Shown here: one piece after another, positions 1 to 64,000 of the stretch
How positions within the stretch are numbered: the first letter of the stretch is position 1
How the letters are laid out: every line of letters begins with the position of its first letter
Origin: Ostreococcus lucimarinus
Lineage: Eukaryota
Direction: 5' to 3' (one strand)
DNA length: 64,000 nucleotides
Assembly: GCA_000092065.1 (NCBI GenBank)
Contig: CP000592.1
The notes under the pieces: model-generated
The model's database searches: none
What the model saw: the letters and a program-made list of their open reading frames with translations, nothing else
Told to the model about the DNA's origin: nothing
Made by a program: the position numbers and the translations under genes

Positions 1-279
1 CTCGTCTTCGACCTCGAGTCGACGAGCGATAACACCACGACGACGCGCGCGGCGCCCGGAGAGTTTCTTCGAGGCATCGCCCGCGCGCAGAGCGACTGGA
101 ACGCCGGTTGCTACGTCGAAATCATCGCCGATTTCGCCGGCTTCGACGACTCTCCGACCACCGCGGCGCGCGAGCCGTCGTCCGTCAAAATCGTTCTCAA
201 GAGCGCGTTCGGCTCGCCAACGCGTCTCTGGCTCGGTCGCGCGGTGGCCGTGTTCTCATCTCACGAAAACGCGCCGTAA
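1..279 (+). CDS. C-terminal fragment of an unidentified protein-coding gene (5' part lies outside the window)
   Basis: Frame 1 is open from position 1 to TAA at 277-279. It reads ...GEFLRGIARAQSDWNAGCYVEIIADFAGFDDSPTTAAREPSSVKIVLKSAFGSPTRLWLGRAVAVFSSHENAP*, which has normal complexity, unlike the Arg-rich junk frames. It is absent from the ORF track because it has no in-window start. Family not recognised. Confidence 0.35.
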   Translation, partial: LVFDLESTSDNTTTTRAAPGEFLRGIARAQSDWNAGCYVEIIADFAGFDDSPTTAAREPSSVKIVLKSAFGSPTRLWLGRAVAVFSSHENAP

Positions 280-406
280 ACGTTCGTTTGTATGATAGCA
301 CTCGACGCTTTCGCCGCGACGACCGCGCGGACGAACGGCGTTCGTCGAACGCCTTCGCGCGCGACGCCTCGCGCGCCTCACACCGCGACGCGCGCCGATT
401 CGCGAC

Positions 407-1126
407 ATGCGCGCGATCGCGCGCGCGCGCCCGTCGGTGGCGCCTTCGCGCGCGGTGCCGACGCCGCGACGCGGGACGATCGCGGTCGGTCGCGCGGCGC
501 GCGCGCGCGCGCGCGTCGACATCGTTGCGTCTCACGAGTGCGCGAACGCGCGTCGTCGCGTCGTCGTCGCGCGCGCGGCGACGAGCGACGACGCGAGCGA
601 CGACGCGAACGAGACGAGTGGGATGGCAAAGGTCAAGGCGTGGTGGCGAGACGCGGCGAAGATCGATAAGAAGAAGATTGCCTCGCTCGGTTCGGCGGCG
701 TTGCTGTCGTACGGGTTCGTGAGTAACGTGTTTTACGTGACGTCGTTGATGCTGGCGACGTACACGGCGGTGAAGACGACGGGGGCGAGCCCGCTGGTGA
801 ATTCGCTGTCGATGAAGACGTTCGCGTCGTCGTATTTTGGGTTGTGGATGATTCAAAACTTTTTGCGCCCGGCGCGATTCGCGTTGTCGGTGGCCATCTC
901 CCCGGGGACGGATAGAATCGTGGAGTTCTTTCGTAGGTACGCGCCGAATAACGATAAGAAGTGGGCGTTTGCGTTGACTGTGTTTTGCATCAACGTTGTC
1001 GGGACTTTTGCGTACATGTTTGCCGGGTTTGGATTGATCGTAGCGCTCACGGGCGTACCGCTGGAATTGTCATCTTTCGGCGGACTGTTGGCAGCCGCCA
1101 AAACGGCAAAGACGGGCGCGGTGTAG
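407..1126 (+). CDS. DUF1279/FAM210-like small membrane protein with an organellar-presequence-like N-terminus
   Basis: ATG at 407. The N-terminal 70 aa are Arg/Ala/Ser-rich and look like a presequence. The C-terminal part (from ATG 623, MAKVKAWWRDAAKIDKKKIASLGSAALLSYGFVSNVFYVTSLMLATYTAVK...RIVEFFRRYAPNNDKKWAFALTVFCINVVGTFAYMFAGFG) resembles the DUF1279 fold with two hydrophobic helices. The start could be 407 or 623. Confidence 0.5.
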   Translation: MRAIARARPSVAPSRAVPTPRRGTIAVGRAARARARVDIVASHECANARRRVVVARAATSDDASDDANETSGMAKVKAWWRDAAKIDKKKIASLGSAALLSYGFVSNVFYVTSLMLATYTAVKTTGASPLVNSLSMKTFASSYFGLWMIQNFLRPARFALSVAISPGTDRIVEFFRRYAPNNDKKWAFALTVFCINVVGTFAYMFAGFGLIVALTGVPLELSSFGGLLAAAKTAKTGAV

Positions 1127-1176
1127 CGCGCGCGCTGTCGAGGCTGATTGAAATTCAATTATTGTACGTGTGTTTA

Positions 1177-2088
1177 CTAATCGTCAAAGTGCAACGCGCC
1201 GTCGTCTTCGTCGTCGTCCGAGTACTCCTCTTCTCGCTTCAACACGGTGACGATATCGCGAATCACCGAACCGCCGTGTCCGCGCCGTTCGAGCCAAGCC
1301 ATCAGACGTCTTACGCGCGCCTGAAAGTCTCCGCGTTTATTCCTCTTAAACTGCGTTCGAGCTGCCTGCAAGAGTTCCTTTGCCCGCGTTCGTTCTAAAT
1401 TTTCCTCGTCGTCCTCGTCGTCGTCCTCGTCGTCGTCCTCGTCGTCTTCAAATAAATCAATCTTTATGGCCCCACCCTCCGCGAACACGGGCCCAAATCC
1501 TAAGTCTATGTCTCGATCATCCACGCCTTTCTGTCGCAGCGCCCCTCGCACGCGCCACGCCGCCCATCTCGAGTTTCTCCACTTGTACCTCGCGAACGCC
1601 TCTGCGTACGCGGCGTCGCTTTGCACCCCCGCGCGTTGCATAGCATCCAACGCCTCGTTCGCATCCTCAGCCTCGTATCCCTTATCGATCGTCAATTTAT
1701 CAAATAACTCCTTACGCGTGCGCGGTTTGTATTCGAGAAATCGCACGATTTGCGCTTTGGCGTCGTCCACGCGCGTCGGTTGAAACGCTCCGGTGGATTT
1801 GTACTTTGTCCCACTCAGTGGTTGATTCTTGAGCGATTCAAAGACGTCCGCGCGCGTCTTCTTCCTAGGCACCTCGGATGCATCGTCGGCGTTCGCCTGC
1901 GCGCGCGTGCGAAGCGCGAAGCCTCGCGTGCGCGATGGAAACGACGTCGTCGTCGCCGACTGGGACGAGTCCAACTTCAAACGCCTCGGCGTCGCCTCGG
2001 CGTGCGTGAGTCGTTCGGCCGGAGCCAGTGGGCGCGCGCACGCGGTACGAACGAATGTGAGAAACATATCGACGCGCGCGCGACGCAT
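1177..2088 (-). CDS. RecX-family-like protein, bacterial-type and probably organelle-targeted, with acidic poly-Asp/Glu inserts
   Basis: The minus-strand ORF has three-helix-repeat-like segments: KAQIVRFLEYKPRTRKELFDKLTIDKGYEAEDANEALDAMQRAGVQSDAAYAEAFARYKWRNSRWAAWRVRGALRQKGVDDRDID and RTRAKELLQAARTQFKRNKRGDFQARVRRLMAWLERRGHGG. The first ATG is at 2088 (MRRARVDMFL...). The upstream part of the track ORF (to 2169) would abut the TPS stop and is probably not coding. Confidence 0.45.
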   Translation of the reverse strand: MRRARVDMFLTFVRTACARPLAPAERLTHAEATPRRLKLDSSQSATTTSFPSRTRGFALRTRAQANADDASEVPRKKTRADVFESLKNQPLSGTKYKSTGAFQPTRVDDAKAQIVRFLEYKPRTRKELFDKLTIDKGYEAEDANEALDAMQRAGVQSDAAYAEAFARYKWRNSRWAAWRVRGALRQKGVDDRDIDLGFGPVFAEGGAIKIDLFEDDEDDDEDDDEDDEENLERTRAKELLQAARTQFKRNKRGDFQARVRRLMAWLERRGHGGSVIRDIVTVLKREEEYSDDDEDDGALHFDD

Positions 2089-2176
2089 GCGATGGCGAAA
2101 CCGCGCGCGGTCGTTTGAAGACGATGCAAGCGAAAAAGAGATGGATACGTTTCCGTGATAGTAATACAAAATTGAA

Positions 2177-4898
2177 TCAGTGTCTGTGGCAGACGTTGTA
2201 TTGAGCCAACGTTTGCAACATGTTGACCACGTCGTCGGTGTCGTCGAGATACGCAGGCGCCTTGCTCGGTTTTTGACCTATGGTTGATGTGTAAATGGAC
2301 GCGCCGGCGTAGAGCGGGAGCTGCGCGTGCGTGTTGACGGCGACGAACATGTCCTCGTCCGAACGGTCGTCGCCAACGGCGAGAACGAAATCGGCGACGT
2401 CAGCGGAAGATTGCGTGTCTAAAAGTTGGTTTATCACCAGACCTTTGTGCACGCCCTTGGGTTTGATCTCGACGGTGCCATTTCCGGCGATGACGTCCAC
2501 GGGGTCGCCGTGTAACACGCTCTCGAGGTGATCGAGAAGTTCCTTGGCTTGCCAAGCCCCAAAATCGGGATCGGCGTCTCGATAGTGCCACACGCAAGAA
2601 CTTTCTTTGGACTGGATGAACGAACCGTCCGTCGCTTCGGCATACTGCTCTAAAATTGGTAGGACGGTATCTTTCCACTCGAGCACGCTGTTGTCCGTGC
2701 CACTCGGAGCAAGCTCGTTCCACGCCACGTCTGATCCGCGGCGGAACCAGTATCCGTGCTCAGCCACCATGCAAAGACCAGGAATATTACCGAACCACTT
2801 GTCTAAAGTCTCGCGCTCGCGTCCAGACACGATACACACCTCGTTTGCGTCGTCATTTACGAGGACGGTGAGGAGGGACAATAAATGCGCCGTCGGCGGC
2901 TGCGCAAAGGATGCCAGTGGTACTAGCGTACCGTCGTAATCGATCACGAGCTTTCGACGAGTCGCCTTGAGGTAGTTGGCCACCACACCGGCCGTGTCGA
3001 GCTTTCGGAACGTCGAACTGAGATGCACGACACGGAAGTTCAACCCGAAACCCAAACCGTAGCATCGGTTGCTCTGAGCCTTCTCTGTCACGCGCTGAAG
3101 CTCGGCGAGGCAAGATTGCGCCCAGAAGCCGACGTGGTGCTCGCTAACGTAGCGCCAGTGCTTCTCATGACGAGCTTCATGCTCGTGACCGCTCATTTGA
3201 AGTGCTTTGTACATGGAATCCGCGACATCCTCTTCGTGCCACGGGTTGACGCGAAGCGCCCCTGAGAGCGACGGCGAACACCCGGTGAACTCAGAAATAA
3301 TCAAAGAGGATTGTCGTGGCAACGAGAAACCATCGGACGTGCCCTGGGACTCGTCATTCGGACCCTGTCTACAAGTTATGTACTCGTATGGCGCAAGGTT
3401 CATACCATCGCGCGTGGCCGTGACCACAGCGATGTCCGCGACTGAGTACAACGCGATGCGCTCGTGCAGCGGCACGGGCCTCACTTCAAACTTCACAACG
3501 TTGACACCATTCTTTGCATACTTGTCATTTATTCTCGCCACCATCGAATCCACGGTCGCTCGCAAATCATCAATGTCCCGCCCACTTCCGCGAGGTGGAT
3601 TACACACTTGATACAGCACAATTTGCTCGGCGATTTCTGGGTGTTCGTCGAGCATGCGTTCAAACGCCGCGATTTTCTGATCGATTCCCTTGAACTCGTC
3701 GAAATCATCGAGACCAAGCAACATTTTGCGCCCCGCAATTTCGGTGACGAGTTCTTTCCGACGATCCTTGCACATTTGTGCGTCTAAAACATCTCGCAAA
3801 CGCGACGTCTTCACGCCAGTGGGACAAATCTTAACCGACACGAGTCTGCCGAAGTTGTCGATGACGAGCGACCCGCGCTCCATCCTATGATTTAATCCGA
3901 GCAACCGCGTGCAGCACGACAAAAAGTGTCGAGCGTAATCGAACGTATGAAAACCGACAAAGTCGGCATTTAAAAGTCCGCGCAGGATTAAATCTCGGTT
4001 CGGCGTCGTTCTGAAGATTTCGCTCGACGGAAACGGGCAGTGCAAAAAGAAACCACACTTGACGGCGTTGAAGCGTTTACGCAGAAACGTCGGCAAAAGC
4101 ATCAAGTGGTAATCGTGCACCCACACTTGATCGTCATCACTGCACACCACTTCCATCAGCTTATCCGCGAAACGCTTATTCGCCGCGATGTACGCCTGCC
4201 ACTGATGTTTTTGAAATCGCGAATCCAACGGCGACATCGGCAAGACGTAGTGCATCAGAGGCCACAGATACTGTTTACAGAACCCCTTATAAAAGTTCTC
4301 CTTGGTATCTTCGGGCAAAAACACCGGCACCGCATCAAATCTCGCCTCTAAATCGTTCGCCACCGCCTCTTGCAACTCAAACGGCACTTGCATCGGCAAC
4401 TGTCCGACGTTTATCACCGCGTCGTACTGCCCGTTCGCCTCCGCTCCTTCCCGACATTGATCGTAAATGCTATCCCCATCCTTTTCGAACGCATACTTGT
4501 GTCCGTACGGTTTCCCCGCCTCCGCGTCCTCTCGCATCTTCAGCGGTAACGAATTACTGACGATGAAGACGCGTTCGACGCGCGGTTCGCTCGCCCCGCT
4601 CGCCCCGCTGAGATCGGCGCTCGACCCGCCGATCGTGTTCGGCTTCCCATCGTTCGCGTCCTCCCCGATCAGCGCTGTTCGTTTCGCAGACCACATCGCG
4701 CGCATCGTCAGTCCGTCGTTCTCGCGCGACGCCCGCGCGCGCGCGCGCCGCGAGCGCGTCTCGACCGCTCGAATCACCAAAAAACCCAAGACTCCGATTC
4801 CGCGTTTCGTCGCTTCGCGCGCGTCGATCGACGCCGCGCGCGCGATTCGCACCTTGTAAGTCCGTGACGGATGAGTTGTTATTCGCCGTGCGGCGCAT
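2177..4898 (-). CDS. TPS: Trehalose-6-phosphate synthase/phosphatase (class II TPS; GT20 synthase domain plus HAD phosphatase domain), probably two exons
   Basis: The 953-aa track ORF has a GT20 synthase domain (..WVHDYHLMLLPTFLRKRF..., LGLDDFDEFKGI) and a C-terminal TPP-like domain (KLVIDYDGTLVP...IVSGRERETL). The Arg-rich N-terminus of the track ORF is spurious. Proposed model: exon 1 at 4853-4898 (ATG CGC CGC ACG... encoding MRRTANNNSSVTDLQ), GTGCGA donor, intron 4675-4852 with ACTGAC 30 nt before the ACAG acceptor, exon 2 at 2177-4674 (ALIGEDANDGKPNTIGG...). The alternative intronless start is ATG at 4705. Confidence 0.8.
4675..4852 (-). other. Putative spliceosomal intron 1 of the TPS gene (178 nt)
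   Basis: Donor GTGCGA directly after exon 1 in phase 1. ACTGAC motif at 4712-4707, 30 nt upstream of AG (4676-4675). Splicing restores the TPS frame (G+CG gives Ala). Confidence 0.5.
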
Positions 4899-5209
4899 CG
4901 CGAGCGCGCGCGCGGTCGTCTGCGGCGCGCGACGGGACGACGAGTCGCCCGTCCGATTCTGTTGCACCGCGAGCCGACGCCGCGAACGCGCGCGACGAGA
5001 CGAACGCGAATTCGCGCGCGCGATGGACGCCGAAACAAACAAAATTACAACAAAACGAAAACTCCGACGCGCCGTCGCGACGCCGCGGCGCCGCGCGTCG
5101 CGCGCGTCCGATCGAAATCGAGCGTCGAGCGTCGAGCGTCGAGCGTCGCGTCGCGCCGGATAAAGCGCGCGCGTCGTCGTCGTCGCGCGACGCCTCCGCG
5201 TCCGCGCGC

Positions 5210-5638
5210 TCACGCGTCCAAGATCTTCTTCGCCGCGAAAAACGTCATGAAGAACAGCGGCACGTCCGCCAGGTGCGACACGAGTCCCCCGAGCCGTCGC
5301 TTCGCCGGGTCTCCCGTGGCGTACCCGCGAATGTACTCCACGCGACCGACCGCCCACACGCAGAGCAGGATCGCCGACGCCCGCGGGTACGCCAGTCCGC
5401 TCGCCGTCCCCATCGCGATCACCGGCGCGTAGTTCTCCAGCGTGTTCTGGTGTCCGCGCTGCACGCAGTCGAACTGTTTCTTCTTTTCGTGTCCCGGCGG
5501 GGCGTACAGGTCGGGGTACTCGACGCCGTGCGCCTTCCGCGCGCGCGCGACGCGCACCGCGCCGTAGACGAGCGGCACGAAGCACGCGCCGACGGCGGCG
5601 ACGACGCAGCCGAACTCGCTCGCGATCTCGAGCGGCAT
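5210..5638 (-). CDS. MGST3: Microsomal glutathione S-transferase 3-like protein (MAPEG family)
   Basis: MPLEIASEFGCVVAAVGACFVPLVYG...HEKKKQFDCVQRGHQNTLENYAPVIAMGTASGLAYPRASAILLCVWAVGRVEYIRGYATGDPAKR matches the MGST3 signature FNCIQRAHQNTLE...RV.YA.GY.TG.P.KR. ATG at 5638. About 142 aa, three to four TM helices. Confidence 0.75.
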   Translation of the reverse strand: MPLEIASEFGCVVAAVGACFVPLVYGAVRVARARKAHGVEYPDLYAPPGHEKKKQFDCVQRGHQNTLENYAPVIAMGTASGLAYPRASAILLCVWAVGRVEYIRGYATGDPAKRRLGGLVSHLADVPLFFMTFFAAKKILDA

Positions 5639-5763
5639 CGCGGCGAATCGATGAATCGTTCGGTGAATCGTTCGTTCGACGCGTCGATCAGTGCCGCGCC
5701 GCGCCACTCCGCGCCGCGCCGAAAACGCCGCGCGCGTCCGGCGCCGAAAACGCCGCGCCGTCG

Positions 5764-6606
5764 ATGCGGCTGGAGACGTACGAGGCGATCCGACGCGAGA
5801 TCGCGGCGACGCCGTGCGACGCCCACCCGAACGTCGACGCGCTTCGCGCGGCGCATCCCGAGCTCACGCTCGACGCGCTCGTGAGCATCGCGTCGCAGGA
5901 GTCGTCGCGAAGGATCCGCGCCGCGCACGGACGGCAGGTGCGCGCGATCGAGGCGCACGCGCGGCGGTACCTGCTGGGGGAGGATGTGTTCAGCGTGGCG
6001 CAGAACTTAGACTTTCCGGCGTGTCAGTTGATGCGGTTGCTGCTCGAACACCTGCTCGGGGTGGGGCACAAGGCGGTGGGGGCGCTGCTCAGGGACCCGC
6101 ACGGGAAGATACCGGCGACGCCGGCGGCGGGGACGCCGGCGGCGGCGCGCGGGGCGAAGCTGTGTCGGCGGTTGCGGTTGGACGTCGAACGCGTGACGGC
6201 GTGGGATCATCACGCGTCGCCGGCGGTGGACGCGCTGCGACACAACGCGGGGAAGGAGTACGAGGAATTGTTGGAGGAGATGCTCGCGGCGGAGGGGATA
6301 CCGTTCGTGACGGAGCGGGATTTACGCGCGGACGGACACGCGCGGACGCCGGATATCAAACTCGAGGTGCCGATCGCCGTGCGCGGGCGAATAGTGAATT
6401 GGATAGACTCCAAGGCGTCGTTCAGCGATCCTTTGGTGCACGTGGAGAAGGGCGTGGAACAGTTTCAGGGATACGTCAACAGATTCGGGCCCGGAATGGT
6501 GATTTATTGGCACGGCATCGTGGACGAGTTGAACGACGATCCCAACGTCTTGCTCGTCGACGCGTTTCCTCACTCGAGCGACATCGTCAAGCTTCGCATG
6601 ATTTAG
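5764..6606 (+). CDS. CDIN1: CDIN1 (C15orf41)-like PD-(D/E)XK nuclease-fold protein
   Basis: The C-terminus, TPDIKLEVPIAVRGRIVNWIDSKASFSDPLVHVEKGVEQFQGYVNRFGPGMVIYWHGIVDELN, closely parallels the conserved CDIN1 C-terminal nuclease-like motif (TPD..L..P..V.G..I.WIESKASFGD...NRFGPG.VIYW.GF). ATG at 5764. Confidence 0.65.
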   Translation: MRLETYEAIRREIAATPCDAHPNVDALRAAHPELTLDALVSIASQESSRRIRAAHGRQVRAIEAHARRYLLGEDVFSVAQNLDFPACQLMRLLLEHLLGVGHKAVGALLRDPHGKIPATPAAGTPAAARGAKLCRRLRLDVERVTAWDHHASPAVDALRHNAGKEYEELLEEMLAAEGIPFVTERDLRADGHARTPDIKLEVPIAVRGRIVNWIDSKASFSDPLVHVEKGVEQFQGYVNRFGPGMVIYWHGIVDELNDDPNVLLVDAFPHSSDIVKLRMI

Positions 6607-6770
6607 TTCGTTCGCGCGCGCGACGAAGGCCTCGCGCGACGAAGGCGTCGCGTTTCGCTGATTGTAACACATTGTAACGCGCGCTAGCGCTAGACGACGT
6701 CCCCGGCGTCTCCGCGACGCGCGCGTCGACTCGCCCCGCGATTTCCTCGCCGCTCGCTTCCCCCCCCCGG

Positions 6771-7211
6771 TCACCCCGCAAACGTCGCCGAATCGTATCC
6801 CATGTTTTCTCGCGCCACGTCCTCGAACGTCACGTACACGCGCGTTCCCGCGATTCCGAACGTCTCGCCCAACAGCGCGCACACGTCCTCGCTCACCGCC
6901 TTGTTATTCTCCAGATCGATCCCTCCCAGGCTCGTCAGCCTGCACAGCGCGCAGTCGTCGTCGGACCCTCCCCAGACGATGTCCGCGCGGTCCACGACGC
7001 ACACCGCGACGTAGCTCTCGGGCTTTTTCAGCGTCTTCGCGACGCTTCGGCTCGCCGCGAGCATGAACGCGCGCTTCCTCGACCCCATGTCCACGTTCGT
7101 GTGCACGACGAGCGTCGGATCGCCCGGCAGGTCGACGAGGTCGCGCCTGATCGCGCCGAGCGCCGCGCGCGGCGTCGCGACGCGCGCGCGGGGCGCGATC
7201 GCGACGCGCAT
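6771..7211 (-). CDS. MIF: Macrophage migration inhibitory factor / D-dopachrome tautomerase family protein with a 31-aa N-terminal extension
   Basis: ...DPTLVVHTNVDMGSRKRAFMLAASRSVAKTLKKPESYVAVCVVDRADIVWGGSDDDCALCRLTSLGGIDLENNKAVSEDVCALLGETFGIAGTRVYVTFEDVARENMGYDSATFAG* aligns along its whole length with MIF (MPMFIVNTNV...FGGS..PCALCSL.SIG.I...N...S..L...L...L.I...RVYI.....N.GW...TF). The catalytic Pro is preceded by Asp, not the initiator Met. The first in-frame ATG is 31 codons upstream, at 7211. The rest of the 502-aa track ORF is Arg-rich junk. Confidence 0.7.
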   Translation of the reverse strand: MRVAIAPRARVATPRAALGAIRRDLVDLPGDPTLVVHTNVDMGSRKRAFMLAASRSVAKTLKKPESYVAVCVVDRADIVWGGSDDDCALCRLTSLGGIDLENNKAVSEDVCALLGETFGIAGTRVYVTFEDVARENMGYDSATFAG

Positions 7212-7259
7212 TCGCGCCGGGCGTCGCGATCTGCCGACGCCGCACTTCGCGACGCGCCG

Positions 7260-10200
7260 ATGCAGCCGCCGCCGATCGGGCCGCCGCCGATCGGCGCGCC
7301 GCGACGCGCGCCGCCGCCGATCGGCGCGCCGGGCGCGGACGCGGGCGCGCGCGACGCGCGTTCGACGCACGATTGGCGCGGCGCGCCGGGACGCGGGATG
7401 GATGGGCCGGACGCGCGCGCGGCGCGCGCGGGCGAACCGAACGGGCAAACGCACGCGGGCGGTCAGACGCACGTCGCGCCGGGCGCGGTCGCGGCGGACG
7501 CGCGCGCGGGCGCGGGACGGGGCGCGCCGGCGATGGGATCGAGCGGCGGATTCGACGGAGGCGGCGGATTCGCGAGCGCGAGCGCGCCGACGCCGGGGGC
7601 GCCGGGGACCGGGATCGCGCCGCCGGTGACGATGGGACGCGCGATGGGAGGGATGCACGCGCCGCCGGCGATGGGAGGGATGGCGGCGATGGCGCACGGA
7701 CAGGGGATGGTGCCGTCGACGGCGAGCGCGCCGCCGATTGGCGCGCCGCCGATCGGCGCGCCGCCGCAGTCGCCGCAGTATCCAACGCAGTATCCAACGC
7801 AGTATCCGCCGCAGTATCCGCCGCAGTCGCCGATGGGGATGGCACCGCAACCGCCGATGGGGGCGATGGCGCCGCCGCCGGTGCCAGGTCCGGGGATGCC
7901 CGCGATGGGAGGGTACCCGCAGGCGGGCGGTTACGGCGCGCCGGCGATGAACTTTGTGGAGGATTTCGCGTCTCTGAACCTCGGTCCGGGCGGTGGTCCC
8001 GGTGGGGAGGCTGGAATGGATCCCGCGACGTTTCCTCGACCGGGCGACGACGAAGCGCGTCCGAACTTGGAGCTTTCGTGCGATCCCAAGTACATGCGTC
8101 TGACGTGCGGGGCGCTGCCGTCGAGCCCGAGCTTGAAGACGAGGTTCGCCATGCCGCTGGGATGCATCGTCCAGCCGCTCAGACCTGGAGATGAGACGAC
8201 GGTGAAGACGGCGCATTTCGGGAGCTCGGGTATCGTGCGATGCCGCAGATGTCGAACTTACATAAACCCTTTCGTGCAATTCACAGACGGCGGGCGGCGA
8301 TTTAGGTGCAACGTGTGCGCGCTGCCCAACGAAGTGCCGGTGGATTACTTTTGCACGCTCGACGCGAACGGGGTGCGTCGAGACATCGCCGAGCGCCCTG
8401 AGTTGAACAGTGGAACGGTTGAATTTTTAGCGAGCCAAGAGTACATGGTGCGACCGCCGATGCCGCCGTCCTACTTCTTCGCCTTGGACGTGTCGCACAC
8501 GGCGGTGAATAGCGGCTTTTTGAAACAAACGGTGGAGGTGATTCGGGACTCCCTCGACGTCATGTCGAAGAAGAGCGAGCGCACGCGGGTCGGATTCTTG
8601 ACGTACGATTCGACGTTACACTTTTATAGCCTGAAGGCGAATCAGTCTCAGCCGCAAATGATGGTAGTCGCCGAGCTCGACGACCCGTTTTGTCCGATGC
8701 CAGACGACTTGCTGGTGAATCTCGCCGAGTCGCGCGCGGTGATTGATGCATTTTTAGACATGGTGTGCGATACGTACGCGCAGACGCAAAACATGGAAAG
8801 TGCCATGGGCCCGGCGATTCAAGCCGCGTTCTTAGCTATGTCTCACATCGGTGGTAAGCTTCTCGTGTTCCAATCCTGCCTGCCCACGCTCGGCGCGGGA
8901 CGCATGATCAACCGCGACGACACGCGAGCGAGCACGGATAGCACGAAGGAACACCTGCTTCGCGGCCCGGTCGATGGTTTCTTCAAGAAGACCTCGGCAG
9001 AGTGCTCACGACATCAGATTTGTATCGATTTGTACACCATCGCGGCGCCGTTCTCTGATTTGGCCTCCATGGCGGTGTTGTGCAAGTTCACCGGAGGCGA
9101 GTTGCGACATTACCCCGGTTTTACGCCGGACAAGGATGGGGTAAAGTACGCAAAGGAGCTGAAAAATAATCTCACGCGCTTCACCGCGTGGGAAGCCGTG
9201 TGTCGGGTGCGATGCAGTCGAGGATTTAGAATCTGCGCCTTCAACGGGCACTTCTTCATTCGATCGATGGACTTGCTCGCGCTCCCGGCGACGGATGGCG
9301 ACAAGGCGTACGGCGTGCACATCGCGCACGACGAAGTGGTTCCGAGCACGAACATTTCGTACTTGCAGTGTGCGCTACTGTACACCTCCGCAGAAGGAGA
9401 ACGCAGAATCCGAGTGCACACGATGGCGGTTCCGGTGGTGACAGACATAGCAGAGATGTACCGCGCCGTGGACTGCGGCGCCATGGGCGCGTTCATGGCG
9501 CGTTTGGGCGCCGAGCGCACGCTCACGGTGCGATTGCAAGATGCGCGCGAGGCGGTGATGACCAAGGTTGTCGCCACGTTGCGTGAGTTCAAGTTGCTCA
9601 ACACGCAAGCGTCGAGAGCGTTCAATAGGCTCATCTTCCCCGAGAGCATGAAGTTACTTCCGTTGTGGATCTTCGCCGCGAGCAAGAGCACGGCGATGCG
9701 AGGCGGCCCGCGAGACGTCCCCGTCGACGCGCGGATCGCCGCTGTGTACGACTTCATGTCTGCCTCGACGGAAGAAATCTTAAAGCTGCTGTATCCCACG
9801 ATGCACGCCTTGCACACGATGCCCGAGGAAGCGGGTACGAAGGACGAATACGGCAGAGTGATTTTGCCGCCGCGCACCGTCCTCGCGGGCGAGCGCATCG
9901 ACGCTCGCGGCGCCTACCTCGTCGACGACGGTCGTCGCCTGCTTTTATGGCTCGGAAAGATGCTCGACCCACAGTTCGTCGCCGCTTTGTTCGGCCCTAG
10001 CGGTCCTCCGAGCGCGGATGTGGACTGCAACCTCCCTCATCTGGACACCGACGTCTCGCGTCGCGCGCGCGCCGTCGTCGACGACATACGCGCCGAGGCG
10101 TCCCGCGCGCGTCATCTCGCCCTCACCGTCGTCATCCAAGGCCATCCGAGTGAGACGCAATTATTCCCTTACCTCATCGAAGATCGAGGCGCGGCCAACG

Positions 10201-10271
10201 TGCCCGGCGCGTCGTCCTACGGCGAGTTCCTAGTGCAGCTTCACAGGCAAGTCTCCGCCGCGCAGCGGTGA
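7260..10271 (+). CDS. SEC24: COPII coat protein Sec24
   Basis: Pro/Gln/Gly-rich N-terminus ([14 protein letters not shown]..., [11 protein letters not shown]). Sec24-type zinc finger [33 protein letters not shown]. Trunk, beta-barrel, helical and gelsolin-like regions are present. ATG at 7260. The upstream part of the track ORF (7101-7259) overlaps MIF on the other strand and is not coding. Confidence 0.9.
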   Translation: [1003 protein letters not shown]

Positions 10272-10351
10272 CCACGGACAAAGTCCGTGTGTTAAATACA
10301 ATCACACATCTTTCATACCATAAAAACAGACACATTGCGCACCGAGACTCG

Positions 10352-10359
10352 TATAATAA
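10352..10359 (+). promoter_or_regulatory. TATA-like element (TATAATAA) in the AT-rich core promoter of the RPL13a gene
   Basis: An AT-rich island (10290-10370) sits in an otherwise about 68% GC region. TATAATAA lies about 77 nt upstream of the proposed initiator ATG at 10436. Confidence 0.4.
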
Positions 10360-10435
10360 CATGGTCAAAAGTGCCAAAGACCTTCCGACGCCCGCGGCGC
10401 GATCCGTCTTTACGCGACGCCCTCGAACGCTCGCC

Positions 10436-11516
10436 ATGGACAAGGTACGGCGCGCGCCGAGCGCGTCGAAGCGCACGTCTTCATCGACATCGCGCGCGTT
10501 CGCGATCGACTCGATCGACGCGCGCGACGCGCGCGACATCGACGCGACGCCCCGCATCGCGTAGGGTTTCGCGATCGACCACGACGCCGACGCGCGAAGA
10601 CTGACGCCGACGCGCGCGCGACGCACCCGCAGGTTATCGTCATCGACGCCAAGGGACACCTTTTCGGGCGATTGGCCTCGATCGTCTCCAAGCAGTTGTT
10701 GCAAGGCCAGCACGTGGTGCGTATCGATTTCGGCGACGCGCGCGCGTTCGCGTTGGGCGCGCGATCATCGCGTCGCGCGCGCGCACCGTGGAGGCGACGG
10801 AGCGCGACGCGATGGCGAGCGATGGATATGGTGGTATTCATGCGATGATTCGCGCGCGCGTTGGACGTCGACAAGACGCAGATGAGGCGCGGGACGATGG
10901 GATGTCGGTCGCATCGGTGGTGGCGGATTAGGGCTTTGACGCGCGAGACGCGCGAACGACGAACGCGAAGACTGACGAAAGCACGCGCGATGGTTTGCGT
11001 AACGAATAGGTTGTGGTTCGCACCGAGGGTATCTGCATGTCCGGTGGTATGGTTCGTCGTCGCATGGCGCACGACCGCTACAAGAACAAGAGGATGAACA
11101 CGAACCCGAAGAAGGGTCCGTACCACTACACGTCGCCGTCTCGACTCTTCTGGAAGACGGTTCGCGGTATGCTTCCGCACAAGACTGTGCGTGGTGCGGC
11201 TGCTTTCGAACGCTTCAAGGCGTACGAAGGCATCCCGGCGCCGTACGACAAGGTTAAGCGCGCGGTCGTTCCGGAAGCGCTCAAGGTGTTGCGCCTCGGT
11301 GAGGGGCACCGTTTCTGCGTGCTCGGCGACTTCTGCGAACAAATCGGGTGGAAGCATGGTGCGATCGTGAAGGAGCTCGAGGCGAAGCGCCAAACTGCGG
11401 CGTCTGAGTACTGGGCGCAGAAGAAGGAGGCTAACTCCAAGTTTGCCGCGGCCAAGGCTGCGGCGAATGCGCAACTCGGCGATTTGCAACAGTTGATCGA
11501 AGCCACCGGGTATTAG
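10436..11516 (+). CDS. RPL13A: 60S ribosomal protein L13a (uL13), three exons
   Basis: Exon 1 at 10436-10444 (ATG GAC AAG, donor GTACGG). Intron 1 at 10445-10632 (ACTGAC at 10600-10605, acceptor CGCAG). Exon 2 at 10633-10716 ([28 protein letters not shown]). Intron 2 at 10717-11009 (donor GTGCGT, ACTGAC at 10970-10975, acceptor AATAG). Exon 3 at 11010-11516 (VVVRTEGICMSGG...RMNTNPKKGPYHYTSPSRLFWKTVRGMLPHKTVRG...). The spliced protein, [38 protein letters not shown]..., matches the eukaryotic uL13 N-terminus residue for residue, including the four consecutive Val. Confidence 0.85.
10445..10632 (+). other. RPL13a intron 1 (188 nt)
   Basis: GTACGG donor directly after ATGGACAAG. ACTGAC 25 nt before the CAG acceptor. 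Phase 0. Confidence 0.65.
10717..11009 (+). other. RPL13a intron 2 (293 nt)
   Basis: GTGCGT donor after ...CAC GTG. ACTGAC 32 nt before the ATAG acceptor. Joins HV to VVVRTEG in frame. Confidence 0.7.
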
Positions 11517-11667
11517 ATTTTTGACACTCGCCAAAAAATAGTAGGTGTGTAGTCGAAAAAGGTTGTGAATGAGATGAGAAAGTTTCAAATTAAATCAATT
11601 TCCAAACTAAAGCGCGCCTTTGCGCAGTTGCCTTTGCGAGAGCGCGCCGCTTAAAACCGCTCGGCGC

Positions 11668-12852
11668 TTAATACCGGAAGTCTCGAACGGTCTTGAAGAA
11701 GTGTCCAACGTTTTCCTCTGGGGTGCCGACCATGACCCCGTGACCGAGATTCATGACGTGCTTCTTGTTTCCAGCCTTGGCGATCGTTTCGTGCACCTTT
11801 TTCGTGATGAAATCTTGCGACGCAAAGAGGTGGAGCGGATCCATGTTCCCTTGCACCGCCTGATCCATACCGAGTCGAGCGCGCGCGTCCGCCATGTCAA
11901 TCGTCCCGTCTAAGCTGATAACATCCGCGTTCGTCGTCGCTAAGCGCTCCAAGAAACCGGCACTTCCAGAGCTGTAAAGGATGAGCGGCACGTGTGGGTG
12001 GGTTTGCTTGCACTCGGCGACGATGCGTTGGAGGTACGGCAGGCAGTACACTTCGAAATCCGCGGGCGAAAACTCGCTTGCCCACGAGTCGAAAATTTGC
12101 ACCACTTGCGCCCCAGAGTCCGCTTGGTACCGCGTGTACTCGATCACGGCGTCCGTGAGCTTATTCATGAGCGCCTCGTACACCGCTGGCGAATCGAACG
12201 CCATTTTCTTAATCACCTTGTAGTGCGAGCTCGTCCCGCCCTCGACGATGTAAGACGCCAACGTAAACGGCGCTCCACAAAACCCGAGCAGCGTCGCCTC
12301 GTTCCCAATTTCATTTCTCAACACCTTCAACGACTCCCCGACGAACGGCACGCTCTTCTCCGGCTCCAACGGCGTGATGCTCTTGATATCGTCCATCTCG
12401 CGCACCGGGTTGAAGATGATCGGCCCCGTTCCCTTTACGATGTCGAACGGAATGTTCATCCCTTGCAACGGCGTGAGAATATCGCTGAACAAAATCACCC
12501 CATCGGGTTTAAACGCCTCGTACGGCTGCAGCGAGATCTCTACCGCGAGATCCACCGTCTCGCTTCGCTCTCGAAACGTCGTGTGCTTTTTGCACAAGTC
12601 TTGATACACCTTCATGTATCTCCCCGCCTGTCGCATCATCCAGATCGGCGGTCGCTCGACGTCTTCGCCTCGGATCGCGCGCAGCATGAGCGGATCGATG
12701 TCACCGCTCGACGCGCGCGCGCACGGCGCGCGGCGCACCGCGCGAGGGCGTCGGGACGCCGCGAGCGGTTTTTGGGCGCGCGCGCGGCGAACGACGTCGC
12801 GCGCGCGGGCGTCGGCGACGTCGGCGAGCGTCGAGGCGCGCAAGGTGGACAT
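11668..12852 (-). CDS. UROD: Uroporphyrinogen decarboxylase (HemE/UROD) with a chloroplast-type transit peptide
   Basis: PPIWMMRQAGRYMKVYQDL...FDSWAS... shows whole-length similarity to UroD. The N-terminal 60 aa are Ser/Arg/Ala-rich. ATG at 12852. Confidence 0.9.
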   Translation of the reverse strand: MSTLRASTLADVADARARDVVRRARAQKPLAASRRPRAVRRAPCARASSGDIDPLMLRAIRGEDVERPPIWMMRQAGRYMKVYQDLCKKHTTFRERSETVDLAVEISLQPYEAFKPDGVILFSDILTPLQGMNIPFDIVKGTGPIIFNPVREMDDIKSITPLEPEKSVPFVGESLKVLRNEIGNEATLLGFCGAPFTLASYIVEGGTSSHYKVIKKMAFDSPAVYEALMNKLTDAVIEYTRYQADSGAQVVQIFDSWASEFSPADFEVYCLPYLQRIVAECKQTHPHVPLILYSSGSAGFLERLATTNADVISLDGTIDMADARARLGMDQAVQGNMDPLHLFASQDFITKKVHETIAKAGNKKHVMNLGHGVMVGTPEENVGHFFKTVRDFRY

Positions 12853-13030
12853 CGCGTCGGTGTGCGCGAGGCAGCGATGGATCCGCGGACGAGGCGATGT
12901 GTGCGGGCGCGGCTCCGGCGGCGATGGCGATCTCTCGTTATCCAGAGAGATTTTCGACGACGCGCGGAACGACGGGAGGGCGGGAAGCTACGATTGGTTG
13001 TGTAAAGCTATTACAGGAATGTTGCGCGCT

Positions 13031-16000
13031 TTACGCGGCCGTGGCGGCGTCCCATTGGATCCAGGCTGGAATACCCTCGTCGTCGTCTTCGTGCTCGTGG
13101 TCGTGGTCGACGTCGTCCTCGGCGAAGGATTCTTCGAGAGCGTCGGCGGAGTACGCGTCCGACTTTGATGCGTGCTTTTTGGACTTGTGAGAGTGTTTCG
13201 AGGAACCGTGCTGAGCGTGCGTCGAAAGGTTTTCGTCACCCTCGTCGTCGTCTTCGTCAAAGTCCGCGGAACTACTGCGATGAGAGCTCTTCTTCTTCGG
13301 CGCGCGCTCAACTGAGTCGTCCCACGGATTCTTATTGTGCTTGGAAGATTCTTTAGGGACAAAACTCTGTGATTCCGCGAGAGCCTCGAAGTCGACGCTT
13401 TCATCATGCTTCTTTCGTCCATGTCCGTGTGCATCGCGCGTGTCCTCGTCGACGTCGTCGTCGTCATCGTCGTACGAGTCGCTCGCCTTGGAGGCGCTCG
13501 AGGAGAAGAGATCGTACGAAATCTTGTGCTTCATATGTTTGGCGTCGTGCATGGAGTACGTCGAGCGGTGGTGATACAAATGATCAGCCGCGTCATCAGC
13601 GTATGTCGGCAACTTGGCGCCAGTGCGAGCAGCGACAGCTTCGCGCGGTTCTTCGTAATATTCTGTCTCGTCCACGTTTTGCTCGTCGTCAATCATGAGC
13701 GAGTTTTGATGAATTTCTGGAGGCTTGAGCGCGTCTAATCCATACGAGGTGCCCCAAAATGAACCATCGTGTCTATCTTTCGCGTACACAATTGGCTTGT
13801 CCGAAGTTGTCGAAGAAGTGACCGGGGCTTGCACAGCCGGAGCAAAGCGAGATGGCACCACTTGGCGCGCCGGCGCAAGCGCTGGACGACTTTGTGACGA
13901 TCCCGACATGGGTACCGGCTGCGCTGGCTGCTGATACGTGGCCGTCTGCTGCGGTTGCTGGTACGTAGTCGGCTGCGCTGGCTGCTGATACGTGGCCGTC
14001 TGCTGCGGTTGCTGGTACGTAGTCGGCTGCGCTGGCTGCTGATACGTGGCCGTCTGCTGCGGTTGCTGGTACGTAGTCGGCTGCGCTGGCTGCTGATACG
14101 TGGCCGTCTGCTGCGGTTGCTGGTACGTAGTCGGCTGCGCAGCAATCGGTTGCTGCCGCACCGTGTGATGTTTCTGCTCGCGGTCAGCTTGCGGTTGTTC
14201 CTTGTGACTGCTGTGTCTCGGCTCGACTTCTTCGAACTCGTCCGAAATGTCGCTCTTGTGATGCTTCTGCTCGCGATTCGGTCCGCCGTTCTGGTTTTCT
14301 TGCGTGAAATCTACGGGCGGTAAACCTCTCGACGCCTTCTCCCAGGGCGCCGCGTGGCCTTCGAATCCCAATGTGCTAGAACTATTGACCTCGGTTGCGT
14401 TCGTCTCAATGCCAGTCAGCGACTGCTGTTCCGCTGCGTTCGGGCTGGTGGTTGGAACTGGGGAAGATGAGGCCGGCGCCACGGGCGTAGGTAACACGTC
14501 CGTTGAAGTAGCTGCCTCAATGCCAGTCAGCGACTGCTGTTCCGCTGCGTTCGGGCTGGTGGTTGGAACTGGGGAAGATGAGGCCGGCGCCACGGGCGTA
14601 GGTAACACGTCCGTTGAAGTAGCTGCCTCAATGCCAGTCAGCGACTGCTGTTCCGCTGCGTTCGGGCTGGTGGTTGGAACTGGGGAAGATGAGGCCGGCG
14701 CCACGGGCGTAGGTAACACGTCCGTTGAAGTAGCTGCCTTCATCGCGTCAGCCAGCGTCATGGGATCTGAGTACTCCTCTGATGCGTCTTCCTGCGATGC
14801 ACCAAGCCTCGCTGCCGTCGGACGTGGCAACGCTTGCGCCTGTTCTGCCGGTGTGGTTCGACCAGCGTTTGTCGTGACGTTACCACCACTCACCTCAGAG
14901 TCGTCGTGAAACGCGCCGAGGGACGCTTGGAAGTGTTCCATGCTCCAGAAATCTTGATGCTTCCCAGCGCGTTGCATTTTCCAACCCCAGAAAAAGTTTG
15001 GCATGTTTGCGACCTCAAAAGCTCGCATTTGACCCCTGTACACAGCATGTTTCACTCTATCTTCGTCGCAGCCCATGGCGCTGTCGTGATGCGTCGCGAG
15101 CGACCACTCGCCCACACTAAATTGGTGCACTCCGATGTCCTCCGCCGTGCGCTTCACCTTCGCGATGTGCCCGGCCATGGCAGATCGAACGGTTTCAGTG
15201 ATGTGTTGCGACGAGTCCGAGCAACTCCAAGCGCACCCAGACTTGCATCCATTCACTCCCCAAGCGAGATAGAAGTGTGTGTCTAATACCGCCCACGTTC
15301 TAAGCTCTTCGCGATCGAACCACTTTCTCATGAGTTTCCCGTACTCTTGTACTGCTAGCCCACTCGTTTCCATCAAATTGACGTACAGCTTTGGCACGCG
15401 CTTGCCCGACATCTCGCGGGGTCGCGCCACGAGCTGACGATACGCAAAGATGGCCTTCTCCATCCATGCCAGCATCGCGTCGCGTTTCGCCGGCATCAAG
15501 TGCGCGGGTTCGTTCAAAAGCGTGAAGCCATCGACAAAATCCTTATCATCCTCAGTGAGGTGGTTGTACCACTTGAACATACTGTGAATCGCGTTCACAC
15601 CCACGTCTTGAAGTTTTGCGTCGTCCCAAAACGCCGGTGGGTGCGGAGACACGCCGTTGTACGTGCCCTCCGAGCTGCCACCGGGCATGTTGTGCATGTC
15701 GACTACCACTCGCGCCCCAGTCTTCTTGTGCAAGATTCGAAGAACGTTCGTCAACGTCATCTGATCGACAGTCACCTGCGCTCGATCGCTATACTTTGGG
15801 TCTTCGACCACTCGCGTCGGGCTTTTCTCCGTGCCCATGAACGCCGCCCAATTCACAGGTAGTCGCAGCGTCTTGTATCCCACTCGCGCGATCTTCTCCA
15901 CGTCCGCGTTCGTCATCCAACTCGATCGATACGCGTTCATAATCTTCACAGTCTTCAAATTCCCATACTTCTTCGCGAGTTTCGCCACCAACTCCCCCTC

Positions 16001-16573
16001 GCTCGACCACGAAAAACCGAGCTCCTCGGCTGAATTGAAAAACGGCGGCAACACCCTTCCCTGCGCGCGCCCGAGCGGCGAATCCACCAACGTGCTCTCA
16101 CCGTTCGCGAAGAACCAATCCTCGAGGTGCAACCATCCGTTCAACGCGACGCCCGCGTTATCCGGAACGCGCGTGAACGCCTCGCGCTCGACCGGCGTCA
16201 ATCCCAGCGCCGCGCTCTCGCGCGCGCGCGCGTCCCCCGTCGCCGTCCCTCGCGCGCGCGCCCCGAGCACCGCCACCATCGCGCCGAGCGCGACGCACGC
16301 CGCGCGTCCGCGTCGCCGCGCATCCCTTCCCGCGCCGTCGCTCGCTCGAGTCGTCTTCCCGCCGCGCGCGTCGTCGCCGGCGTCGCGCGCGCCGTCGTCG
16401 GCGTCGATCTCGCCGCGCGCGCGCTCGACGTCGTACGCGTCGTCGCGCGCGCGCGCGCGGTCGCGCGTCGCGCGGGACGACGACGGACGATCGCCGCCGC
16501 GTCCGAGCAGCGCCGCGCGCTCGCTCATGGCCGCCGTCGCGCGCGGTCGCGGTGTGATGACGCGCCCGCTCAT
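13031..16573 (-). CDS. Glycoside hydrolase family 5 protein (exo-beta-1,3-glucanase/mannanase-like) with an N-terminal signal-anchor and a long repetitive acidic C-terminal region
   Basis: The GH5 catalytic core (GWLHLEDWFFANG...VVDMHNMPGG...LLNEPAH with the NEP acid/base motif...GEWS) follows a hydrophobic segment (RRRGRAACVALGAMVAVLGARARG). The C-terminal half is low complexity: 3 x 37-aa repeats (ATSTDVLPTPVAPASSSPVPTTSPNAAEQQSLTGIEA), 4 x 18-aa repeats (PTTYQQPQQTATYQQPAQ), then an Asp/Glu/His/Lys/Ser-rich tail (DDDDDDVDEDTRDAHGHGRKKHDE..., HDHEHEDDDEG). The first ATG is at 16573. A second ATG at 16528 is also possible. Confidence 0.75.
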   Translation of the reverse strand: MSGRVITPRPRATAAMSERAALLGRGGDRPSSSRATRDRARARDDAYDVERARGEIDADDGARDAGDDARGGKTTRASDGAGRDARRRGRAACVALGAMVAVLGARARGTATGDARARESAALGLTPVEREAFTRVPDNAGVALNGWLHLEDWFFANGESTLVDSPLGRAQGRVLPPFFNSAEELGFSWSSEGELVAKLAKKYGNLKTVKIMNAYRSSWMTNADVEKIARVGYKTLRLPVNWAAFMGTEKSPTRVVEDPKYSDRAQVTVDQMTLTNVLRILHKKTGARVVVDMHNMPGGSSEGTYNGVSPHPPAFWDDAKLQDVGVNAIHSMFKWYNHLTEDDKDFVDGFTLLNEPAHLMPAKRDAMLAWMEKAIFAYRQLVARPREMSGKRVPKLYVNLMETSGLAVQEYGKLMRKWFDREELRTWAVLDTHFYLAWGVNGCKSGCAWSCSDSSQHITETVRSAMAGHIAKVKRTAEDIGVHQFSVGEWSLATHHDSAMGCDEDRVKHAVYRGQMRAFEVANMPNFFWGWKMQRAGKHQDFWSMEHFQASLGAFHDDSEVSGGNVTTNAGRTTPAEQAQALPRPTAARLGASQEDASEEYSDPMTLADAMKAATSTDVLPTPVAPASSSPVPTTSPNAAEQQSLTGIEAATSTDVLPTPVAPASSSPVPTTSPNAAEQQSLTGIEAATSTDVLPTPVAPASSSPVPTTSPNAAEQQSLTGIETNATEVNSSSTLGFEGHAAPWEKASRGLPPVDFTQENQNGGPNREQKHHKSDISDEFEEVEPRHSSHKEQPQADREQKHHTVRQQPIAAQPTTYQQPQQTATYQQPAQPTTYQQPQQTATYQQPAQPTTYQQPQQTATYQQPAQPTTYQQPQQTATYQQPAQPVPMSGSSQSRPALAPARQVVPSRFAPAVQAPVTSSTTSDKPIVYAKDRHDGSFWGTSYGLDALKPPEIHQNSLMIDDEQNVDETEYYEEPREAVAARTGAKLPTYADDAADHLYHHRSTYSMHDAKHMKHKISYDLFSSSASKASDSYDDDDDDVDEDTRDAHGHGRKKHDESVDFEALAESQSFVPKESSKHNKNPWDDSVERAPKKKSSHRSSSADFDEDDDEGDENLSTHAQHGSSKHSHKSKKHASKSDAYSADALEESFAEDDVDHDHEHEDDDEGIPAWIQWDAATAA
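13921..14150. repeat. 54-bp tandem repeat, about 4 copies, inside the GH5 coding region (encodes the 18-aa PTTYQQPQQTATYQQPAQ units)
   Basis: Near-perfect direct repeats of ctgcgctggctgctgatacgtggccgtctgctgcggttgctggtacgtagtcgg on the plus strand. The same periodicity shows up in the spurious overlapping track ORFs 13735-14145(-) and 13955-14323(+). Confidence 0.8.
14407..14740. repeat. 111-bp tandem repeat, 3 copies, inside the GH5 coding region (37-aa units)
   Basis: Three nearly identical copies of caatgccagtcagcgactgctgttccgctgcgttcgggctggtggttggaactggggaagatgaggccggcgccacgggcgtaggtaacacgtccgttgaagtagctgcct. Confidence 0.8.
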
Positions 16574-16743
16574 GAGTTTTGGGTGTTGAACGACAAAAGG
16601 TCCGTGTGGATTCAGCTGATTAAAATTAAAACACACGCGCGGAGCACCGAGGACGCGCGGCGGTGATTGATTATTGGTGATTATCGGTGATCATCGCGCG
16701 ATCGAGGATCGAGCGCGACGGTCGGGGTTGACAAAATTTTCGC

Positions 16744-18366
16744 TCAGACGGCGCCGTAGGCGCCGCGCGCGCCGCGTCGGAGACGCGCGGCCTCGGGCGA
16801 CGCGTGACGGTGTCGCCTGTAAGCGACGAACGCCAAGGCGAGGAAACCGGTGAGAGCGACGGATGGGCCGATGAGCGACGCGTGGGAGTTCGAGGCGGCG
16901 TAGAGGGCTCGGCCCAAGGTTGGAACGCCGACGGGGCCGTCGCCGCCGACGGGGTAACCGCCGCCGGTGGTGCCGTCGCCGCCGACGGGGTAACCGCCGC
17001 CGGTGGCGCCGTCGCCGCCGACGGGGTAACCGCCGCCGGTGGTGCCGTCGCCGCCGACGGGGTGATCGCCGCCGGTGGTGCCGTCGCCGCCGACGGGGTA
17101 ACCGCCGCCGGTGGTGCCGTCGCCGCCGACGGGGTAACCGCCGCCGGTGGTGCCATCGCCGCCGACGGGGTAACCGCCGCCGGTGGTGCCATCGCCGCCG
17201 ATGGGGTGATCGCCGCCGGTGGTGCCGTCGCCGCCGTCGCCGCCGTCGCCGCCATCGCCGCCACCGCCGCCGATGCTGCCGTCGCCGCCTTCGCCGCCTT
17301 CGCCGCCGTCGCCGCCGTCGCCGCCGTCGCCGCCGTCGCCGCCGTCCACGTGAGCCAGGGCGTCTTCGCAGCCGGTGTTGACTTCCGGTAGGTTGGGCTT
17401 CGGATGACAGTGCGGGCCTTCTTCATCGTCGTCATCAGGGTTACCTTCGTCAAACTCACAACCAGCGTTTGCCTCGCATGCACTTTGGTCTTCGTCGCTC
17501 ATCGAACACTCAATGTCGCACAGGTCGATCTGCTTGTTGGTTTCCTTGACGAACGTCTGCAAGTCGCCAAATGTTCTCGGGCACACGTCGAAGCCCATGG
17601 CGTCCGACTCAGGGTGCGGGACGCAAAGTGCTCCGTTCGGGAGCTCTTCGTTCCATTCGCAGGCAATCATGCTAGTGCACGAGTCCGCATCGGTGCCCTC
17701 TCGACAAACCTCCACGCAAGGGTTGGTGGCGTCACCGCCGCCGTCGCCGCCGTCGCCGCCATCGCCGCCGTCGTGGCCGGTGGTGCCGTCACCGTCGCCG
17801 CCTTCGCCGCCTTCGCCGCCTTCGCCGCCTTCGCCGCCTTCGCCGCCTTCGCCGCCTTCGCCGCCGTTGCCGCCACCGCCGCCGTCGCCGCCGTCGCCGC
17901 CGTCCACGCGAGCCAAGGCGTCTTCGCAGCCAGTGTTGACTTCCGGTAGGTTGAACTTCGGACGACAGTGCGGGCCTTCTTCATCGCCGCCTTCAGGGTT
18001 TAGGCCTTCTTCATCGCCGCCTTCATCGCCGCCTTCAGGACCTTTGTCGAACTCACAACCAGCGTTTGCCTCGCACGTACTTTGGTCGTCGATGATCGAA
18101 CACTCGACTTCGCACAGGTTGATCTGCTGAATGTTGTTGGTAGTCTTGACGAACGTCTGTAACTCGCCAAATGTTTTCGGGCACGCGTCGAAGCCCATGG
18201 CGTACGACTCAGGGTGCGGGACGCACGTCGAGTCCGCGTCGCCCCATTCGCAGGCGAGCATGGCGTCGCACGAGTCCGCGTCGGTTTTCGCTTGACAGAA
18301 GCCCTCGCAAGGGTTGTTGGCGTCGCCGCCAGCGGGGTAGCCGCCGTCGCCGCCATTGCCGCCGGT

Positions 18367-18409
<43 letters not shown>

Positions 18410-18534
18410 TTGCCGCCGGTGCCGCCGCCGGTGCCGCCGCCGCCGCCGCCATTGCCGCCGCCGCCATTGCCGCCGGTGCCGCCGCCGGTGCCGCCGCCGC
18501 CGCCGCCATTGCCGCCGGTGCCGCCGCCGCCGGT

Positions 18535-18595
<61 letters not shown>

Positions 18596-18912
18596 TTGCC
18601 GCCGGTGCCGCCGCCGGTGCCGCCGTCGCCGCCGTGACCGCCGCCGGTGCCGCCGTCGCCGCCGTGACCGCCGCCGTGACCGCCGTGACCGCCGCCCTGA
18701 CCGCCGCCGTGACCGCCGTGACCGCCGCCGTGACCGCCGCCGTGACCGCCGTGACCGCCGCCCTGACCGCCGCCGTGACCGCCGTGACCGCCGCCCTGAC
18801 CGCCGACAGCGTGACCGCCGACGTGACCGCCGTCACCCTCGCCGCGCGCCGCGTCGTCCGCGCGATCCGCCTCCTCCGTCGTCGCCGCCGTCACCGCGCC
18901 GCGTCGCGTCAT
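16744..18912 (-). CDS. Gly/His/Asp-rich repeat protein with two duplicated Cys-rich modules and a C-terminal transmembrane anchor (family unknown)
   Basis: The minus-strand ORF carries (GGGHGGHGG)n and poly-Gly tracts, then two about 90-aa modules that conserve all Cys positions (CEGFCQAKTDADSCDAMLACEWGD...CVPHPESYAMGFDACPKTFGELQTFVKT...CEANAGCEFD, and CVEVCREGTDADSCTSMIACEWNE...CVPHPESDAMGFDVCPRTFGDLQTFVKE...CEANAGCEFD). These are separated by (EGG)n/(DGG)n linkers and followed by about 9 GGYPVGGDGTTGG repeats and a TM helix plus basic tail (LTGFLALAFVAYRRHRH...). Conservation between the two modules argues that this strand is coding. The start codon is uncertain: the first internal ATG is at 18912 and the track start at 19095 lies in an AT-rich promoter-like repeat. 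No signal peptide was identified. Confidence 0.4.
16920..17270. repeat. About 36-39 bp tandem repeats (about 9 copies) encoding GGYPVGGDGTTGG-type units
   Basis: ccgccgacggggtaaccgccgccggtggtgccgtcg is repeated with minor variants, and the track ORFs on both strands show the same periodicity. Confidence 0.8.
18330..18830. repeat. Long GGN/CCN triplet-repeat tract (Gly-rich on minus, Pro-rich on plus)
   Basis: (gccgcc)n, (ccgccggtg)n and (gtgaccgcc)n runs. Minus-strand translation gives GGGGG...GGTGGNGGG and (GGHGG)n. Plus-strand translation gives PPPPPP... Confidence 0.8.
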
Positions 18913-19043
18913 CGCGCGTTCGAGCGTTCGAGTACGTTCGCGGTCGCGCGCGCGCGTCGCGGGAGCGCTCGCGTGTGTCGCGCGCGCGTCGTTCGCCGTC
19001 GACGACGCCGATCCATCATCGCTGACGCGGATCGGGGGTGTTG

Positions 19044-19300
19044 CGCAGAGTCGGAATCTTCGATATACCGTAAATATACGCCTTTGTATGTACATTAAAC
19101 ACGTAGAGTAACTCGTAACACCCCATCAATATGCGTGGAGCGAGACGCGCGGCGTGCGACCTCTCTGTGTGTGACGCAGCGTCGGAATCTTCGATATGCC
19201 GTAAATCTACTCTTGTGTATGTACATTAAACACGTATAATCACTAGTAACACTCTATGTGTGGAAACGCGTGCGACCTCTCTGCGTGCCCAGACTGCGCG
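19044..19300. repeat. AT-rich tandem duplication, about 130 bp x 2, in the intergenic/promoter region
   Basis: Copy 1 (about 19044-19175) and copy 2 (about 19176-19300) share gcAGnGTCGGAATCTTCGATATnCCGTAAAT.TAC...TGTATGTACATTAAACACGTA.A.T.ACT.GTAACAC followed by ...GTGCGACCTCTCTG.... Each copy contains the palindromic core ATGTACAT. The GC content is sharply lower than in the flanks. Confidence 0.7.
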
Positions 19301-19524
19301 CCATACGCACGACACGATTCGCCGCGCGCGTCGCGCGGACGCGCGAACGCCAGCGCGACGCGCGGATGCTCGCGCGCGCGATCGCGCGCGTCGAACCGCG
19401 ACCGCGCGGCGACGCGCGCGCGACGCGACGAGCGGCGATTCGACCGAACGCGGCGACGAATCGTTCGATGATCGCGCGCGCGATTCGAAATCGCGCGATT
19501 CGAACGACGCGCGCGCGATTCGCG

Positions 19525-20094
19525 ATGGACGGGACGTCGGCGCGCGCGATGGGGACGTCGGAGACGGTGGCGACGGCGACGCGCGTCGGGAGCGCGCGAG
19601 AGGGGTCGGGAGCGACGGCGGGCGCGCGAGCGACGACGCCGGTGCGAGGCGCGCCGCCGTTGCCGCCGGCGGCGGCGAGAGCGCCGACGCGGGCGCCGAC
19701 GGGAGGCGCGGGGACGACGGGACGCGAGCGCGACGGCGGAGGGAAACCCGCGCTGGGGGGGATCGTGCCGGAGGACATCGACGCGGTGTATCATCAGATG
19801 CAACACTTGGGGAATAAGTGGGCGGACGCGCACGCGGAGGCGGAGATGCTGGAGGAGGCGAAGAAGTGCGTGTTGGCGACGATCACGCTGCATTACATCG
19901 GGGACGGTGGTACGAAGGCGGCGGCGGAGGTGCAGGCGTACGCGTCGCAGGAGTATCAGGATCACATTAAACGCATGGTCGAGGCGCGGAGACGGGCGAA
20001 TTTGGCCAAGATCGAGCTCGAGAGCATCAAGACGCACTTAAACTTGACGAGGACGTACGAGGCGACGCGACGGGAGGAGATGAAGATGCTCTGA
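19525..20094 (+). CDS. Hypothetical coiled-coil protein (family not recognised)
   Basis: The C-terminal 110 aa have normal complexity and a predicted helical/coiled-coil character (IVPEDIDAVYHQMQHLGNKWADAHAEAEMLEEAKKCVLATITLHYIGDGGTKAAAEVQAYASQEYQDHIKRMVEARRRANLAKIELESIKTHLNLTRTYEATRREEMKML*). The upstream part of the track ORF is Arg-rich. The proposed start is ATG at 19525 (MDGTSARAMGTSE...), which is uncertain. Confidence 0.35.
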   Translation: MDGTSARAMGTSETVATATRVGSAREGSGATAGARATTPVRGAPPLPPAAARAPTRAPTGGAGTTGRERDGGGKPALGGIVPEDIDAVYHQMQHLGNKWADAHAEAEMLEEAKKCVLATITLHYIGDGGTKAAAEVQAYASQEYQDHIKRMVEARRRANLAKIELESIKTHLNLTRTYEATRREEMKML

Positions 20095-20187
20095 GCGCGA
20101 TGCGACGGATTTTTCATCGATTTTTGTGCGCTGTGTGAATGACAACGAAATTTTCATGAAATCTACAAACGACCGACGCGTCTCGCT

Positions 20188-21252
20188 CTAAAGCGCGTCT
20201 AGGCCGAGCTCGGCGCTGTATCCGCCCATCTTCTTCGCGTCGCTCACGAGCTCGACCATGCGCGCGACGCCGCCGCCGATCTGAATCATCGTCGCGCATC
20301 CCTCGGAAAGGCGCAAATGCGTGAATCCTATGATGCGAATCAACTCGAGCTTGATGAACTCTGGCATCGCCGTATCGTCAAAATTTTTACACACTCGGTA
20401 CATGGTGCCGATGATGTCGAACACCGAATACCCTTGGTCGTGCAGCGACTTCAAGCGCGCGTACGCGTCATCGACGTTCCCTTGCAAAATGAACGAAAAC
20501 GCGTCTCGCACGATGTTCGGATGCGGTTGATCGCACACTCGAAACACGTTTTCCTCGTTCACCATCCCGAAACCGAGCGCCGTCGATTGCAAGTTATTCA
20601 ACGCCTGTCTCATGTCCCCATCCGCGGTGAACACGATCGCCTCTAAACCTTTCGGCACGTACGTCACCTTCTCCGCCTCCACCACGGTCATCAACCTCTT
20701 CAAAACCTGTGCGTCCGTCAGTTTCCCGAACCGCACGATCGCGCACCGCGACTGAATCGGTTCGATCACCTTCTCACTCGTGTTACACGCCAACGCAAAC
20801 CGCGTCGTCGCGCTGTAAATCTCCATCGTTCTTCGCATCGCTTGCTGCGCCGCCGTCGTCATGCTATCCGCCTCGTCCAATATCACCAGTTTCGTTCGTC
20901 CCGGCGCGAGCGTCACCTTTTTCTGCGCAAACATTTTAATCTTATTCCTCACCACATCGATCCCTCGCTCGTCGCTCGCGTTCATCTCCAGCACCGCCTC
21001 CTTGTATTTATCTCCCAGCAGCTCTCGCGCCAGCACGCCGATCGCGGACGTCTTCCCGCACCCCGGGGGACCGGAAAAGATCAAGTTTGGCATGAAGCCG
21101 CTCCGCACCATGGTTCGCATGCGATCGACCGCGTCGTCGTTCCCGACGAGATCGTCCAGGGTCTTGGGGCGGTACTTCTCGACCCACGGCATGCCGTCGT
21201 CGCTTTTGGGCTTCTGCGCCGCGCGCAGGGCGGCGAAGGCGTCGGCGACCAT
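20188..21252 (-). CDS. RFC: Replication factor C small subunit (AAA+ clamp loader; RFC2/RFC4-like)
   Basis: [21 protein letters not shown]..., Walker [23 protein letters not shown] (DEAD-like Walker B), SRC motif ([13 protein letters not shown]). 354 aa. ATG at 21252. Confidence 0.9.
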
Positions 21253-21304
21253 GGCGAGGAGTGACGCGATCTGGCTGTCAGATTTAAAAAAATGATTTCG
21301 ACGC

Positions 21305-21334
21305 GAACGCGAACGCGAACGCGAACGCGAACGC
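21305..21334. repeat. (GAACGC)5 hexanucleotide microsatellite between the RFC 5' end and the Nudix 3' end
   Basis: Five perfect tandem copies of gaacgc. Confidence 0.85.
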
Positions 21335-21414
21335 GACGACGCGACGCGACGTCTGACTAACGGCTAATCGTGACTACAATCTAAATAATATAGTCCGCGA
21401 TTTACGAACGGTCG

Positions 21415-22113
21415 CTACGCCGCGGTGGCGTCGCAGTCGGCGTCGGCGACGAACGCGCGAAGCCGCTCGAAGAAGAGCTCGCGATACAGCGGCGAGCGAG
21501 GCACGTACTCGTACGGCCCCTTCGCCCCGACCGCGTCCACGCGCGCGGCGGCGTCCGCCAACGCGCGCTCTAACGCATCGAATTCAATCCATTTCGTCGC
21601 CGTGACTTCGGCCAAACCGATCGCGAATTCATCCTCGTCGTCTTCGCCTTCGTCCCGTCGCGTCCATCGCGCGAAGTACACGTCCTCGAAACAGTTACAC
21701 CCCCCGAACGACGCCTGCGCCGCCGGCACCGTGAACTGAAACACCAGCGCGTCTTCGCGCTCTAACTCAACCCCGAGCTCCTCCGCCAGCTCGTGTCGCG
21801 CCGTTCGCCTCGACGATCCGCCGTCCTCCGCGCCGACGTGTCCCGCCGCGCCGACGTCCCACGCGCCGGGAAACGTGTCCTTCATCGCGCTTCGCTTCTG
21901 CACCACCACGCTTCGCGTTCGCGCGTCCACGAGCCACACGTGCGCGCTCCGGTGCCAATCACCGTCCGCGTGGACGTCCGCGCGCCGCTTCACCGCGCCC
22001 GTGGGCGTCGGCGCGTCGACGAACGCGTCGAAATCATCGCCGGGCGGCGCCATGACTTCAAACATCTCATCGCTCGATTGCGCGCTCGTCAGCGCGCGCG
22101 CGTTCTCGCGCAT
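21415..22113 (-). CDS. Nudix hydrolase
   Basis: Nudix box GHVGAEDGGSSRRTARHELAEELGVE (G.5E.7REL.EE.G). The fold starts at about ...ADVHADGDWHRSAHVWLV. The proposed start is ATG at 22113 (MRENARALTSAQSSDEMFEV...); other in-frame ATGs lie at 22065 and 22053. The remaining 170 N-terminal aa of the track ORF are Arg-rich junk that overlaps the ferredoxin-like gene on the other strand. Confidence 0.7.
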   Translation of the reverse strand: MRENARALTSAQSSDEMFEVMAPPGDDFDAFVDAPTPTGAVKRRADVHADGDWHRSAHVWLVDARTRSVVVQKRSAMKDTFPGAWDVGAAGHVGAEDGGSSRRTARHELAEELGVELEREDALVFQFTVPAAQASFGGCNCFEDVYFARWTRRDEGEDDEDEFAIGLAEVTATKWIEFDALERALADAAARVDAVGAKGPYEYVPRSPLYRELFFERLRAFVADADCDATAA

Positions 22114-22239
22114 GCCGCCGTCGCGCGCGTCCGCGTCGTCGGCGCGCGCTCTCTCGCGCGCGGCCGTCGCGGCGTCGCGCGCGTCGCGGAGTCGCGCGCG
22201 CCGACGACGCACTCCGCGACGCCACGATCGACGCGCGTC

Positions 22240-22812
22240 ATGGCGCTCCGACGCGCGGGCGCGGCGCTCGCGCGACCGCTCGGGCGCGGATACGCATCGT
22301 GCGTGCGCGCGCGATCGACGCGCGCGACCGCGGACGCGCGCGCGCGCTTCGACGACGCGCGAGGGCGAACGCGCGCGGAAACCTCGCGCGCGCGCGGCGT
22401 TCGACGACGACGCGCGCGAGCGCGCGAGCGACGCGACGACGCGACTGACGAGCGCGCGCGGTGATGACGCGTCGCGCGCAGGATCTCGGTGACGGTGATG
22501 CGCGACGGCGTGCGCGCGACGATCGACGCGCGCGAGGGCGAGACGCTGGCGAGCGCGTTGGCGCGAGACGCGACGATGAAATCCGCGGTGCCGGTGATGA
22601 GCATCGATCGAGGACCGGACGCGCACGTCGTGATTCCCGATGCATTCTTGAAGCGGCTCCCGGCGCTGGACGCGCTGGAGATGGATAAACTAGAGGACGT
22701 CGCGGCGGGGTTGGGCGCGAATTCGCGCCTGGCGAGTCAGGTGACGCTGACCAAGGAGGTCGACGGATTAGTCGCGGCGATCGCGAAAGTGTACCCCGAG
22801 AACCCGATGTAA
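22240..22812 (+). CDS. Adrenodoxin-fold (2Fe-2S ferredoxin-like) protein lacking all four cluster-ligating cysteines, two exons, with a mitochondrial-type presequence; possible complex I ferredoxin-like (C1-FDX-type) subunit
   Basis: Exon 2 (22481-22812) encodes ISVTVMRDGVRATIDAREGETLASALARDATMKSAVPVMSIDRGPDAHVVIPDAFLKRLPALDALEMDKLEDVAAGLGANSRLASQVTLTKEVDGLVAAIAKVYPENPM*. This aligns with vertebrate-type adrenodoxin ([29 protein letters not shown]...CEGTLACSTCHLIF...LDKLP...E.DMLD.A..L...SRLGCQI.LT.ELDG). The CxxxxxCxxC loop and the final Cys are replaced (RLGCQ becomes RLASQ). An in-frame stop lies just upstream (tga tga at 22462-22467), so the protein needs a 5' exon. Exon 1 at 22240-22298 (ATG...MALRRAGAALARPLGRGYA, phase 2) ends at a GTGCGT donor. 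Intron at 22299-22480 has ACTGAC 29 nt before the GCGCAG acceptor, and the TC+G junction gives Ser. Confidence 0.55.
22299..22480 (+). other. Intron of the ferredoxin-like gene (182 nt)
   Basis: GTGCGT donor. ACTGAC at 22444-22449. Acceptor GCGCAG at 22475-22480. Phase-2 junction restores the adrenodoxin-fold frame. Confidence 0.5.
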
Positions 22813-22825
22813 GTAACGTTTCTTA

Positions 22826-25312
22826 TCACAAATTGCGCGGCGCGGTCGACGTAGGACAGAACGGGTTCGGTCTGTGTGTCATTCGAAAGTGGATCTCTCT
22901 CGCGCGCGAGCGCGGGCTGAGCGAGTCGACGGAACGAGGGACGCCGGGAGGTCGCGCCGTGAGCGCAGACGACGGCTTACACTTCGGACGTTTCGTCGTC
23001 GACTGAGTCGCAGCACTTCGTTGTACGGGGTTATCGTCTTCTGAATCAGAGATCACGATGACGTCGGGTTCGCGTTTCCTCTTACCCGGCGCCCTCGCGC
23101 CGCCCGCGCCGCAAAATTCCGCGGCTTCGCGAATCGCTCGTCGATATTCTTCCTCTTCATCGAGTTCAGAGTCCTCGCCGTCGTCGTCAGTTTTCACCAA
23201 CTCGATCGTTTCTTTCGACTCCACGTTCGGTGTTTCGGCGACGGTGACGCCGTTGACTTTCGTCGCCGTGCTCGTCGGACTTCCGTCGTCGCCGTCGAGT
23301 TTCCAAGTGACGCTGTAACCCGAAATCACCGGCGCGTACCATCTCAGTTGCGATGCATCTAACGGGGGCGCGCCTGCATCTTCGCGAGGACGCCAATGTC
23401 CGTCTTTGTTTATCTCTATTCGGCTCACCTTGCTCAACGCTCGTTCTGTAACTTTATCCACGCAGTACTTGATGAAGCTGTCGACGCGCAAATCCGACGG
23501 ACCGCCCTTTTTACCACACTCCGGACAGCACCACTTTCGACTCACCGTGTTGAGTTGCAAAAAGCTCTCCGCGTCGAACGCATGCAAGCCAACGCACGAA
23601 GATAATCTCGCCGGATTGCGACAAACTTGCCCACTAATTGGACAACGTAGCGAGACCAACGCGACGTCTTCCATGATGACTTCGTCGTCCTTCTCGGTGA
23701 ATCCGAGATGTTTGAGTGCATTTCGTAGCGCCACACCCACGGAGGCGGCTTTTGGTATAGACGCCGCGACTTCTTCGAGCGTGCGCTTTCGTACGATACG
23801 CAAAGCGATCATGAAAGCGCCGCGTCTATCTCGATGAAACATGCGGAAATGATTTGAACCGCTTCGCAAGCGAGACGCGGGAATGCGCACCGAGGGATCT
23901 CTCGTCGACTTGGTCACGCTCTTCACCGTCGATCGCTTGACCACGGTCAACGTGTGATCGTTCGCGGTGAGGTATACGTCTAATGGCCACTGCATGCGTT
24001 CCTTCACATCGTCGTTTTGTAACATGCACACCGCTTGCAGCTCGAACTCGTCCTCGCGTTGTAAAAAGTGCAAATCCGTGGCGGACAAAAAGAAGCACTG
24101 CTGGAACGTCTTCATCGGCACGACTTTTTGTGGTTTCACTAAATCACCTGGAGGATACGATGGATTGTCCGCCGATGAGATCATTTCAAACATGGGATCA
24201 GCCTTCTCCAGCCGCTGATAGAACGTGCGCTCCTCCGGCGTCGCTCCGGGAAGCGTAGCCGCGGCTTTCGACGGCGCGTTGGCGCGCGCCTCTGGCGAAG
24301 ATACTTTTTCAGCCTTTTTCATCGGCGATGCGCGCGCCATGACTTCGCGTCGAAACATTTCTCTACTTAAATTTTCCATCCCAGCGTTCTCGTCAGCCGT
24401 GGGCGGTGGACCCGCCGTCGCCGTCGAACCCGTCGCCGGAGGCGCCGTCGCCGTCGAACCCGTCGCGCGCCTGTCTTCAGCACACTTCGGCTTTGATCGC
24501 CAGTACGGAAACATCGACGCATTCTCAGGCGCTCTGACGTACGCTAAAGCTCTCCGGACCTCGCCGTGAATCCTATCCGGCGTCAACGAGTGCACTTGTT
24601 CTATCGGAGACTGTTGCCCAAACAGGCTGTACAACCTATCCATCGCCCGCGCGTTCGCCCTGGGATCGTTCGACCAATGCCCCTCACCGCAGAACCGCGC
24701 CGGTGGCAACATCGGACAATCCATCGCATCGATCCACTGCCGTTTACTCAGCGGCAATTCCTCGTACACCGCGTCGTACAACAGGTACGCTCGCTCCGCC
24801 CTCGACGTCTCCGTCGAGTAATATCCGTCGACGCTCGAATTCGCCAACGCGTACCGCTCCTTCCAAACCCTCCCCGCGCTCGCCTGATCGCTCGCCGTCG
24901 CGAACGATTCCTCCTCGCCCGCCTTGACGCACACGAACGCGTCCTCGAACGCGCATCCCGCCCCGTCGCGCACCATCCTCAGCGTCGCTCGCGCCGCGTC
25001 GCCTCGCCGCGTCGTCCCTCTCGCGAATCCTCTCCCCATCTGCCCCACGATCGCCCTCACGAGCGCCGCCTTCGTCCCGCTCTTCCGCAGGCTCATCGCG
25101 TCGCACATCGCGCGCAGTTCCTCGCACTGCATCGACGCGAGCGCCCTCGCGACGTCCTCGCGCGCGTCGCGTCGCAGGACGCACGCGAGGACATCCTTTC
25201 CCGTCGCTCGCTCAAACTCCGCGATCGAGCACGGCGCGAGCGGGTGGTGGAGCGGGCGCATCGCGTCGGAGCGCGACTCGCGCGCGCGCGCGTCGTCGGG
25301 CGGCATCGGCAT
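22826..25312 (-). CDS. SP-RING (MIZ-type) SUMO E3 ligase of the PIAS/SIZ family, with an N-terminal SAP domain
   Basis: SAP-like LRAMCDAMSLRKSGTKAALVRAI. SP-RING SLRCPISGQVCRNPARLSSCVGLHAFDAESFLQLNTVSRKWCCPECGK. Acidic/Ser-rich C-terminus. 828 aa. ATG at 25312. Confidence 0.8.
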   Translation of the reverse strand: MPMPPDDARARESRSDAMRPLHHPLAPCSIAEFERATGKDVLACVLRRDAREDVARALASMQCEELRAMCDAMSLRKSGTKAALVRAIVGQMGRGFARGTTRRGDAARATLRMVRDGAGCAFEDAFVCVKAGEEESFATASDQASAGRVWKERYALANSSVDGYYSTETSRAERAYLLYDAVYEELPLSKRQWIDAMDCPMLPPARFCGEGHWSNDPRANARAMDRLYSLFGQQSPIEQVHSLTPDRIHGEVRRALAYVRAPENASMFPYWRSKPKCAEDRRATGSTATAPPATGSTATAGPPPTADENAGMENLSREMFRREVMARASPMKKAEKVSSPEARANAPSKAAATLPGATPEERTFYQRLEKADPMFEMISSADNPSYPPGDLVKPQKVVPMKTFQQCFFLSATDLHFLQREDEFELQAVCMLQNDDVKERMQWPLDVYLTANDHTLTVVKRSTVKSVTKSTRDPSVRIPASRLRSGSNHFRMFHRDRRGAFMIALRIVRKRTLEEVAASIPKAASVGVALRNALKHLGFTEKDDEVIMEDVALVSLRCPISGQVCRNPARLSSCVGLHAFDAESFLQLNTVSRKWCCPECGKKGGPSDLRVDSFIKYCVDKVTERALSKVSRIEINKDGHWRPREDAGAPPLDASQLRWYAPVISGYSVTWKLDGDDGSPTSTATKVNGVTVAETPNVESKETIELVKTDDDGEDSELDEEEEYRRAIREAAEFCGAGGARAPGKRKREPDVIVISDSEDDNPVQRSAATQSTTKRPKCKPSSALTARPPGVPRSVDSLSPRSRAREIHFRMTHRPNPFCPTSTAPRNL

Positions 25313-25676
25313 CGCGCGCGTCGCGTCGCCGCGCGTCGCGCGATGGCGTGCGCGCGTCGTCGCGTCGTCGCGCCGGCATGGGTATATGGCGTCTACACTA
25401 CGTTCGTGTACACAGTACAGTACGCATGTAGAGATCGATATGAGACCTCGAGTGTGTGTATAGTAGACCTCTCACTGGTTCGCAGTGGACGGGGCGAAAA
25501 CCCGGAAACCAACGTCGCCGCCGCGGCATCGCGCGACGCGCGATCGATCGAGCGACGCCCCGGCGCGCGCGACGGACGCGCGCGAGGTCGGACGCGCGCG
25601 CGCGACCGTCGACGCGGCGCGCGCGCGTCGTTTCCGGGAGCGGAAGCGCCGGAACGCGCGAAGGGCGAACGTCAAC

Positions 25677-28600
25677 ATGATGGCGACGACGACGACGACG
25701 GCGACGGCGACGCGAGCGACGCGGGCGCGGAGCCGCGGGAACGGGCGACGCGATGGGAACGTCGGACGACGACGATGCGTGGTGCGCGCGGAGGCGAGGA
25801 CGGGAGCGACGCGCGAGGAGGCGGGGAGAGACGGGGGACGCGCGCGACGGGCGACGACGAAGCGCGCGACGAGAGGGCGGGACGCGCGCGTCTGGGCGAG
25901 CGAACAGGACGTGGAACCGTTGAAACCGATGACGGCGGATGAGGCGGAGGCGATGGCGAGGGAGATTAGCAGGCTTCGAGAGGAGCAGCGGGAGGGGGCG
26001 CGGCGATTGAAGACGGCGGAGGCGGACAGCGCGGAGGGCGAGGCGCAGGCGAAAGCCATGGCTGAACAGGCGGTGTTAGCGACGGAGGCGTACGAGAAGG
26101 ACGATGAGTTAGCCACGAGCGCGATGAAGAGCGCGCAAGAGGCGAGCAAGGCGGTGGTGGAAGCTGTGGCGCTTTCGGACGCCGTCGCCGAACGTATGCG
26201 GCGAGTGGAAGAAGCCGTGGTGCAGGCGCGATTGGTGCCCTCCGAAGACGGCGCGGAACAGAGTGATGACGTCCTGAGTGTGGTCAAGTTTAAGCGCCCG
26301 AACAAAGAGTCCGATGCGGAGACGTTGGCGCGAAAGATGGGCGTGCTTCCCGAGACGTCGTGGTGGGACGAGGACGATTTGAGCCTCGCCGAGGCGAGCG
26401 AACGCTCAAAGTCGGCGTTCGAGGCTGCGGATTTTGTTCGTAAAGAAACGCAGGCGGAATTGACGAAGCGCGAGGCGTTCGCAGAGGAGTGCGCGACGAA
26501 GGCGCAGAGATCGTTGCAGTTGTCGCTGAGCGCGCACGAGAGCGCGGATCAAGCCATGGAGAAGGTTGCGTCAAAGATGCAAGCCATGGTGGCGCTGAGC
26601 GAGAGCGTGGGGGCTCTCGAGAAGGAGATCAACGATAAACAAGCGTTAATTGATGGCGTCAAGTTCGACGAAGCGTCCGTAACCGAAATGATGTCGGCGA
26701 AGACCAAGGCAGACATCAAGGCGGAGGCGGTGCAAGAACTCGCGGTCAAGCGCGCGGAAAAGGTGGAAGAGAAGGAAGCGCAAGAAGCTGCGGAGGGCAC
26801 GGACGACCAATCGGTGAAAAAGTCGAGTAAGTTCATGCCCGCGGGCTACTTCTCCACTGCCGAACAAGATGGACCGACGGAAGAGACGATCATTAAAAAG
26901 ATTTTCACCGGCTTGTTGTTGCTGGGCACCGCGACGTTGATGCTTCCTATGCCGAAATGCAAGGCGGTGCGTGCGCAGATTGGAACTTCGCTCGTCCGAG
27001 CAGGCAGCGCGGCGAAATCAACAACGGGAGTGTTGCGACGAGGTGCGGCTGACATCATCGAACGCGTCGTTCCGGCGAGTGAGCGCGAATTGGCTGCGCA
27101 CGCGGCCCACGAAGCCGAAGAAACAGGCATGTCAGATTTACTTTGGCTCTTGTTCACGTCCGTGCTCGCGGTGACAATCGTGAGCAAAATTCCGGGCGGT
27201 TCACCCGTGTTAGGGTTCCTCGTCGGTGGTGCCCTCGTCGGTCCGTTCGGTCTCGGAATCATCCAGCACGTCGAACAAGTCAAGGTGCTCGCCGAATTCG
27301 GCGTCGTTTTCCTTCTCTTCAACATCGGTCTCGAGCTTTCGTATGATCGTCTCGTGTCCATGGCCAAGTATATTTTCGGACTTGGCTCGTCGCAGATGAT
27401 GCTGAGCACCGCAGTTGGTGCCGCTGTCGCCGTTGCGTGCGGGTTGGCCATACCTCCAGCGGTGATTGTTGGCTTGGGACTCGCGTTTTCTTCCACCGCC
27501 GTTGCGTTGCAAGTGCTCGCCGACAGAGGCGAGTCCGCGAGTCGCCACGGTCGCGCGACGTTTTCCGTGTTGCTTTTTCAAGATTTAACTGTTGTTTTGG
27601 TCTTCATGCTCGTTCCGTTATTGGCTGGTCCCGATAGCGGGAGTCTTACTGCCATCGGCGGCTCGTTACTCAAAGCCGTCGTAAAGACGGCTGCCGCCAT
27701 CGTTTCCATCATTGGTCTCGGTCGCGTGGTTTTACGACCAGTTTTCGATCGCGTCGCAAAATTGCGCCAAGCCGAGCTCATGAGTGCGACGACGTTGTTT
27801 GTTGCGCTCGGCACGTCGCTCTTGACGCAGTCGCTAGGATTATCCATGGCGCTCGGCGCGTTTTTGGCTGGCTTACTTTTGGCGGAGACGGAATTTCATT
27901 TACAAGTCGAAAACGATATCGCGCCGTTCAGAGGGCTTCTGCTCGGTTTATTCTTCATGACAGTCGGGATGACCATCGACCCGATGACGTTCACGCAGAG
28001 TGCGGGCAACATAGTGAGCATGATGGCGGCGATCTTAATCGGCAAAATCGCCGTCGTCGCCGCCGTCGGTCCCATGTTCGGGTTGTCGCTCTTGAATTGT
28101 ATTCGCGCCGGTATGTACATCGGTCCTGGCGGAGAGTTTGCCTTCGTGACTTTTGCCGAAGCGGTTCGTGTCGGTTTATTCAGCCCTGATCTCGCGACGC
28201 AGCTCAACTTGGCTGTGGTGCTTACGATGGCCATCACGCCCTACCTCGCCGAGGTCGGTAACAGCATGAAGGACGTGTGGAAGAGTGGTAACGTCGCTAC
28301 GCTGCAACCAAAGGAAAACGAAGTGGACGACTTGAAAGGTCACGTCATTTTGGCCGGGTACGGCCGTAACGGCAAGATTATCGGCGAGATTCTCAGTGCG
28401 AATATGATTCCATTCGTAGCGTTGGACGTGAATCCAGAAATCGTCAGCGAAGGTCGCGCCGCCGATCAAAACGTATACTTCGGCGATGCGGGCTCGCCTG
28501 AAGTGCTCAGAGCCATCGGCGCCGCTCGCGCGTCTTGTGCTATCGTCGCCCTCAGTTCGCCGGCCGCGAACTATCGCGCCGTGTGGTCGTTGACGAAGAA

Positions 28601-28910
28601 CTTTAGCAACATCCACACGTACGTAAGAGCCGAAGGCGTCGAGGGTGGTTTGATTCTCGAAAAGGCGGGCGCGAAAGCCGTCGTTCCGGAGGCCCTCGAA
28701 CCGTCCCTTCAGCTCGCCGCCGCATGTTTGCGCGAGCAGAAAATGTCGCCGCAAGACATCAGTGTGGCGATTGACAACTACAGACGAAGTCATCTCAAGA
28801 GTTTGTCATCGCGCAAATTTTCCGCCGACTATTCCAGCGTCAACTACGGCGGCGTCGGTCAGTCCCTTGATATGTCTTCGACCGACGAAGCTGAAGTCGC
28901 ATCCGCGTAG
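25677..28910 (+). CDS. KEA: K+ efflux antiporter (KEA1/2-type CPA2 family Na+(K+)/H+ exchanger with a C-terminal KTN/TrkA-N domain) with a long N-terminal coiled-coil extension and transit peptide
   Basis: Thr/Ala/Arg-rich presequence (MMATTTTTATATRATRARSRG...). A long Glu/Ala-rich helical region as in plant KEA1/2. 12-13 TM exchanger core (GGSPVLGFLVGGALVGPFGLG...). KTN NAD-binding domain (HVILAGYGRNGKIIGEIL...FVALDVNPE...VYFGDAGSPEVL). ATG at 25677. The track ORF start at 25485 is a GTG. Confidence 0.85.
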   Translation: MMATTTTTATATRATRARSRGNGRRDGNVGRRRCVVRAEARTGATREEAGRDGGRARRATTKRATRGRDARVWASEQDVEPLKPMTADEAEAMAREISRLREEQREGARRLKTAEADSAEGEAQAKAMAEQAVLATEAYEKDDELATSAMKSAQEASKAVVEAVALSDAVAERMRRVEEAVVQARLVPSEDGAEQSDDVLSVVKFKRPNKESDAETLARKMGVLPETSWWDEDDLSLAEASERSKSAFEAADFVRKETQAELTKREAFAEECATKAQRSLQLSLSAHESADQAMEKVASKMQAMVALSESVGALEKEINDKQALIDGVKFDEASVTEMMSAKTKADIKAEAVQELAVKRAEKVEEKEAQEAAEGTDDQSVKKSSKFMPAGYFSTAEQDGPTEETIIKKIFTGLLLLGTATLMLPMPKCKAVRAQIGTSLVRAGSAAKSTTGVLRRGAADIIERVVPASERELAAHAAHEAEETGMSDLLWLLFTSVLAVTIVSKIPGGSPVLGFLVGGALVGPFGLGIIQHVEQVKVLAEFGVVFLLFNIGLELSYDRLVSMAKYIFGLGSSQMMLSTAVGAAVAVACGLAIPPAVIVGLGLAFSSTAVALQVLADRGESASRHGRATFSVLLFQDLTVVLVFMLVPLLAGPDSGSLTAIGGSLLKAVVKTAAAIVSIIGLGRVVLRPVFDRVAKLRQAELMSATTLFVALGTSLLTQSLGLSMALGAFLAGLLLAETEFHLQVENDIAPFRGLLLGLFFMTVGMTIDPMTFTQSAGNIVSMMAAILIGKIAVVAAVGPMFGLSLLNCIRAGMYIGPGGEFAFVTFAEAVRVGLFSPDLATQLNLAVVLTMAITPYLAEVGNSMKDVWKSGNVATLQPKENEVDDLKGHVILAGYGRNGKIIGEILSANMIPFVALDVNPEIVSEGRAADQNVYFGDAGSPEVLRAIGAARASCAIVALSSPAANYRAVWSLTKNFSNIHTYVRAEGVEGGLILEKAGAKAVVPEALEPSLQLAAACLREQKMSPQDISVAIDNYRRSHLKSLSSRKFSADYSSVNYGGVGQSLDMSSTDEAEVASA

Positions 28911-28997
28911 ATCACTTTCCACATTCATTCTTCTTTTTTTTTGAAGTTTAATTTACTACATCTCTAAATCTTTCCTGGTCGTCACGTCGCTATGCTA

Positions 28998-29931
28998 TCA
29001 GCCCATTCTAAACAAGACTTGTTTTTTCCCCTTCTTCTTCCCAGAGCGGGACGAATCGCCTTCGATCGCAGTCTCCGTCAGCGCCGCCGCGCGGGCACCC
29101 CATAGGGGTGGCGGCGCCACCGGCGCCGATGAACCGAGTGCTGGTCCGAAACTTTCCGTGTTGAAGTTCAAACTTGGACCCCCAGAGGCGAAGCCCAATC
29201 CAACGATGTTGGAAAACGAACGCCCACCCGGGCCGCGAGCGTTTTGCACTTCCTCGTACATCGACATACGCTCCATCTCCTCTTCGGCTTCCTCCGCGAG
29301 TTGTCTCGCGATGGCGGCGTCCATGGACGTATCTGGCGTCAATTTACCTGTGGCGCCCAACTCCGGCATGGCGTCGCGAATCGATTTAGCGAACGGTTGT
29401 GAATTCACCTTTGCCGTCGCCTCAGCGCGTTTCTCCTTTGCCTTGGCGCGCGCCGCCGCCGCGTTCTTCTGCGAACGTCGCTTCGCTCGCTGTCGTAACT
29501 CACTTCCCGCTGGTCCGTCCAAGACTTTCTTTGAAACGAGTGATTTCATGTCCAGTTCCACCATCACAAATTCCGTGGTCAGCGGCAAGTGGCGCAAATG
29601 CGCGGCGCGTCGACGTACGTCTTCGTCTTGCGTTCGATGCTCGAGCTCGATGACAGTACCTTCGATTTCGAGCGGGAGCGCCTCGTACGCACCGAATTGC
29701 TCCAGCAGTACGCGCATGCAAGCGCCGTGGAGTAAAACTTGCTGACCATCTGGGGCTTGGTAAAAGTAATAAACATCCGTTCGCTGATCGCTCGTCGGCG
29801 TCGCGGTCGGCGCCACCGTCGGTGGCGACGACGTCGATACGGTGAGAGGCGTCCGTCGCGAGACGGTAGTCGCGTCGGCTTCACGCTTGCTCGCACCGGG
29901 AGAATCCTCCGCGGACGGTTCGGAATCCGAT

Positions 29932-29963
<32 letters not shown>

Positions 29964-30731
29964 ATCCGTGAACGCAGATTCCACGCGCACCTTTGAACCT
30001 TTCAAATACGCCATATTCTTCCCCGGCGGTGGTAACGACGGGAACGCCTCCTCGCGTGGCGTACTTTTCGGCGCCGGCGCCGGCGTCGGCGCGACGACGC
30101 CCGCGGGCGGCGCCCGCGGCTTGGGCGCCGCCACGCCCTCGCTCGCGCATCGCCGCTCCACCCATCGATCGAGCCTTCGCGTTAGGGCGTCGATCGACGC
30201 CAGCGCGAACGGCAACTCGCTCGCCGCGTCGATTTCGCTTTGCTCCGTCAACACGGCGACGTACGATTCGAGGGATTCCAACTCTTGCGTCGCGATGGCG
30301 ACTTCCTCGCTCGTGAGCGTGTACTTCGCGAACGCGTCGCATCCACAATCCGGTAGCGCTCTCGGCCACGCCTCCGACGCCGGCGGCGGCGTCCCTTTCG
30401 CCGTGCGTCGCGCCGGTACGTTTGAATCCCGTCTCCGCGCCATCAACGCAAACTTTTGCGTCCTCCCCGCGCTCGGCGGCGCGATCAACCGCCGCGACAC
30501 CGACCGCAAATCCCCCAATCGAATCTCCGCGAAACACATCGGGCACTTCGCCGGCGTCCCCCGGTCCCTCGTCGTCAGCACGTGCCGCGCGACGCACGGA
30601 AAACAAAACGCGTGTCCGCACGTCGTCGTCTGCGGCGCGATCGCCCCCGCGCCGTCCTCCAGGCACACCGGACACGAAAACGCCTCCGCGCTCGCCACGT
30701 CCACGCGCACGACGTCCTCCCACGACGCCAT
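28998..30731 (-). CDS. RING finger protein, RNF10-like
   Basis: RING-HC CPVCLEDGAGAIAPQTTTCGHAFCFPCVARHVL...CPMCF. A downstream conserved block (YYFYQAPDGQQVLLHGACMRVLLEQFGAYEALPLEIEGTVIELEH) is reminiscent of the RNF10 family. The proposed start is ATG at 30729-30731 (MASWEDVV...). A further upstream in-frame ATG at 31067 would add a low-complexity 112 aa. Confidence 0.6.
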
Positions 30732-31261
30732 GCGATCCGCGTCCCTCGAGCTCGCGCGCAGATCCGCGCTGTCCGCCACCAAAAACCGAAAATTCGCCTG
30801 CAAGAAGAGCGCCCGCGAGCTGGAGCGCGCGCCTCGCGGCTTTCGTCGTCTCGCCTCGCGCTCGGAGCGCGCGCCGCGTCGTTCGCGCCGCGTCGCGCGC
30901 GCCTCCGGTCGCTCGCGCGGCGCGAAGCACAGCAGAAAGTCCGCGCGCTGGCCCTTGCGTCCGCGCGTCGTCGGCGCGAACGCGCGCGCCGACGCGTCGA
31001 GCGCCGTCGACGACGACGCCGCGGGACGCCCAAGCGCGTCGCCGGCGTCGTCGTCGTCGGCGCGCATCGCGAGTTCGCGCCGCGGTGTCGCGAATCATCC
31101 ATCGCCATCGATCGACGCGCGGTTTCGTCGCTCGCGTCGCGATCCGACGCGCCGCGTCGACTCGAACCCGCGCGTCGCTCGAACCCGCGCGTCTTCGCGC
31201 CGGATTTCGCGCCCGTGCGACGCGCGCGACGCCGATCGCGCGCGATTTCGTCGACGGATTC

Positions 31262-32206
31262 ATGACGCGCGCGCATTCGTGCGCGCGGTGTAAACGCGCG
31301 GCGTACGACGCGGAGAGCGTCGACGTCGACGCGCGAACGCGGTACCACGCGGCGTGTTTCAAGTGCGCGGACTGCGGCGCGCGGTGCGCGATCGCGACGT
31401 TCGTGAAGATCGGCGAGGAGGTGTACTGCCGGCGGCACGCGCTGGAGCGCGACGTGCGGCGAAAGCCGGCGCTGGGCGCGGACGCGCTGGAGATCGCGAC
31501 GTACGCGAATCGACGGACGACGACGGCGAGGGAATGGGTGAAAACGGAGACGGAGGGTGCGGCGACGGGACGCGGGACGTCGGCGACGGCGCGCGCGACG
31601 GGGGGGACCGCGGGAAGCGCGACGGCGGCGCTGACGCGGTCGGCGTGCGAGCGGTGCGGAAAGGCGGCGTACCCGATCGAGTCGGTGGACGTCGACGGGA
31701 AGAAGTGGCACCGGGCGGGGTGTTTTAAGTGCGCGACGTGCGGGGTGGCGCTGAGTTTGACGACGTTCGTGAAGTTTGACGGGGAGTTGTATTGCCGGCG
31801 GGACGCGCCGAAGAGCGCGCCGTCGTTTGAACGCGAGAGCTCGTCGGCGGGGATCGAGATTGAGATCGAGAGCGCGCCGGTGAAGGCGATGAGCGTCGCG
31901 GACGAGATCGTGGTTGAAAAGGCGGCGGCGGTGGAAGAGCGGGCGGCGGCCGAAATCGCCGCGACCGCGGACGAGATTGAAATCGAAGCGAGCGAAAATG
32001 AACCGCCGGCGGTGGCGCGCGACGCGAAAGACGCGTTGGAAAGTCTTGAACCGGCGTCGAACGAGGACGTCGAAGCGATCACCGAGAATATCGCTGCGAC
32101 GAAAATTGCAGACGATTCCGCGACGATTCCGAAGCCGCATACCGTCGCCGGCGGACGCGGCGGCGGCAAGAAGAAGAATAAGAAAAAAAGTGGAGGTCGC
32201 AAGTGA
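31262..32206 (+). CDS. Two-LIM-domain protein (plant CRP/WLIM-like) with an acidic/Ala-rich tail and a basic C-terminus
   Basis: LIM 1: CARCKRAAYDAESVDVDARTRYHAACFKCADCGARCAIATFVKIGEEVYCRRHA. LIM 2: CERCGKAAYPIESVDVDGKKWHRAGCFKCATCGVALSLTTFVKFDGELYCRRDA. ATG at 31262. The 280 upstream codons of the track ORF are Pro/Arg/Ser junk antisense to the RING gene. Confidence 0.75.
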   Translation: MTRAHSCARCKRAAYDAESVDVDARTRYHAACFKCADCGARCAIATFVKIGEEVYCRRHALERDVRRKPALGADALEIATYANRRTTTAREWVKTETEGAATGRGTSATARATGGTAGSATAALTRSACERCGKAAYPIESVDVDGKKWHRAGCFKCATCGVALSLTTFVKFDGELYCRRDAPKSAPSFERESSSAGIEIEIESAPVKAMSVADEIVVEKAAAVEERAAAEIAATADEIEIEASENEPPAVARDAKDALESLEPASNEDVEAITENIAATKIADDSATIPKPHTVAGGRGGGKKKNKKKSGGRK

Positions 32207-32369
32207 CTCGTGCGCTAATCTTGCTCCGTTGGAATACTACAAACCGTGTCGATGTAAGGCGGCCGTTTGCGCGTCAGAGGGCGTGATGGTGCGACGCGCC
32301 CTGCGAACTAATCTCTACCCGCTAATTCCATTCGTCTGTGCCTCTCGCGTGCTTCGAGGACTCTCGAAT

Positions 32370-33392
32370 TTATTTACGTTGTCGCAAAACGTCAAAGTAA
32401 GGATGGCTCTGCGCCTCCTTCGCCGTGATGCGCTCTTGGTGATCGTAGCGCAACAGCTTATCGAGGAAATCGATCGCGTCCGTGCTCACCAGGTGTTGGT
32501 TTTCCGCCGTGACGTACTTGTTCCACGGCTTGCGCGAGTGTCGCCCGATGAGCGTCTCAAAGTTCGGGTCGAGTTCGATGCGGTACTTGTTCAAGTACGC
32601 GTATAACTCGTCCGTTCCGAGCACCTTGGCGATGCGCACCAACTGATCGTAGTTGTCGTGACCGGCGAAGAATGGTTCTTTTCGGAAAATCATCCCCGCG
32701 AACATGCACCCGAGACTCCACATGTCCAACGAATAGTCATAGTCTTGCAAGTCGACCAACAACTCTGGACCTTTAAAGTACCTCGACGCCACGCGAACGT
32801 TGTACTCCTTCCCGGGATGATAAAACTCCGCCAGCCCCCAATCGATCAAACGCAGCTCTCGCTTAGAGTGATCAATCATCACGTTGTGCGGCTTGACGTC
32901 TCGATGCATGATGCCCTGCGAGTGACAAAAATCCAACGCCTTGAGCAATTCGTTGATGTAATACCGAATATCGTAATCCGTCAGCGTCGGATACAACGCT
33001 TTAAAATCTGTATTATTCACGTATTCAAACACCAAACTCGGCGTTTTCGTCGACGGTTCTCGCACGACGTCCAACAGTTTGATCACGTTGACGCCGCCCG
33101 CCAGATTTTGCAAAATTTTAATCTCCCGCTTGATCTTCTTCTTCTTCACCGGTTTCAAAATCTTGATCACGCACTTCTCCCCGCTCTCCGTCCGTCGTCC
33201 CTCGAACACCTCGCTGTATTTCCCGCGCCCCACCTTTCGCACGACCTCGTACTCGTCCTGTTCGCCCCACTGCACGCTCAGCGCCTCGTAGTCCCAGTAC
33301 TCGCGCGCCTTTTCATCATTCGCCTCGGCGTACACGCGCGCCCGCGACGCCACCGCGTCGCGCCGGATCGCCTTACCGATCCTCGACGACAT
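32370..33392 (-). CDS. CK2A: Casein kinase II catalytic subunit alpha
   Basis: ...[11 protein letters not shown]...[15 protein letters not shown]...[19 protein letters not shown]...[11 protein letters not shown]...[23 protein letters not shown]... 340 aa. ATG at 33392. Confidence 0.9.
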
Positions 33393-33694
33393 CGTCCGTC
33401 GCCTCGCGCGCGCCTCGCCGCGCCGCGCGTCTTCTGCGCGCGCGACGCGTCAGAGATCGTCGATCGCCGCGTAGGTTTGGAATCGGCGTCTGGAGCGCGA
33501 TTCGCGCCGCGCTCGACCTCGCGCGTCGCGCGCGACCGCCGCGGCGTCGCGACGCGATATCGACGCGCCTCCGCGACGCCTCCGCGACGCGCTGTCGACG
33601 CGCGCGACGGACGACGCGTCGATGAGTGCGGCGATCGACGCGCGCGGCGTCGACAGACGACGACGCGCGAGGCGCGTCTCGCGGCGCGGCGCGC

Positions 33695-35242
33695 ATGGCG
33701 GACGCGGCGACGCGCGCGGGCGCGTCGGCGAGCGCGTCGGCGAGCGCGAGCGCGCGCGACGCGCGAGCGCGCGACGGCGGCGCGCTGCGATGCGAGTTTC
33801 GAGTGATGCGACTGCGCGCGCCGGCGTACGAACACGCGGGCGCGCGCGAGGGACGCGCGATCGACGACGGAGACGACGGTGACGACGCGCGCGCGACGCG
33901 CGGCGCGCGAGCGAGCGGCGCGGACGCGGACGCGGACGCGGGACGGAACGACGACGACGACGCGCGGCGACGACGCGAACGCGAGACGACGAGCGGCGAG
34001 CTGACGCTGCCGCAATCGTTCGGCGCCGTCGCGCTGGGCGAACGGTTTAGCTCGTTCGTGACGTTTGGGAATTTTTCAGAGCCGACGAGCGGGGCGAGCG
34101 GGACGGCGCGGGAGATCGGGATCAAGGTGGAGCTGCAGACGGAGACGCGGCGAACGACGCTGCGAGACGGGACGAAGACGCCGATTGAGACGCTGCGACC
34201 GGGGGAGAAGGTGGATTTGATCGTCACGAAGGATTTGAAAGAGCTCGGCGCGCACACGCTGGTGTGCTCGGCGACGTATTACGACGCCGCGGGGGAGCGG
34301 AAGTATTCGCCGCAGTATTTCAAGTTCAACGTGGCGAATCCGCTGAGCGTGCGAACGAAGGTTCGCGCGGCGCCGCGCGGGCGCGCGTTTCTCGAGGTGT
34401 GCATCGAAAATACGACGAGGTATGCGTTGTTGCTCGATAGCGCGCGCTTCGATACGGTGGATGGGATCTTGGCGAAGGACATGACGCCAGAATTCGGCGG
34501 CGCCGCGGCGACGCTCCACGGCGTCGACGACTCCCCGGACGCCGGTTTACCTTCGCTCGGTAAGCGCGCGGTGTATCGCCTCGATCCATCGACCGGGGCT
34601 GCGCACTATCTTTTCGAAATCACGCGCGCGAACGCGAGCGAGGAACCGCTGACGCCGCAGACACAGCTCGGAAAACTCGAGCTCCGCTGGCGCGGCGCCA
34701 TGGGCGATCCCGGCCGGTTGCAGACGCAAGTCATCACCGCCGGCAGCGCGGGATCGACCGCTCCCTCCCCGGTCGCGGCGAAGATGCGTCAGTCGATCAT
34801 CGTCCACCCACGACCGCCCGACGCCGAGGACGTGAGCACGGTGTACGCGGAAACGCCGTTCATCCTGCGCGCCGCCGTCGAGGCCCTCGCGCCCATCAAA
34901 GCCGACGCCTGCGTCGTCCGCGTCAAAGATGTCGTCTCCGGCGTCTACATCGACGGTCCGCGCGCGGTGCGCGTCGGCGCTTTATCCCCTGGACAAACCG
35001 TCAACGTCGACATTCCGTGCGTCGCGCTCGGCTTGGGCGTCCAAACGTGCCCGTCCCTCGTCCTCTGCGACGCCGTCGACGACGCCGCGCGCGCGGCGCC
35101 CGCGCCGTTGGAAGTCTTCTCCGTCATCCCGCCCCCGTCCGTCGTCCTCGACGCGCTCAAACGCGTCGAAACCATCGACGTCGCGTCGCCGCCCGTCGAC
35201 GTCGCGCCGTCGCTCGACGCACCGATCGACTCGCTTTTGTAA
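33695..35242 (+). CDS. TRAPPC13: Trafficking protein particle complex subunit 13 (TRAPPC13/DUF974)
   Basis: LRCEFRVMRL.., ELTLPQSFGAVALGERFSSFVTFGNFS, and AHTLVCSATYYDAAGERKYSPQYFKFNVANPLSVRTKV parallel human TRAPPC13 ([75 protein letters not shown]). ATG at 33695. There is a poly-Asp/Gly insert. Confidence 0.7.
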   Translation: MADAATRAGASASASASASARDARARDGGALRCEFRVMRLRAPAYEHAGAREGRAIDDGDDGDDARATRGARASGADADADAGRNDDDDARRRRERETTSGELTLPQSFGAVALGERFSSFVTFGNFSEPTSGASGTAREIGIKVELQTETRRTTLRDGTKTPIETLRPGEKVDLIVTKDLKELGAHTLVCSATYYDAAGERKYSPQYFKFNVANPLSVRTKVRAAPRGRAFLEVCIENTTRYALLLDSARFDTVDGILAKDMTPEFGGAAATLHGVDDSPDAGLPSLGKRAVYRLDPSTGAAHYLFEITRANASEEPLTPQTQLGKLELRWRGAMGDPGRLQTQVITAGSAGSTAPSPVAAKMRQSIIVHPRPPDAEDVSTVYAETPFILRAAVEALAPIKADACVVRVKDVVSGVYIDGPRAVRVGALSPGQTVNVDIPCVALGLGVQTCPSLVLCDAVDDAARAAPAPLEVFSVIPPPSVVLDALKRVETIDVASPPVDVAPSLDAPIDSLL

Positions 35243-35288
35243 AATACGCCGCCGCCTCGCCGCCGCCGCACACATCGTCGCGCCGCGC

Positions 35289-36197
35289 ATGCTCTGCGCG
35301 CGTTCGCCCGCGAGCGTCCCCCGCGTCGTCTCCCGCGCCTTCTCCGCGCCCCGTCGCGCGTCGACGCGCGACGCGCGACGCTCCAGCGCGCGTTTCCTCG
35401 CGCGCGCGTCCGCCGTTCCCCCGGCGCGCGAACGCGTCGCGTCGCTCGAATCTCGCGCGACGACGCGCGCGATGGCGCCGCGCGCGCCCGCGAGATCGCG
35501 ATCGCGATCGTCCGCGCGCGCGAGGGCGTCGAGCGGCGGCGCGGACGACGCGGCGGCGCGGTACGGGTTGGCGAACGCGGAGCGCGGCGTCGCGCTGCGG
35601 TGGCTCCCGACGTTTTTGACGCTCCTGCGCGTCGCCGCGGTGCCGCTGCTCGCGGCGGTGTATTACAGCGATCTGGCGAACGCGGCGCCGATCGCGGGGA
35701 CGATGTTCATCGGCGCCGCGATCACGGATTGGTTGGACGGATACCTGGCGAGACGGTTGAAGGCGAGCAGCGCGTTCGGCGCGTTTTTGGATCCGGTGGC
35801 CGATAAGCTCATGGTCGCCGCGTCCCTGTGCCTGCTGTGCACGCACGCGCCGCGAGGCGTCGCGGCGTGGGCGGTGGCGGTGCCGTCGATCGTCATCATC
35901 GGACGCGAGATCACCATGAGCGCGCTGCGAGAGTGGTGCGCGGCGAAGGGCGGCGAGGCGCACGCCGCCGTCAAGGTGAATAATCTCGGTAAATACAAGA
36001 CGGCGACGCAAATGGTGGCGCTGAGCGTGTTATTACTCGTCAGAGACGGGTCGGACTTCTTCGCGAACGGGGCGCACGATGCTTTGTTGGTGCGAGGGGG
36101 CGTGTGGTGCCTCTGGATCTCCGCCGCGTTGGCTTTGATTTCGTTGTGGGTCTACATGAGCGGCGTCATCGGAATCATGCTCAAATCCGATGATTAA
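35289..36197 (+). CDS. PGPS: CDP-diacylglycerol--glycerol-3-phosphate 3-phosphatidyltransferase (PGP synthase, CDP-alcohol phosphatidyltransferase family) with an organellar presequence
   Basis: LPTFLTLLRVAAVPLLAAVYY...GTMFIGAAITDWLDGYLARRLKASSAFGAFLDPVADKLMVAASL (D(x)2DG(x)2AR...G(x)3D(x)3D motif). The proposed start is ATG at 35289 (MLCARSPASVPRVVSRAF...). The track ORF start overlaps TRAPPC13. Confidence 0.7.
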   Translation: MLCARSPASVPRVVSRAFSAPRRASTRDARRSSARFLARASAVPPARERVASLESRATTRAMAPRAPARSRSRSSARARASSGGADDAAARYGLANAERGVALRWLPTFLTLLRVAAVPLLAAVYYSDLANAAPIAGTMFIGAAITDWLDGYLARRLKASSAFGAFLDPVADKLMVAASLCLLCTHAPRGVAAWAVAVPSIVIIGREITMSALREWCAAKGGEAHAAVKVNNLGKYKTATQMVALSVLLLVRDGSDFFANGAHDALLVRGGVWCLWISAALALISLWVYMSGVIGIMLKSDD

Positions 36198-36313
36198 TCG
36201 TTCGTCGGTCTGTGTGTTATGTATGCTCTATGCTATGGTAGCGCGTGTGAATATGTTTTGCTCTTGTGATGATGCATGTTGTCTTGCGTTACGCGCTCTC
36301 GACGCGTCGCGCA

Positions 36314-38329
36314 TCACCCTTGTTCCATTTTCTGCGAGAGAATCTTGAAGCGTTCTTCGGCGGCGACTCTTTCGCGCAACTCTTTCGCGCCTTGACGATC
36401 GGGGTGGAAGCGCAACAACGCTTTCCTGTACGCGCTACGTAGTTGCTTCGCGTTCGCGTGCGCGCCACCTTCGACCGCGACGCCGAAACACTCGAGAGTC
36501 TCCGCCAAATTTAACGAAGCCACCTTCGTCTCCCATTCTCGTCTAAATTCTTCCCTAATTGAGTCGGTGCTTTGCTCTTCTTCGTGTCGACTCTCCCGCG
36601 CTTCCCGAAACGTCGCGACTCTACTTTCAGCGGCTTTGATCAAATCTTCAGCCGCCTTTGCTTTTTGCTCTTCTCGCCGCCGGCGTTGCGCTTGCGATTG
36701 CTCCTCTTGCTCCGCAGCCTTGATAAGCGCTTGTGCGTCGATTTCCTCCCGCCGCCGCGCAAGAATCGCGCCAACGGCATCGCTGACGATCCATTTCTTA
36801 CTCACGAGCATGTTGAACACTTCTTGTAGCAAAACAGGCTCCCCCAAGCCGCGCGAGTGCGCCGCGTCGTCTTCCAACACCGCCCCGAGAGCGTTGCAGA
36901 GCAGATTGGCGCGCTCGGAACCGTTTTCAGCCAGCTTGAACGCGGTTTGCGCGCTCTTTAACGCTACTCCATGCGCAATCGCAATGGCCGATATCAATTC
37001 CGCGTTTGAATCGTCCAAGAACTCTGTTTCCTCTTCTCTCGCAGACGTCGGCGCCGCCGCCGCCTGCGACTGCGTGCCCCGGGCGAACGACACTAAATCG
37101 TCGATGGATGAGTTCGACCCCGTTGCGAGCGGCGATTTCGGAAGCTTTTCTAGCGGCGACTTGCCCTTGTCTGCGCGCATACTCGACATGGTCGGCTCTT
37201 TTCGCGAGTGCGTGTACGTGTACGGAGGCGGTGTCGGCGGCGCACCGTCGAAGTCTGGTTCGGAGCACGGTTTCAGCGTTCCCGGACACAGCATCAAATC
37301 TACCCACATGTCAGATCCTTCCTCGGCGAAAATAACGCGAGCCGAATTTCTCCCACAGTAGTACTCCCCACGAACTAATCGACACGGCACGCCCGCGCTC
37401 GCCGCTAAAGTTTTGAACAAAATCGCTCGATGGCGTTCGACTCCCTTGGATAAATGCCCGACATGCAGACAACATCCCGACTGACTGCTCGCGTTCAACA
37501 GCTGCTCGCGATCCTCCGCCGTCGCGAGCACAAGGGTTGGATCGTCGATGGTCTTCACGGACCCGCCCAAACGATCGCTCACCAATCTGGCCAGCGCAGC
37601 GCACCGGGCCCGTACGTTCGGCACCTGCGAGCACGTCTCCCGCGCCAACTCGTCGAGCGCGTTCAAAAACATATCCGTGCGCCTGTCCACGACGAAAACT
37701 TCCTCCGTCGCCGTGACCGGTGGCCTCTTGAGCAGATCTCCGAGCGCGGGCAATTGTCCATCCACTGAACTCTCGAACGCGTCGCCCCAGACGTCGTAAA
37801 ACCCGTCGCACGTCTCATCCAAGACTTCGTCCGCGTCGAGCGCTTGCGAGATCCAAAACTTTGACGCCAAGCTTTGCCCCTTACCCCGTCCTTTTCCCGC
37901 GGCATCCGCGGCATCAAATTCCAGCTCCACCGCCAGCACATCCGCGCTCGTCTCTTTCGTGCTCGCCTCGAGCGCGAACTGCATTTCGCGCGCGTCGAAG
38001 CCATCCGTTCGCGCGCGCGCCGAAGCCGTCGCGCGCGCAGCCGTCCCGCCCGCGTCCAGCGCGTCCACTTGGTACATCGCCGACGCCGCCTCGTCCGTCG
38101 ACATCGGCGGCGCCGCGCGCATCGCGTTGACGGTAAACGGCGCGCCCGCGCCATCGCCGCGCTCTTTTCGTCGTTTCAGTCGCGCTGCGTCGCGACGTTT
38201 GCGATTGATTACGTCAGTCCTCTGGTGGTTAAAAGTTGACCGAACGCGCGTCGTCGCGTCGTCGCGCGCGTCGAGCGCGCGTCGAGCGCGTCGAGCGCTC
38301 CGAGACGTACACTTTATCGATTTGAGCAT
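36314..38329 (-). CDS. Protein with an EDR1/CTR1-N-type domain, a possible UBA/CUE-like helical region and a C-terminal DnaJ (J) domain; probably two exons
   Basis: EDR1-N-like: DGFYDVWGDAF...SGCCLHVGHLSKGVERHRAILFKTLAASAGVPCRLVRGEYYCG...VDLMLCPGTLKP (compare CTR1/EDR1 N-terminal [26 protein letters not shown]...VDLMGDPGTL). C-terminal J domain: NAKQLRSAYRKALLRFHPDRQG. Proposed exon 1 at 38311-38329 (ATGCTCAAATCGATAAAGT, MLKSIK), donor GTACGT, intron at 38185-38310 with ACTGAC 25 nt before the GCAG acceptor, exon 2 from 38184. The intron removes an Arg-rich stretch. The unspliced reading is also open. Confidence 0.55.
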   Translation of the reverse strand: MLKSIKCTSRSARRARRALDARDDATTRVRSTFNHQRTDVINRKRRDAARLKRRKERGDGAGAPFTVNAMRAAPPMSTDEAASAMYQVDALDAGGTAARATASARARTDGFDAREMQFALEASTKETSADVLAVELEFDAADAAGKGRGKGQSLASKFWISQALDADEVLDETCDGFYDVWGDAFESSVDGQLPALGDLLKRPPVTATEEVFVVDRRTDMFLNALDELARETCSQVPNVRARCAALARLVSDRLGGSVKTIDDPTLVLATAEDREQLLNASSQSGCCLHVGHLSKGVERHRAILFKTLAASAGVPCRLVRGEYYCGRNSARVIFAEEGSDMWVDLMLCPGTLKPCSEPDFDGAPPTPPPYTYTHSRKEPTMSSMRADKGKSPLEKLPKSPLATGSNSSIDDLVSFARGTQSQAAAAPTSAREEETEFLDDSNAELISAIAIAHGVALKSAQTAFKLAENGSERANLLCNALGAVLEDDAAHSRGLGEPVLLQEVFNMLVSKKWIVSDAVGAILARRREEIDAQALIKAAEQEEQSQAQRRRREEQKAKAAEDLIKAAESRVATFREARESRHEEEQSTDSIREEFRREWETKVASLNLAETLECFGVAVEGGAHANAKQLRSAYRKALLRFHPDRQGAKELRERVAAEERFKILSQKMEQG
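38185..38310 (-). other. Putative 5' intron of the EDR1-N/J-domain gene (126 nt)
   Basis: GTACGT donor. ACTGAC at 38217-38212. GCAG acceptor at 38188-38185. Phase 1. Confidence 0.4.
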
Positions 38330-38464
38330 GCCGCGCGACGCGCGAGACGCGCGCGCGTGTGCGGGAGTCGGGAGAACGCGTCGGGACCGGAGCGGGACGC
38401 GCGAGCGCGTTTTACGCGTTACATGCGTCGCGCGCGCGACGTCGAAATTTGCGGGCGCTAGTTG

Positions 38465-38479
38465 CTAGATTAAAGACGA

Positions 38480-38518
<39 letters not shown>

Positions 38519-39184
38519 GGGCGCCGGCGTCGGCGCGCCGCCCGCGCTCGCCGACGACTTGGCCACGCACAACCACCCCAGAAACACGTACATCAACATC
38601 ACCGGATACACCGCCAGCGCCCTTCTCGACGCCGGCATCGCCGCGCTCACGAACGGCACGCTCGCTTTACTGCTCCACGTCACCGCCGCCGCGACGACGA
38701 TGAATCTGTACACCTTATTCTCGCTCGCCAGGCACAGCGCGCTCGCCAGGCACAGCGGCACCACGCAGTACCCCAACAGCGCCACGCTCTGCAAGAATAT
38801 GATCTTCCCGCCCAGCAACAGCACGTTCGCCGTCAGCGCCACCGCGCCGAGCCCGACCGTCGCGAAGACGACGCTGAACGTCTCGCTCGCGTTCGCCGCG
38901 CCGCCGCTCAGCGTCGCGCTCAGCGTCAGCACGAACGCCAGCGGTCCCCACAGGTCCCACTCTCGCAGCCGCGTCGCGCCGTTCGCCCCCCAGTTCATCG
39001 GCAGCAGCACCGCCGCGCAGTTTCGCCGCACCACGGCGCAATCGCGCCTGACGGTGGCCCAAATCGTTTCATCCAGCGTCCCGAACGCGAGATCGCTCGT
39101 CTCGCTCGCGCCCACGCGCGCGCGCTCGATCTCGTGCTCGCGCGACGCGAACAGCGGCACCGCGTCGCCGAGCGCGCCGTTCAT
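38465..39184 (-). CDS. Yip1-domain (YIPF) Golgi membrane protein
   Basis: ...LREWDLWGPLAFVLTLSATL... followed by multiple TM helices, the typical Yip1 family core. ATG at 39184. The C-terminal tail (PTPAPAPTPTPTPTPTP) is encoded by a (GGCGTC)n microsatellite at about 38478-38535. Confidence 0.7.
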
Positions 39185-39217
39185 CGCGCGGCGCGAGTCC
39201 GCGCGCGCGCGATGCGC

Positions 39218-39272
39218 GGTCGCGATGTGACGCGACGGCCGATGATGCCCTAACGCGCGTCACATCGCGACC
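39218..39272. promoter_or_regulatory. Perfect 17-bp inverted repeat with a 21-nt spacer in the Yip1/DHQ-SDH bidirectional promoter
   Basis: ggtcgcgatgtgacgcg (39218-39234), spacer (39235-39255), cgcgtcacatcgcgacc (39256-39272). The arms are exact reverse complements. The repeat lies in the 143-bp spacer between divergent start codons at 39184 (-) and 39328 (+). Confidence 0.6.
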
Positions 39273-39327
39273 GCGCCTCGCGCGCGCGTCCGCGGCGCGT
39301 CGCGGCGACGCGATTCGACGCGCGCGA

Positions 39328-41028
39328 ATGTTCGCGACCGCGCGCGCGCCCGGCGCGGCGGCCGGCGCGGCGACGCGCGCGACGCGACGGGGAAATCAAC
39401 GCGAGGGCGCGACGACGCGCGCGGCGACGACGACGACGCGACGCGCGATGCGCGTGCGCGCGCGCGCGGCGTGCAAACTGACCACGTCCGTCATCGCGCC
39501 GAACCTGGAGCTCGCGCTGCGGGACGTGGACGACGCCGTGAGGAAGGGCGCGGACGTCGTGGAGCTCAGGGTGGATTTCTTGCGCGACGACGCGGCGCGC
39601 GGGACGCTGGGCGACGCGATCGAAGCGCTGATTAAAGCGTCGCCGGTGCCGGTGATCGTGACGAATCGACCGACTTGGGAGGGAGGGCAAGATGATGGGG
39701 ACGAGAGCGCGCGGTTGGAGGCGCTTTGGAGGGCGCACGAGTGCGGGGCGGCGTACGTGGATTGCGAGGCGCTCGCGGCGGAGCGATTCTTCGCGGCGAA
39801 ACCGGCGACGGCGACGCTGAGGAATGGGAAGACTAAGATCATTTTGAGCTCGCATAATTACGATGAGACGCCGAACGATGAGATTTTGGCGGAGATTCAC
39901 GCGAAGTGCGTGCGCTTGGGGGCGGATATCGTCAAGATGGCGTCGGTGTGTAACGCGGTGGAGGACGTGGCGCGATTGGAGAAGCTCTTGCGCACGAAGG
40001 GAAGGGAGATCGAGACGATCGTTTTGGGCATGAGCGAGCACGGACAAGTGTCTCGATTGCTCGCGGCGAAGTTTGGAAGCTTTTTGACGTTCGGGGCGAT
40101 TCGAAGAGGGGAAGAGAGCGCACCGGGGCAGCCGTTGCTCGAAGAGCTGCGAGATTTGTATCGCGTGCCGACGCAGACGGCGGCGACAAAGGTGATGGGC
40201 GTGATCGGGAACCCGATCGGACACAGTAAGTCACCGGCGTTACACAATCCTTGTCTCGCCGCCGCGGGCGTGGATGCGTGCTACGTCCCGTTACTCGTCA
40301 AGGATATCAAAACCTTTCTCGCGTCGCCGCTCTTCGGGTCGAAGGACTTTGTGGGGTTTAGCGTGACGATTCCGCATAAGGAAGACGCCTTGGAGTGCTG
40401 CGCCGAGGTCGACCCCGTGGCGAAGCAAATCGGCGCGGTGAACACGTTGGTTCGTCAACCGGATGGATCGTTAAAGGGTTACAACACCGATTATGTCGCC
40501 GCGATCGAGGCTATCGAAAACGCGATGGAGAAGAAAACGGGCGTCGCCGCCGCGAAGTCCTTGGCTGGGAAAACAGTCGTCGTCATCGGCGCCGGCGGTG
40601 CGGGCAAGGCTTTGGCGTTCGGCGCTAAGTTTAAGGGCGCCAACGTCGTCATCGCCAATCGCAGCGTCGAGCGCGCACAGGCGCTCGCTGACGCGTGCGG
40701 CGGCGTCGCGGTGTCGCTCGAAGATTTAGCGAGCGGTAGCGTCGTCGGCGACGTCTTGGCCAATAGCACCTCGGTCGGGATGCAACCGAACGTTGAAGAC
40801 ACGCCGACGCCAGCGTCTGTACTCGGAGGGTTTTCCGTCGTCTTCGACGCGGTGTACACCCCGCTCGAGACGCGGCTCTTGCGCGAAGCCAAGGCGAGTG
40901 GGTGCGAAATCGCGAGCGGGCTGGACATGTTCGTCGGGCAAGCGGCGAGGCAGTTCGAGCTCTTCACCGGGAAAGAGGCCGAGGTTGAGCTCATGCGCGA
41001 CGCCGTGTTGTCGAGCATAAAAAGGTAA
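39328..41028 (+). CDS. DHQ-SDH: Bifunctional 3-dehydroquinate dehydratase / shikimate 5-dehydrogenase (plant-type DHQ-SDH) with a plastid transit peptide
   Basis: Type I DHQase region (VVELRVDFL..., PVIVTNRPTWEGG..., IILSSHNY) followed by the SDH region (KVMGVIGNPIGHSKSPALHN...GAGGAGKALAFGA). 566 aa. ATG at 39328. Confidence 0.9.
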   Translation: MFATARAPGAAAGAATRATRRGNQREGATTRAATTTTRRAMRVRARAACKLTTSVIAPNLELALRDVDDAVRKGADVVELRVDFLRDDAARGTLGDAIEALIKASPVPVIVTNRPTWEGGQDDGDESARLEALWRAHECGAAYVDCEALAAERFFAAKPATATLRNGKTKIILSSHNYDETPNDEILAEIHAKCVRLGADIVKMASVCNAVEDVARLEKLLRTKGREIETIVLGMSEHGQVSRLLAAKFGSFLTFGAIRRGEESAPGQPLLEELRDLYRVPTQTAATKVMGVIGNPIGHSKSPALHNPCLAAAGVDACYVPLLVKDIKTFLASPLFGSKDFVGFSVTIPHKEDALECCAEVDPVAKQIGAVNTLVRQPDGSLKGYNTDYVAAIEAIENAMEKKTGVAAAKSLAGKTVVVIGAGGAGKALAFGAKFKGANVVIANRSVERAQALADACGGVAVSLEDLASGSVVGDVLANSTSVGMQPNVEDTPTPASVLGGFSVVFDAVYTPLETRLLREAKASGCEIASGLDMFVGQAARQFELFTGKEAEVELMRDAVLSSIKR

Positions 41029-41107
41029 GCGTGTAGCGGCGTTGTTGGATACAAAATGCGATAATAATATTCTTACAACGAGACATTGTACAGCGCGCTC
41101 GTTCGTC

Positions 41108-41929
41108 TTACGCCGCGAGTTCGAGCGCTTCGAGCGCCTTGGCCGCGAGCGCAGCCTTTTGCGCCTCTTTCGCCGCGTGCTCCTCTTCGCGTCGACGCAA
41201 GCGCGCCGCCGCCTTCGCCGCTTCCTTCTCCTGTTTTTTCTGCTTGCTCTCCGCCCGCTTCGCGCTCTTCGGACCGAGCTTGCCCGGCGACGTCGACCGC
41301 GCCGAGACGCGTCGTCCATCGTCCCCGACCGCCCTCGGCGCCGACGCCGGCGACGCCGACGCCTCCCCGTCGTGTTTCGGCGGTTTCTTCTTCGCCGCCG
41401 CCGTCGCCGCCGGCTCTTTCCCTCGCCCGCTCGCCGTCGGTCGCGCGTAGCTCCTCGAGCCTCCGTTCGACACGAACCCCCCTCGACCAAACTTTCGATT
41501 CCCCAGCACCAGCCTTCGCGCGCGCCCCCGCATCAGCGCCTCCTCCAGCGCATCGCTCCCATCGCTCCCGTCGCTCCCGTCTCGCCCGTCCTCGTCGCCG
41601 TCGTCCCATCCCTCGCCCTCGCGTCCCCTCGTCGCCCACCGCGCGCGCCGCAGCAGGCACAGCGACTCCTCCTGCATCCCCCCGTCCTCGAGCGCGCGTC
41701 CGTCCAGCGCGCGTCGCACCAGCACGCGCTCGCACGACGCCTGGCACAGCGGGCACCGCGTCCGCGCCCCCGCGCGCGTGAACTCGGCCCACTTGGTCAC
41801 GCAGGACGCGCAGAACGCGTGCAGGCACGCCACGACGAGCGCGACGTCGCGCGCGTCCGGGCGCGCGAGGCAGACGGCGCACGTCGGCGACGCGCGCGCG
41901 TCGTCGTCGTCCGGCGCGACGCGCGACAT
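41108..41929 (-). CDS. C3HC4 RING-finger protein with a Lys/Glu-rich coiled-coil C-terminus
   Basis: RING: CAVCLARPDARDVALVVACLHAFCASCVTKWAEFTRAGARTRCPLCQ. Proposed start is ATG at 41929 (MSRVAPDDDDARASPT...). The upstream 245 codons of the track ORF are His/Arg-rich junk overlapping the EamA gene on the other strand. Confidence 0.5.
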   Translation of the reverse strand: MSRVAPDDDDARASPTCAVCLARPDARDVALVVACLHAFCASCVTKWAEFTRAGARTRCPLCQASCERVLVRRALDGRALEDGGMQEESLCLLRRARWATRGREGEGWDDGDEDGRDGSDGSDGSDALEEALMRGRARRLVLGNRKFGRGGFVSNGGSRSYARPTASGRGKEPAATAAAKKKPPKHDGEASASPASAPRAVGDDGRRVSARSTSPGKLGPKSAKRAESKQKKQEKEAAKAAARLRRREEEHAAKEAQKAALAAKALEALELAA

Positions 41930-42151
41930 GGCGCGCGCGACGTCGCGCGGCGCGACGGCGAGTGCGGCGCGCGTCAACGGATAAGCCGCGCGACGCGACG
42001 CGACAGCGCGACGCGCGACGCGCGCGAACGGCGCGACGACATGCGAGCGACGCGCGCGGGGATTTATCTCTAGCTCTTCGCGGCGCGCGCGCGGCGCGAG
42101 GGCGCGCGCGAGGGCGCGCGCGGGACGGCGGCGGCGGCGGGACGGGACGGG

Positions 42152-43165
42152 ATGGCGACGGAAAAAGACGCCGAACGCGGCGACGGGACGCTCGCGAGGC
42201 GGTCGAGCCTGAGCGAGAGCTTCAGCGAGCACGATCGAGGGCAGATCGTGAATCACGCGGCGCTGTGGACGGCGCAGTTGATTTGGGCGCTCATGCACGT
42301 GCTGAGCCACGACGCGCTCGAGCACGTCGAGCCGACGGCGTTCTGCGCGCTCAGGCTCGCGCTGGCGCTGCCGTTTCTGGCGATATCGGCGAGGAAGGAG
42401 GGCGGGAGTCTGCCGTGGCGCGCGGTCGCGACGTGGGTGGTGCCGATGGGGGCGATGATCGGCGCGGCGTATCTGTTGGTCTTCGTGGCGAACGCGCGCT
42501 CGGGACCGACGCTCGTGGCGTGCGTGCAGCCGATCATGCCGGTGTCGGTGGCGGTGATGAGTTATGTGATAGGATTGGAGCGCATGACGCGCGTGAAGGC
42601 GCTGGGCGTGATCGTCGTTTTCGCGGGAACGGTCACCGCGCTGCGCGCGTACGAAATTTTTCAAACGGGCGGGATGAATTTTTTGGACATCTTTCTCTTG
42701 CTGTCGCAGACGAATTCGTACGCCGTCTACGTCGTGATGCTCGGCGTGGCGACGAAAACGTACCCGTATCCATTGCTGTTCTTATTCCTCGCCACCGCCG
42801 TGGCCGAGTTCGTCGTCTTGCTCATCGCGATTCCGGCGTTCGCCCGACTCGACGTCTCCCGCGTTCCCGCGTCCGCCTGGGGCGCCGTCGTCTTCGCGGG
42901 ATGGGGCTCGTCCGTCTTCGCCCACTCCCTGAATTCTTGGGCCGTCGCTCGCGTCAAGGGCGTCTTGCCCACCGTCTACTCCGGCGTCCAAGTCATCTTC
43001 ACCATCGTTCTCAGTCGCGTGTTCCTTCGCGAGCGTCTGCCGTGGGATCGAGGCGTCGGCATCGCCGTCACCATCCTCGGCGTCTGTTTAGTCGCGCGCG
43101 CCAAGTACGCCGAGACGCCCGACGCGACGCGTCGCGACGCGCCCTCGCGCTCGTGCGGCGCATAG
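42152..43165 (+). CDS. EamA-domain transporter (drug/metabolite transporter superfamily)
   Basis: Ten predicted TM helices with two EamA-like repeats (...ALRLALALPFLAISARKEG..., ...VFAGWGSSVFAHSLNSWAVARV...). ATG at 42152. Confidence 0.75.
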   Translation: MATEKDAERGDGTLARRSSLSESFSEHDRGQIVNHAALWTAQLIWALMHVLSHDALEHVEPTAFCALRLALALPFLAISARKEGGSLPWRAVATWVVPMGAMIGAAYLLVFVANARSGPTLVACVQPIMPVSVAVMSYVIGLERMTRVKALGVIVVFAGTVTALRAYEIFQTGGMNFLDIFLLLSQTNSYAVYVVMLGVATKTYPYPLLFLFLATAVAEFVVLLIAIPAFARLDVSRVPASAWGAVVFAGWGSSVFAHSLNSWAVARVKGVLPTVYSGVQVIFTIVLSRVFLRERLPWDRGVGIAVTILGVCLVARAKYAETPDATRRDAPSRSCGA

Positions 43166-43174
43166 TTTTCGTAG

Positions 43175-43218
43175 CGCCTAGCCTTCATTTAATTCGCGCC
43201 TAGCCTTCATTTAATTCG
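43175..43218. repeat. 22-bp perfect tandem duplication (cgcctagccttcatttaattcg x2) immediately 3' of the EamA stop codon
   Basis: 43175-43196 and 43197-43218 are identical. The AT-rich motif TTCATTTAATT could belong to a 3'-end/polyadenylation region. Confidence 0.8.
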
Positions 43219-43364
43219 CGTCTCGTCGGCCAGTCGGCGCTCGCGCTCGAACCAAACCCTCACAACTCCCCTCAGGGTTTTAGTTTTAGCCGCACGTCTC
43301 GTCCGCACATCGCGACGCGTCGGCCTCGCCGCGAACGGTTCCCTCGCGCGGACCTCGACTCGTC

Positions 43365-45026
43365 ATGTCGCACGCCGCGCACCTCCGCCGCGCGCTCTCG
43401 CGCGCGCTCTCGCGCGCGAGCGCCGCGCGCGCGCCGCTCGGCCCGGTCGCGAACCCTGGAGCGACACCCGATCGCGCCGCCGCGCTGAAGCGCGACGCGC
43501 TCCGCGCCTACGCCACGGGCCCGGCGCGACACGAGAAACAAATCTCCGACGATCTGCTCGCGAAGCTCGGCGGGCTGTCCACGCAGGCGCTGATCGATGG
43601 ATTGTGGGTCATGGGATGGCCGACGAGCCACGTGATGGGCGCGCGACCGCTCACGGAGGGACAAAAGAAACTGGTCGGACGCGCGGTGACGCTTCGATTC
43701 GTGCCGCAGCGACCGGATATCGCGGCGAGTAAACCGGCGGGGATGGAATCGCCGGAATACGAGGCGTTTGAACAGACCGGGCCGAACGAGTGCGTGGTCA
43801 TGGAGAGCGTCGGGCCGTGGGAGAGCGTCGGCGGCGATATCAAGTTTTTACGATTGGCGCAGCTTAAATGCGCGGGATTAGTGACCGATGGAAGCGTGAG
43901 AGACACCGCGGTGTTGCGGGAGTACGGATTTCCGGTGTTTTCGATTTCGACGACGCCGAGACAAGGACCGCACGTGCACCAGCCGTGGGAGGCGAACGGC
44001 GTCATCACGTGCGGCGGCATCGTCGTGCGACCGGGCGACGCGATCATCGGCGATCAAGACGGCGTTGTCGTTATTCCAGCGTCTCACGCGCAGGAAGTGT
44101 ACGATATCGCGCACTCTCGAGAGATTGTCGAGGATATCGTGAAGACGGAGCTCGCGACAAATCCGGGTCCGCCGGGCAAATTTTATCCGTTTGTGAGCGG
44201 CAAGATCAAGAAGGACTCGCCGTTGTGCAAGTTGCTCGCGAGCAAGGGCTACGACTCGAGCAAGTTTGCGCACACCGCCGCGAACCCGGGCGCTCGCGCC
44301 GGTCTCGGTGGTATTCCGAAGAGCCGCAATACGCTCGGCGCGCGCAGATCGATGAGCCAACAAGTTCGTCACAAGTCGTACATGCGAACCGACGCCGAGT
44401 TCAACGAAGTGCTCGATCAGTTTGCCAAGCACAAGGCGTGTGCTGTCCTCCGCACGGGAGTCGAAGGTGCGGCGTACAACGCCATGGACGCCGCCGTCCA
44501 AGGCGGCTTCAAGCTCGTTGAATTCACCCTCACCACCCCAGGCTGCCTCGACGCGGTTTCCCGATTTGCCTCCCGCACCGACGTCTTGACCGGCTGCGGT
44601 ACTATTCTCAACATCGACGACGCCAAGAGAGCTTTGGACGCTGGGTCGAAATTTATCGTTGCTCCGATTTTGATTCCGGAAGTTGTCGAGTGGTGCGCGG
44701 CGAACAAAATCGTCTGCATCCCGGGCTGCCAAACCCCGAGCGAGTTGTACCGCGCGTACAGCCTCGGCGCCCCCGTGCAAAAGCTCTTCCCGGGTGTCGC
44801 CGGTGGCCCTAACTGGGTTCGCGCCGTCGCCTCGGCGCTTCCGATGCTTCGAATCAACCCGACGTCGGGCGTCGAAATCGACACCGCCGCCGACTACTTG
44901 CGTGCGGGCGCCGCCTCTCTCGGTTTCGTCGCCCCGGCGTTCGATCAAAACGCCATCAAGGCGGGTGATTGGGACGCCATCTCCAAGCGTGCGACTGAAA
45001 TTATTGCCGCCGTGAAGGCCGCGTAA
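43365..45026 (+). CDS. Fusion protein: N-terminal RraA-like/HMG-CHA-aldolase-like domain plus C-terminal KDPG/KHG aldolase (Eda-type), with a mitochondrial-type presequence
   Basis: N-terminal half: LIDGLWVMGWPTSHVMGARPL...GRAVTLRFVPQRPD...ECVVMESVG...GGDIKFLRLAQLKCAGLVTDGSVRDTAVLREYGFPVFS (RraA-like fold). C-terminal half: GAAYNAMDAAVQGGFKLVEFTLTTPGCLDAVSRFA..TGCGTILNIDDAKRALDAGSKFIVAPILIPEVVEWCAANKIVCIPGCQTPSELYRAYSLGAPVQKLFPG (KDPG/KHG aldolase). ATG at 43365 (MSHAAHLRRALSRALSRASAARAPLG). Confidence 0.8.
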   Translation: MSHAAHLRRALSRALSRASAARAPLGPVANPGATPDRAAALKRDALRAYATGPARHEKQISDDLLAKLGGLSTQALIDGLWVMGWPTSHVMGARPLTEGQKKLVGRAVTLRFVPQRPDIAASKPAGMESPEYEAFEQTGPNECVVMESVGPWESVGGDIKFLRLAQLKCAGLVTDGSVRDTAVLREYGFPVFSISTTPRQGPHVHQPWEANGVITCGGIVVRPGDAIIGDQDGVVVIPASHAQEVYDIAHSREIVEDIVKTELATNPGPPGKFYPFVSGKIKKDSPLCKLLASKGYDSSKFAHTAANPGARAGLGGIPKSRNTLGARRSMSQQVRHKSYMRTDAEFNEVLDQFAKHKACAVLRTGVEGAAYNAMDAAVQGGFKLVEFTLTTPGCLDAVSRFASRTDVLTGCGTILNIDDAKRALDAGSKFIVAPILIPEVVEWCAANKIVCIPGCQTPSELYRAYSLGAPVQKLFPGVAGGPNWVRAVASALPMLRINPTSGVEIDTAADYLRAGAASLGFVAPAFDQNAIKAGDWDAISKRATEIIAAVKAA

Positions 45027-45115
45027 ACGATTTTATTCGTACAAATCCGTCCACGTTGAAATATAAAAACATCTCAAGAATGACAACGCTTCTAAATAAT
45101 GGAATCGCGCGACTT

Positions 45116-47023
45116 TTACTTCCTACTCGAACACGAAAAAACCGTCGGTCGATAGTTCGGGACATACATGGTTGAATACACGTACTCGCTCATCGCTTCC
45201 TCGCCCTGCGCGACGATGTGACGAATGTCTTCCGGCACTCGACCCTCGCGCGCGGCGGCTTCGATGACCTTGATCGCAACGTACGCCGAGATATCGCGGA
45301 TGCGATCGATACGCGGAAAGATAGTGCCTTCTGTGTATTGTTCGGGCGTGAGCATAGCTGGGATAGCCATCGCGGCGGCTTGAAGCATCGCGTCGGAGAT
45401 GACAGACGATTTCGACAGCAACGCACCGAGACCAAGTCCGGGAAAGACGTAAAAGTTATTGCCCTGATTCGCCTTCATCACTCTGCCATTAATCTCGACA
45501 TCGCTGAACGGCGAACCAGATGAAAAGATAGCCCTTCCGTCAGTCGCGTTCGCGGCGTCCTCCGCCGTACATTCGGCACGAGACGTCGGATTTGAGAGCG
45601 GCATGATAATCGGGCGCTCGTTTATTTTACCCATTTCCTCAAGCACCTCCTTCGAAAATAGCCCCTTCACCGTGGAAACGCCGAGTAAAACCGTGGGTTT
45701 CGCCTTTTTAATCACGTCCATGAGCGACGCGCCCTCGGGCATGTCGTTTCGGTTGCGTGCGAAACCTTTCAGCGGCTCCTGTCCGGGATCGTCCAACGCG
45801 CGTTCGGCGGTGACCAGCCCGTTGGCGTCGATGATGTAAAATCTCTTGTATGCTTCCTCGGCCGTCAATCCATTCGCAACCATAGCTTGGTGTAGGAATG
45901 ATGCTATACCACATCCCGCGCTTCCAGCGCCGCACATGACGAAGGTTTGTTTGACAATATCCTTGCGATGACCATGAAGACACTTCATCGCTCCGTACAC
46001 GCCGGCTAGGACGACGGCCGCGGTGCCTTGGATATCATCGTTGAAGCACAGAACTTCATCGCGATAGTGCTGCAAAATTTTGTTCGCGTGCTTCGTTTGA
46101 AAGTCTTCGAACTGAATCAACGCGTTTGGCCACCGGTTTCGCACGCCGCGAATAAACTCCTCCACAAACGCGTAATACTCCTCACCTTCCAGTCGCTTGT
46201 GCGGCGACCCGAGATAATAGGGATCGTTCAAAAGATCTGGATTGTTCGTGCCAACGTCGAGGACGACTGGCAAAACATGCTGCGGATCAAAACCACCCCC
46301 GGCGACGTACAGGTCCAATTTCCCTTGCGAAATTCCCATACCATTCATGCCGAGATCGCCCAAACCCAAAATCCTCGACCCGTCGGTGACCACTATGACG
46401 GAGACGTTCCGTTTCCAGTTGAACATCATCGAGTTAAAATCGCCCCTATCCTCGCGCGAAAAGTACATCCCTCTCGCCCGGCGCAATAACTTTGAATATT
46501 CAAGGCACGCGTCTCCGACCGTCGGCGTGTAAATCACCGGCGCTAATTCCTCGATGTGATCGTGCACCAGGCGATAAAACAACGTCTCGTTACGATCCTT
46601 CAAATCTTGAAGGTGACTCCACCGATCCAGCGGACGCTTCAGCGCTTTATTTTGCGCCCATATCTTCACCGCTTGCTGTCCGATCGTGAAGAACCGCGGC
46701 GGCACGAGCCCGCGAATGCCCAATCGTTCGCGTTCGCTCGCGCTGAACCCGGTGCCTTTATTGTATATGGGATTGTGGAGCACCTCGATGCCGCGCGACG
46801 TGTCGGGATGCATCACCACCACGTCGTCCACCGCGCGCCTGTGACTGTTCGTCCCGATGGGTTCGATCATGCTCGACGCTCGCGAGCGCTCGTCGTCGTC
46901 GAGCAGCGCGCCGACGGCGTTCGACGACGCGGTGGTCGTTGCCGCGTCGCGCGCGAAAATCGACGCGGTGCCGCGCGCGGTGGACGCGAGCGCGCGCGAG
47001 CGCGCGACGGACGCGGAGAGCAT
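45116..47023 (-). CDS. ME: NAD(P)-dependent malic enzyme with an organellar presequence
   Basis: ...NPIYNKGTGFSASERERLGIRGLVPP..., VVTDGSRILGLGDLGMNGMGISQGKLDLY..., FNDDIQGTAAVVLAG... show whole-length malic enzyme similarity. The proposed start is ATG at 47023 (MLSASVARSRALASTARG...). About 635 aa. Confidence 0.85.
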   Translation of the reverse strand: MLSASVARSRALASTARGTASIFARDAATTTASSNAVGALLDDDERSRASSMIEPIGTNSHRRAVDDVVVMHPDTSRGIEVLHNPIYNKGTGFSASERERLGIRGLVPPRFFTIGQQAVKIWAQNKALKRPLDRWSHLQDLKDRNETLFYRLVHDHIEELAPVIYTPTVGDACLEYSKLLRRARGMYFSREDRGDFNSMMFNWKRNVSVIVVTDGSRILGLGDLGMNGMGISQGKLDLYVAGGGFDPQHVLPVVLDVGTNNPDLLNDPYYLGSPHKRLEGEEYYAFVEEFIRGVRNRWPNALIQFEDFQTKHANKILQHYRDEVLCFNDDIQGTAAVVLAGVYGAMKCLHGHRKDIVKQTFVMCGAGSAGCGIASFLHQAMVANGLTAEEAYKRFYIIDANGLVTAERALDDPGQEPLKGFARNRNDMPEGASLMDVIKKAKPTVLLGVSTVKGLFSKEVLEEMGKINERPIIMPLSNPTSRAECTAEDAANATDGRAIFSSGSPFSDVEINGRVMKANQGNNFYVFPGLGLGALLSKSSVISDAMLQAAAMAIPAMLTPEQYTEGTIFPRIDRIRDISAYVAIKVIEAAAREGRVPEDIRHIVAQGEEAMSEYVYSTMYVPNYRPTVFSCSSRK

Positions 47024-47190
47024 CGCACGTCGCGTCGGTCGCGTCGACTGGATCCGCGCGGGAGCGCGGCGTCGACGTGTGGCGTCGCGATTTGGGTTTA
47101 TCTGCTTTCCCGGCGACGGGGACGGGACGGGACGGGACGCGACGAACGCGACGGAATGTAGACTATCGATTGAAACGATTATGGCTAAGG

Positions 47191-49674
47191 CTATTGCTTC
47201 AATCGAGCCTTGATTTCGTCGGTGTCGCCGTACCAGTGCTCGAAGACGCCGATGGCGTGATGGATGACGTCGAGACGGCGGCGAAGGTCGGCGGCGCGCG
47301 CGGCGGCGCGATCGAGCGGGGGACATCGGGCGTCGGCTCGCGCCTCAGCGCGGCCGCGCCTACGGAAGACGAAGGCGACGCTCATGCGTGGTGGATCTGG
47401 GCTGTCGATTTCACACGCGCTGCCCCAGTGGATGATGTTTCCTGACCATGCGAGGAGGGCGCCGGCGTCGACGGGGGCGAGGGGCTTGGCGGCGCCGCGA
47501 GGCACCTCGGGGGCGGATTTTGAAACGTCACTTCGCCCACCATCTTCGTCGTCTTTCTTCGACACGACGTACATGCACCCACTTGTTTCCGTGACGCGGT
47601 TCAACGGGAGCCAAAGGCTGAGGACTTGCGTTTTACCATCTTCGTCGACGGCGTCCGAGAGGGAGTAGTCGCGATGCGGAACGCCAAAGTTGTTACCGAT
47701 GTAACGCTTCCCAGATGCGTCTTTTTCGAGCTTGAACGCGGCAACGGATGGTTCTAACACGCACTCACCGCCAAGTAGGACCTCCGCGTGCGCGAATAGC
47801 AAGTCGATGACACGCCAGGCAACGTCGGAAACGAATATGCACGCCGGCGGCCACTTGGCGTCGACGAGCGCCTCGATGCCGCTGCGGAGCGCGTTGGTAT
47901 CCTTAATCGGCACGATAACATCGCCCCACACGTAGCCGTTCTCTTGTAGCGACGCCACGTGCTCTTGCGTTGCGCTAGCGTCGATTTCACTCACGGTCGC
48001 ATCGCTGTTGCTTGACACCGCGCAGCCGTGCGTGCTTAAAATGGCGTTCCAGTAGGTTGCGTCGAAAACGTTCGTCGAAATTGCCTTTCCCGGAGCTGCA
48101 TCTTCGCCCTCGTCTCCGAACGCGTCCCATGCCGAGTTCTTGTCATCGATCGCTGGTAAATTTCGTACGTCCTCGTCCTCGTCGTTGGCGGCGTAATCGA
48201 GCACAGTAAAGTGCCCGTGTGTATCGACATCAGCGATGCGATAAGGAAATCGAGCGGCGTCGGCGCCAAGCTTTTCTCGCAGTCGCGCGTGCCAGTGCTC
48301 GGGATGAAAACTTTCAACATTCTTCGACGGGTCGAACCAAGTGCATACGATATCGCGTTCTCTCACATCGCTCGTTGCGCTCGTCCTCGTACGCTTTTCT
48401 GGCCGACTTTCCACGTCCTCAAAAGTGACGTCGGCGGGATCTCGCAGCAAGTGCGCATTGTCGCCCAGCGCCTCCAAAGCGGATCCATTCATGCCCGATA
48501 ACGCCAAAACACCGGTATCGGCGTTGATAAGCGTTCGTACACGCAGTACGATCGTCTCATCGTCGCCTTGTGGCCAAGATCCTACGATGGCGTCGTACTT
48601 GGCGCCGCTCGCGCGTTCGAGAAAATCTAAAAAGTCTTCGCTCCAAACTCTAATCTCCCCGCGAGCGCCTGCATCGCTCGCGTGCACCTTTTTATCACAT
48701 CGCGTGCACTCCAAACCAAAATATTTCACCATCAAGTCCACGACCGTGCCATCTTGTTCGACGACGTCGACGCGCGTCTCCGGTGAGTACGTGCGCATGA
48801 ACGACGCCACGGCGGCGCCTCCGGCGCATCCCAGCGCCAACACCCTTCGCACTGGACCGTCCCCCGGCGATGCCATCGCCACCGCGACGTACGTCGCATC
48901 TCTCCACGAATCTAACGCCAATCCGAGCGGTTCGTTCGGGTCCTTTTCCGCCTCGACTGCACCGTCGCTCCCTCTCCACGGGCCGCGCACGAGCGCTCTC
49001 GTGCATTCGCCCCCGGACCCATCCTCCACCGCCATATCGATCACACTCAGCGCCTCAAGCCCACTGTCTTCCGCTCTTTCCACGTGCTCAATGACTTCTA
49101 CGCTCCACGTCAACTTCCCAGTGCGCGCGTCGACCCCCAACGGCGTCACCAACGTCAACGTCTCGATCAACAACGCAAACGTCCAACGCTCCTCCGCGTC
49201 CAATTCATCCTGTGCTCTCAACGTCGGCGTCGTCGCGCTCGCCATCCCGCTCGACGAATCCACGAAAATCGGTTGTCCGGTGCTCTCGTCGAGCTCCACC
49301 TGATACCCCTCGTTCTCGAGCAATCCATTCGCGACGCCGCCGAGTTCGCTCAAAACCAACAGCGCGCCGTCGCTCGCCGCGAGCGCGTCCGCGTCCGCGC
49401 TCTCCACCGGTGCCCCCGTCGCGCTGTCGCGCTCGACCGCTTGCACGGACCTCAACAAAGGCACGACGCACCCCGACGCGCACAGCGCGAGCGCCCAAGC
49501 GGCGCCGTGACCCTCGTCGCCGATGCGCAGCTCGAGCAGTGATTCCGCGGCGGCGGCGCGTTCGCGCGACGATGGCGACGACAAACGGGCGACAAACGAG
49601 CGCAGACTCGCGGTAGAGTCGACCGACGGCGATGCGCGCGCGGTGTCGCGCGCGTCGTCGCGCGGGCGAGGCAT
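47191..49674 (-). CDS. Multidomain protein: central class I SAM-methyltransferase/spermidine-synthase-like domain plus C-terminal PhyH-like Fe(II)/2OG dioxygenase domain
   Basis: MTase-like: RVLALGCAGGAAVASFMRTYSPETRVDVVEQDGTVVDLMVKYFG. PhyH-like: ...NNFGVPHRDYSLSDAVDEDGKTQVLSLWLPLNRVTETSGCMYVVSKKDD...ALLAWSGNIIHWGS (HxD...H). 827 aa. ATG at 49674. Its 3' end overlaps the 5' region of the malic enzyme track ORF. Confidence 0.5.
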   Translation of the reverse strand: MPRPRDDARDTARASPSVDSTASLRSFVARLSSPSSRERAAAAESLLELRIGDEGHGAAWALALCASGCVVPLLRSVQAVERDSATGAPVESADADALAASDGALLVLSELGGVANGLLENEGYQVELDESTGQPIFVDSSSGMASATTPTLRAQDELDAEERWTFALLIETLTLVTPLGVDARTGKLTWSVEVIEHVERAEDSGLEALSVIDMAVEDGSGGECTRALVRGPWRGSDGAVEAEKDPNEPLGLALDSWRDATYVAVAMASPGDGPVRRVLALGCAGGAAVASFMRTYSPETRVDVVEQDGTVVDLMVKYFGLECTRCDKKVHASDAGARGEIRVWSEDFLDFLERASGAKYDAIVGSWPQGDDETIVLRVRTLINADTGVLALSGMNGSALEALGDNAHLLRDPADVTFEDVESRPEKRTRTSATSDVRERDIVCTWFDPSKNVESFHPEHWHARLREKLGADAARFPYRIADVDTHGHFTVLDYAANDEDEDVRNLPAIDDKNSAWDAFGDEGEDAAPGKAISTNVFDATYWNAILSTHGCAVSSNSDATVSEIDASATQEHVASLQENGYVWGDVIVPIKDTNALRSGIEALVDAKWPPACIFVSDVAWRVIDLLFAHAEVLLGGECVLEPSVAAFKLEKDASGKRYIGNNFGVPHRDYSLSDAVDEDGKTQVLSLWLPLNRVTETSGCMYVVSKKDDEDGGRSDVSKSAPEVPRGAAKPLAPVDAGALLAWSGNIIHWGSACEIDSPDPPRMSVAFVFRRRGRAEARADARCPPLDRAAARAADLRRRLDVIHHAIGVFEHWYGDTDEIKARLKQ

Positions 49675-49722
49675 GGCGCGGGCGGCACGCGGCGGATAAT
49701 GACGGTTTGTGTTCCAGCGGCG

Positions 49723-51111
49723 CTACTGCGAGCGGTCGAGGACGAGCGCGAGAGATGAATCGTCGGGAACGAGCGCTTCGAAGTGGCCGGGAAAGTGCTT
49801 GACGCACAGCGCAGGGATGGTATCACCGCCGTGGCGGCAGCGGCGGCGCGCGATGGCGGCGGTAACGAGGGAGAGGGTGAAAGTTTCGCGCGCGCGGCGG
49901 CAACGCCACTCGACGGTTTTACCGTCGCGACGAAATCGACCGTCCGCGAGGTATCTCGCGGGTGCGAAAGCGCGGTGTCTTTCGTCGCGACGCGGTGCGG
50001 CGAGGAAGAAAGGTGACTTGGCCGTCGCTGGGACGCGTTCGTCCGTCGTCTCCACGCACACGATGGCTACGTCGTTGAGACTCGCGATGGCGCATAGCTC
50101 GGCGTCGGTGCCCCAAAAGCGAGTCCAGATTTTCGTCGCCGTGTACGGTGCGGCGTCCTTACGCATCGTGCGAATGTACTCTTTGAAGCGCTCGTCGTCG
50201 CTCGCTCGCTTAAATTTGCCAACGCGCAGGTAGCGTCGCCCCTCGTCGCCGTTCATCAGTAGGTTGTATAGCGCACGTATTTCTGTCCTCCCGCGCATCT
50301 CGTTCCGCCGTTTCTCTAATTCGTCGCACATTCGCGCTCGAATGTCGCGCCAATCCGATCCAGCGCGTTTAACATCCCAAAGTTTATGCCTCGCGAGCGC
50401 CTTGACGCCGTGAGCGATGGACCGAAAACAACAATTTCCGTCCTCGACAACGCCTTGCACGCGCAAGCCCAACGCGCGCGTCTGCGAACTCCAATGACTG
50501 TTCTCTTTGCGTGCTTTTCCCACCGCACGCGCCTCGCCGACGAAGATGACATCGCTCGCGCTCGCGCTTGCGCTCACGCTCGAGCTCGAGCTCGAGCTCG
50601 ACGTCCGCCGCGTCGTTTCGCTCTCGACGTCCTCCACGCGCACTCGCCAACCGCGCGGTCGCAACTGCGCTGGCATCGTCTCCGCCGTCGCGACGCGTTC
50701 TAGGACCGCCCCCGCGAGCGCTGATCCACGCTCTAAAAGCTTTCGAGCGTACTTTGTTCCCATGGAACGACCCTCGCGCGCCGCGGACGTCTCGCGCCGC
50801 CGCGCCGCGGACGCGCGTCGATACGCCGCGAGCAATGTCATCGACGCCAGCGCGAACGCGCGCGTCGAACGAAACCCTAAACGGCCGTACGAAACACATA
50901 AAGCGATGAACTCGGCGTAGACGCGCGAGTTCTGCGAAATCGACAGCTCGAGCGCGCGAAAGAGCGCGCGAGAAGCGCGAGTGATGTCGGCGGCGGACGC
51001 GCGTTTGCCGTCGATTTTTCGCGCCGCGCGCGCCGCGGCGACGGCGAAACGCCTGGACGCGGCGTCGCGTAGCTTTCGTTTGGCACCGCGCGTCGCGAGC
51101 GCGACGCGCAT
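49723..51111 (-). CDS. OTU-domain cysteine protease (deubiquitinase-like)
   Basis: Catalytic Cys box GVVEDGNCCFRSIAHGV. His box region ...HFPGHFEALVP. A poly-Ser linker lies upstream. The first ATG is at 51111. The track ORF starts at a GTG three codons upstream. Confidence 0.6.
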   Translation of the reverse strand: MRVALATRGAKRKLRDAASRRFAVAAARAARKIDGKRASAADITRASRALFRALELSISQNSRVYAEFIALCVSYGRLGFRSTRAFALASMTLLAAYRRASAARRRETSAAREGRSMGTKYARKLLERGSALAGAVLERVATAETMPAQLRPRGWRVRVEDVESETTRRTSSSSSSSSVSASASASDVIFVGEARAVGKARKENSHWSSQTRALGLRVQGVVEDGNCCFRSIAHGVKALARHKLWDVKRAGSDWRDIRARMCDELEKRRNEMRGRTEIRALYNLLMNGDEGRRYLRVGKFKRASDDERFKEYIRTMRKDAAPYTATKIWTRFWGTDAELCAIASLNDVAIVCVETTDERVPATAKSPFFLAAPRRDERHRAFAPARYLADGRFRRDGKTVEWRCRRARETFTLSLVTAAIARRRCRHGGDTIPALCVKHFPGHFEALVPDDSSLALVLDRSQ

Positions 51112-51215
51112 GGCGCGCACGCGCGGATATGGCGCGCGGCTCGGCGACGGTTAGCTGAAGATTTCTAGCGCCGGGACGCGCGCGCGAGCTCTAATGTTCT
51201 ATTACGATCGCTAAG

Positions 51216-53309
51216 TCACGGCTTACAGGCGGTGATTTGCGCGTATAAGTCGTGTGATTTCGTGTCACACGCGCACGTCATGTCGGTCGCGAACAAAAGA
51301 CGCAGAGCGACGAGGTTCTTGGTGGAGATGACGCGCGAAGCGACGACGTCGGCGACGAGCGAGGCGACGACGGCGTCGCTCGCTGCGTGAGGTTCAAATT
51401 TTTCCGTCACGAAGTCAGCCGCGGTACGGGCTTCTTGGAAAAATCGATCGGCGATTCCGGCGAAGACTGTGACGTCGGAGACAGCCTCGTCGGCGTCGGT
51501 GAGCTCACCTCGAAAGTGACTCAGATTGGCCTCGATGGACGCTTTGTAGTCGTCGTAGTGCGCGGGCGGCGGAAGTTCGACGGTTTGAAACGTGCTGAAT
51601 CGCTGCCAAAAGCGCAGATCTTCGCCACTAAACGCAGTAACACACGGTCGTAGCTTGCCACTGTCGAGGAGTGCGGCGAAGGTGAACCGAAGCGCCGAAT
51701 ACATCGAGAGCTTTTGTTGCTCGGCCAAGAAGCAAAGTTGCGTCTGGATCGTCTGCGTTGACGGTGTCATCGCCTTGCGCCTCAGCGTGACGACACGAAG
51801 CCGCTGCAAATAGTGCATGTAGTAGTACACCATCGCGAGCTCGTGGGGCAAGTACAAGTCGAGCGAAAACCCGAGCTCGAGATGCCTGAGTTCGACGTAG
51901 CACGTCAAGTGTTCCGCCCAGGCAATGCAAGGCGCCTGAAGCGATCGCAAAGTCTCGACTTTAGCCCGATCCTCGTCGCTCGTCGCTAACGCGTCGTCTT
52001 GTGCCGCGTCCAGGGCGTCCGCAGCGATTTGCAGATGACTGAACTCACCGAGCGACCGCCTGAGTACGCGCCTGAAGCGCGCCCGGTTGACGCAAAACGA
52101 TCGAACCACAACCGTCAACGGCTGCACGCACTCGTCGATGAAAGCGTCAACCGCGTCCTTGGGGTGCGCGAACGACGTTTCGAGCGTCTTCGTCGTTACA
52201 CCAGCGAACGTCCAAACGGAATGAAGTCCAACGTGACCGAAGTGCCATCCGCACAGCTCTTTCTCGTGCATCAACTCGGCGGCTGCGAGTCCGAGCGCGA
52301 TGGCTCCCGGTCGACGAGTCTGGAGTCGTTCTAAACACTCCAGGACCTCTTCAATCGTCGGCGCTTCCTTACGAGCACGAAATTTGAACACCTCGGCGGC
52401 GACGAGCACGTCGTCGATCTCTCTTTCGAAATATTCAAACGCTCGTCGAGTGCTCAAAAAGTGCACCTCCCTCGGCGGCGCGCCACCCAACATGTGCAAA
52501 CTCAACCCTTTCGAAAAGCTTCCCGCGTTGGGATCCCAATCCAGCGCGTCTTCATCGTCGACGACGTCTTCGCTATAATAATTTCGCATCTCTTTCAAAC
52601 GCGCCTTGGCCGCGTTCGCGTGTTGTCGCGCCTCGTTTCTCGCATCCGTCCCCGCCCCGATGGCTCCCGTCAACGTCTTCATCATCAAGTGATGTGCCCT
52701 CCTAAATTCTAACCGCGCGACGACGGCTTCGACGTCGCGATCACCCCCACTATCCTCCATCTTCATCAGCGCGCTCGCGAGCTCGATCAAAACCTCGTCG
52801 TCCGCCTCCGCCGTCGCCCACGCTTCGCGCCCGGCGACTTCTCCAAAGTCCCCGAGCACCGCGAAATCCTCTTCCTCGTACACGTCTCCCGTTTTCACCG
52901 CGTGCTGCGCCATCGACGCGCTCGCCAGCGTCGCGCGCGTGAACGCTCGCAGCGCCGGCGTGGCGTCGTCCAAGTGTCCCGTTCGATGTCCCGCGCAGTG
53001 CGCGTTCGTCCACACCGTCGTCGCCGCCGCGTAGCCCTTTCGAAACGTCCCTTCCGCGCACAGCATCGCGTCCAGCTCGCGCACCAGATCGCGGCCGGTG
53101 ATGTCTTTCGGTGCGCGTCCGCTGGCGAGGAGCTGGGCGAGCGTGAGGCGAGAACCGTCCCGCACGGCGCCGGCATCCATCTTCAGGTCGCCGATGTCGA
53201 GCGCGCTCATGGCGTCGAATAGGGAGAAATTGGCGTCGTGCACGAGCTCTCCCGAGGTGAGAACGTTCGATAGCTCATTTATGATGGGATCGAGCGGGAT
53301 CCAGGACAT
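51216..53309 (-). CDS. NAA35: N-alpha-acetyltransferase 35, NatC auxiliary subunit (Mak10/NAA35)
   Basis: The N-terminus, MSWIPLDPIINELSNVLTSGELVHDANFSLFDAMSALDIGDLKMDAGA, matches the conserved Mak10 N-terminal motif (...GEL..D..F.LF.AMSA.E.MDPKMD.G). The length (697 aa) is typical. ATG at 53309. The upstream 40 codons of the track ORF are not coding. Confidence 0.65.
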   Translation of the reverse strand: MSWIPLDPIINELSNVLTSGELVHDANFSLFDAMSALDIGDLKMDAGAVRDGSRLTLAQLLASGRAPKDITGRDLVRELDAMLCAEGTFRKGYAAATTVWTNAHCAGHRTGHLDDATPALRAFTRATLASASMAQHAVKTGDVYEEEDFAVLGDFGEVAGREAWATAEADDEVLIELASALMKMEDSGGDRDVEAVVARLEFRRAHHLMMKTLTGAIGAGTDARNEARQHANAAKARLKEMRNYYSEDVVDDEDALDWDPNAGSFSKGLSLHMLGGAPPREVHFLSTRRAFEYFEREIDDVLVAAEVFKFRARKEAPTIEEVLECLERLQTRRPGAIALGLAAAELMHEKELCGWHFGHVGLHSVWTFAGVTTKTLETSFAHPKDAVDAFIDECVQPLTVVVRSFCVNRARFRRVLRRSLGEFSHLQIAADALDAAQDDALATSDEDRAKVETLRSLQAPCIAWAEHLTCYVELRHLELGFSLDLYLPHELAMVYYYMHYLQRLRVVTLRRKAMTPSTQTIQTQLCFLAEQQKLSMYSALRFTFAALLDSGKLRPCVTAFSGEDLRFWQRFSTFQTVELPPPAHYDDYKASIEANLSHFRGELTDADEAVSDVTVFAGIADRFFQEARTAADFVTEKFEPHAASDAVVASLVADVVASRVISTKNLVALRLLFATDMTCACDTKSHDLYAQITACKP

Positions 53310-53594
53310 CGCTTCGCGCGGATGGCGCCGAGAGGCGCGAGGTGAGGTCGACGCGAATCGCGGCGAAGACGGCGAGCGCGCGAGAGAGAGAGCGATGGGC
53401 GAGCGACGCGTGAGACGAATGCGCGTCAATGATAACTACAACATACGTGTTCTCTCTACCGGCCGCGGACGCGATCGACGACGAACGGGATGGGGTTCGA
53501 AACAGACAAACTCCCTTCTCGTTCGCGCGCGTCGCGCCTCGCGGCGCTTCTCTTCTCCTTCGCGACCAGACTAACAAACCAACTCAGTAATCGC

Positions 53595-54424
53595 TTACTT
53601 GAGCGGGATGAACTTGGAACCGGCGGCGAGACCAGCGCGACCGTGCGACACCGGTCTGTACGTGATCGCGTACTCACCGAGGTACGTCCCAATCATCTCC
53701 GGCTTGATTTCAACCGTGTTGAACACCTTGCCGTTGTACACGCCGACGACGGAGCCAACCATCTCCGGGATGATGGGCATGTTTCTCAAGTGCGTGCGCA
53801 CGGTTTCCGGCTTCTCCATACCCGTCACCGCCGCCTTCGCCTTACGAAGCTTCGCGACGAGCGTCTTGTGCTTGCGCACCAAACCGTTACGCTTGAATCG
53901 ACGACGAATGCGCGCGTTGAAGAGCGTCACGAGCTTGTCGTTTTTCAATTCAAGCAACCCCTCGAGATCGATCCCGCGGTACGAAAACTTCTTGTACGGG
54001 TTCTTCTTACGCGGAACCCCGACGAGGGCGTCTTCTTCAGCCGTGGACTGCGCGCGTCGCACACGTTCGCGCTCTCGTCAGTCTCTCTCGTCGCGTCGTC
54101 GTTAGGGCTTTGGCCCATCGCCCCCCCCTCGCGCGTCCCTCGCGCGCCCCCCCCCCACGCCGCCGCCGCCCGCGCCGTCGCTCGAGCGCGCCGTCTCAAA
54201 ACATCCCCCACGTCCTCGCGCGCGCGTCCGCGCCCCTCTCCGCGCGCGCGCGTCGTCCCGTCGCGATCGCGCGTCGCCCCGCGATCGGCGAAACCCCACG
54301 ACGGGCGTCACCGTCGTCGCCGTCGGCTCGCGCGTTCGCGCGCGCGCGCGCCCCGTCGTCCCGCGTCCCGCGCGCGTCGAAATCGTTCGCGTCGTCCGCG
54401 CCGTCGAGCGTCGCGACGCACCAT
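53595..54424 (-). CDS. RPS15: 40S ribosomal protein S15 (uS19), two exons with an ATG-only first exon
   Basis: Exon 2 (53595-54047) encodes [34 protein letters not shown]...[28 protein letters not shown]...[62 protein letters not shown]...KFIPLK*, a full-length match to eukaryotic uS19. There is no in-frame ATG upstream in the exon (the track start is a GTG). A minus-strand ATG at 54424-54422 is followed directly by a GTGCGT donor. The intron at 54048-54421 has ACTGAC 27 nt before the GCGCAG acceptor, and the junction gives M-STAEED... Confidence 0.8.
54048..54421 (-). other. RPS15 intron (374 nt) following the ATG-only exon 1
   Basis: Donor GTGCGT immediately after ATG. ACTGAC at 54082-54077. 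Acceptor CAG at 54050-54048. Contains a long polypurine (G-rich) tract on the coding strand (54121-54160). Confidence 0.5.
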
Positions 54425-54718
54425 GTTCGCGTCCGCGTCGCGTCGTGGAAAGACGGCGCGGCGCTCGCGGCGCGCGCGCGCGCGCGCGTTGGTTTTACGA
54501 TCGACCCACGCGTTCGCGATGATGGGCTTCGATCGCGCTTCAACGCGCATCCGGCGCGTCGTGCGTGCGCGCGAAGGTCTGGTGGCGTGCGTCGCGGGTC
54601 GATCGATCGCGCGCGTCGCGATCGAACCTCGCCGCGAGGTTCGATCGAGTCGCGCGACCGGCGCGTCGTCGATCGAGCGGTGCGAACCGACCGGACGACG
54701 TCACACCGACGCGCGACG

Positions 54719-56032
54719 ATGGCGACGACGGCGCGCGCGGCGACGACGCGCGCGGCGACGACGCGCGCGACGACGAAGACGACGACGCGCGCGACGACGA
54801 CGACGCGACGCGCGCGCGCGACGAACGAGGGCGAGACGCGCGCGGCGACGGGCGACGACGAAGACGACGCTCGAGCGCGAGAGCGCGAGAGCGCGAGGCG
54901 ACGGGACGACGCGTTCTCGTCGTTCGAGCGCGCGCTGGCGGACGCGGCGTCGTTCGGGTCGTCGAGCTCGTCGGGACGGGGGTGGACGCGCGTGGACGAC
55001 GCGTGGGCGCTGGCGCCGCGCGCGGGCGTCGAGGCCAAGGCGGTGGTGCACTTTTGCGGCGGCGCGTTCGTGGGAGCGTCGCCGCAGGTGACGTACGGGG
55101 AGTTTTGCGAGCGATTGGTGGAGCGGGGAGAGGTGGTGGTGATCGCGACGCCCGTGCAGCTGGGGTTGGATCACCTGCGCGTCGCGGACGAGGCGTGGCA
55201 AAAGTACGAGCGCGCGTCGAGGGCGCTGAGGAAGACGATGGACGGGTTCGACGATCTGCCGGTGTACGGCGTCGGACACTCGTTGGGGGCGTTGGTGACC
55301 GTGCTCATCGGGTCGAGATACGAAACGAAGCGACGGGGGAACGTGTTGATGTCGTTTAATAACAAGCCGGCGACGGATGCGATTCCGCTCTTCGCCGAGC
55401 TCTTCGCCCCGGGATTGCAAGGACTTTCGCCCATTCTCGACGCCGCGCAAAAGTCGCCGCTGCGCGCGTTGCAGCGAAACGCCGACGCGCAGCTTCGTGA
55501 GCTCGCGCCGCCTTTGGTCAAGGAGCTTTTACCCATCCTGGACACTCTCGAGCCGGTGATTTTGGAAGTCGCCGACGGGCGCGCCGAGTTCACGCCGACG
55601 CCCGAGGAATCGGCGAAATTGGTGAGGAAGTACTACGCCGTGCGCAAGAATTTGTTGATCAAGTTTACCGACGACACCATCGACGAGACCAGCGCGCTCG
55701 CCGCCACGCTCGCGGGCGCGGTGGCGGCGGAGGATATCGATCTCACCGTGCGCACGCGAAAAGGCGACCACGTCTTCCCGCTCTGGCGCGACACCGGCAT
55801 CGACGTTCCGGACGAAGTCTACGAGGCCGCGGAGCAAGGCGGCGAAATTCTCGCCGCGTTCGGGGACGCGTTCGGGATCAAAGCCGATAGCTCGCCGCTC
55901 GGTGTACTCCGAGAGGGCTTCGACCGCGCGCGCACGCAAGCCAAGGAGGCGCGCTCGGCGCCGGGCGTCGACGAAAACCGCATCCTCATGAACGCCCTCG
56001 TCGACGACGTCGTGAATTGGATGGCGATTTAG
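54719..56032 (+). CDS. DUF1350 family protein (chloroplast-type alpha/beta-hydrolase-like) with a Thr/Arg/Ala-rich transit peptide
   Basis: The C-terminal 300 aa match DUF1350 (VVHFCGGAFVGASPQVTYGEFCERLVERGEVVVIATP...LPVYGVGHSLGALVTVLIG...). Proposed start is ATG at 54719 (MATTARAATTRAATTRATTKTTTRATTTTRRARAT...). The upstream 200 codons of the track ORF are Arg/Pro junk spanning the RPS15 promoter. Confidence 0.65.
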   Translation: MATTARAATTRAATTRATTKTTTRATTTTRRARATNEGETRAATGDDEDDARARERESARRRDDAFSSFERALADAASFGSSSSSGRGWTRVDDAWALAPRAGVEAKAVVHFCGGAFVGASPQVTYGEFCERLVERGEVVVIATPVQLGLDHLRVADEAWQKYERASRALRKTMDGFDDLPVYGVGHSLGALVTVLIGSRYETKRRGNVLMSFNNKPATDAIPLFAELFAPGLQGLSPILDAAQKSPLRALQRNADAQLRELAPPLVKELLPILDTLEPVILEVADGRAEFTPTPEESAKLVRKYYAVRKNLLIKFTDDTIDETSALAATLAGAVAAEDIDLTVRTRKGDHVFPLWRDTGIDVPDEVYEAAEQGGEILAAFGDAFGIKADSSPLGVLREGFDRARTQAKEARSAPGVDENRILMNALVDDVVNWMAI

Positions 56033-56123
56033 TATTCCACGTGCTTTTTAACACCTCTGAGGCGATAGCTTTGCATGATTTCTTCCTCCGGCCCGCGTCT
56101 CGCCGTCACTTTGCGCCTCTCGC

Positions 56124-57092
56124 ATGCCGCCGACGCTTCGCGCGCCGCTACCCACCTCAACGCGCGCGCCCGTCGCCTCGACCTCCGCTCGAGCGCGCTC
56201 GCGCGCGCGCGTCAACGCGCTCGACGTCGGTGCGTTCGCGTTGAGCGGTGGCATCGCCGCGTGCGCGAGCCACTCGCTTTCGGTGCCCTTGGATGTCATC
56301 AAAACCAGACTGCAGTGCGAAAAATTCGACGACGCCACCGTTCTGGGCGTCGGCGCGGCGATCGTGCGGCGCGAGGGCGTCGGTGCGCTCACCGCGGGGT
56401 GGGAGAGCACGTTCTTCGGGTACGGCGCGCAGGGAGCGCTGAAATACGGTGGATTTGAGTTTCTCAAGCGGTGCGCGAGCGCGAGCGCCGGCGGCGACCA
56501 GAGCGCGCTGGGATTGCTCGCGCTCGTCGCGTGCGCCGCGAGCGCCGAAGTCGTTGGAAGCGCCGTGTTGACGCCGTTGGAACAAATCAGGATCAAGACG
56601 GTGAGCGATTCGCGGTACGCGGGGGATTCGTTCGCGGCGGCGGCGAGGCGGTTCGCGAGCGAGCCAAACGGCGGGCTCTCGTCGGTGGCGTCAAATTTAC
56701 CCGTCGTGTACGCCAAGATGCTTCCGTACACCGCGGTGCAGTTGGTATCGTACGACGTGTTCAATCGAACGTTGGCGTCGATGTCGCTCGATTCGGCGAC
56801 GACGCGACCGGCGGCGGCGTTGGCCGCGGGCGTCTTGGCGTCGTTGGCGTCGCAACCGGGCGACACGTTACTCTCAGCGACGAACGCCGGTCGGTGCGTC
56901 ATCGTCGGCGACGACGAAGACACCACCGCGTCTCCGCGCCCGCGTCGCTCGCCGCTCGACGTCGCGATCGAGCTCGGGCCGGTCGGTCTGATGACGGGTT
57001 GGCGCGCGAGAATAGCGCACGTGACTCTCATCGTCTTCGCCCAGCTCCTCGTCTACGACGCCGTGAAAGACGTCTTAGCCTCGCCGCGATAG
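56124..57092 (+). CDS. Mitochondrial carrier family (SLC25) protein
   Basis: Tripartite six-TM layout with carrier signatures PLDVIKTRLQ (repeat 1) and PLEQIRIKTV (repeat 2). The third repeat is degenerate (PGDTLLSATN). ATG at 56124. Confidence 0.65.
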   Translation: MPPTLRAPLPTSTRAPVASTSARARSRARVNALDVGAFALSGGIAACASHSLSVPLDVIKTRLQCEKFDDATVLGVGAAIVRREGVGALTAGWESTFFGYGAQGALKYGGFEFLKRCASASAGGDQSALGLLALVACAASAEVVGSAVLTPLEQIRIKTVSDSRYAGDSFAAAARRFASEPNGGLSSVASNLPVVYAKMLPYTAVQLVSYDVFNRTLASMSLDSATTRPAAALAAGVLASLASQPGDTLLSATNAGRCVIVGDDEDTTASPRPRRSPLDVAIELGPVGLMTGWRARIAHVTLIVFAQLLVYDAVKDVLASPR

Positions 57093-57192
57093 CGATAGCG
57101 TCGTTCATAGAATCTAGAATCCCATCGCATCGTCTCGCGCGACGCGCGTTCGCGAGTCTTCGTCGTTTCCTTCACAACGCGCCGCGCGCTCG

Positions 57193-58293
57193 ATGTCGTC
57201 GAGGCTCCTTCTCTGCGCCGTCTTATTCGCCTTCGTCCCTCGATCGCGCGCCGTCGACGTCGTTCGCGCGAACGATCGCGCGCCGTCGAATCCGATATTC
57301 CCCAACGGCCTGGACGTCTTCGGCAGGGACGCGCGGTGCCGCGCGTGTCACGCCCTGGTGAACGCGCTCAATGAAAATCTCATCCCATCCATCGCCGCCG
57401 AGCGCGCGAAACCGGCGTCTCGAGCGACGTACGGCGCGCTGGACGCCCTCATCGAGGCCGCGCTGGCGCCGGCGTGCCGATTGAGCGCGACCTGGCGCGA
57501 CGCGACGACGAGGAAGGCGTGCGAGAGGCTGATGGAGACGCGAGAGGACGACGTCGCGGCGGCGTATCATCGATGGATCAAACGCGGCGGCGGATCGGCG
57601 CGGGACGGCGGTGGGACGCGCGGAGACGGGTCGAGGGTGACGGTGGCGGAGGCGAGATCGGGGGCGTACGATCCGGTGGGATGGAATTGGAATTACGAGG
57701 TGTGCGGACGCGCGACGGGCGCGTGCAGGGAACAGTTGGCGATGCACGAACTCGCGGAGTTTGACGACGACGGCGCGGGCGACGGAGAGGCGAGGAAGTA
57801 TCGATCGGAGCAGAGACCGGCGGACGGGGAGACGGTGGATGGGATGCTGAAGGTGACGGCGGGAACGTTTCACGAGGCGGTGGTGCGCCGAGACGCGGAC
57901 GTCGTGGCGTACGTGGGATTTCCAAAGTTGGACAAGTGGGGGCACTTTTACGCGGCGGCCGCGTTGGGGAGCGTGCGCGAGATGTTCGCGTCGAACGAGA
58001 CCGCGCGCGAGGGGTTTGAGATCGCGTTCGTGGATGGCACGCACAACGACGTGCCGCCGCCGTACGGGAGCGACGCGCAGGCGCCGACGGTGGCGATGTT
58101 CGCGGCGGGGAATAAAAATTGGCCTCGGTACATGACGGACATGAACGACGGGAAGTTGACCGCGTTTGAAGTCTTACAATTCATCATGCGCACGTCGGCG
58201 AAGCCGTCGACGGTGCAACACGCGCATTGGCTCACGCAGTCGCTTTCGCAAAACGCGCTTCATCGTAGAATTTGGGACGACGACGAGTTGTGA
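57193..58293 (+). CDS. Secretory-pathway protein with signal peptide, Cys-rich saposin-like N-terminal region, thioredoxin-fold domain with a degenerate active site, and C-terminal DDEL
   Basis: Signal peptide MSSRLLLCAVLFAFVPRSRA. CRACHALVNALNENLIPSI and other paired Cys. Trx-like region GTFHEAVVRRDADVVAYVGFPKLDKWGHFY, where the canonical APWCGHC reads as KLDKWGHF with no cysteines. Ends ...RRIWDDDEL*, an ER-retrieval-like motif. Confidence 0.55.
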   Translation: MSSRLLLCAVLFAFVPRSRAVDVVRANDRAPSNPIFPNGLDVFGRDARCRACHALVNALNENLIPSIAAERAKPASRATYGALDALIEAALAPACRLSATWRDATTRKACERLMETREDDVAAAYHRWIKRGGGSARDGGGTRGDGSRVTVAEARSGAYDPVGWNWNYEVCGRATGACREQLAMHELAEFDDDGAGDGEARKYRSEQRPADGETVDGMLKVTAGTFHEAVVRRDADVVAYVGFPKLDKWGHFYAAAALGSVREMFASNETAREGFEIAFVDGTHNDVPPPYGSDAQAPTVAMFAAGNKNWPRYMTDMNDGKLTAFEVLQFIMRTSAKPSTVQHAHWLTQSLSQNALHRRIWDDDEL

Positions 58294-58390
58294 TGAAACC
58301 GGTGAAGTAAAATAACAAGACGCGCGCGCGCGATCGACGAGCGCCGTCGCAACGAAGATGACGTATGAAACAGCTCGCGCGTTCGACGCG

Positions 58391-59119
58391 CTAAATCACA
58401 ACCTGCAGCCCTGACTTTTTATCCGTTCGCAGCGACCGCGCGCTCTCGCTATCGATGGACCTCCGTTCCCAACTCTCGTGCACTTCCTCGAAATACTGCA
58501 GCCACTCCTTCCCCGTGAGCACCGTCTCCGGGTGCGGTTCGTCTCGTCCCATCAGCGCGTGCGTCACCGGCCTCGAGTTCAGGCTTCCCGTGTGCACCAA
58601 ATCCGTCATCAATCCCAACTGAATCATCGCGCTCATCGCGTCCGTGTTCACCCACGACTTCACGATGGCTCCGTTCTCAAACTCCATCACGCACGTCCCC
58701 GTCCATCGCGCCGTGCGTTCATTCAGGCTCGCCGTGAAACTCAGCTGCGCGACGCACTTATCGCCCTCCTCGATCACGTTATCCACCGCTATGACGTAAT
58801 CCGGCAGCGCCTCGCGATTCCCTCGCACGTGCTGCATGTACGCCTCGACCCCTGGCTCGGGCGTCGGGTTCGACGGATCGATCAGCACGTGGTCGTCGCT
58901 GACGTACCGCTCGGCGCTCGCGTTCGCGGACGCCAGGTCGGCGTTGTTCCACACCTCGCGGTAGAGACGGCGGACGATCGATTTGTTGGAGCGCGGCGGC
59001 GCGCGCGGCGACGACGACGGCGCGGGCGGGCGCGGCGCGACGCGCGCGCGCGGCGCGCGAAGCGCCAGGGCGGTCGCGACGCTCGCGAGGACGGCGACGA
59101 GGGGGGGCGGGACGGGCAT
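58391..59119 (-). CDS. Secreted SnoaL-like/NTF2-fold protein (ester-cyclase-like)
   Basis: Signal peptide MPVPPPLVAVLASVATALALRAP. SnoaL-like core SIVRRLYREVWNNADLASANASAERYVSDDHVLIDPS...EAYMQHVRGNREALPDYVIAVDNVIEEGDKCVAQLSFT. ATG at 59119. Confidence 0.55.
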   Translation of the reverse strand: MPVPPPLVAVLASVATALALRAPRARVAPRPPAPSSSPRAPPRSNKSIVRRLYREVWNNADLASANASAERYVSDDHVLIDPSNPTPEPGVEAYMQHVRGNREALPDYVIAVDNVIEEGDKCVAQLSFTASLNERTARWTGTCVMEFENGAIVKSWVNTDAMSAMIQLGLMTDLVHTGSLNSRPVTHALMGRDEPHPETVLTGKEWLQYFEEVHESWERRSIDSESARSLRTDKKSGLQVVI

Positions 59120-59312
59120 CGCGCGCGCGACGGCGCGCGGCGGAGTGGGGAGGAAGCCCGGGCGAGGCGAGGCGAGCGCGAGCGCGAGGCGAAGGCGCGA
59201 GGGATGGACGGAAGACGTGGAGATTAAAATAAATGCGATGGGAGCGCCGGCGAGCGATCGACGCGTCGGGGTGAGGTAAAGGTATGAATAAATGGCCGCG
59301 CGCGAGGCGCGC

Positions 59313-60788
59313 TCACCCGACGGTTCGGAGGGAAGGCACGTACGCCTCGTGGCCGACGCGGGCGAGGTGGGAGAAGTGCGCGCGCAGCGCGGACCAAAAC
59401 GTGGGGTAGATTTGATAGTGTAATCCGTGCTTATCCGCGGCAGCCTTGATGATCGGCGCGAGCGCGGGGTAGTGCACGTGACACACGCCCGGGAAGAGGT
59501 GGTGGACGACTTGATAGTTTAAGCCGCCGGAGAAGTGGGTCCAAAACTTGCTGCCGTGCGCGAAATCAGCCGAAGTCATGAGTTGCGCCTCGCCCCAGCC
59601 CTTGTTGAGCTGGTTCTTTTCGTTGAGGCGGAAGAAGTGGACGTCGCCGACGACGTGGGCGACTTGGAACATGAACGCCAGCAACCAACCGGTGACGAAC
59701 TCGGTGACGGTCCAGAGCGCCAAGAGCTGACCGATCGAGCGATGGGAGTACTTGGCGGGCAAGTAGAGGTAGTAAAACGCCCACGCGAGCTTGCTTCCCC
59801 AAAACGCCACGGCTTCACCGCGAGTAAACTTCATCACCTTCACCCAACCGATTCGGCCGGAGAAGAAGGCGTTGAAGTCGTCCACGAAGCACGATTTGAA
59901 CGACAACAAGCCGTACATCAACGCCAAGTAGACGTGTTGAACTCTGTGGTACGGCTCGTGAGGCTGATGCTCGTTCACCCGTCGCACGTCCTTTTCCGAG
60001 CATCGAATGTCGGGATCGATGCCTTCGACGTTGGTGTACGCGTGATGTCCGGCGACGTGCTGCTGCTTCCACATGAAGCTCGACGCGCCGACGGCGTCCA
60101 AGGTCAACTGCATCGCGTGCAACCAAGTGCGATTGTTTCCGTACGCCCCGTGATTGGCGTCGTGCTGGATCGACACTCCTACTTCCGCCTTGCACGTGCC
60201 GTGCAGCACCGCGAGCGCCAACGCCGCGGCGAAGGACGCCGACGGCGCGAAAAACGACCCGTAGTGTCCGACGACGACGCCCGTCAAAATCACCAACGTC
60301 TTCGCGTACATCTCCCAGTGCACGCGCGGATCGAGCTTATTATCCTTAAAATACTTCGCCGCCCCCGCCTTACAATCCGCGTAAAACTCTCCCTCCCTCA
60401 GATCGTCCTTCAAGTACTCCACCACGTCCTCGTCCTCGCGTTCCCCCGCGTCCCTCCGCAGCGCGCCGATCCTATACTTCTCCAGCGTCGCCCTCGCGCG
60501 CTCGGGATGATACGAGTCGAACAGCGCCGTGCACTCGCCCCCCGCCTTGACGTATATCATGTTCCCTCCCGGGTGTCTCGGCACGAACCTCGTCACGTCG
60601 TACACGCCGCCTCGCACGATCACCCAGCAGTCGTCCGCGCGCGCGTGCCTCGCCACCTCCGCCGCCGTGTACGTCGCCTCGCGCGCGTCATCGCGCGCGA
60701 CGCGCGTCGTCGCGCGTCGTCGTCGCGTCGTCGCGCCCTTTCCCGCGCGCCGCGCGTCGTCGTCGACGATCTCCGCGACCGTCGTCAT
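59313..60788 (-). CDS. Front-end fatty acid desaturase with an N-terminal cytochrome b5 domain (delta4/5/6/8 class)
   Basis: Cyt b5 HPGG motif (TRFVPRHPGGNMI). His boxes HDANHG, HHAYTN and QVVHHLFP (the Q-for-H third box typical of front-end desaturases). 491 aa. ATG at 60788. Confidence 0.9.
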   Translation of the reverse strand: MTTVAEIVDDDARRAGKGATTRRRRATTRVARDDAREATYTAAEVARHARADDCWVIVRGGVYDVTRFVPRHPGGNMIYVKAGGECTALFDSYHPERARATLEKYRIGALRRDAGEREDEDVVEYLKDDLREGEFYADCKAGAAKYFKDNKLDPRVHWEMYAKTLVILTGVVVGHYGSFFAPSASFAAALALAVLHGTCKAEVGVSIQHDANHGAYGNNRTWLHAMQLTLDAVGASSFMWKQQHVAGHHAYTNVEGIDPDIRCSEKDVRRVNEHQPHEPYHRVQHVYLALMYGLLSFKSCFVDDFNAFFSGRIGWVKVMKFTRGEAVAFWGSKLAWAFYYLYLPAKYSHRSIGQLLALWTVTEFVTGWLLAFMFQVAHVVGDVHFFRLNEKNQLNKGWGEAQLMTSADFAHGSKFWTHFSGGLNYQVVHHLFPGVCHVHYPALAPIIKAAADKHGLHYQIYPTFWSALRAHFSHLARVGHEAYVPSLRTVG

Positions 60789-61416
60789 CGCGTCGCGTCG
60801 CGCCCTCGTTCGCCGCGCGGCGTCGTCGACGCGCGACGCCGGCGGTCGCGGGCGCGCGGTGAGCGCGACGGCGCGCGACGCGGCGCGCGAGTCGAGCGCG
60901 CGCGGCGAGCGCGCGGCGTCGTGTGGCGACGCGCGCGCGCGCCGACGTCACCGGGCGGGGCGGTCGGTCGCGTATGGGGATCAGTGACGGGGTCTGTATA
61001 CATCGAGTGACCATCATTTCTTCTACAGTACGGTAATGTTGGTCGTACACTGTGTGGTATTTGTGGTATGTAAACGCGCGTGTCGCACGCGTGTCGGACG
61101 CGTGTCGGACGAATCGCGCGGGAAACGGCGACGGCGCCGCAGACGACGGCGCGCGCTCGACGCGCGCGCGAGGGAGGCGCGAACCGCGAGGAACCGCGAG
61201 AGAGACCGCGATCGACGCGACGCGATCGACGCGCGCGCGCGAGCGCCGCGGAGGAGGACGCGCGCGCGCGAATCGTGGACGCCGGAAGACGCCGATCGCG
61301 ACGACGCGCGAAGACGCATCGCGACGCGACGCGCGCGCGAGACGGCGAGAGCGCGACGCGAGCGACGCGGGCGAACGGTACGCGACTTCGAGGGGGGTCG
61401 CGGCGACGCGCGCGCG

Positions 61417-62253
61417 ATGGGAGGGTCGGGGAGGACGCGACGACCGTCGACGCGGGTGTTGGAGGCGACGGCGGCGCGAGACGACGACGCGGCGAGTCGG
61501 AGTCGACGCGCGATCGCGTCGACGTCGGCGGGGAAGAGGGTGAAGTCGCCGGGAAGCGCGGGAAGGGGGACGGCGGCGCGTCGGGAGAGCGAGGCGCACG
61601 CCAAGGCGGCATTGGCGGCGGTGATGGGCGCGCCGCGAGACGTTTACGTGAACCTGCCGACGTACAGTGAGAGCGCGAGCGCGCATCACGACGATGAGAT
61701 GGCGTTACCGGTGTCGATTTTCGACGATCCGTTGCTGGAGGAGATGCCGTTTTACGTCGAAACGTCGAAGCGGAAGTTGGAGATTGGGTCCATGTCTCCG
61801 GTGGCGGCGAATCGCAAACGATTGAGCATTGACGTTCCTGAACCGTTTGACGACGTGTGCGAGAGCTCTCCGCTCGGTATTCCTCGCCAACGCCGTCGTT
61901 TGAGCGCTAACGGCCGTCGAACGACGCTTCACGAGTTGTTATCGCCCAGACGCACGCTCAACATGGGCGTGAGCGAGGAGTCCAAGCGCGTGCACGATCT
62001 CAAGCCCACAGATTTGGACAGCGCGCGCGAAACCCCGCAAGTCGTCGCTCAGAAAGCGGTTTCACGCTCGCAGTCCCTGAGCTCGATGGCGCGCGACGCC
62101 GACGGAAGAGTATCGCCCACCGGCGCCTTCAAAGCGGCGCTTCGATCGCCCGAAATCGTCGGCCCGCGCGACACGCTCTCGAGACAACTCAGTCGAGGCC
62201 TGTCGTGCGAAAAGTTATTTAACACCTCCGCGTCGCCCGCTCGCGTCGCGTGA
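61417..62253 (+). CDS. Hypothetical Ser/Arg-rich, probably intrinsically disordered protein (no recognisable domain)
   Basis: The ORF is open from about 61036. The 5' 127 codons begin in an AT-rich promoter-like island and then read as poly-Arg. The distal 280 aa have moderate complexity and carry multiple basophilic kinase consensus sites (RRLS, RKRLSID, RRTTLHELLSPRRTLN, SRSQSLSS). The ATG at 61417 is a guess, and the 61036 start is not excluded. Confidence 0.3.
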   Translation: MGGSGRTRRPSTRVLEATAARDDDAASRSRRAIASTSAGKRVKSPGSAGRGTAARRESEAHAKAALAAVMGAPRDVYVNLPTYSESASAHHDDEMALPVSIFDDPLLEEMPFYVETSKRKLEIGSMSPVAANRKRLSIDVPEPFDDVCESSPLGIPRQRRRLSANGRRTTLHELLSPRRTLNMGVSEESKRVHDLKPTDLDSARETPQVVAQKAVSRSQSLSSMARDADGRVSPTGAFKAALRSPEIVGPRDTLSRQLSRGLSCEKLFNTSASPARVA

Positions 62254-62405
62254 GATCCCATCCCGTTGTAAAGTATCATCTTAAACCCGATTGGTGTCGC
62301 CCGAAGTCTCGCGCTCGTCCCGCCGGCGCGTCCCGCCGCCGTCCGCACACGCCGCCTCGGTCCCCGACCGAGTCGTTCAACGCGTCCGCGTCGCCCGCGC
62401 TCGAC

Positions 62406-63320
62406 ATGTCGCTTCGCCGCGCGAGCGCGCACGCCGCGCGCGCGCTCGCGCGGCGCGCGCGCGCCGTCGCGCCGCTCGCGCGCGACGCCAGCTCGACGTC
62501 AAAACCTCTCGAATTCGATCGCCTTCGCGCGGCGTTCGCGACGACGGCGGACGCCGCGCCGCGCGTCAGCGCGACGGTGGACATCGAATCCGCCAACGCG
62601 CCCGAGGCGCCGACGCGCGCGGAGCTCGAGCGAAGGCCGAGGTTGAGCCTGGTCGACGCCGCGCGCTGGGTCAAGGCGAACGCGAAGGCCAAGTTCGCGG
62701 AGAGCGTGGAATTCGCGGTGCACCTCGGCGTGGACCCGAAACGGAGCGATATGATCGTCAGAGGCGCGGTGCGATTGCCGCACGGGACGGGAAAGACGGT
62801 GCGCGTGGCGGTGTTCGCGGAGGGGGAGGACGCGGAGGCGGCGCGAGACGCGGGGGCGACGACGATTGGCGGCGCGGCGTTGGTGGATGAAATTAAAGAG
62901 GGCGGATCGGGGACGATTCAGTTCGATAAGGCGATCGCGACGCCGGGGATGATGTCGAAGTTGAAGGAGATCGCGCGGATCTTAGGCCCGCGAGGGTTGA
63001 TGCCGAATCCGAAATTGGGGACGGTGACGACGGACGTCGCCGAGGCGGTGCGCGAACACCTCGGCGGGCGCGTGGAGTTTAGAGCGGAGAAAAACGCCAT
63101 CGTGCACGTCATGGTTGGAAAAGTGAACTTCGAGGAGGAACATTTGGTGGAAAACGTTGCCACCGTGTTTCGTGAGCTCTTGGCGCTGAGACCTAAAGGG
63201 AAAGGTGCGCCGAACGCGAGCAAGTACGTGCGAAAGGCGTACCTGAGCAGCACCATGGGCAAAGGATCGGCGCGTTTGGAAGTGAGCGATCTCGTGGACG
63301 CCGCGAGCGCGCTGAAGTAG
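62406..63320 (+). CDS. RPL1: Organellar (bacterial-type) ribosomal protein L1 (uL1), probably mitochondrial
   Basis: ...KFAESVEFAVHLGVDPKRSDMIVRGAVRLPHGTGKTVRVAVFAEGEDAEAARDAGATTIGGAALVDEIKEGG...GPRGLMPNPKLGTVTTDVAEAVRE...GRVEFRAEKNAIVHVMVGKVNFEEEHLVENV is a whole-length bacterial L1. Arg-rich presequence MSLRRASAHAARALARRARAVAPL. ATG at 62406. The track ORF start at 62250 overlaps the previous gene. Confidence 0.85.
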   Translation: MSLRRASAHAARALARRARAVAPLARDASSTSKPLEFDRLRAAFATTADAAPRVSATVDIESANAPEAPTRAELERRPRLSLVDAARWVKANAKAKFAESVEFAVHLGVDPKRSDMIVRGAVRLPHGTGKTVRVAVFAEGEDAEAARDAGATTIGGAALVDEIKEGGSGTIQFDKAIATPGMMSKLKEIARILGPRGLMPNPKLGTVTTDVAEAVREHLGGRVEFRAEKNAIVHVMVGKVNFEEEHLVENVATVFRELLALRPKGKGAPNASKYVRKAYLSSTMGKGSARLEVSDLVDAASALK

Positions 63321-63586
63321 TCACGATACAATCCAAGTAGACGAGACGTAGCACGTTTAACATTAGAAAGGAATTGCATCATCTGGTTTGAATTTTCATC
63401 ACAACGCCGCGCTCGCGCGCTCCTGTTTCTCTTCGTTGTCACTACACGTTCCTTTCCCAGGTCTTCGTTTAACTGTTACTTCGCCTATACGCGCGCACGC
63501 TCGACGGCACTCACCGCCGCTCTACCACTCTATTTTGTTTAAATCGTCTCACTCGCCGAACATCCAAGCCTCGTCGCGCCCGCCGC

Positions 63587-64000
<414 letters not shown>

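What the first reader, a model, noticed from the sequence alone, without database searches (positions are those of the whole stretch)
13031..16573. GH5 glycosidase fused to a very long repetitive C-terminal region ending in an Asp/Glu/His-rich tail
A normal GH5 catalytic domain (about 400 aa) is followed by about 700 aa of low-complexity sequence. This contains two families of perfect or near-perfect tandem repeats, 3 x 111 bp and about 4 x 54 bp. The near-identity at the DNA level implies recent expansion or concerted evolution. The tail is rich in His, Asp and Ser/Lys (HGHGRKKHDE, DHDHEHEDDDEG), resembling cation-binding tails of cell-wall or biomineral-associated proteins. An N-terminal hydrophobic segment after about 95 residues suggests a type II membrane or secreted enzyme.
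Basis: seen in the sequence. Interest (0 to 1): 0.5.

Follow-up and report, generated by a model that had tools for sequence, protein, structure and literature searches.

The report
Ostreococcus GH5 glycosidase with variable repeat tail
This is a real gene of the tiny marine green alga Ostreococcus encoding a probably membrane-anchored sugar-cleaving enzyme with a long, floppy, repeat-containing tail whose repeat number differs between assemblies of the same species; it is a lineage-specific variant of a common enzyme type, not a new kind of system.

Summary
One intact minus-strand ORF (stop 13031-13033; likely start 16528, alternative 16573) encodes about 1165 aa. In order it has an Arg/Ala/Asp-rich N-terminus, a short hydrophobic anchor, a divergent but complete GH5 catalytic domain, and a 620-aa tail.

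The tail holds 3 x 111 bp and 4.2 x 54 bp tandem repeats, both 100% identical at the DNA level. The neighbouring HemE gene places the window in Ostreococcus.

The GH5 domain has all eight canonical GH5 residues. It models confidently and is closest to exo-acting GH5 enzymes such as Candida exo-beta-1,3-glucanase and rutinosidase.

The tail is not uniformly low-complexity. Across about six Ostreococcus lineages it consists of:
- a Gln/Pro/Thr/Ala-rich spacer carrying different repeats in each lineage;
- a block of about 100 aa that is about 80% conserved, apparently genus-restricted, and has no known family or confident fold;
- an acidic Ser/Asp/Glu/Lys tail.

His-richness is not conserved (2-8%), which weakens the metal or biomineral idea.

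About 100 same-species metagenomic variants carry 1-5 copies of the 18-aa unit and 1-2 of the 37-aa unit, always in frame. The window has the longest allele seen. The tail's function is unknown. Interest is modest.

The parts
13031..16528 (-). Coding sequence of the GH5 protein (1165 aa plus stop). An in-frame alternative ATG lies at 16573 and the ORF stays open up to 16636.
   Evidence: The MSERAALL start matches homologue P0010 and several metagenomic gene calls.
16304..16528 (-). N-terminal region, residues 1-75. It is Arg/Ala/Asp/Gly-rich and inferred to be cytosolic.
   Evidence: Composition is R 22%, A 21%, D 16%. It precedes the hydrophobic segment and carries an RRRGR flank.
16259..16303 (-). 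Hydrophobic segment AACVALGAMVAVLGA, residues 76-90. It is inferred to be a type II signal anchor.
   Evidence: It is the only hydrophobic peak in the protein: mean Kyte-Doolittle 1.88 over 17 aa and 1.42 over 19 aa. Orthologues and paralogues have stronger segments (1.7-2.9) at the same position, and the Triparma homologues have N-terminal signal-peptide-like segments.
14894..16156 (-). GH5 (beta/alpha)8 catalytic domain, residues about 125-545. Acid/base E340 is in the NEP motif (15509-15511). Nucleophile E474 is in the GEWS motif (15107-15109).
13814..14893 (-). Variable spacer, residues 546-905. It is rich in Ala/Gln/Pro/Thr/Ser and carries three N-x-S/T sites.
   Evidence: Composition is. 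It cannot be aligned to O. tauri although both are Q/P-rich. Spacer length is 251-390 aa among orthologues.
14405..14739 (-). 3.0 x 111-bp perfect tandem repeat. The unit encodes 37 aa: ATSTDVLPTPVAPASSSPVPTTSPNAAEQQSLTGIEA.
   Evidence: TRF 100% matches. Exact copies confirmed. Other same-species alleles have 1 copy (about 94 variants) or 2 copies (3 variants).
13916..14140 (-). 4.2 x 54-bp perfect tandem repeat. The unit encodes 18 aa: PTTYQQPQQTATYQQPAQ, itself an internal 9-aa half-repeat.
   Evidence: TRF 100% matches, plus a period-27 reading at 75%. Exact copies confirmed. Other alleles have 1, 2, 3 or about 5 copies.
13493..13813 (-). Conserved block of about 100 aa, residues 906-1012 (PIVYAKDRHDGSFWGTSYGLDAL...EYYEEPRE...LPTYADDA...RSTYSMHDAK...SYDLFS). 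No known family.
   Evidence: About 80% identical to O. tauri. More than 50 invariant columns across six lineages. Only 9 hits among 1.84 billion representative proteins; the five retrieved are Ostreococcus-type orthologue fragments. No Pfam hit. AF2 pLDDT is 55-67.
13034..13492 (-). Polyampholyte, net-acidic tail, residues 1013-1165 (D/S/A/E/K/H-rich). It ends in EGIPAWIQWDAATAA.
   Evidence: Composition and net charge of -27 are. Orthologous tails have D+E 23-32%, S 15-22% and His 2.3-8.3%. A C-terminal (V/I)PxW motif is present in 4 of 6 lineages. AF2 pLDDT is 40-50.

Best explanation
The gene encodes a retaining GH5 beta-glycosidase of an uncharacterised algal clade, in an Ostreococcus species. 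[quoted passage not shown]

A short N-terminal signal anchor probably inserts it into a secretory-pathway or plasma membrane. That would place the catalytic domain and the whole 620-aa C-terminus on the lumenal or extracellular side.

The C-terminus is a lineage-specific, mostly disordered appendage in three parts:
- a Gln/Pro/Thr/Ala-rich spacer that grows and shrinks by in-frame tandem duplication, which explains the perfect 111-bp and 54-bp arrays and the copy-number differences between assemblies;
- a genus-conserved motif block of about 100 aa, most likely an interaction segment;
- an acidic Ser/Asp/Glu/Lys tail.

Shown here: the gene is intact; the GH5 fold and catalytic residues are present; the tail has conserved and variable parts; repeat number differs between assemblies.

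Inferred only: membrane topology, substrate, disorder, and any role of the tail.
For: Organism:
- The adjacent HemE is 99% identical to P0027, whose 90% cluster contains O. tauri Q00XQ9.
- The locus is syntenic with, and 94-99.6% identical to, a 185-kb metagenome contig.

Enzyme:
- All eight GH5 signature residues are invariant or nearly invariant in an 18-sequence alignment.
- AF2 pLDDT is 92.5.
- Foldseek places Candida Exg first, E 6e-16.
- A profile of the algal clade hits fungal exo-1,3-beta-glucanases at E 4e-13 to 1e-10.
- The GGWLxLExW motif aligns with that of the exo-glucanases.

Secretory location:
- An N-terminal hydrophobic segment is conserved in position among homologues.
- Cysteines of the domain (C428/C432/C436/C487) align with conserved Cys columns in the algal clade.
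- There are four N-x-S/T sites.

Tail anatomy:
- Searches give the conserved and variable parts.
- The block appears restricted to Ostreococcus.
- The AF2 model of block plus tail is poor, pLDDT 50.8.

Repeat dynamics:
- Window 3 x 111 and 4 x 54, versus L001 1 x 111 and 5 x 54.
- 99 same-species variants carry 1, 2, 3 or about 5 copies of the 18-aa unit and 1 or 2 copies of the 37-aa unit.
- A second species has 1058-aa and 1090-aa alleles that differ by a perfect 32-aa duplication in its own spacer; the representatives of the two forms are recorded on 23 and 20 contigs.
- O. tauri has a different, degenerate QPQQRQVVA-type array at the same place.
Against: - No biochemical or transcript evidence exists for this protein.
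- The anchor is short (15 aa) and falls below the classical Kyte-Doolittle threshold over 19 aa (1.42).
- Ostreococcus has no obvious beta-1,3-glucan (general knowledge: starch storage, no wall), so the substrate is open.
- The poor AF2 model may reflect a 6-sequence alignment rather than true disorder.
- Many of the 1-copy alleles come from contigs of about 10 kb, probably short-read assemblies that can collapse perfect repeats. The two longest contigs (367 kb and 185 kb) carry about 4.5-5 copies of the 18-aa unit, so the frequency spectrum is unreliable.
Confidence: 0.6

Rival explanations
1. The Asp/Glu/His-rich tail is a cation- or metal-binding module, like those of cell-wall or biomineral-associated proteins. 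It would tether the enzyme to a charged matrix or buffer Ca2+ or metals.
For: Net charge is -27 over the last 157 aa, with runs such as DDDDDDVDED and DHDHEHEDDDEG. Acidic, Ser-rich composition is conserved in all six orthologous tails, with D+E 23-32% and S 15-22%. The tail probably lies in the secretory or extracellular space.
Against: His is not conserved. It is 8.3% here, 7.8% in P0181, but 2.3-5.2% in the others, including O. tauri at 2.5%. There is no match to any known metal-binding family. From general knowledge Ostreococcus has no wall, scales or mineral. Composition alone does not show binding.
Confidence: 0.15
2. The repeat spacer is a hypervariable surface-exposed region. Its length variation would be maintained by selection, for example from prasinovirus attachment or grazers, rather than by neutral slippage.
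For: Independent in-frame expansions have occurred in the same spacer in at least three Ostreococcus lineages. Many length alleles are present in metagenomes. The adjacent gene 16744-19095 also encodes a repetitive protein with a C-terminal hydrophobic segment, and it differs in length between the window and L001. Surface glycan remodelling is linked to virus resistance in O. tauri (PMC5082852).
Against: There is no test of selection. The gene is not among those named in the O. tauri resistance study passages read. Slippage in low-complexity coding DNA produces the same pattern neutrally. Assembly collapse inflates apparent variation.
Confidence: 0.12
3. The repeat counts in the window are an assembly artefact, or the repeat-bearing spacer is an intron, so the mature protein lacks the arrays.
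For: No other same-species sequence has three copies of the 37-aa unit; the maximum is 2. Perfect repeats are error-prone in assembly. An O. tauri gene model (OUS46639.1) shows that annotators have predicted splicing in this region.
Against: Assemblers usually collapse perfect repeats rather than expand them. The array structure is recovered independently: 2-copy 37-aa alleles exist (P0222 with 37 member sequences, P0223, P0224), as do 2-5-copy 18-aa alleles, some with unit-specific substitutions. Unit lengths are multiples of 3. The downstream conserved block stays in the catalytic-domain frame in every allele and species. The probability of no stop in 620 codons by chance is about 2e-9.
Confidence: 0.07
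4. The protein is not membrane-bound or secreted. The hydrophobic segment is too weak, the enzyme acts on an intracellular glycoconjugate, and the Lys/Ser/Asp tail is a cytosolic or nuclear disordered region.
For: The 19-aa Kyte-Doolittle score is only 1.42, and the segment is Ala/Gly-rich. K/S/D/E-rich tails are common in nuclear proteins (general knowledge).
Against: Positional homologues have strong TM or signal segments (1.7-2.9). Conserved cysteines and N-x-S/T sites fit a lumenal domain. The nearest characterised enzymes are secreted.
Confidence: 0.05

Closest known systems
Fungal GH5_9 exo-beta-1,3-glucanases (Candida albicans Exg/XOG1, PDB 1CZ1/2PB1; S. cerevisiae Exg1, 1H4P; A. oryzae AoBgl, 8Z2W)
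   Different: Identity is only 17-22%. The source is a green alga, not a fungus. There is no fungal-type beta-glucan wall to act on. The 620-aa repetitive tail is absent from these enzymes. Subfamily placement by phylogeny was not done.
GH5_23 fungal diglycosidases (Aspergillus niger rutinosidase, PDB 6I1A; AoRut, 6LA0)
   Different: Identity is 16%. The sequence-profile E-value is much weaker than for the exo-glucanases. The substrate is a plant flavonoid glycoside.
CAZy subfamily GH5_32 ('Plants; Stramenopiles', no characterised member; PMC3526467, still uncharacterised in PMC12751061)
   Same: The taxonomic range matches what was found here. The clade includes Ostreococcus and other metagenomic picoalgal sequences, the stramenopile Triparma and a dinoflagellate.
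   Different: Membership could not be tested because no subfamily models or member lists were available. This is a lead only.
Modular glycoside hydrolases with Pro/Thr/Ser-rich linkers joining a catalytic domain to a binding module
   Same: The order is the same: a catalytic domain, then an extended low-complexity linker, then a conserved distal segment.
   Different: The linker is several times longer (251-390 aa) and Gln-rich. The distal block matches no CBM or Pfam family and is not predicted to fold.
Ostreococcus paralogue clade (P0005 cluster, including O. mediterraneus A0A7S0PNH0, 'Glycoside hydrolase family 5 domain-containing protein', 779 aa)
   Same: Same algal GH5 clade, an N-terminal TM, and a C-terminal extension of about 250 aa with acidic stretches.
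   Different: Only 36% identical in the domain. The tail is shorter, unrelated, and lacks the conserved block.

Membership tests
Glycoside hydrolase family 5 (clan GH-A) | (beta/alpha)8 barrel fold | tested here: met
Glycoside hydrolase family 5 (clan GH-A) | Match to the family profile (Pfam PF00150) above the gathering score | tested here: inconclusive
   There is no hit on the full protein. The isolated domain scores 24.5 bits against a cut-off of 23.5, E 2.3e-5.
Glycoside hydrolase family 5 (clan GH-A) | Conserved residues: Arg, His, Asn-Glu (acid/base, NEP), His-x-Tyr, Glu (nucleophile), Trp | tested here: met
   R222, H279, N339-E340-P341, H418, Y420, E474 (in GEWS) and W514 are invariant or at least 90% conserved in alignment A1. 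Coordinates were verified.
Glycoside hydrolase family 5 (clan GH-A) | Retaining hydrolysis of beta-glycosidic bonds | not testable with these tools
   This needs an enzyme assay.
GH5_9 fungal exo-beta-1,3-glucanases | Groups inside the subfamily in a GH5 phylogeny or subfamily HMM | not tested
   No dbCAN or subfamily models were available. Identity to members is 17-22%. According to PMC3526467 the subfamily is fungal only.
GH5_9 fungal exo-beta-1,3-glucanases | N-terminal GGWLxLExW motif, with the Glu that closes the -1 pocket (E27 in Candida Exg; the role is recalled from memory) | tested here: met
   GWLHLEDW aligns to GGWLVLEPW of 8Z2W. The Glu and Trp are at least 90% conserved in the algal clade.
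GH5_32 (Plants; Stramenopiles) | Membership by the CAZy subfamily model | not testable with these tools
   Only the taxonomic range agrees. The supplement search found no member list.
Type II (signal-anchor) membrane protein | A single N-terminal TM segment with a positively charged cytosolic flank, and no cleavable N-terminal signal peptide | tested here: inconclusive
   The one hydrophobic peak is at residues 76-90, preceded by RRRGR. Kyte-Doolittle is 1.88 over 17 aa but 1.42 over 19 aa. Stronger segments sit at the same position in relatives. No dedicated predictor was available.
Catalytic domain - linker - carbohydrate-binding module architecture | A folded binding module at the far end of the linker | tested here: not met
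   The conserved block has no Pfam match. AF2 pLDDT is 55-67 and pTM 0.13, with only short helices. The caveat is that the alignment has only 6 sequences.
His/Asp-rich cation-binding tails | His-rich and acidic motifs conserved among orthologues | tested here: not met
   Acidic, Ser-rich content is conserved, but His ranges from 2.3% to 8.3%, and the HGHG and DHDHEHE motifs are not seen in the other five lineages.
Coding minisatellite (VNTR) | Unit length a multiple of 3, near-identical units, and copy number that varies among individuals | tested here: met
   Units are 111 bp and 54 bp at 100% identity. There are 1-5 and 1-3 copies among the window, L001 and 99 metagenomic variants. The caveat is repeat collapse in short-read assemblies.

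The most novel reading that the evidence does not exclude
The genus-conserved 100-aa block plus the polyanionic tail would be a previously undescribed extracellular tethering or cation-binding module. It would hold an exo-beta-glucosidase at a set distance from the surface of a wall-less picoalga. The length of the Q/P-rich spacer would then be under selection, for example from prasinovirus contact or from access to dissolved beta-glucans such as laminarin. On this reading the repeat polymorphism is functional rather than neutral slippage.
Probability: 0.1. Interest if true: 0.55.

Novelty: new member of a known kind. Interest (0 to 1): 0.3.

Why it matters
The gene shows that a wall-less marine picoalga keeps an intact, probably surface- or lumen-facing exo-type GH5 enzyme from an algal clade with no characterised member.

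Its tail is a clean natural example of a coding minisatellite that has expanded independently in several Ostreococcus lineages. The repeats could serve as a strain-typing marker in metagenomes.

The conserved 100-aa block is a small uncharacterised module that can be tested in O. tauri, which I recall to be genetically transformable.

None of this changes current understanding. The practical value lies in annotation:
- correcting the O. tauri model that fuses this gene with HemE;
- recognising a GH5 domain that Pfam misses on the full-length protein;
- warning that the repeat number of this gene is unreliable in short-read assemblies.

Tried and rejected
- Pfam on the full protein, and on the spacer and block, gave nothing. 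The terminal tail gave only two non-significant matches (Tub_N E 2.1, GET2 E 8).
- Exact-sequence look-up of the window proteins found none in the collection, so the strain is not one of the annotated references.
- The AF2 model of block plus tail was uninformative: pLDDT 50.8 from 6 sequences. It was therefore not used for fold search.
- The afdb50 fold library was unavailable.
- L002, the contig of a 59%-identical orthologue, ends before the tail.
- L003, a 43%-identical syntenic homologue, has a frameshift-looking N-terminus and an Arg-rich C-terminus that looks out of frame. It was not pursued.
- The supplement of the GH5 subfamily paper holds no member list.
- Literature searches found no paper on this gene or its tail. 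The O. tauri virus-resistance paper names a different glycoside hydrolase.
- The tail block is absent from viral contigs.
- A stramenopile (pelagophyte) origin was considered early, because Triparma was the closest named homologue. It was rejected after the HemE search placed the window in Ostreococcus.
- Microhomology at the 111-bp duplication junction is only 2 bp (AG), so no mechanism could be read from it.


Full report
**What is in the sequence**

The minus strand between 13031 and 16636 is one uninterrupted ORF. The ATG at 16528 (MSERAALL...) is the point from which a 70%-identical homologue aligns (P0010), and several metagenomic gene calls begin there. I number from it, giving 1165 aa.

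Tandem Repeats Finder reports two arrays:
- 14405-14739, period 111, 3.0 copies, 100% matches;
- 13916-14140, period 54, 4.2 copies, 100% matches.

Exact-match counting confirms three and four perfect units. Across the whole 64-kb window only this gene and its upstream neighbour carry strong tandem repeats, and these two arrays are the only perfect ones. Given local base composition, the chance of 620 stop-free tail codons is about 2e-9. Codon-position GC in the conserved block and the tail shows the same pattern as in the catalytic domain.

**Organism**

The gene immediately downstream on the same strand (11668-12852) is uroporphyrinogen decarboxylase. Its best match, P0027, is 99% identical. 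The 90% cluster of P0027 contains Ostreococcus tauri Q00XQ9, and Bathycoccus is at 78%. A 185-kb metagenome contig (L001) is collinear with the window and 94-99.6% identical. The window is therefore an Ostreococcus genome, from a strain whose exact proteins are not in the public collection.

**Catalytic domain**

Pfam does not detect GH5 in the full protein and only just detects it in the isolated domain: PF00150, 24.5 bits against a cut-off of 23.5. The domain is thus divergent rather than 'normal'. It is nevertheless complete:
- In an 18-sequence alignment the eight canonical GH5 positions are invariant or at least 90% conserved: R222, H279, N339-E340 (the NEP acid/base), H418, Y420, E474 (nucleophile, in GEWS) and W514 (coordinates verified).
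- AlphaFold2 models it at pLDDT 92.5.
- Foldseek against the PDB ranks Candida albicans exo-beta-1,3-glucanase first, at E 6e-16.
- A profile of the algal clade hits fungal exo-1,3-beta-glucanases at E 4e-13 to 1e-10 and aligns the GGWLxLExW motif.

Homologues at 30-43% identity come from picoalgal metagenomes, the stramenopile Triparma and a dinoflagellate. A paralogous Ostreococcus clade also exists, represented by O. mediterraneus A0A7S0PNH0.

The 2012 GH5 classification lists an uncharacterised subfamily GH5_32, 'Plants; Stramenopiles' (PMC3526467). It was still uncharacterised in late 2025 (PMC12751061). That is a plausible home for this protein, but I could not test it.

**Topology**

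The only hydrophobic peak is AACVALGAMVAVLGA at residues 76-90, preceded by RRRGR. It is short, with a 19-aa Kyte-Doolittle mean of 1.42. Every orthologue and paralogue with a complete N-terminus has a hydrophobic segment (1.7-2.9) 40-60 residues upstream of the domain, and the Triparma proteins have signal-peptide-like N-termini. Conserved cysteines in the domain and four N-x-S/T sites fit a lumenal or extracellular location. A type II anchor is thus a reasonable inference, not a demonstration.

**The tail has three parts**

O. tauri entry OUS46639.1 (P0151) turned out to be a gene model that fuses the orthologue of this gene with HemE. It supplied an interspecies comparison:
- The catalytic domain is about 78% identical between the two species.
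- The spacer (residues 546-905 here) cannot be aligned, although both are Gln/Pro-rich and both carry repeats. O. tauri has a degenerate QPQQRQVVA-type array.
- Residues 906-1012 are again about 80% identical.
- The remainder is similar only in composition.

A full HMMER scan of 1.84 billion representative proteins with the conserved block found only nine proteins. The five I retrieved are Ostreococcus-type orthologues. Six lineages share more than 50 invariant positions in the block. It has no Pfam match. Its AF2 model is poor (pLDDT 55-67, pTM 0.13, 6 sequences), so it may be a conserved disordered motif region, or simply under-sampled.

The terminal 115-158 residues are acidic and Ser-rich in all lineages: D+E 23-32%, S 15-22%, net charge -7 to -27. 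His varies from 2.3% to 8.3%, and the HGHG and DHDHEHE motifs are peculiar to this lineage. Four of six lineages end with a (V/I)PxW motif.

**Repeat dynamics**

L001 (same species) has one 111-bp unit and five 54-bp units. The window has three and four. The difference runs in both directions, so it is not a simple collapse.

A search with residues 500-1165 returned about 100 distinct same-species variants from metagenomes, 1036-1125 aa long. Counts are as follows:

| Unit | 1 copy | 2 copies | 3 copies | about 4.5-5 copies |
|---|---|---|---|---|
| 18-aa unit | 58 variants | 26 | 12 | 2 |
| 37-aa unit | about 94 variants | 3 | window only | none |

- Some alleles carry unit-specific substitutions (PTTH, PATY), which a collapse cannot create.
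- The window's allele is the longest combination seen.
- A second species has 1058-aa and 1090-aa forms that differ by a perfect 32-aa duplication in its own spacer. The representatives of the two forms are recorded on 23 and 20 contigs.
- All variants that span the region preserve the frame through the block and tail.
- Caveat: most 1-copy alleles are on contigs of about 10 kb, probably short-read. The two longest contigs (367 kb and 185 kb) have about 4.5-5 copies. Allele frequencies cannot be trusted.

**Interpretation**

The best-supported reading is an exo-type GH5 beta-glycosidase anchored in the secretory pathway or at the cell surface. It carries a lineage-specific, largely disordered C-terminal appendage. 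The spacer of that appendage is a coding minisatellite, and its distal block and acidic tail are under purifying selection for an unknown interaction.

Acidic clusters are conserved, His is not, and the alga is naked. An intron or an assembly artefact is unlikely but not excluded without cDNA and long reads. A virus-driven hypervariable surface region is an attractive but untested alternative; surface glycan remodelling is linked to virus resistance in O. tauri (PMC5082852).

**Novelty**

Ostreococcus GH5 sequences have been catalogued in CAZy since at least 2010 (PMC3091745), and the O. tauri orthologue is in GenBank as part of a fused model. I found no paper describing the tail, the conserved block or the repeat polymorphism. 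I rate this a new member of a known kind, with modest interest.

Noticed in passing
window 16744-19095 (-): The upstream neighbour is a 783-aa ORF with Gly-rich arrays (GGHGG, and eight copies of GGDGTTGGGYPVGGDG), two copies of a Cys-rich module, and a C-terminal hydrophobic segment followed by RRHRH. It has no Pfam match. Window 16953-17876 has no BLAST counterpart in the same-species contig L001, which points to length variation there too. Two adjacent genes thus encode repetitive, probably surface proteins.
   Followed up: partly
P0151 (O. tauri OUS46639.1, 1331 aa): This public O. tauri gene model fuses the GH5-plus-tail orthologue to the downstream uroporphyrinogen decarboxylase. It lacks the N-terminus and anchor, and it clusters under HemE. 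In the window the two ORFs are separate, with a stop at 13031-13033 and a 178-bp gap. The model is probably an annotation artefact.
   Followed up: partly
L004 2722-4377 (IMGVR GVMAG-S-ERX555967-130, 286-kb contig, GC about 34-43% in the locus): A giant-virus metagenome-assembled genome encodes a 551-aa homologue of this algal GH5 clade (26% identity). It has an N-terminal hydrophobic region, the NEP motif and an SEFS nucleophile motif. It lies close to ORFs that look like glycan-modifying enzymes by eye. Either the virus acquired an algal-type GH5 or the bin is contaminated.
   Followed up: partly
L001 9187-12133: In the 185-kb same-species contig the GH5 gene is split into two calls, P0001 and P0004, by a frameshift near residue 390. 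The contig differs from the window by many small indels, with 38-68 gap openings per 2.4-4 kb. This looks like an error-prone long-read assembly rather than a pseudogene.
   Followed up: partly
P0188 versus P0180 (second Ostreococcus species), N-terminal region: The poly-Ser run in the cytosolic N-terminus differs by four Ser between alleles. This is another small in-frame length polymorphism in the same gene.
   Followed up: no
L001, L002, L003 and the window: Microsynteny is conserved across homologues of 43-99% identity. An RFC subunit (AAA plus Rep_fac_C) lies one or two genes upstream of the GH5 gene in all three contigs, preceded by a NUDIX gene in L001 and L002.
   Followed up: no
window 54710-54870: Another 54-bp-period tandem repeat (3 copies, 79% matches) lies in GC-rich sequence. 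It was not examined.
   Followed up: no
window 13735-14909, other frames and the opposite strand: Long antisense or out-of-frame ORFs of 136-201 aa overlap the repeat arrays, for example 13735-14145 (-), 13955-14323 (+) and 14304-14909 (+). They inherit the repeat periodicity and look like by-products of GC-rich repetitive coding DNA, not genes.
   Followed up: no

What the first reader, a model, noticed from the sequence alone, without database searches (positions are those of the whole stretch)
16744..18912. Gly/His-rich repeat protein with duplicated Cys-rich modules; antisense strand reads as a Pro-rich (extensin-like) ORF
The minus strand encodes (GGGHGGHGG)n, poly-Gly, (EGG)n and (DGG)n linkers, about 9 GGYPVGGDGTTGG repeats, two about 90-aa modules with 10 conserved Cys each, and a C-terminal TM helix. 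The plus strand of the same DNA encodes SPPSPPSPPSPP... and poly-Pro, shown as track ORFs 17513-18130 and 18356-18637. The two Cys modules differ by conservative substitutions while keeping all Cys, which argues that the minus strand is the real gene. His-Gly repeats plus Cys-rich modules suggest a metal-binding or cell-surface/scale-associated protein. The true N-terminus and any signal peptide were not found, and a 5' exon may be missing as in the other genes here.
Basis: seen in the sequence. Interest (0 to 1): 0.6.

Follow-up and report, generated by a model that had tools for sequence, protein, structure and literature searches.

The report
Orphan hypervariable Gly-rich, Cys-module membrane protein
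The minus strand carries a real but unannotated gene, found only in Ostreococcus lucimarinus-type picoalgae, for a membrane-anchored, very acidic, glycine-rich protein with two 12-cysteine modules; its repeat regions differ greatly between wild strains, and the proline-rich "extensin-like" reading on the other strand is a mirror-image artefact.

Summary
Window 16744-18912 (-) is a 722-aa ORF containing:
- His/Gly and poly-Gly tracts
- (DGG)n and (EGG)n linkers
- 8.4 copies of a 12-aa GGDGTTGGGYPV unit
- two modules of 129-140 aa with 12 (not 10) invariant Cys each
- one hydrophobic helix 24 residues from the C-terminus

The minus strand is the coding strand:
- It is the only stop-free frame through both modules.
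- It is the only frame with positive codon-usage score.
- It is open end to end in 9 alleles (the window plus 8 other strains).
- The Pro-rich antisense frame acquires 5-7 stops in 6 of those 9 alleles.

The window is Ostreococcus lucimarinus-like. The gene has no detectable homologue among 1.84 billion representative proteins. It has no Pfam, PDB or fold match. It is absent from the syntenic site in two other Ostreococcus lineages.

Alleles range from 551 to 734 aa. The His-Gly tract is not conserved (0-13 His), which weakens the metal-binding idea. Module piN/piS is about 1, yet every Cys is invariant, and about half of the module polymorphisms are copied from the sister module.

No signal peptide or 5' exon exists, so topology is unresolved. 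I favour a surface-exposed recognition or adhesion protein; a tail-anchored cytosolic protein remains possible.

The parts
16744..18912 (-). Complete CDS, 722 aa plus stop, single exon, start ATG at 18912
   Evidence: This frame is open end to end in 9 alleles. It is the only frame with positive codon-usage score in the modules.
18832..18912 (-). Unique N-terminus MTRRGAVTAATTEEADRADDAARGEGD; no signal-peptide-like hydrophobic core
   Evidence: Conserved in 7 alleles with 1-2 substitutions.
18325..18831 (-). His/Gly repeats, poly-Gly and GGT/GGN low-complexity region (169 aa); hypervariable between strains
   Evidence: The region preceding module 1 (N-terminus plus this tract) is 86-199 aa in other alleles, with 0-13 His.
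17905..18324 (-). Cys module 1 (140 aa, 12 Cys), including an internal acidic EGGD/LNPEGGDEEG insert of variable length
   Evidence: In frame and stop-free in 13 of 13 alleles.
17734..17904 (-). Inter-module linker (DGG)n(EGG)7...; replaced by GYPV-type or other units in other alleles
17347..17733 (-). Cys module 2 (129 aa, 12 Cys), 72% identical to module 1
16936..17346 (-). (DGG)/(EGG) tract followed by 8.4 copies of the 36-nt unit encoding GGDGTTGG[GY/DH]P[VI]
   Evidence: The number of GYPV-type motifs per whole protein is 7-12 in other alleles.
16819..16875 (-). Single predicted transmembrane helix LIGPSVALTGFLALAFVAY
   Evidence: Kyte-Doolittle 19-residue window = 1.9; no other window above 1.6. 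Invariant in 9 alleles.
16744..16818 (-). Basic C-terminal tail RRHRHASPEAARLRRGARGAYGAV (net charge +6) plus stop codon
17513..18130 (+). Antisense Pro-rich (SPP)n ORF: a mirror image of GGC/GAN-GGC codons, not a gene
   Evidence: The homologous frame has 5-7 stops in 6 of 9 alleles. Codon score is negative and there are stops inside both modules.
18356..18637 (+). Antisense poly-Pro ORF: a mirror image of poly-Gly, not a gene
19038..19257 (.). Two copies of an 89-nt direct repeat (19038-19126 and 19169-19257, 84% identical) in the divergent promoter / 5' UTR region. It covers the 'MYIQRR' start of the long ORF, which is therefore not coding.
   Evidence: (family D7)

Best explanation
Window 16744-18912 (-) is a genuine single-exon protein-coding gene of an Ostreococcus lucimarinus-type genome. 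It is a lineage-restricted orphan.

Shown:
- The product is a 722-aa, strongly acidic protein (net charge about -90) with a single predicted C-terminal membrane helix.
- The helix and the basic tail after it are nearly invariant between strains.
- Most of the chain is Gly-rich low complexity. Its codon-phased tandem repeats expand, contract and are swapped between strains.
- Two paralogous modules of about 130 aa keep 12 invariant Cys each, while the other residues change at about the neutral rate.
- The two modules exchange sequence with each other by gene conversion.

Inferred:
- The Cys pattern is C-x3-C-x8-C-x5-C-E-[WF], present twice per module. There is an even number of Cys per module, and no CxxC or CxC motifs. 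I infer that the modules are small disulfide-stabilised knobs.
- The Gly/Asp/Glu/Thr tracts would act as flexible, cation-binding, possibly glycosylated spacers that hold the knobs away from the membrane of a wall-less cell.
- The likeliest role is therefore a cell-surface (glycocalyx) recognition or adhesion protein. Its variability would come from repeat slippage, unequal recombination and inter-module conversion.

The Pro-rich plus-strand ORFs are antisense artefacts.

Sub-confidences:
- Real minus-strand gene: about 0.9.
- Orphan and hypervariable: about 0.9.
- C-terminally membrane-anchored: about 0.75.
- Extracytoplasmic disulfide modules with a surface recognition role: about 0.45.
For: Coding strand:
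- The sense frame has 0 stops in both modules. The other five frames have 1-9 stops.
- Codon log-odds, trained on six Pfam-supported neighbouring genes, are +0.21 and +0.18 per codon in the sense frame. All other frames score -0.20 to -0.74.
- The sense frame is open end to end in the window, L001, L002, L007, L011-L014 and L021, despite completely different repeat content.
- The Pro-rich antisense frame is broken by 5-7 stops in L002, L011-L014 and L021.

Constraint:
- All 12 Cys columns are invariant among three diverged module copies (P = 5.5e-4).
- All 24 Cys are invariant in 13 (module 1) and 10 (module 2) alleles.
- The C-terminal 60 codons are nearly invariant (piN 0.0035, piS 0).

Organism: the RFC neighbour is 100% identical to O. 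lucimarinus CCE9901 XP_001420841.1 over 334 aa.

Orphan status:
- A profile search of 1.84e9 representative proteins found only 2, both alleles of this same gene.
- Word-indexed searches found 0 and 2 clusters, none with an NCBI, UniProt or MMETSP source.
- The JGI metagenome scan gave 5 loci, all the same gene. The viral scan gave none.
- In two other Ostreococcus lineages (RFC 84% identical), the orthologous flanking genes lie 297 and 418 bp apart with nothing in between.

Hypervariability:
- Alleles are 551-734 aa. Linkers differ in unit type.
- Module piN is 0.019-0.026, against 0.0011 in the neighbouring gene. Module piS is 0.019-0.020, against 0.0065.
- At 13 of 27 polymorphic sites in module 2 and 7 of 18 in module 1, the minor allele is the sister module's state.
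Against: - No signal peptide is present and there is no room for an upstream exon. This conflicts with an extracellular 680-aa N-terminal domain.
- No expression evidence of any kind is available. The protein is absent from all annotated or transcriptome-derived protein sets searched.
- piN/piS is about 1.0-1.3 within modules and dN/dS is 0.8-1.1 between module copies. These values are also what a neutrally drifting sequence would show.
- Five of 14 assemblies (L003-L006, L009) have frame breaks, two of them inside module 2 (L004, L009). L001 has a compensated frame excursion. Assembly errors and real pseudogenisation cannot be told apart here.
- AlphaFold gave no confident fold (pLDDT 56 and 51), so the disulfide-knob idea rests on the Cys pattern alone.
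Confidence: 0.5

Rival explanations
1. Tail-anchored protein with a cytosolic N-terminal domain. With no signal peptide and a single moderately hydrophobic helix ending 24 residues before the C-terminus, the protein would be inserted post-translationally. The strongly basic C-terminal segment would fit an organelle outer membrane or the ER. The acidic, Cys- and (in some alleles) His-rich domain would face the cytosol and act as a metal or cation buffer or a scaffold.
For: - There is no N-terminal hydrophobic segment in any frame upstream.
- The TM helix spans residues 741-759 of the 783-aa ORF. It has a Kyte-Doolittle score of 1.9 and is followed by 24 residues of net charge +6.
- These are the sequence criteria usually used to define tail-anchored proteins (my own knowledge).
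- Cys, His, Asp and Glu are all metal ligands.
Against: - The His tracts are not conserved between alleles (0-13 His).
- The Cys spacing lacks the CxxC, CxC and CC motifs typical of metal clusters.
- There are 12 invariant Cys per module, an even number, in a C-x3-C...C-x5-C pattern. That looks like a disulfide scaffold.
- Extreme allelic variability is unusual for a cytosolic housekeeping metal buffer.
Confidence: 0.25
2. A young ORF or proto-gene that is evolving essentially neutrally, or is decaying in part of the population. On this view, GC-rich triplet repeats keep long frames open for free, and the protein has no established function.
For: - piN/piS is 1.0-1.3 and dN/dS is 0.8-1.1.
- The gene is absent from sister lineages.
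- It is absent from annotated and transcriptome protein sets.
- Frame breaks occur in 5 of 14 assemblies, including inside module 2.
- GGC-type repeats cannot generate stop codons in any frame.
Against: - The non-repetitive modules (about 270 codons, about 58% GC) are stop-free only in the sense frame.
- Codon usage matches genuine genes in that frame only.
- All 24 Cys are invariant (P = 5.5e-4 for one three-way comparison). This holds even in the haplotype with 18% nucleotide divergence.
- The anchor and tail are conserved.
- Frame breaks are confined to the chromosome-scale JGI assemblies and two ENA contigs (sequencing platforms not checked). The five JGI metagenome contigs (L010-L014) are all open across the part of the gene they hold.
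Confidence: 0.15
3. The plus strand encodes a hydroxyproline-rich (extensin- or pherophorin-like) glycoprotein, and the Gly-rich reading is the artefact.
For: Plus-strand ORFs of 205 aa with (SPP)n and 93 aa with poly-Pro exist in the window. HRGPs are common in green algae (my own knowledge).
Against: - Every antisense frame has 1-6 stops inside each module.
- Antisense codon scores are -0.20 to -0.74.
- The Pro-rich frame carries 5-7 stops in 6 of 9 alleles. There, GGTTACCCC (G-Y-P) reads as TAA on the other strand.
- No antisense frame is open across the gene in any allele.
Confidence: 0.02

Closest known systems
Diatom frustulins (cell-wall glycoproteins with acidic cysteine-rich, ACR, domains joined by polyglycine or proline-rich linkers)
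   Same: The architecture is similar: several acidic Cys-rich modules separated by polyglycine or low-complexity linkers. The linkers are dispensable or variable between family members, and a cation (Ca2+) binding role is proposed (PMC4712521).
   Different: - The target has no ER presequence and no Trp-rich domain.
- The ACR hexapeptides CQGDCD/CEGDCD and VPGCSG are absent. Only a partial CEGFCQ is present.
- The profile search found no homology to any protein outside this locus.
- The target has a C-terminal TM anchor.
- The host is a wall-less green alga, not a diatom.
Fungal cell-surface adhesins with intragenic, codon-phased tandem repeats (FLO/ALS type; recalled from my own knowledge, not tested)
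   Same: Both have in-frame tandem repeats whose copy number changes rapidly between strains. The repeats alter the length of a stalk that presents a binding domain at the cell surface.
   Different: - There is no sequence or domain relationship.
- The fungal proteins have signal peptides and GPI anchors and are Ser/Thr-rich rather than Gly/Asp-rich.
- Surface location of the Ostreococcus protein has not been shown.
Plant glycine-rich proteins and Gly/His-rich peptides such as shepherins (recalled from my own knowledge, not tested)
   Same: (GGX)n and GGH-type repeats. Some classes combine Gly repeats with a Cys-rich region.
   Different: - Those proteins are secreted through a signal peptide and are short.
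- The His-Gly tract here is not conserved between alleles.
- Similarity is compositional only.
Green-algal HRGPs, extensins and pherophorins
   Same: (SPP)n and poly-Pro tracts appear if the plus strand is translated.
   Different: The plus-strand frames are interrupted in the modules and in most alleles. The resemblance is the complement of Gly/Asp/Glu codons.

Membership tests
Frustulins (diatom ACR-domain proteins) | ER signal presequence | tested here: not met
   No N-terminal hydrophobic segment and none in any upstream frame. The criterion is taken from PMC4712521.
Frustulins (diatom ACR-domain proteins) | ACR domains carrying the hexapeptides CQGDCD/CEGDCD and VPGCSG | tested here: not met
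   Neither hexapeptide occurs in the translated protein. The nearest is CEGFCQ in module 1 and CVEVCR in module 2.
Frustulins (diatom ACR-domain proteins) | Polyglycine or proline-rich linkers between Cys-rich domains | tested here: met
   A poly-Gly/GGN region lies before module 1, and Gly-rich (DGG)/(EGG) linkers lie between and after the modules.
Frustulins (diatom ACR-domain proteins) | Tryptophan-rich C-terminal domain, and detectable sequence homology | tested here: not met
   The protein has only 2 Trp. The profile search of 1.84e9 proteins returned only this locus.
HRGP / extensin-like (plus strand) | An open reading frame with Ser-(Pro)n repeats that is maintained as a gene | tested here: not met
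   The ORFs exist in the window. However, the frame has 5-7 stops in 6 of 9 alleles, stops inside both modules and negative codon scores.
Tail-anchored membrane proteins | No N-terminal signal sequence; a single TM helix within about 30-40 residues of the C-terminus | tested here: met
   The only hydrophobic window is at residues 741-759 of the 783-aa ORF, with 24 residues after it. The definition is from my own knowledge.
Tail-anchored membrane proteins | Post-translational insertion with the N-terminal domain in the cytosol | not testable with these tools
   This needs topology experiments. The invariant even-numbered Cys pattern argues for an oxidising compartment, but that is an inference.
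Metal-binding Cys/His-rich proteins (metallothionein-like, His-rich) | Conserved CxC/CxxC/CC clusters or conserved His repeats | tested here: not met
   Cys spacing is C-x3-C-x8-C-x5-C-x8/11-C-x13-C-x20/22-C-x3-C-x8/9-C-x5-C-x16/29-C-x12-C. The His count of the N-terminal tract varies from 0 to 13 between alleles.
Any curated protein family (Pfam) or solved structure | Significant profile or fold match | tested here: not met
   - Pfam: 0 families at E <= 10 for the modules and flanks.
- PDB sequence profile: 0 hits at E <= 10.
- Foldseek against PDB: best E = 5.4, on a low-confidence model.

The most novel reading that the evidence does not exclude
The gene encodes a species-specific, hypervariable surface determinant of O. 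lucimarinus. Two disulfide knobs on Gly-rich stalks would be the point of contact for a strain-specific biotic interaction such as prasinovirus adsorption (as receptor or decoy), grazer recognition or gamete recognition. Old, highly diverged haplotypes would be kept by balancing or diversifying selection: module 2 of L009 has dS 0.19, while the flanks are 98.9% identical. Inter-module gene conversion and repeat slippage would act as a built-in diversity generator. The 2017 review names no prasinovirus receptor on Ostreococcus; host glycoconjugates are only suspected (PMC5371798).
Probability: 0.15. Interest if true: 0.7.

Novelty: new variant of a known kind. Interest (0 to 1): 0.45.

Why it matters
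If the protein is made and exposed at the surface, it would matter in four ways.
- It would be a rare example of a lineage-restricted, rapidly diversifying surface protein in the smallest free-living eukaryote. Ostreococcus has no wall or scales, and its virus susceptibility is strain-specific with no known receptor.
- It is a concrete candidate locus for allele-versus-virus-host-range association tests.
- It shows that reference annotations of GC-rich picoalgal genomes miss real genes built from triplet repeats.
- It is a clean case for checking the strand of Gly-rich versus Pro-rich mirror ORFs with population data.

If the protein is not expressed, it remains a useful example of how GC-rich repeats and internal duplication build a long ORF de novo.

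Tried and rejected
1. Homology. The following all gave nothing beyond alleles of the same locus:
- Pfam on the whole protein and on four pieces.
- A PDB sequence profile.
- Word-indexed searches of 5.8e9 clusters.
- A full HMMER profile search of 1.84e9 representatives.
- A viral contig scan.
- A tblastn search of the window for paralogues.

2. Structure. Two AlphaFold runs, on module 1 and on the 10-Cys core, each with a 2-sequence alignment, gave pLDDT 56 and 51. Foldseek against PDB gave no hit better than E = 5. I draw no structural conclusion from these.

3. Reference annotation. Exact look-ups of the ORF, of the alternative start and of nine overlapping ORFs on both strands were not in the collection. 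The CCE9901 RFC model could not be located on a contig. How, or whether, the reference annotates this locus therefore remains unknown.

4. dN/dS as strand evidence. It does not discriminate between frames (0.72-1.11 in all six), so I rejected it as an argument. Stops, codon usage, Cys invariance and ORF conservation across the population were used instead.

5. Balancing selection as the sole cause of high module diversity. This was weakened because about half of the polymorphisms are paralogue-derived.

6. A 5' exon or signal peptide. All three upstream frames were read down to the neighbouring gene and none is hydrophobic.

7. Literature searches for an Ostreococcus Gly/Cys-rich membrane protein or for orphan genes found nothing relevant.
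Full report
**1. The observation**

Window 16744-19095 (-) is a 783-aa ORF, the longest of about ten overlapping ORFs in this 70-76% GC stretch. Reading from the ATG at 18912 gives 722 aa. In order, the protein contains:
- a unique 27-aa N-terminus;
- 169 aa of His/Gly repeats, a G20 run and GGT/GGN repeats;
- module 1 (140 aa);
- a (DGG)n(EGG)7 linker;
- module 2 (129 aa);
- more DGG/EGG;
- 8.4 copies of a 36-nt unit encoding GGDGTTGG[GY/DH]P[VI] (TRF);
- a 20-aa juxtamembrane piece;
- the only hydrophobic helix of the protein (LIGPSVALTGFLALAFVAY, Kyte-Doolittle 1.9);
- a 24-aa tail of net charge +6.

Each module has 12 Cys, not 10, and the modules are 72% identical. Within a module, the motif C-x3-C-x8-C-x5-C-E-[W/F] occurs twice (CEGFCQAKTDADSCDAMLACEW and CEVECSIIDDQSTCEANAGCEF). 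This suggests stepwise internal duplication; I read it directly.

**2. Which strand codes**

dN/dS between the two modules does not discriminate between frames. It is 0.82 in the sense frame and 0.72-1.11 in the others, and differences fall evenly on codon positions (17/21/20). Four other tests do discriminate.

- Stops. The sense frame has no stop in either module. The other five frames have 1-9.
- Codon usage. I trained a codon log-odds score on six Pfam-supported genes of the same species. It is +0.21 and +0.18 per codon in the sense frame and -0.20 to -0.74 in every other frame. A held-out neighbouring gene scores +0.32 in its true frame.
- Cys invariance. I compared module 1, module 2 and a strongly diverged module 2 from another strain (L009). 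Of 124 ungapped columns, 69 are invariant, and all 12 Cys columns are among them (P = 5.5e-4).
- Population data. I obtained 14 further copies of the locus from public assemblies (L001-L007, L009-L014, L021).
  - The sense frame is open from the same ATG, or from the contig edge, to the same stop in the window and 8 of these copies. This holds although their repeat regions differ completely.
  - No antisense frame is open across the gene in any allele.
  - The Pro-rich antisense frame that gives ORF 17513-18130 is interrupted by 5-7 stops in six alleles. In five of them (L002, L011-L014) the inter-module linker is of the GYPV type, where GGTTACCCC reads as TAA on the other strand; L021 has a different linker.

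The plus-strand 'extensin-like' reading is therefore an artefact of complementing GGC/GAC/GAA-GGC codons.

**3. Start codon and signal peptide**

The ATG at 18912 and the MTRRGAVTAATTEE... N-terminus are conserved. An independent gene caller used this start (P0137). Several facts argue against any coding sequence further upstream.
- The reading frame upstream of the ATG differs between strains.
- The upstream region contains two copies of an 89-nt direct repeat (19038-19126 and 19169-19257).
- The divergently transcribed neighbour starts at 19285.
- None of the three frames in this 190-370 bp space encodes a hydrophobic segment.

So there is no missing 5' exon and no recognisable signal peptide.

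**4. Organism and distribution**

The adjacent RFC2/4 gene (20188-21252 -) is 100% identical over 334 aa to O. lucimarinus CCE9901 XP_001420841.1. It sits on contigs of about 540 kb in several assemblies.

The module has no detectable relatives.
- The module profile found only two proteins among 1.84e9 representatives. One (P0017) was traced to this same locus, and the other (P0016) is near-identical to other alleles of it.
- Word-indexed searches found 0 and 2 clusters, all from metagenomes and none with an NCBI, UniProt, EukProt or MMETSP source.
- JGI metagenome contigs gave five loci, all the same gene.
- Viral contigs gave none.

In two other Ostreococcus lineages (RFC 84% identical), synteny is conserved: zf-MIZ, NUDIX, RFC, the ~200-aa gene, the GH5-like gene, URO-D, L13 and Sec23. 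There the ~200-aa gene and the GH5-like gene are separated by only 297 and 418 bp, and tblastn finds no trace of the target. In L015 the flanking genes are true orthologues, at 72% and 64% identity. The gene is therefore a lineage-restricted orphan, either inserted or born between two conserved genes, or lost twice.

**5. Variation between strains**

Complete alleles encode 551-734 aa. All of the low-complexity parts vary.
- The N-terminal region before module 1 is 86-199 aa. Its His count is 13, 7, 1, 0, 3 and 10 in the window, L002, L007, L011, L012 and L021.
- The inter-module linker takes three forms: (EGG)n, GYPV-type units, or a novel GIMAASW[WR]HHGGDGGYPAGG unit.
- GYPV-type motifs number 7-12 per protein.

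Within the modules, most variable codons change the amino acid, and diversity is far higher than in the neighbouring gene:

| Region | Variable codons that are nonsynonymous | piN | piS | piN/piS |
|---|---|---|---|---|
| Module 1 | 11 of 14 | 0.019 | 0.019 | 1.0 |
| Module 2 | 17 of 20 | 0.026 | 0.020 | 1.3 |
| Neighbouring GH5-like gene | not counted | 0.0011 | 0.0065 | 0.17 |

About half of the polymorphic sites carry the sister module's state as the minor allele (13 of 27 in module 2; 7 of 18 in module 1). That is far more than random mutation would give, so ectopic gene conversion between the two modules feeds the diversity.

One contig, L009, has flanks 98.9% identical to the window but a module 2 that is 18% diverged. 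For that copy dS is 0.19 and dN/dS is 1.1, and all 12 Cys are retained when it is read in the window's frame.

By contrast, the last 60 codons (juxtamembrane, TM and tail) are nearly invariant.

**6. Caveats on integrity**

L003-L006 and L009 show frame breaks. Most lie inside low-complexity DNA, but L004 has one and L009 has three inside module 2. L001 reads about 85 aa of the Gly region in the Arg frame and then returns. The broken copies come from three JGI assemblies with 400-540 kb contigs (L003, L005, L006) and from two ENA contigs (L004, L009). The five JGI metagenome contigs (L010-L014) are all open across the part of the gene they hold. Consensus errors in GC-rich repeats are a plausible cause, but real pseudogenised alleles cannot be excluded.

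**7. What it most likely is and does**

Shown:
- It is a real coding gene on the minus strand, an orphan, with a conserved C-terminal anchor.
- It has an invariant Cys scaffold, fast-changing non-Cys residues and highly mutable codon-phased repeats.

Inferred:
- The modules are disulfide-stabilised knobs. They have 12 Cys each, C-x3-C and C-x5-C spacing, and no CxxC or CxC.
- The Gly/Asp/Glu/Thr tracts are flexible acidic spacers.
- Together these suggest a surface or glycocalyx recognition or adhesion protein of a wall-less cell.

The main obstacle is the lack of a signal peptide. By sequence criteria the protein qualifies as tail-anchored, which would place the Cys modules in the cytosol. 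That is the main rival (0.25). A neutrally drifting proto-gene is a further rival (0.15). The plus-strand HRGP reading is essentially excluded (0.02). The His-Gly metal-binding idea is weakened by the non-conservation of His.

**8. Comparison with known proteins**

The closest architecture is that of diatom frustulins: acidic Cys-rich domains joined by polyglycine or proline-rich linkers (PMC4712521). The defining hexapeptides, the presequence, the Trp-rich domain and any sequence homology are all absent, so the target is not a member. Functionally it resembles surface adhesins whose in-frame repeats vary between strains; that comparison is from my own knowledge. No Pfam, PDB or fold match exists, and AlphaFold models were of low confidence.

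**9. Verdict**

The strand call is right. The metal, scale and missing-exon suggestions are not supported. The finding is a previously undescribed, lineage-specific, hypervariable modular membrane protein. It is of moderate interest now, and would be of higher interest if it proves to be a surface determinant in virus-host or mating interactions.

Noticed in passing
window 19038-19126 and 19169-19257: An 89-nt direct repeat (84% identical, 131 bp apart) lies in the divergent intergenic region between the target gene and the 269-aa gene at 19285-20094 (+). Both copies contain TTTAATGTACATAC. It may be a duplicated promoter element linked to the origin of the gene.
   Followed up: partly
window 13031-16636 (-): The downstream neighbour is a 1201-aa ORF. 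It has an internal N-terminal hydrophobic anchor (AACVALGAMVAVLGA) and a GH5/cellulase-like core (weak Pfam Cellulase hit on the L015 orthologue). It carries its own tandem repeats: a 34-aa unit x3 and TYQQPQQTA-type units. Its called length varies from 1039 to 1197 aa between strains.
   Followed up: partly
L009:1400-1860 (ENA ERZ10646601 contig_3007): This is a haplotype whose module 2 is 18% diverged at the nucleotide level (dS 0.19), while 8 kb of flank is 98.9% identical to the window. It also carries three 1-nt indels. It could be an ancient balanced allele, an introgression, a pseudogene or a mis-assembly; this is unresolved.
   Followed up: partly
L001:12338-12900, plus L003-L006: The JGI assemblies with 400-543 kb contigs read part of the Gly region in the Arg or Ala frame (in L001 the excursion is compensated) or break the frame. 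GGC repeats tolerate frameshifts without creating stops, so such errors, or real shifts, stay hidden in ORF scans.
   Followed up: partly
L021:6001-7677 (P0137): This allele has a novel inter-module linker unit, GIMAASW[WR]HHGGDGGYPAGG x2. It is not seen in any other allele, so the linkers are replaced and not merely resized.
   Followed up: no
protein P0023: A protein labelled Malus baccata (hypothetical protein C1H46_001847) is among the closest RFC hits (E = 2e-174; 65% identity over 79% of the query in the best local alignment). It ranks above the labelled green-algal and land-plant RFCs.
   Followed up: no

What the first reader, a model, noticed from the sequence alone, without database searches (positions are those of the whole stretch)
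36314..38329. EDR1/CTR1 N-terminal domain fused to a C-terminal J domain, with no kinase domain
The EDR1-N domain (normally the regulatory N-terminus of Raf-like CTR1/EDR1 kinases) is followed by a helical region, a Glu/Lys-rich coiled coil and a DnaJ domain with an HPD motif (LRFHPDRQG). This suggests an Hsp70-recruiting adaptor built on a CTR1-like scaffold, an architecture I do not recognise from land plants. A probable 5' intron (38185-38310) follows the shared pattern.
Basis: partly seen in the sequence, partly recalled or inferred. Interest (0 to 1): 0.5.

Follow-up and report, generated by a model that had tools for sequence, protein, structure and literature searches.

The report
Kinase-less EDR1–UBA–J-domain co-chaperone gene
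A small marine green alga (Ostreococcus) has a real, conserved gene that joins the regulatory domain of plant CTR1/EDR1 kinases, here without any kinase and without its enzyme residues, to a ubiquitin-associated-like domain and an Hsp70-recruiting J domain; the combination is uncharacterised and was traced only to early-branching green algae.

Summary
The minus-strand ORF 36314-38329 matches PF14381 (EDR1/CTR1/ARMC3 peptidase-like, E 1.4e-51). It ends in a J domain with an invariant HPD motif. This protein scores just below the Pfam cut-off for DnaJ, but a family profile hits only J domains in the PDB (best 1.7e-9). There is no kinase domain and no room for one.

The proposed 5' intron (38185-38310) is supported. 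Five diverged syntenic orthologues keep the same 19-nt mini-exon. Their introns are not multiples of three and must be spliced to restore the frame. The mature protein is therefore 629 aa, a model absent from the 15-billion-sequence public protein collection searched.

Two additions:
- The "helical region" is a UBA-like pair.
- The EDR1-like domain lacks the Cys and His of the transglutaminase-like triad, so it is probably a binding scaffold.

The architecture recurs in Pyramimonas transcripts, in Pycnococcus/Pseudoscourfieldia and in unassigned marine metagenome proteins. Land-plant proteins share only the coil plus J module.

Best reading: a class-C J-protein that brings Hsp70 to partners bound by the pseudo-peptidase and UBA-like modules. 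The function is inferred, not shown. It is a new variant of a known kind, of moderate interest.

The parts
38311..38329 (-). Exon 1: ATG plus 16 nt (MLKSIK and the first base of a Ser codon)
   Evidence: The same mini-exon, ATG[CT]TCAAA..., encoding M[LF]K[ST][IL][KR], is present in L001, L007, L008, L009, L010 and L011.
38185..38310 (-). Phase-1 intron, 126 nt: GTACGT ... GGACTGACG (branch-site-like) ... CGCAG
   Evidence: Orthologous introns are 130, 136, 64, 89 and 133 nt, none a multiple of 3. The unspliced reading hits stop codons, and splicing restores the frame into the conserved body. The same splice signals occur in the uL13-like gene of this window.
36314..38184 (-). Exon 2, running to the TGA stop at 36314-36316. 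The spliced product is 629 aa.
   Evidence: The ORF is continuous and aligns with orthologues without frame breaks. dN/dS against L001 is 0.16 overall.
37916..38005 (-). Conserved acidic and helical motif (DGFDAxE..ALEASTKETSA..L..ELEF), aa 109-138. It resembles a UIM by eye only.
   Evidence: F111, A119, L120, A122, S123, S128, L132 and L136 are invariant or nearly so. The Pfam UIM model does not match it.
37274..37876 (-). EDR1/CTR1/ARMC3 peptidase-like domain (PF14381), aa 152-352
   Evidence: Pfam E 1.4e-51. dN/dS is 0.11.
37436..37438 (-). Glu298 codon, at the position of the transglutaminase-like nucleophile Cys (G-x-C-R-H-R-A)
   Evidence: Alignment A7: this column is E here and in close orthologues, P/T/Q in distant EDR1+J proteins, A in a CTR1-like kinase, and C in P0106, P0080 and P0161. 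The His of GHAW in P0161 has no counterpart here. Asp344 is invariant.
37022..37273 (-). Pro/Ser-rich linker (aa 353-436) with conserved short motifs PPTPPPY, DKGKSPL and SSIDDLVxFA
   Evidence: T366, G389, K390, P392, S408 and D411 are invariant; L412, F415 and A416 are nearly invariant. The AlphaFold2 model has low confidence here.
36743..37021 (-). UBA-like pair (five helices), aa 437-529
36518..36754 (-). Long Glu/Lys/Arg-rich helix (aa 526-604): a coiled coil or a single-helix spacer
   Evidence: AlphaFold2 predicts one uninterrupted helix, residues 446-535 of the 602-aa model, with pLDDT 70-88. It is the least constrained segment, with dN/dS 0.46.
36317..36514 (-). C-terminal J domain (helices I-III, no helix IV), aa 606-671; HPD at 36398-36406
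   Evidence: The model shows helices at 539-545, 558-572 and 582-601 of the 602-aa numbering. dN/dS is 0.09, the lowest of all segments.

Best explanation
This is one two-exon Ostreococcus gene (exon 1 38311-38329, intron 38185-38310, exon 2 36314-38184) encoding a 629-aa class-C (type III) J-domain protein.

Domain order, N to C:
- a short conserved basic N-terminus;
- an acidic helical motif;
- an EDR1/CTR1/ARMC3-type transglutaminase-like domain that has lost its Cys and His catalytic residues and therefore acts as a binding scaffold;
- a proline-rich linker;
- a UBA-like pair;
- a roughly 80-residue charged helix;
- a C-terminal J domain with an intact HPD motif.

Proposed mechanism:
1. 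The pseudo-peptidase and UBA-like modules bind a partner or client. This may be ubiquitylated and may sit at a membrane.
2. The long helix acts as a spacer or dimeriser.
3. The J domain docks onto ATP-bound cytosolic Hsp70 and triggers ATP hydrolysis, so that Hsp70 clamps onto the bound client.

Shown here: the gene structure, the domains, their conservation and purifying selection, the loss of catalytic residues, and the taxonomic spread. Inferred: Hsp70 recruitment, ubiquitin binding, the identity of the client, and membrane association.
For: **Domains**
- PF14381 at E 1.4e-51.
- J domain with invariant HPD in all 14 aligned family members. A family profile hits only J domains among the PDB matches listed (best 1.7e-9). 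The J segment has the lowest dN/dS of all segments, 0.09.

**Catalytic residues**
- The nucleophile column is Glu and is variable across the family, and the His is absent. P0161 shows what an intact triad looks like in this domain family.

**Single gene**
- Conserved synteny (Yip1 upstream, CDP-alcohol phosphatidyltransferase and TRAPPC13 downstream) in L001, L004, L005, L007-L011.
- Complete transcript-derived ORFs with the same architecture in Pyramimonas.

**Intron**
-.

**Class C assignment**
- Pfam finds no Gly/Phe-rich region and no zinc-finger region.
Against: - This protein's own DnaJ score (23.9 bits) is below Pfam's gathering score (27.8). The domain lacks helix IV.
- The window protein's own UBA-like segment gives no Pfam hit. 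Foldseek matches to UBA structures are not significant, with best E 0.7. A UBA fold does not prove ubiquitin binding; EF-Ts and TAP have the same fold.
- The AlphaFold2 model of the EDR1-like domain was poor, with pLDDT below 50. The loss of the triad therefore rests on sequence alignment only.
- There is no expression, interaction or localisation data.
- One recent preprint reports plant J-proteins whose J domain is dispensable for function (10.64898/2026.09.14.751395). An intact HPD is therefore suggestive rather than conclusive.
Confidence: 0.55

Rival explanations
1. The protein is a scaffold with a vestigial J-like domain. The C-terminal helices keep an HPD tripeptide but no longer work with Hsp70. 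The protein acts through its EDR1-like and UBA-like modules alone, for example as an adaptor in a ubiquitin or signalling pathway.
For: - The Pfam score is below the gathering threshold, and only profile positions 11-48 of 63 are matched.
- Helix IV is missing.
- There is a precedent: plant J-proteins whose J domain is dispensable.
Against: - HPD(R) is invariant from Ostreococcus to Pyramimonas, Pycnococcus and the land-plant coil+J proteins.
- The J segment is the most constrained part of the gene, with dN/dS 0.09.
- Helices II and III, which carry the Hsp70-contacting surface (my own knowledge of the DnaJ-DnaK complex 5NRO), align well with DNAJB8, Sis1, Ydj1 and DnaJ.
Confidence: 0.15
2. 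The EDR1-like domain is an active enzyme: a peptidase, deubiquitinase or transglutaminase-like protein. The UBA-like pair feeds it ubiquitylated substrates, and Hsp70 unfolds or releases them.
For: - PF14381 belongs to the papain-like/transglutaminase-like superfamily and resembles the C71 and C93 peptidases (PMC10318531).
- Some PF14381 proteins keep a full Cys-His-Asp signature, for example P0161.
- Asp344 is invariant.
Against: - The nucleophile column is Glu in this protein and its close orthologues.
- The same column is Ser, Pro, Thr or Gln, or Ala in the other EDR1+J proteins, so no nucleophile is conserved.
- The His column is empty.
Confidence: 0.1
3. This is an annotation or assembly artefact: two neighbouring genes (an EDR1-domain gene and a small J-protein gene) read as one ORF, or a long chance ORF in GC-rich DNA.
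For: GC-rich DNA in this window gives many long spurious ORFs on both strands.
Against: - There is no stop codon over 2016 nt.
- dN/dS is 0.09-0.46 in every segment.
- The full-length architecture is kept in independent assemblies and in transcript-derived ORFs of other classes of green algae.
Confidence: 0.02
4. The upstream ATG and intron are not used. Translation starts at Met70 (38122) or Met85, and 38185-38310 is simply 5' UTR.
For: - Public gene models start at Met70, giving 602 aa.
- In this window the intron is a multiple of 3, so this sequence alone cannot decide.
- No transcript evidence was available; all Logan contigs examined were genomic.
Against: - The mini-exon peptide M[LF]K[ST][IL][KR] and the residues after the acceptor ([SA][RK]L...) are conserved in seven loci.
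- The intervening sequence varies in length (64-136 nt) and in sequence, and breaks the frame in five loci.
- Substitutions inside the putative intron between the window and L001 are mostly non-synonymous in the read-through frame.
Confidence: 0.12

Closest known systems
CTR1 / EDR1 and related group-B Raf-like MAPKKKs of plants and algae
   Same: They share the N-terminal PF14381 domain, with the same RHRALLFK...PCRLV(K/R)G...VDL(M) core. Like the CTR1-type kinase P0082, this protein lacks the nucleophile Cys.
   Different: There is no kinase domain. A UBA-like pair, a charged helix and a J domain take its place. It is not a member of the kinase family.
EDR1+J proteins of other prasinophytes: Pycnococcus provasolii XRA98889.1 and Pseudoscourfieldia marina XRB14387.1 ('chaperone protein dnaJ'), Pyramimonas MMETSP1081 CAMPEP_0196589928
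   Same: The order is the same: PF14381, then a UBA-like region, then a C-terminal HPD J domain. These are true, uncharacterised family members.
   Different: They are only 27-32% identical overall. N-termini differ: MGxxxS in the Pycnococcus type against MLKSIK here. The residue at the nucleophile position also differs.
Land-plant 'Chaperone DnaJ-domain superfamily protein' with a C-terminal coil plus J module (e.g. Rhynchospora pubera KAJ4760112.1, P0163)
   Same: The C-terminal module matches specifically (about 90-97 bits, E 1e-20 to 1e-22). It comprises a charged helix, then ...LRGLG(I/V).V.GG.....(V/I)(K/R).AY(K/R).ALL.FHPDR....(V).AEE.FK.I, ending right after helix III.
   Different: The land-plant proteins have no PF14381 domain. 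They carry long acidic, low-complexity N-terminal regions instead. Their function, and a possible link to the Arabidopsis SUVH-interacting J-proteins (the SDJ/DNAJ1-3 group), was not established here.
DNAJB2 (HSJ1), the mammalian J-protein with ubiquitin-interacting motifs (my own knowledge)
   Same: It works in a similar way: a J domain combined with ubiquitin-binding elements couples Hsp70 to ubiquitylated clients.
   Different: In HSJ1 the J domain is N-terminal, the protein is class B with a Gly/Phe-rich region, and ubiquitin is bound by UIMs rather than a UBA-like pair. It has no PF14381 domain. It is an analogue, not a relative.
Auxilin / yeast Swa2p (my own knowledge; auxilin J-domain structures 1nz6 and 2qwo appear among weak hits)
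   Same: Both are class-C J-proteins with the J domain at the extreme C-terminus, acting as a dedicated Hsp70 recruiter. Swa2p also carries a UBA domain.
   Different: No clathrin-binding, PTEN-like or TPR regions were found by Pfam. Canonical DnaJ-type J domains score better than auxilin.
ARMC3 (animal armadillo-repeat protein with a C-terminal PF14381 domain)
   Same: It is another kinase-less protein that carries the EDR1-type domain (Pfam family name; PMC10318531).
   Different: It has armadillo repeats in place of the UBA-like and J modules, and the domain order is different.

Membership tests
J-domain proteins (Hsp40 co-chaperones), class C | HPD tripeptide in the loop between helices II and III | tested here: met
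   H642-P643-D644 is invariant in all 14 aligned members. It is also present in the distant members and the land-plant relatives.
J-domain proteins (Hsp40 co-chaperones), class C | Significant match to the J-domain profile | tested here: inconclusive
   This protein scores 23.9 bits against a gathering score of 27.8. Relatives P0055, P0047 and P0050 pass the cut-off. The family profile against the PDB hits J-domain proteins only among the matches listed, best at 1.7e-9.
J-domain proteins (Hsp40 co-chaperones), class C | Four-helix J fold | tested here: inconclusive
   Helices I-III are predicted with pLDDT about 80-85. The protein ends 9 residues after the FK of helix III, so helix IV is absent.
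J-domain proteins (Hsp40 co-chaperones), class C | No Gly/Phe-rich region or zinc-finger domain (the absence that defines class C) | tested here: met
   Pfam finds only PF14381 and DnaJ.
J-domain proteins (Hsp40 co-chaperones), class C | Stimulates Hsp70 ATPase | not testable with these tools
   This needs biochemistry.
CTR1/EDR1 Raf-like MAPKKK | N-terminal PF14381 domain | tested here: met
   E 1.4e-51.
CTR1/EDR1 Raf-like MAPKKK | C-terminal Ser/Thr (Raf-like) kinase domain | tested here: not met
   There is no kinase hit. The stop codon lies 116 nt from the neighbouring gene. Kinase-bearing relatives P0082 and P0106 show what a positive looks like.
Transglutaminase-like / papain-like cysteine peptidases | Cys-His-Asp catalytic triad | tested here: not met
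   The Cys column is Glu298, the His column is empty, and only Asp344 is kept. The comparison is with P0161, which has GVCRHRA...GHAW...VVD.
Transglutaminase-like / papain-like cysteine peptidases | Transglutaminase-core fold | tested here: inconclusive
   The Pfam Transglut_core match is weak (E 0.027). The AlphaFold2 model of this region has pLDDT below 50. The superfamily assignment comes from PMC10318531.
UBA / UBA-like domains | Compact three-helix bundle | tested here: met
UBA / UBA-like domains | Profile match to UBA families | tested here: inconclusive
   The window's own segment gives no Pfam hit. Five of 13 aligned relatives hit UBA_4, best 9.5e-10. The family profile hits the TNK1 UBA domain at 0.0014. 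Foldseek is not significant.
UBA / UBA-like domains | Binds ubiquitin or a ubiquitin-like protein | not testable with these tools
   The loop after helix 1 reads HGV, as in the TNK1 UBA domain, rather than the classical MGF/MGY. Binding must be measured.
UIM (ubiquitin-interacting motif) | Match to the e-e-x-Phi-x-x-A-x-x-x-S-x-x-e motif model | tested here: not met
   The Pfam UIM model gives no hit for REMQFALEASTKE. There was only a 0.12 hit in one distant relative.

The most novel reading that the evidence does not exclude
The EDR1/CTR1 N-terminal domain was originally a kinase-independent recognition module of the ubiquitin/proteostasis system. This prasinophyte protein would then preserve that role as an Hsp70-coupled receptor or extractor for ubiquitylated, possibly membrane-associated, clients. 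Characterising it would reveal what the long-enigmatic regulatory domain of CTR1 and EDR1 actually binds.
Probability: 0.2. Interest if true: 0.6.

Novelty: new variant of a known kind. Interest (0 to 1): 0.4.

Why it matters
The N-terminal domain of CTR1 (ethylene signalling) and EDR1 (disease resistance) is conserved from algae to animals (ARMC3), but its molecular role is poorly defined.

This protein offers a natural experiment. The domain occurs without a kinase and is wired to a UBA-like module and an Hsp70-recruiting J domain. It sits in one of the smallest free-living eukaryotic genomes, in a genus for which, to my knowledge, O. tauri can be genetically transformed. That points to a proteostasis or ubiquitin context for the domain and gives a tractable system to test it.

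There are practical corrections too:
- The gene model should be a two-exon gene with a 629-aa product.
- The C-terminal coil plus J module has specific, uncharacterised relatives in land plants.

Tried and rejected
- **UIM upstream of the EDR1 domain.** It is plausible by eye, but Pfam does not support it.
- **Whole-protein AlphaFold2 model.** Mean pLDDT was 54.6 and the EDR1 part was unusable. Foldseek on that model gave nothing significant.
- **Solved structure of a PF14381 domain.** None was found by sequence.
- **Word-indexed homologue searches.** They returned few or fragmentary hits. They gave no names for the P0041-P0043 clade, so the taxonomy of that branch stays unknown.
- **Intron as a repeated 'introner' element.** BLAST of the intron against the window found only short GC-rich low-complexity matches, so this was rejected.
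- **Transcript evidence for splicing.** The Logan contigs examined were all genomic.
- **Literature.** No paper mentions an EDR1+DnaJ architecture.
- **Link to Arabidopsis SDJ/DNAJ1-3.** I could not verify a link between the land-plant coil+J proteins and this group. The PKL-associated JDPs are a different, N-terminal-J family.
- **Merged-gene artefact.** Rejected; see the rival explanations.
Full report
**Observation**

The minus strand carries a 671-codon ORF at 36314-38329.

Pfam finds two domains:
- PF14381 (EDR1/CTR1/ARMC3, peptidase-like) at aa 152-352, E 1.4e-51, covering almost the whole profile.
- PF00226 (DnaJ) at aa 624-666, E 4.5e-5. Its 23.9 bits are below the 27.8-bit gathering score, and only profile positions 11-48 of 63 are covered.

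The motif LRFHPDRQG is in the sequence; the HPD codons are 36398-36406. No kinase domain is found. The stop codon lies 116 nt from the end of the convergent neighbouring gene, so no kinase exon can follow.

**Organism and orthologues**

The neighbouring dehydroquinase/shikimate dehydrogenase gene falls in the same 90%-identity cluster as Ostreococcus lucimarinus CCE9901 XP_001420686.1. The window is therefore from that species or a very close relative.

A word-indexed search found 13 relatives of about 600 aa in marine metagenomes, 32-100% identical. These were aligned as A1. The locus is syntenic in L001, L004, L005 and L007-L011, with Yip1 upstream and CDP-alcohol phosphatidyltransferase and TRAPPC13 downstream.

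Against the 93%-identical orthologue L001, dN/dS is 0.16 overall:

| Segment | dN/dS |
|---|---|
| J domain | 0.09 |
| EDR1-like domain | 0.11 |
| UBA-like region | 0.15 |
| Charged helix | 0.46 |

The locus is a real, selected, single gene.

**The J domain**

- All 14 members of A1 hit Pfam DnaJ, best E 2.3e-7.
- H642, P643, D644 and R645 are invariant.
- A profile of the C-terminal 65-74 residues (A4) hits 79 PDB sequences. All 60 listed are J-domain proteins: DNAJB8 at 1.7e-9, then a Plasmodium type II Hsp40, Sis1, Ydj1, DnaJ and others.
- The AlphaFold2 model shows helices I, II and III, and the protein ends there. Helix IV is missing.
- Distant relatives pass Pfam's gathering score.

I take this as a genuine but short J domain. 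By my own knowledge of the DnaJ-DnaK complex, helices II and III and the HPD loop form the Hsp70-contacting surface.

**The 5' intron**

The segment 38185-38310 reads GTACGT...GGACTGACG...CGCAG. It is 126 nt long and lies after the 19th nucleotide of the CDS. Because 126 is a multiple of 3, this window alone cannot decide whether it is spliced.

Orthologous loci decide it. L007, L008, L009, L010 and L011 all carry the same mini-exon, ATGTTCAAA..., encoding MFK[ST][IL][KR]. Each is followed by GT[AG]CG...CAG introns of 130, 136, 64, 89 and 133 nt. None of these is a multiple of 3, and the unspliced frames run into stop codons.

Splicing restores the frame into a conserved continuation:
- MLKSIKSRLKRRK... 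(this window)
- MFKTLKSRLKRHK...
- MFKSIRSRLRGRK...
- MFKSIKAKLSRAP...
- MFKSIKSKLQRAT...
- MFKSIRSRLSARR...

The same splice signals flank a 9-nt mini-exon of a uL13-like ribosomal protein gene in this window at 10445-10632.

The mature product is therefore 629 aa. That exact sequence is absent from the 15-billion-sequence collection. Public models are either 602 aa, starting at Met70, or 671 aa, unspliced. I found no transcript evidence: the Logan contigs examined are genomic.

**The 'helical region' is UBA-like**

- The relative P0043 has a Pfam UBA_4 hit between its EDR1 and J domains (6.4e-7).
- I aligned the corresponding region of 13 family members (A6). Five hit UBA_4 (best 9.5e-10) and three hit UBA_8. 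Single members hit UBA, UBA_HOIP, CUE and UBA_ARI1.
- The window protein's own segment gives no Pfam hit.
- The A6 profile hits the TNK1 UBA domain (7tcy) at E 0.0014, aligned across both halves.
- An AlphaFold2 model of the 93-residue segment is confident: pLDDT 89.5, pTM 0.79, five helices.
- Foldseek finds nothing significant, although almost all top hits are UBA-type: HOIP double UBA, UBAP1 SOUBA, TNK1, EF-Ts and USP5.

The fold-level assignment is reasonable. Ubiquitin binding is an inference.

**The EDR1-like domain is not a catalytic peptidase here**

PF14381 is classed with transglutaminase-like/papain-like peptidases, close to families C71 and C93 (PMC10318531). One family member, P0161, shows a full signature: GVCRHRA...GHAW...VVD.

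In alignment A7 the columns compare as follows:

| Catalytic position | This protein and close orthologues | Other proteins |
|---|---|---|
| Cys | Glu (E298) | Pro, Thr or Gln in other EDR1+J proteins (Ser and Ala in two more); Ala in a CTR1-like kinase; Cys in P0106, P0080 and P0161 |
| His | no counterpart | His in P0161 |
| Asp | Asp (D344) | invariant |

The AlphaFold2 model of this region was too poor to add anything. I conclude that the domain is a pseudo-enzyme used for binding, as it appears to be in CTR1-type kinases.

**Distribution**

An exhaustive HMMER search of 1.84 billion representatives with the family profile gave 1372 hits at E up to 0.001.

Among the best 150, proteins with both PF14381 and a C-terminal J domain are P0041-P0045, P0047, P0050 and P0055. 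Those that can be assigned are:
- Pyramimonas (MMETSP1081 transcript).
- Pycnococcus provasolii and Pseudoscourfieldia marina, annotated 'chaperone protein dnaJ'.

The other PF14381 hits that I scanned with Pfam (P0082, P0106) are EDR1+kinase proteins.

A separate group of land-plant proteins matches only the charged helix plus J module, at about 90-97 bits. An example is Rhynchospora KAJ4760112.1, 'Chaperone DnaJ-domain superfamily protein'. These proteins also end right after helix III.

So the full architecture was traced only to prasinophyte-grade green algae, and its C-terminal module has specific land-plant relatives. No paper describing the architecture was found.

**Mechanism**

The best-supported reading is a class-C J-protein.
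1. The pseudo-peptidase and UBA-like modules select a partner or client.
2. The roughly 80-residue charged helix spaces or dimerises.
3. The C-terminal J domain recruits and activates cytosolic Hsp70.

Functional analogues, from my own knowledge, are DNAJB2/HSJ1 (J domain plus UIMs) and Swa2p/auxilin (UBA plus C-terminal J domain). It is a member of neither family, and it is not a CTR1/EDR1 kinase.

A possible membrane context rests on two hints only. The N-terminus here is conserved and basic, and distant relatives begin with MGxxxS, which resembles an N-myristoylation site.

**Rivals**
- A vestigial J domain.
- An active enzyme using a non-canonical nucleophile.
- Translation from Met70 without splicing.
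- A merged-gene artefact (effectively excluded).

**Verdict**

It is refined in four ways: a UBA-like pair, a dead catalytic site, a J domain without helix IV, and a confirmed intron. It is an uncharacterised variant of a known kind, a specialised J-domain co-chaperone. Interest is moderate, mainly for what it may say about the EDR1/CTR1 N-terminal domain.

Noticed in passing
window 10436-10716 (+), intron 10445-10632: A uL13/RPL13A-like gene starts with a 9-nt mini-exon (ATGGACAAG). An intron GTACGG...GACTGACG...CAG of 188 nt follows, then exon 2 encoding VIVIDAKGHLFGRLASIVSKQLL. A second intron seems to start near 10717. This is the same 5'-proximal intron pattern as in the finding.
   Followed up: partly
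window 22299-22481 (+) and 4675-4852 (-): These are further candidate introns with GT[AG]CG...GACTGACG...CAG signals. Each is preceded by a short ATG-initiated exon that stays open when spliced.
   Followed up: no
window about 38483-38530 (-), within the Yip1-like gene 38465-39184: A (GCCGAC)n hexanucleotide repeat encodes the (Pro-Thr)n C-terminal tail of the upstream Yip1-domain protein. The stop codon of that gene (38465-38467) lies about 135 nt from the ATG of the gene studied.
   Followed up: no
window 39328-41028 (+): This bifunctional dehydroquinase/shikimate dehydrogenase gene is in the same 90% cluster as Ostreococcus lucimarinus XP_001420686.1. That public model is 526 aa, against the 566-aa ORF here. 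This is what identifies the organism.
   Followed up: partly
P0041, P0050 (same cluster as Pycnococcus XRA98889.1), P0055: These distant EDR1+J proteins begin with MGxxxS (MGGAAS, MGAAPS, M-MGGGAS). This resembles an N-myristoylation consensus and suggests membrane anchoring in those lineages.
   Followed up: no
P0161 (representative hit, 358 aa): A PF14381-type domain keeps a complete transglutaminase-like signature (GVCRHRA...GHAW...VVDVM). Some members of the 'EDR1' family may therefore be active enzymes.
   Followed up: partly
window 36314-38329 (-), public gene models: Public models of this gene are 602 aa (starting at Met70; sources NCBI/ENA/Logan) or 671 aa (unspliced; JGI). The spliced 629-aa product is in none of them.
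   Followed up: yes
window 33626-36197 (+): The listed ORFs of the TRAPPC13-like gene (33626-35242) and the CDP-alcohol phosphatidyltransferase gene (34929-36197) overlap by about 300 nt. In related contigs the transferase is called as about 200-300 aa, so its true start is probably well downstream of 34929.
   Followed up: no
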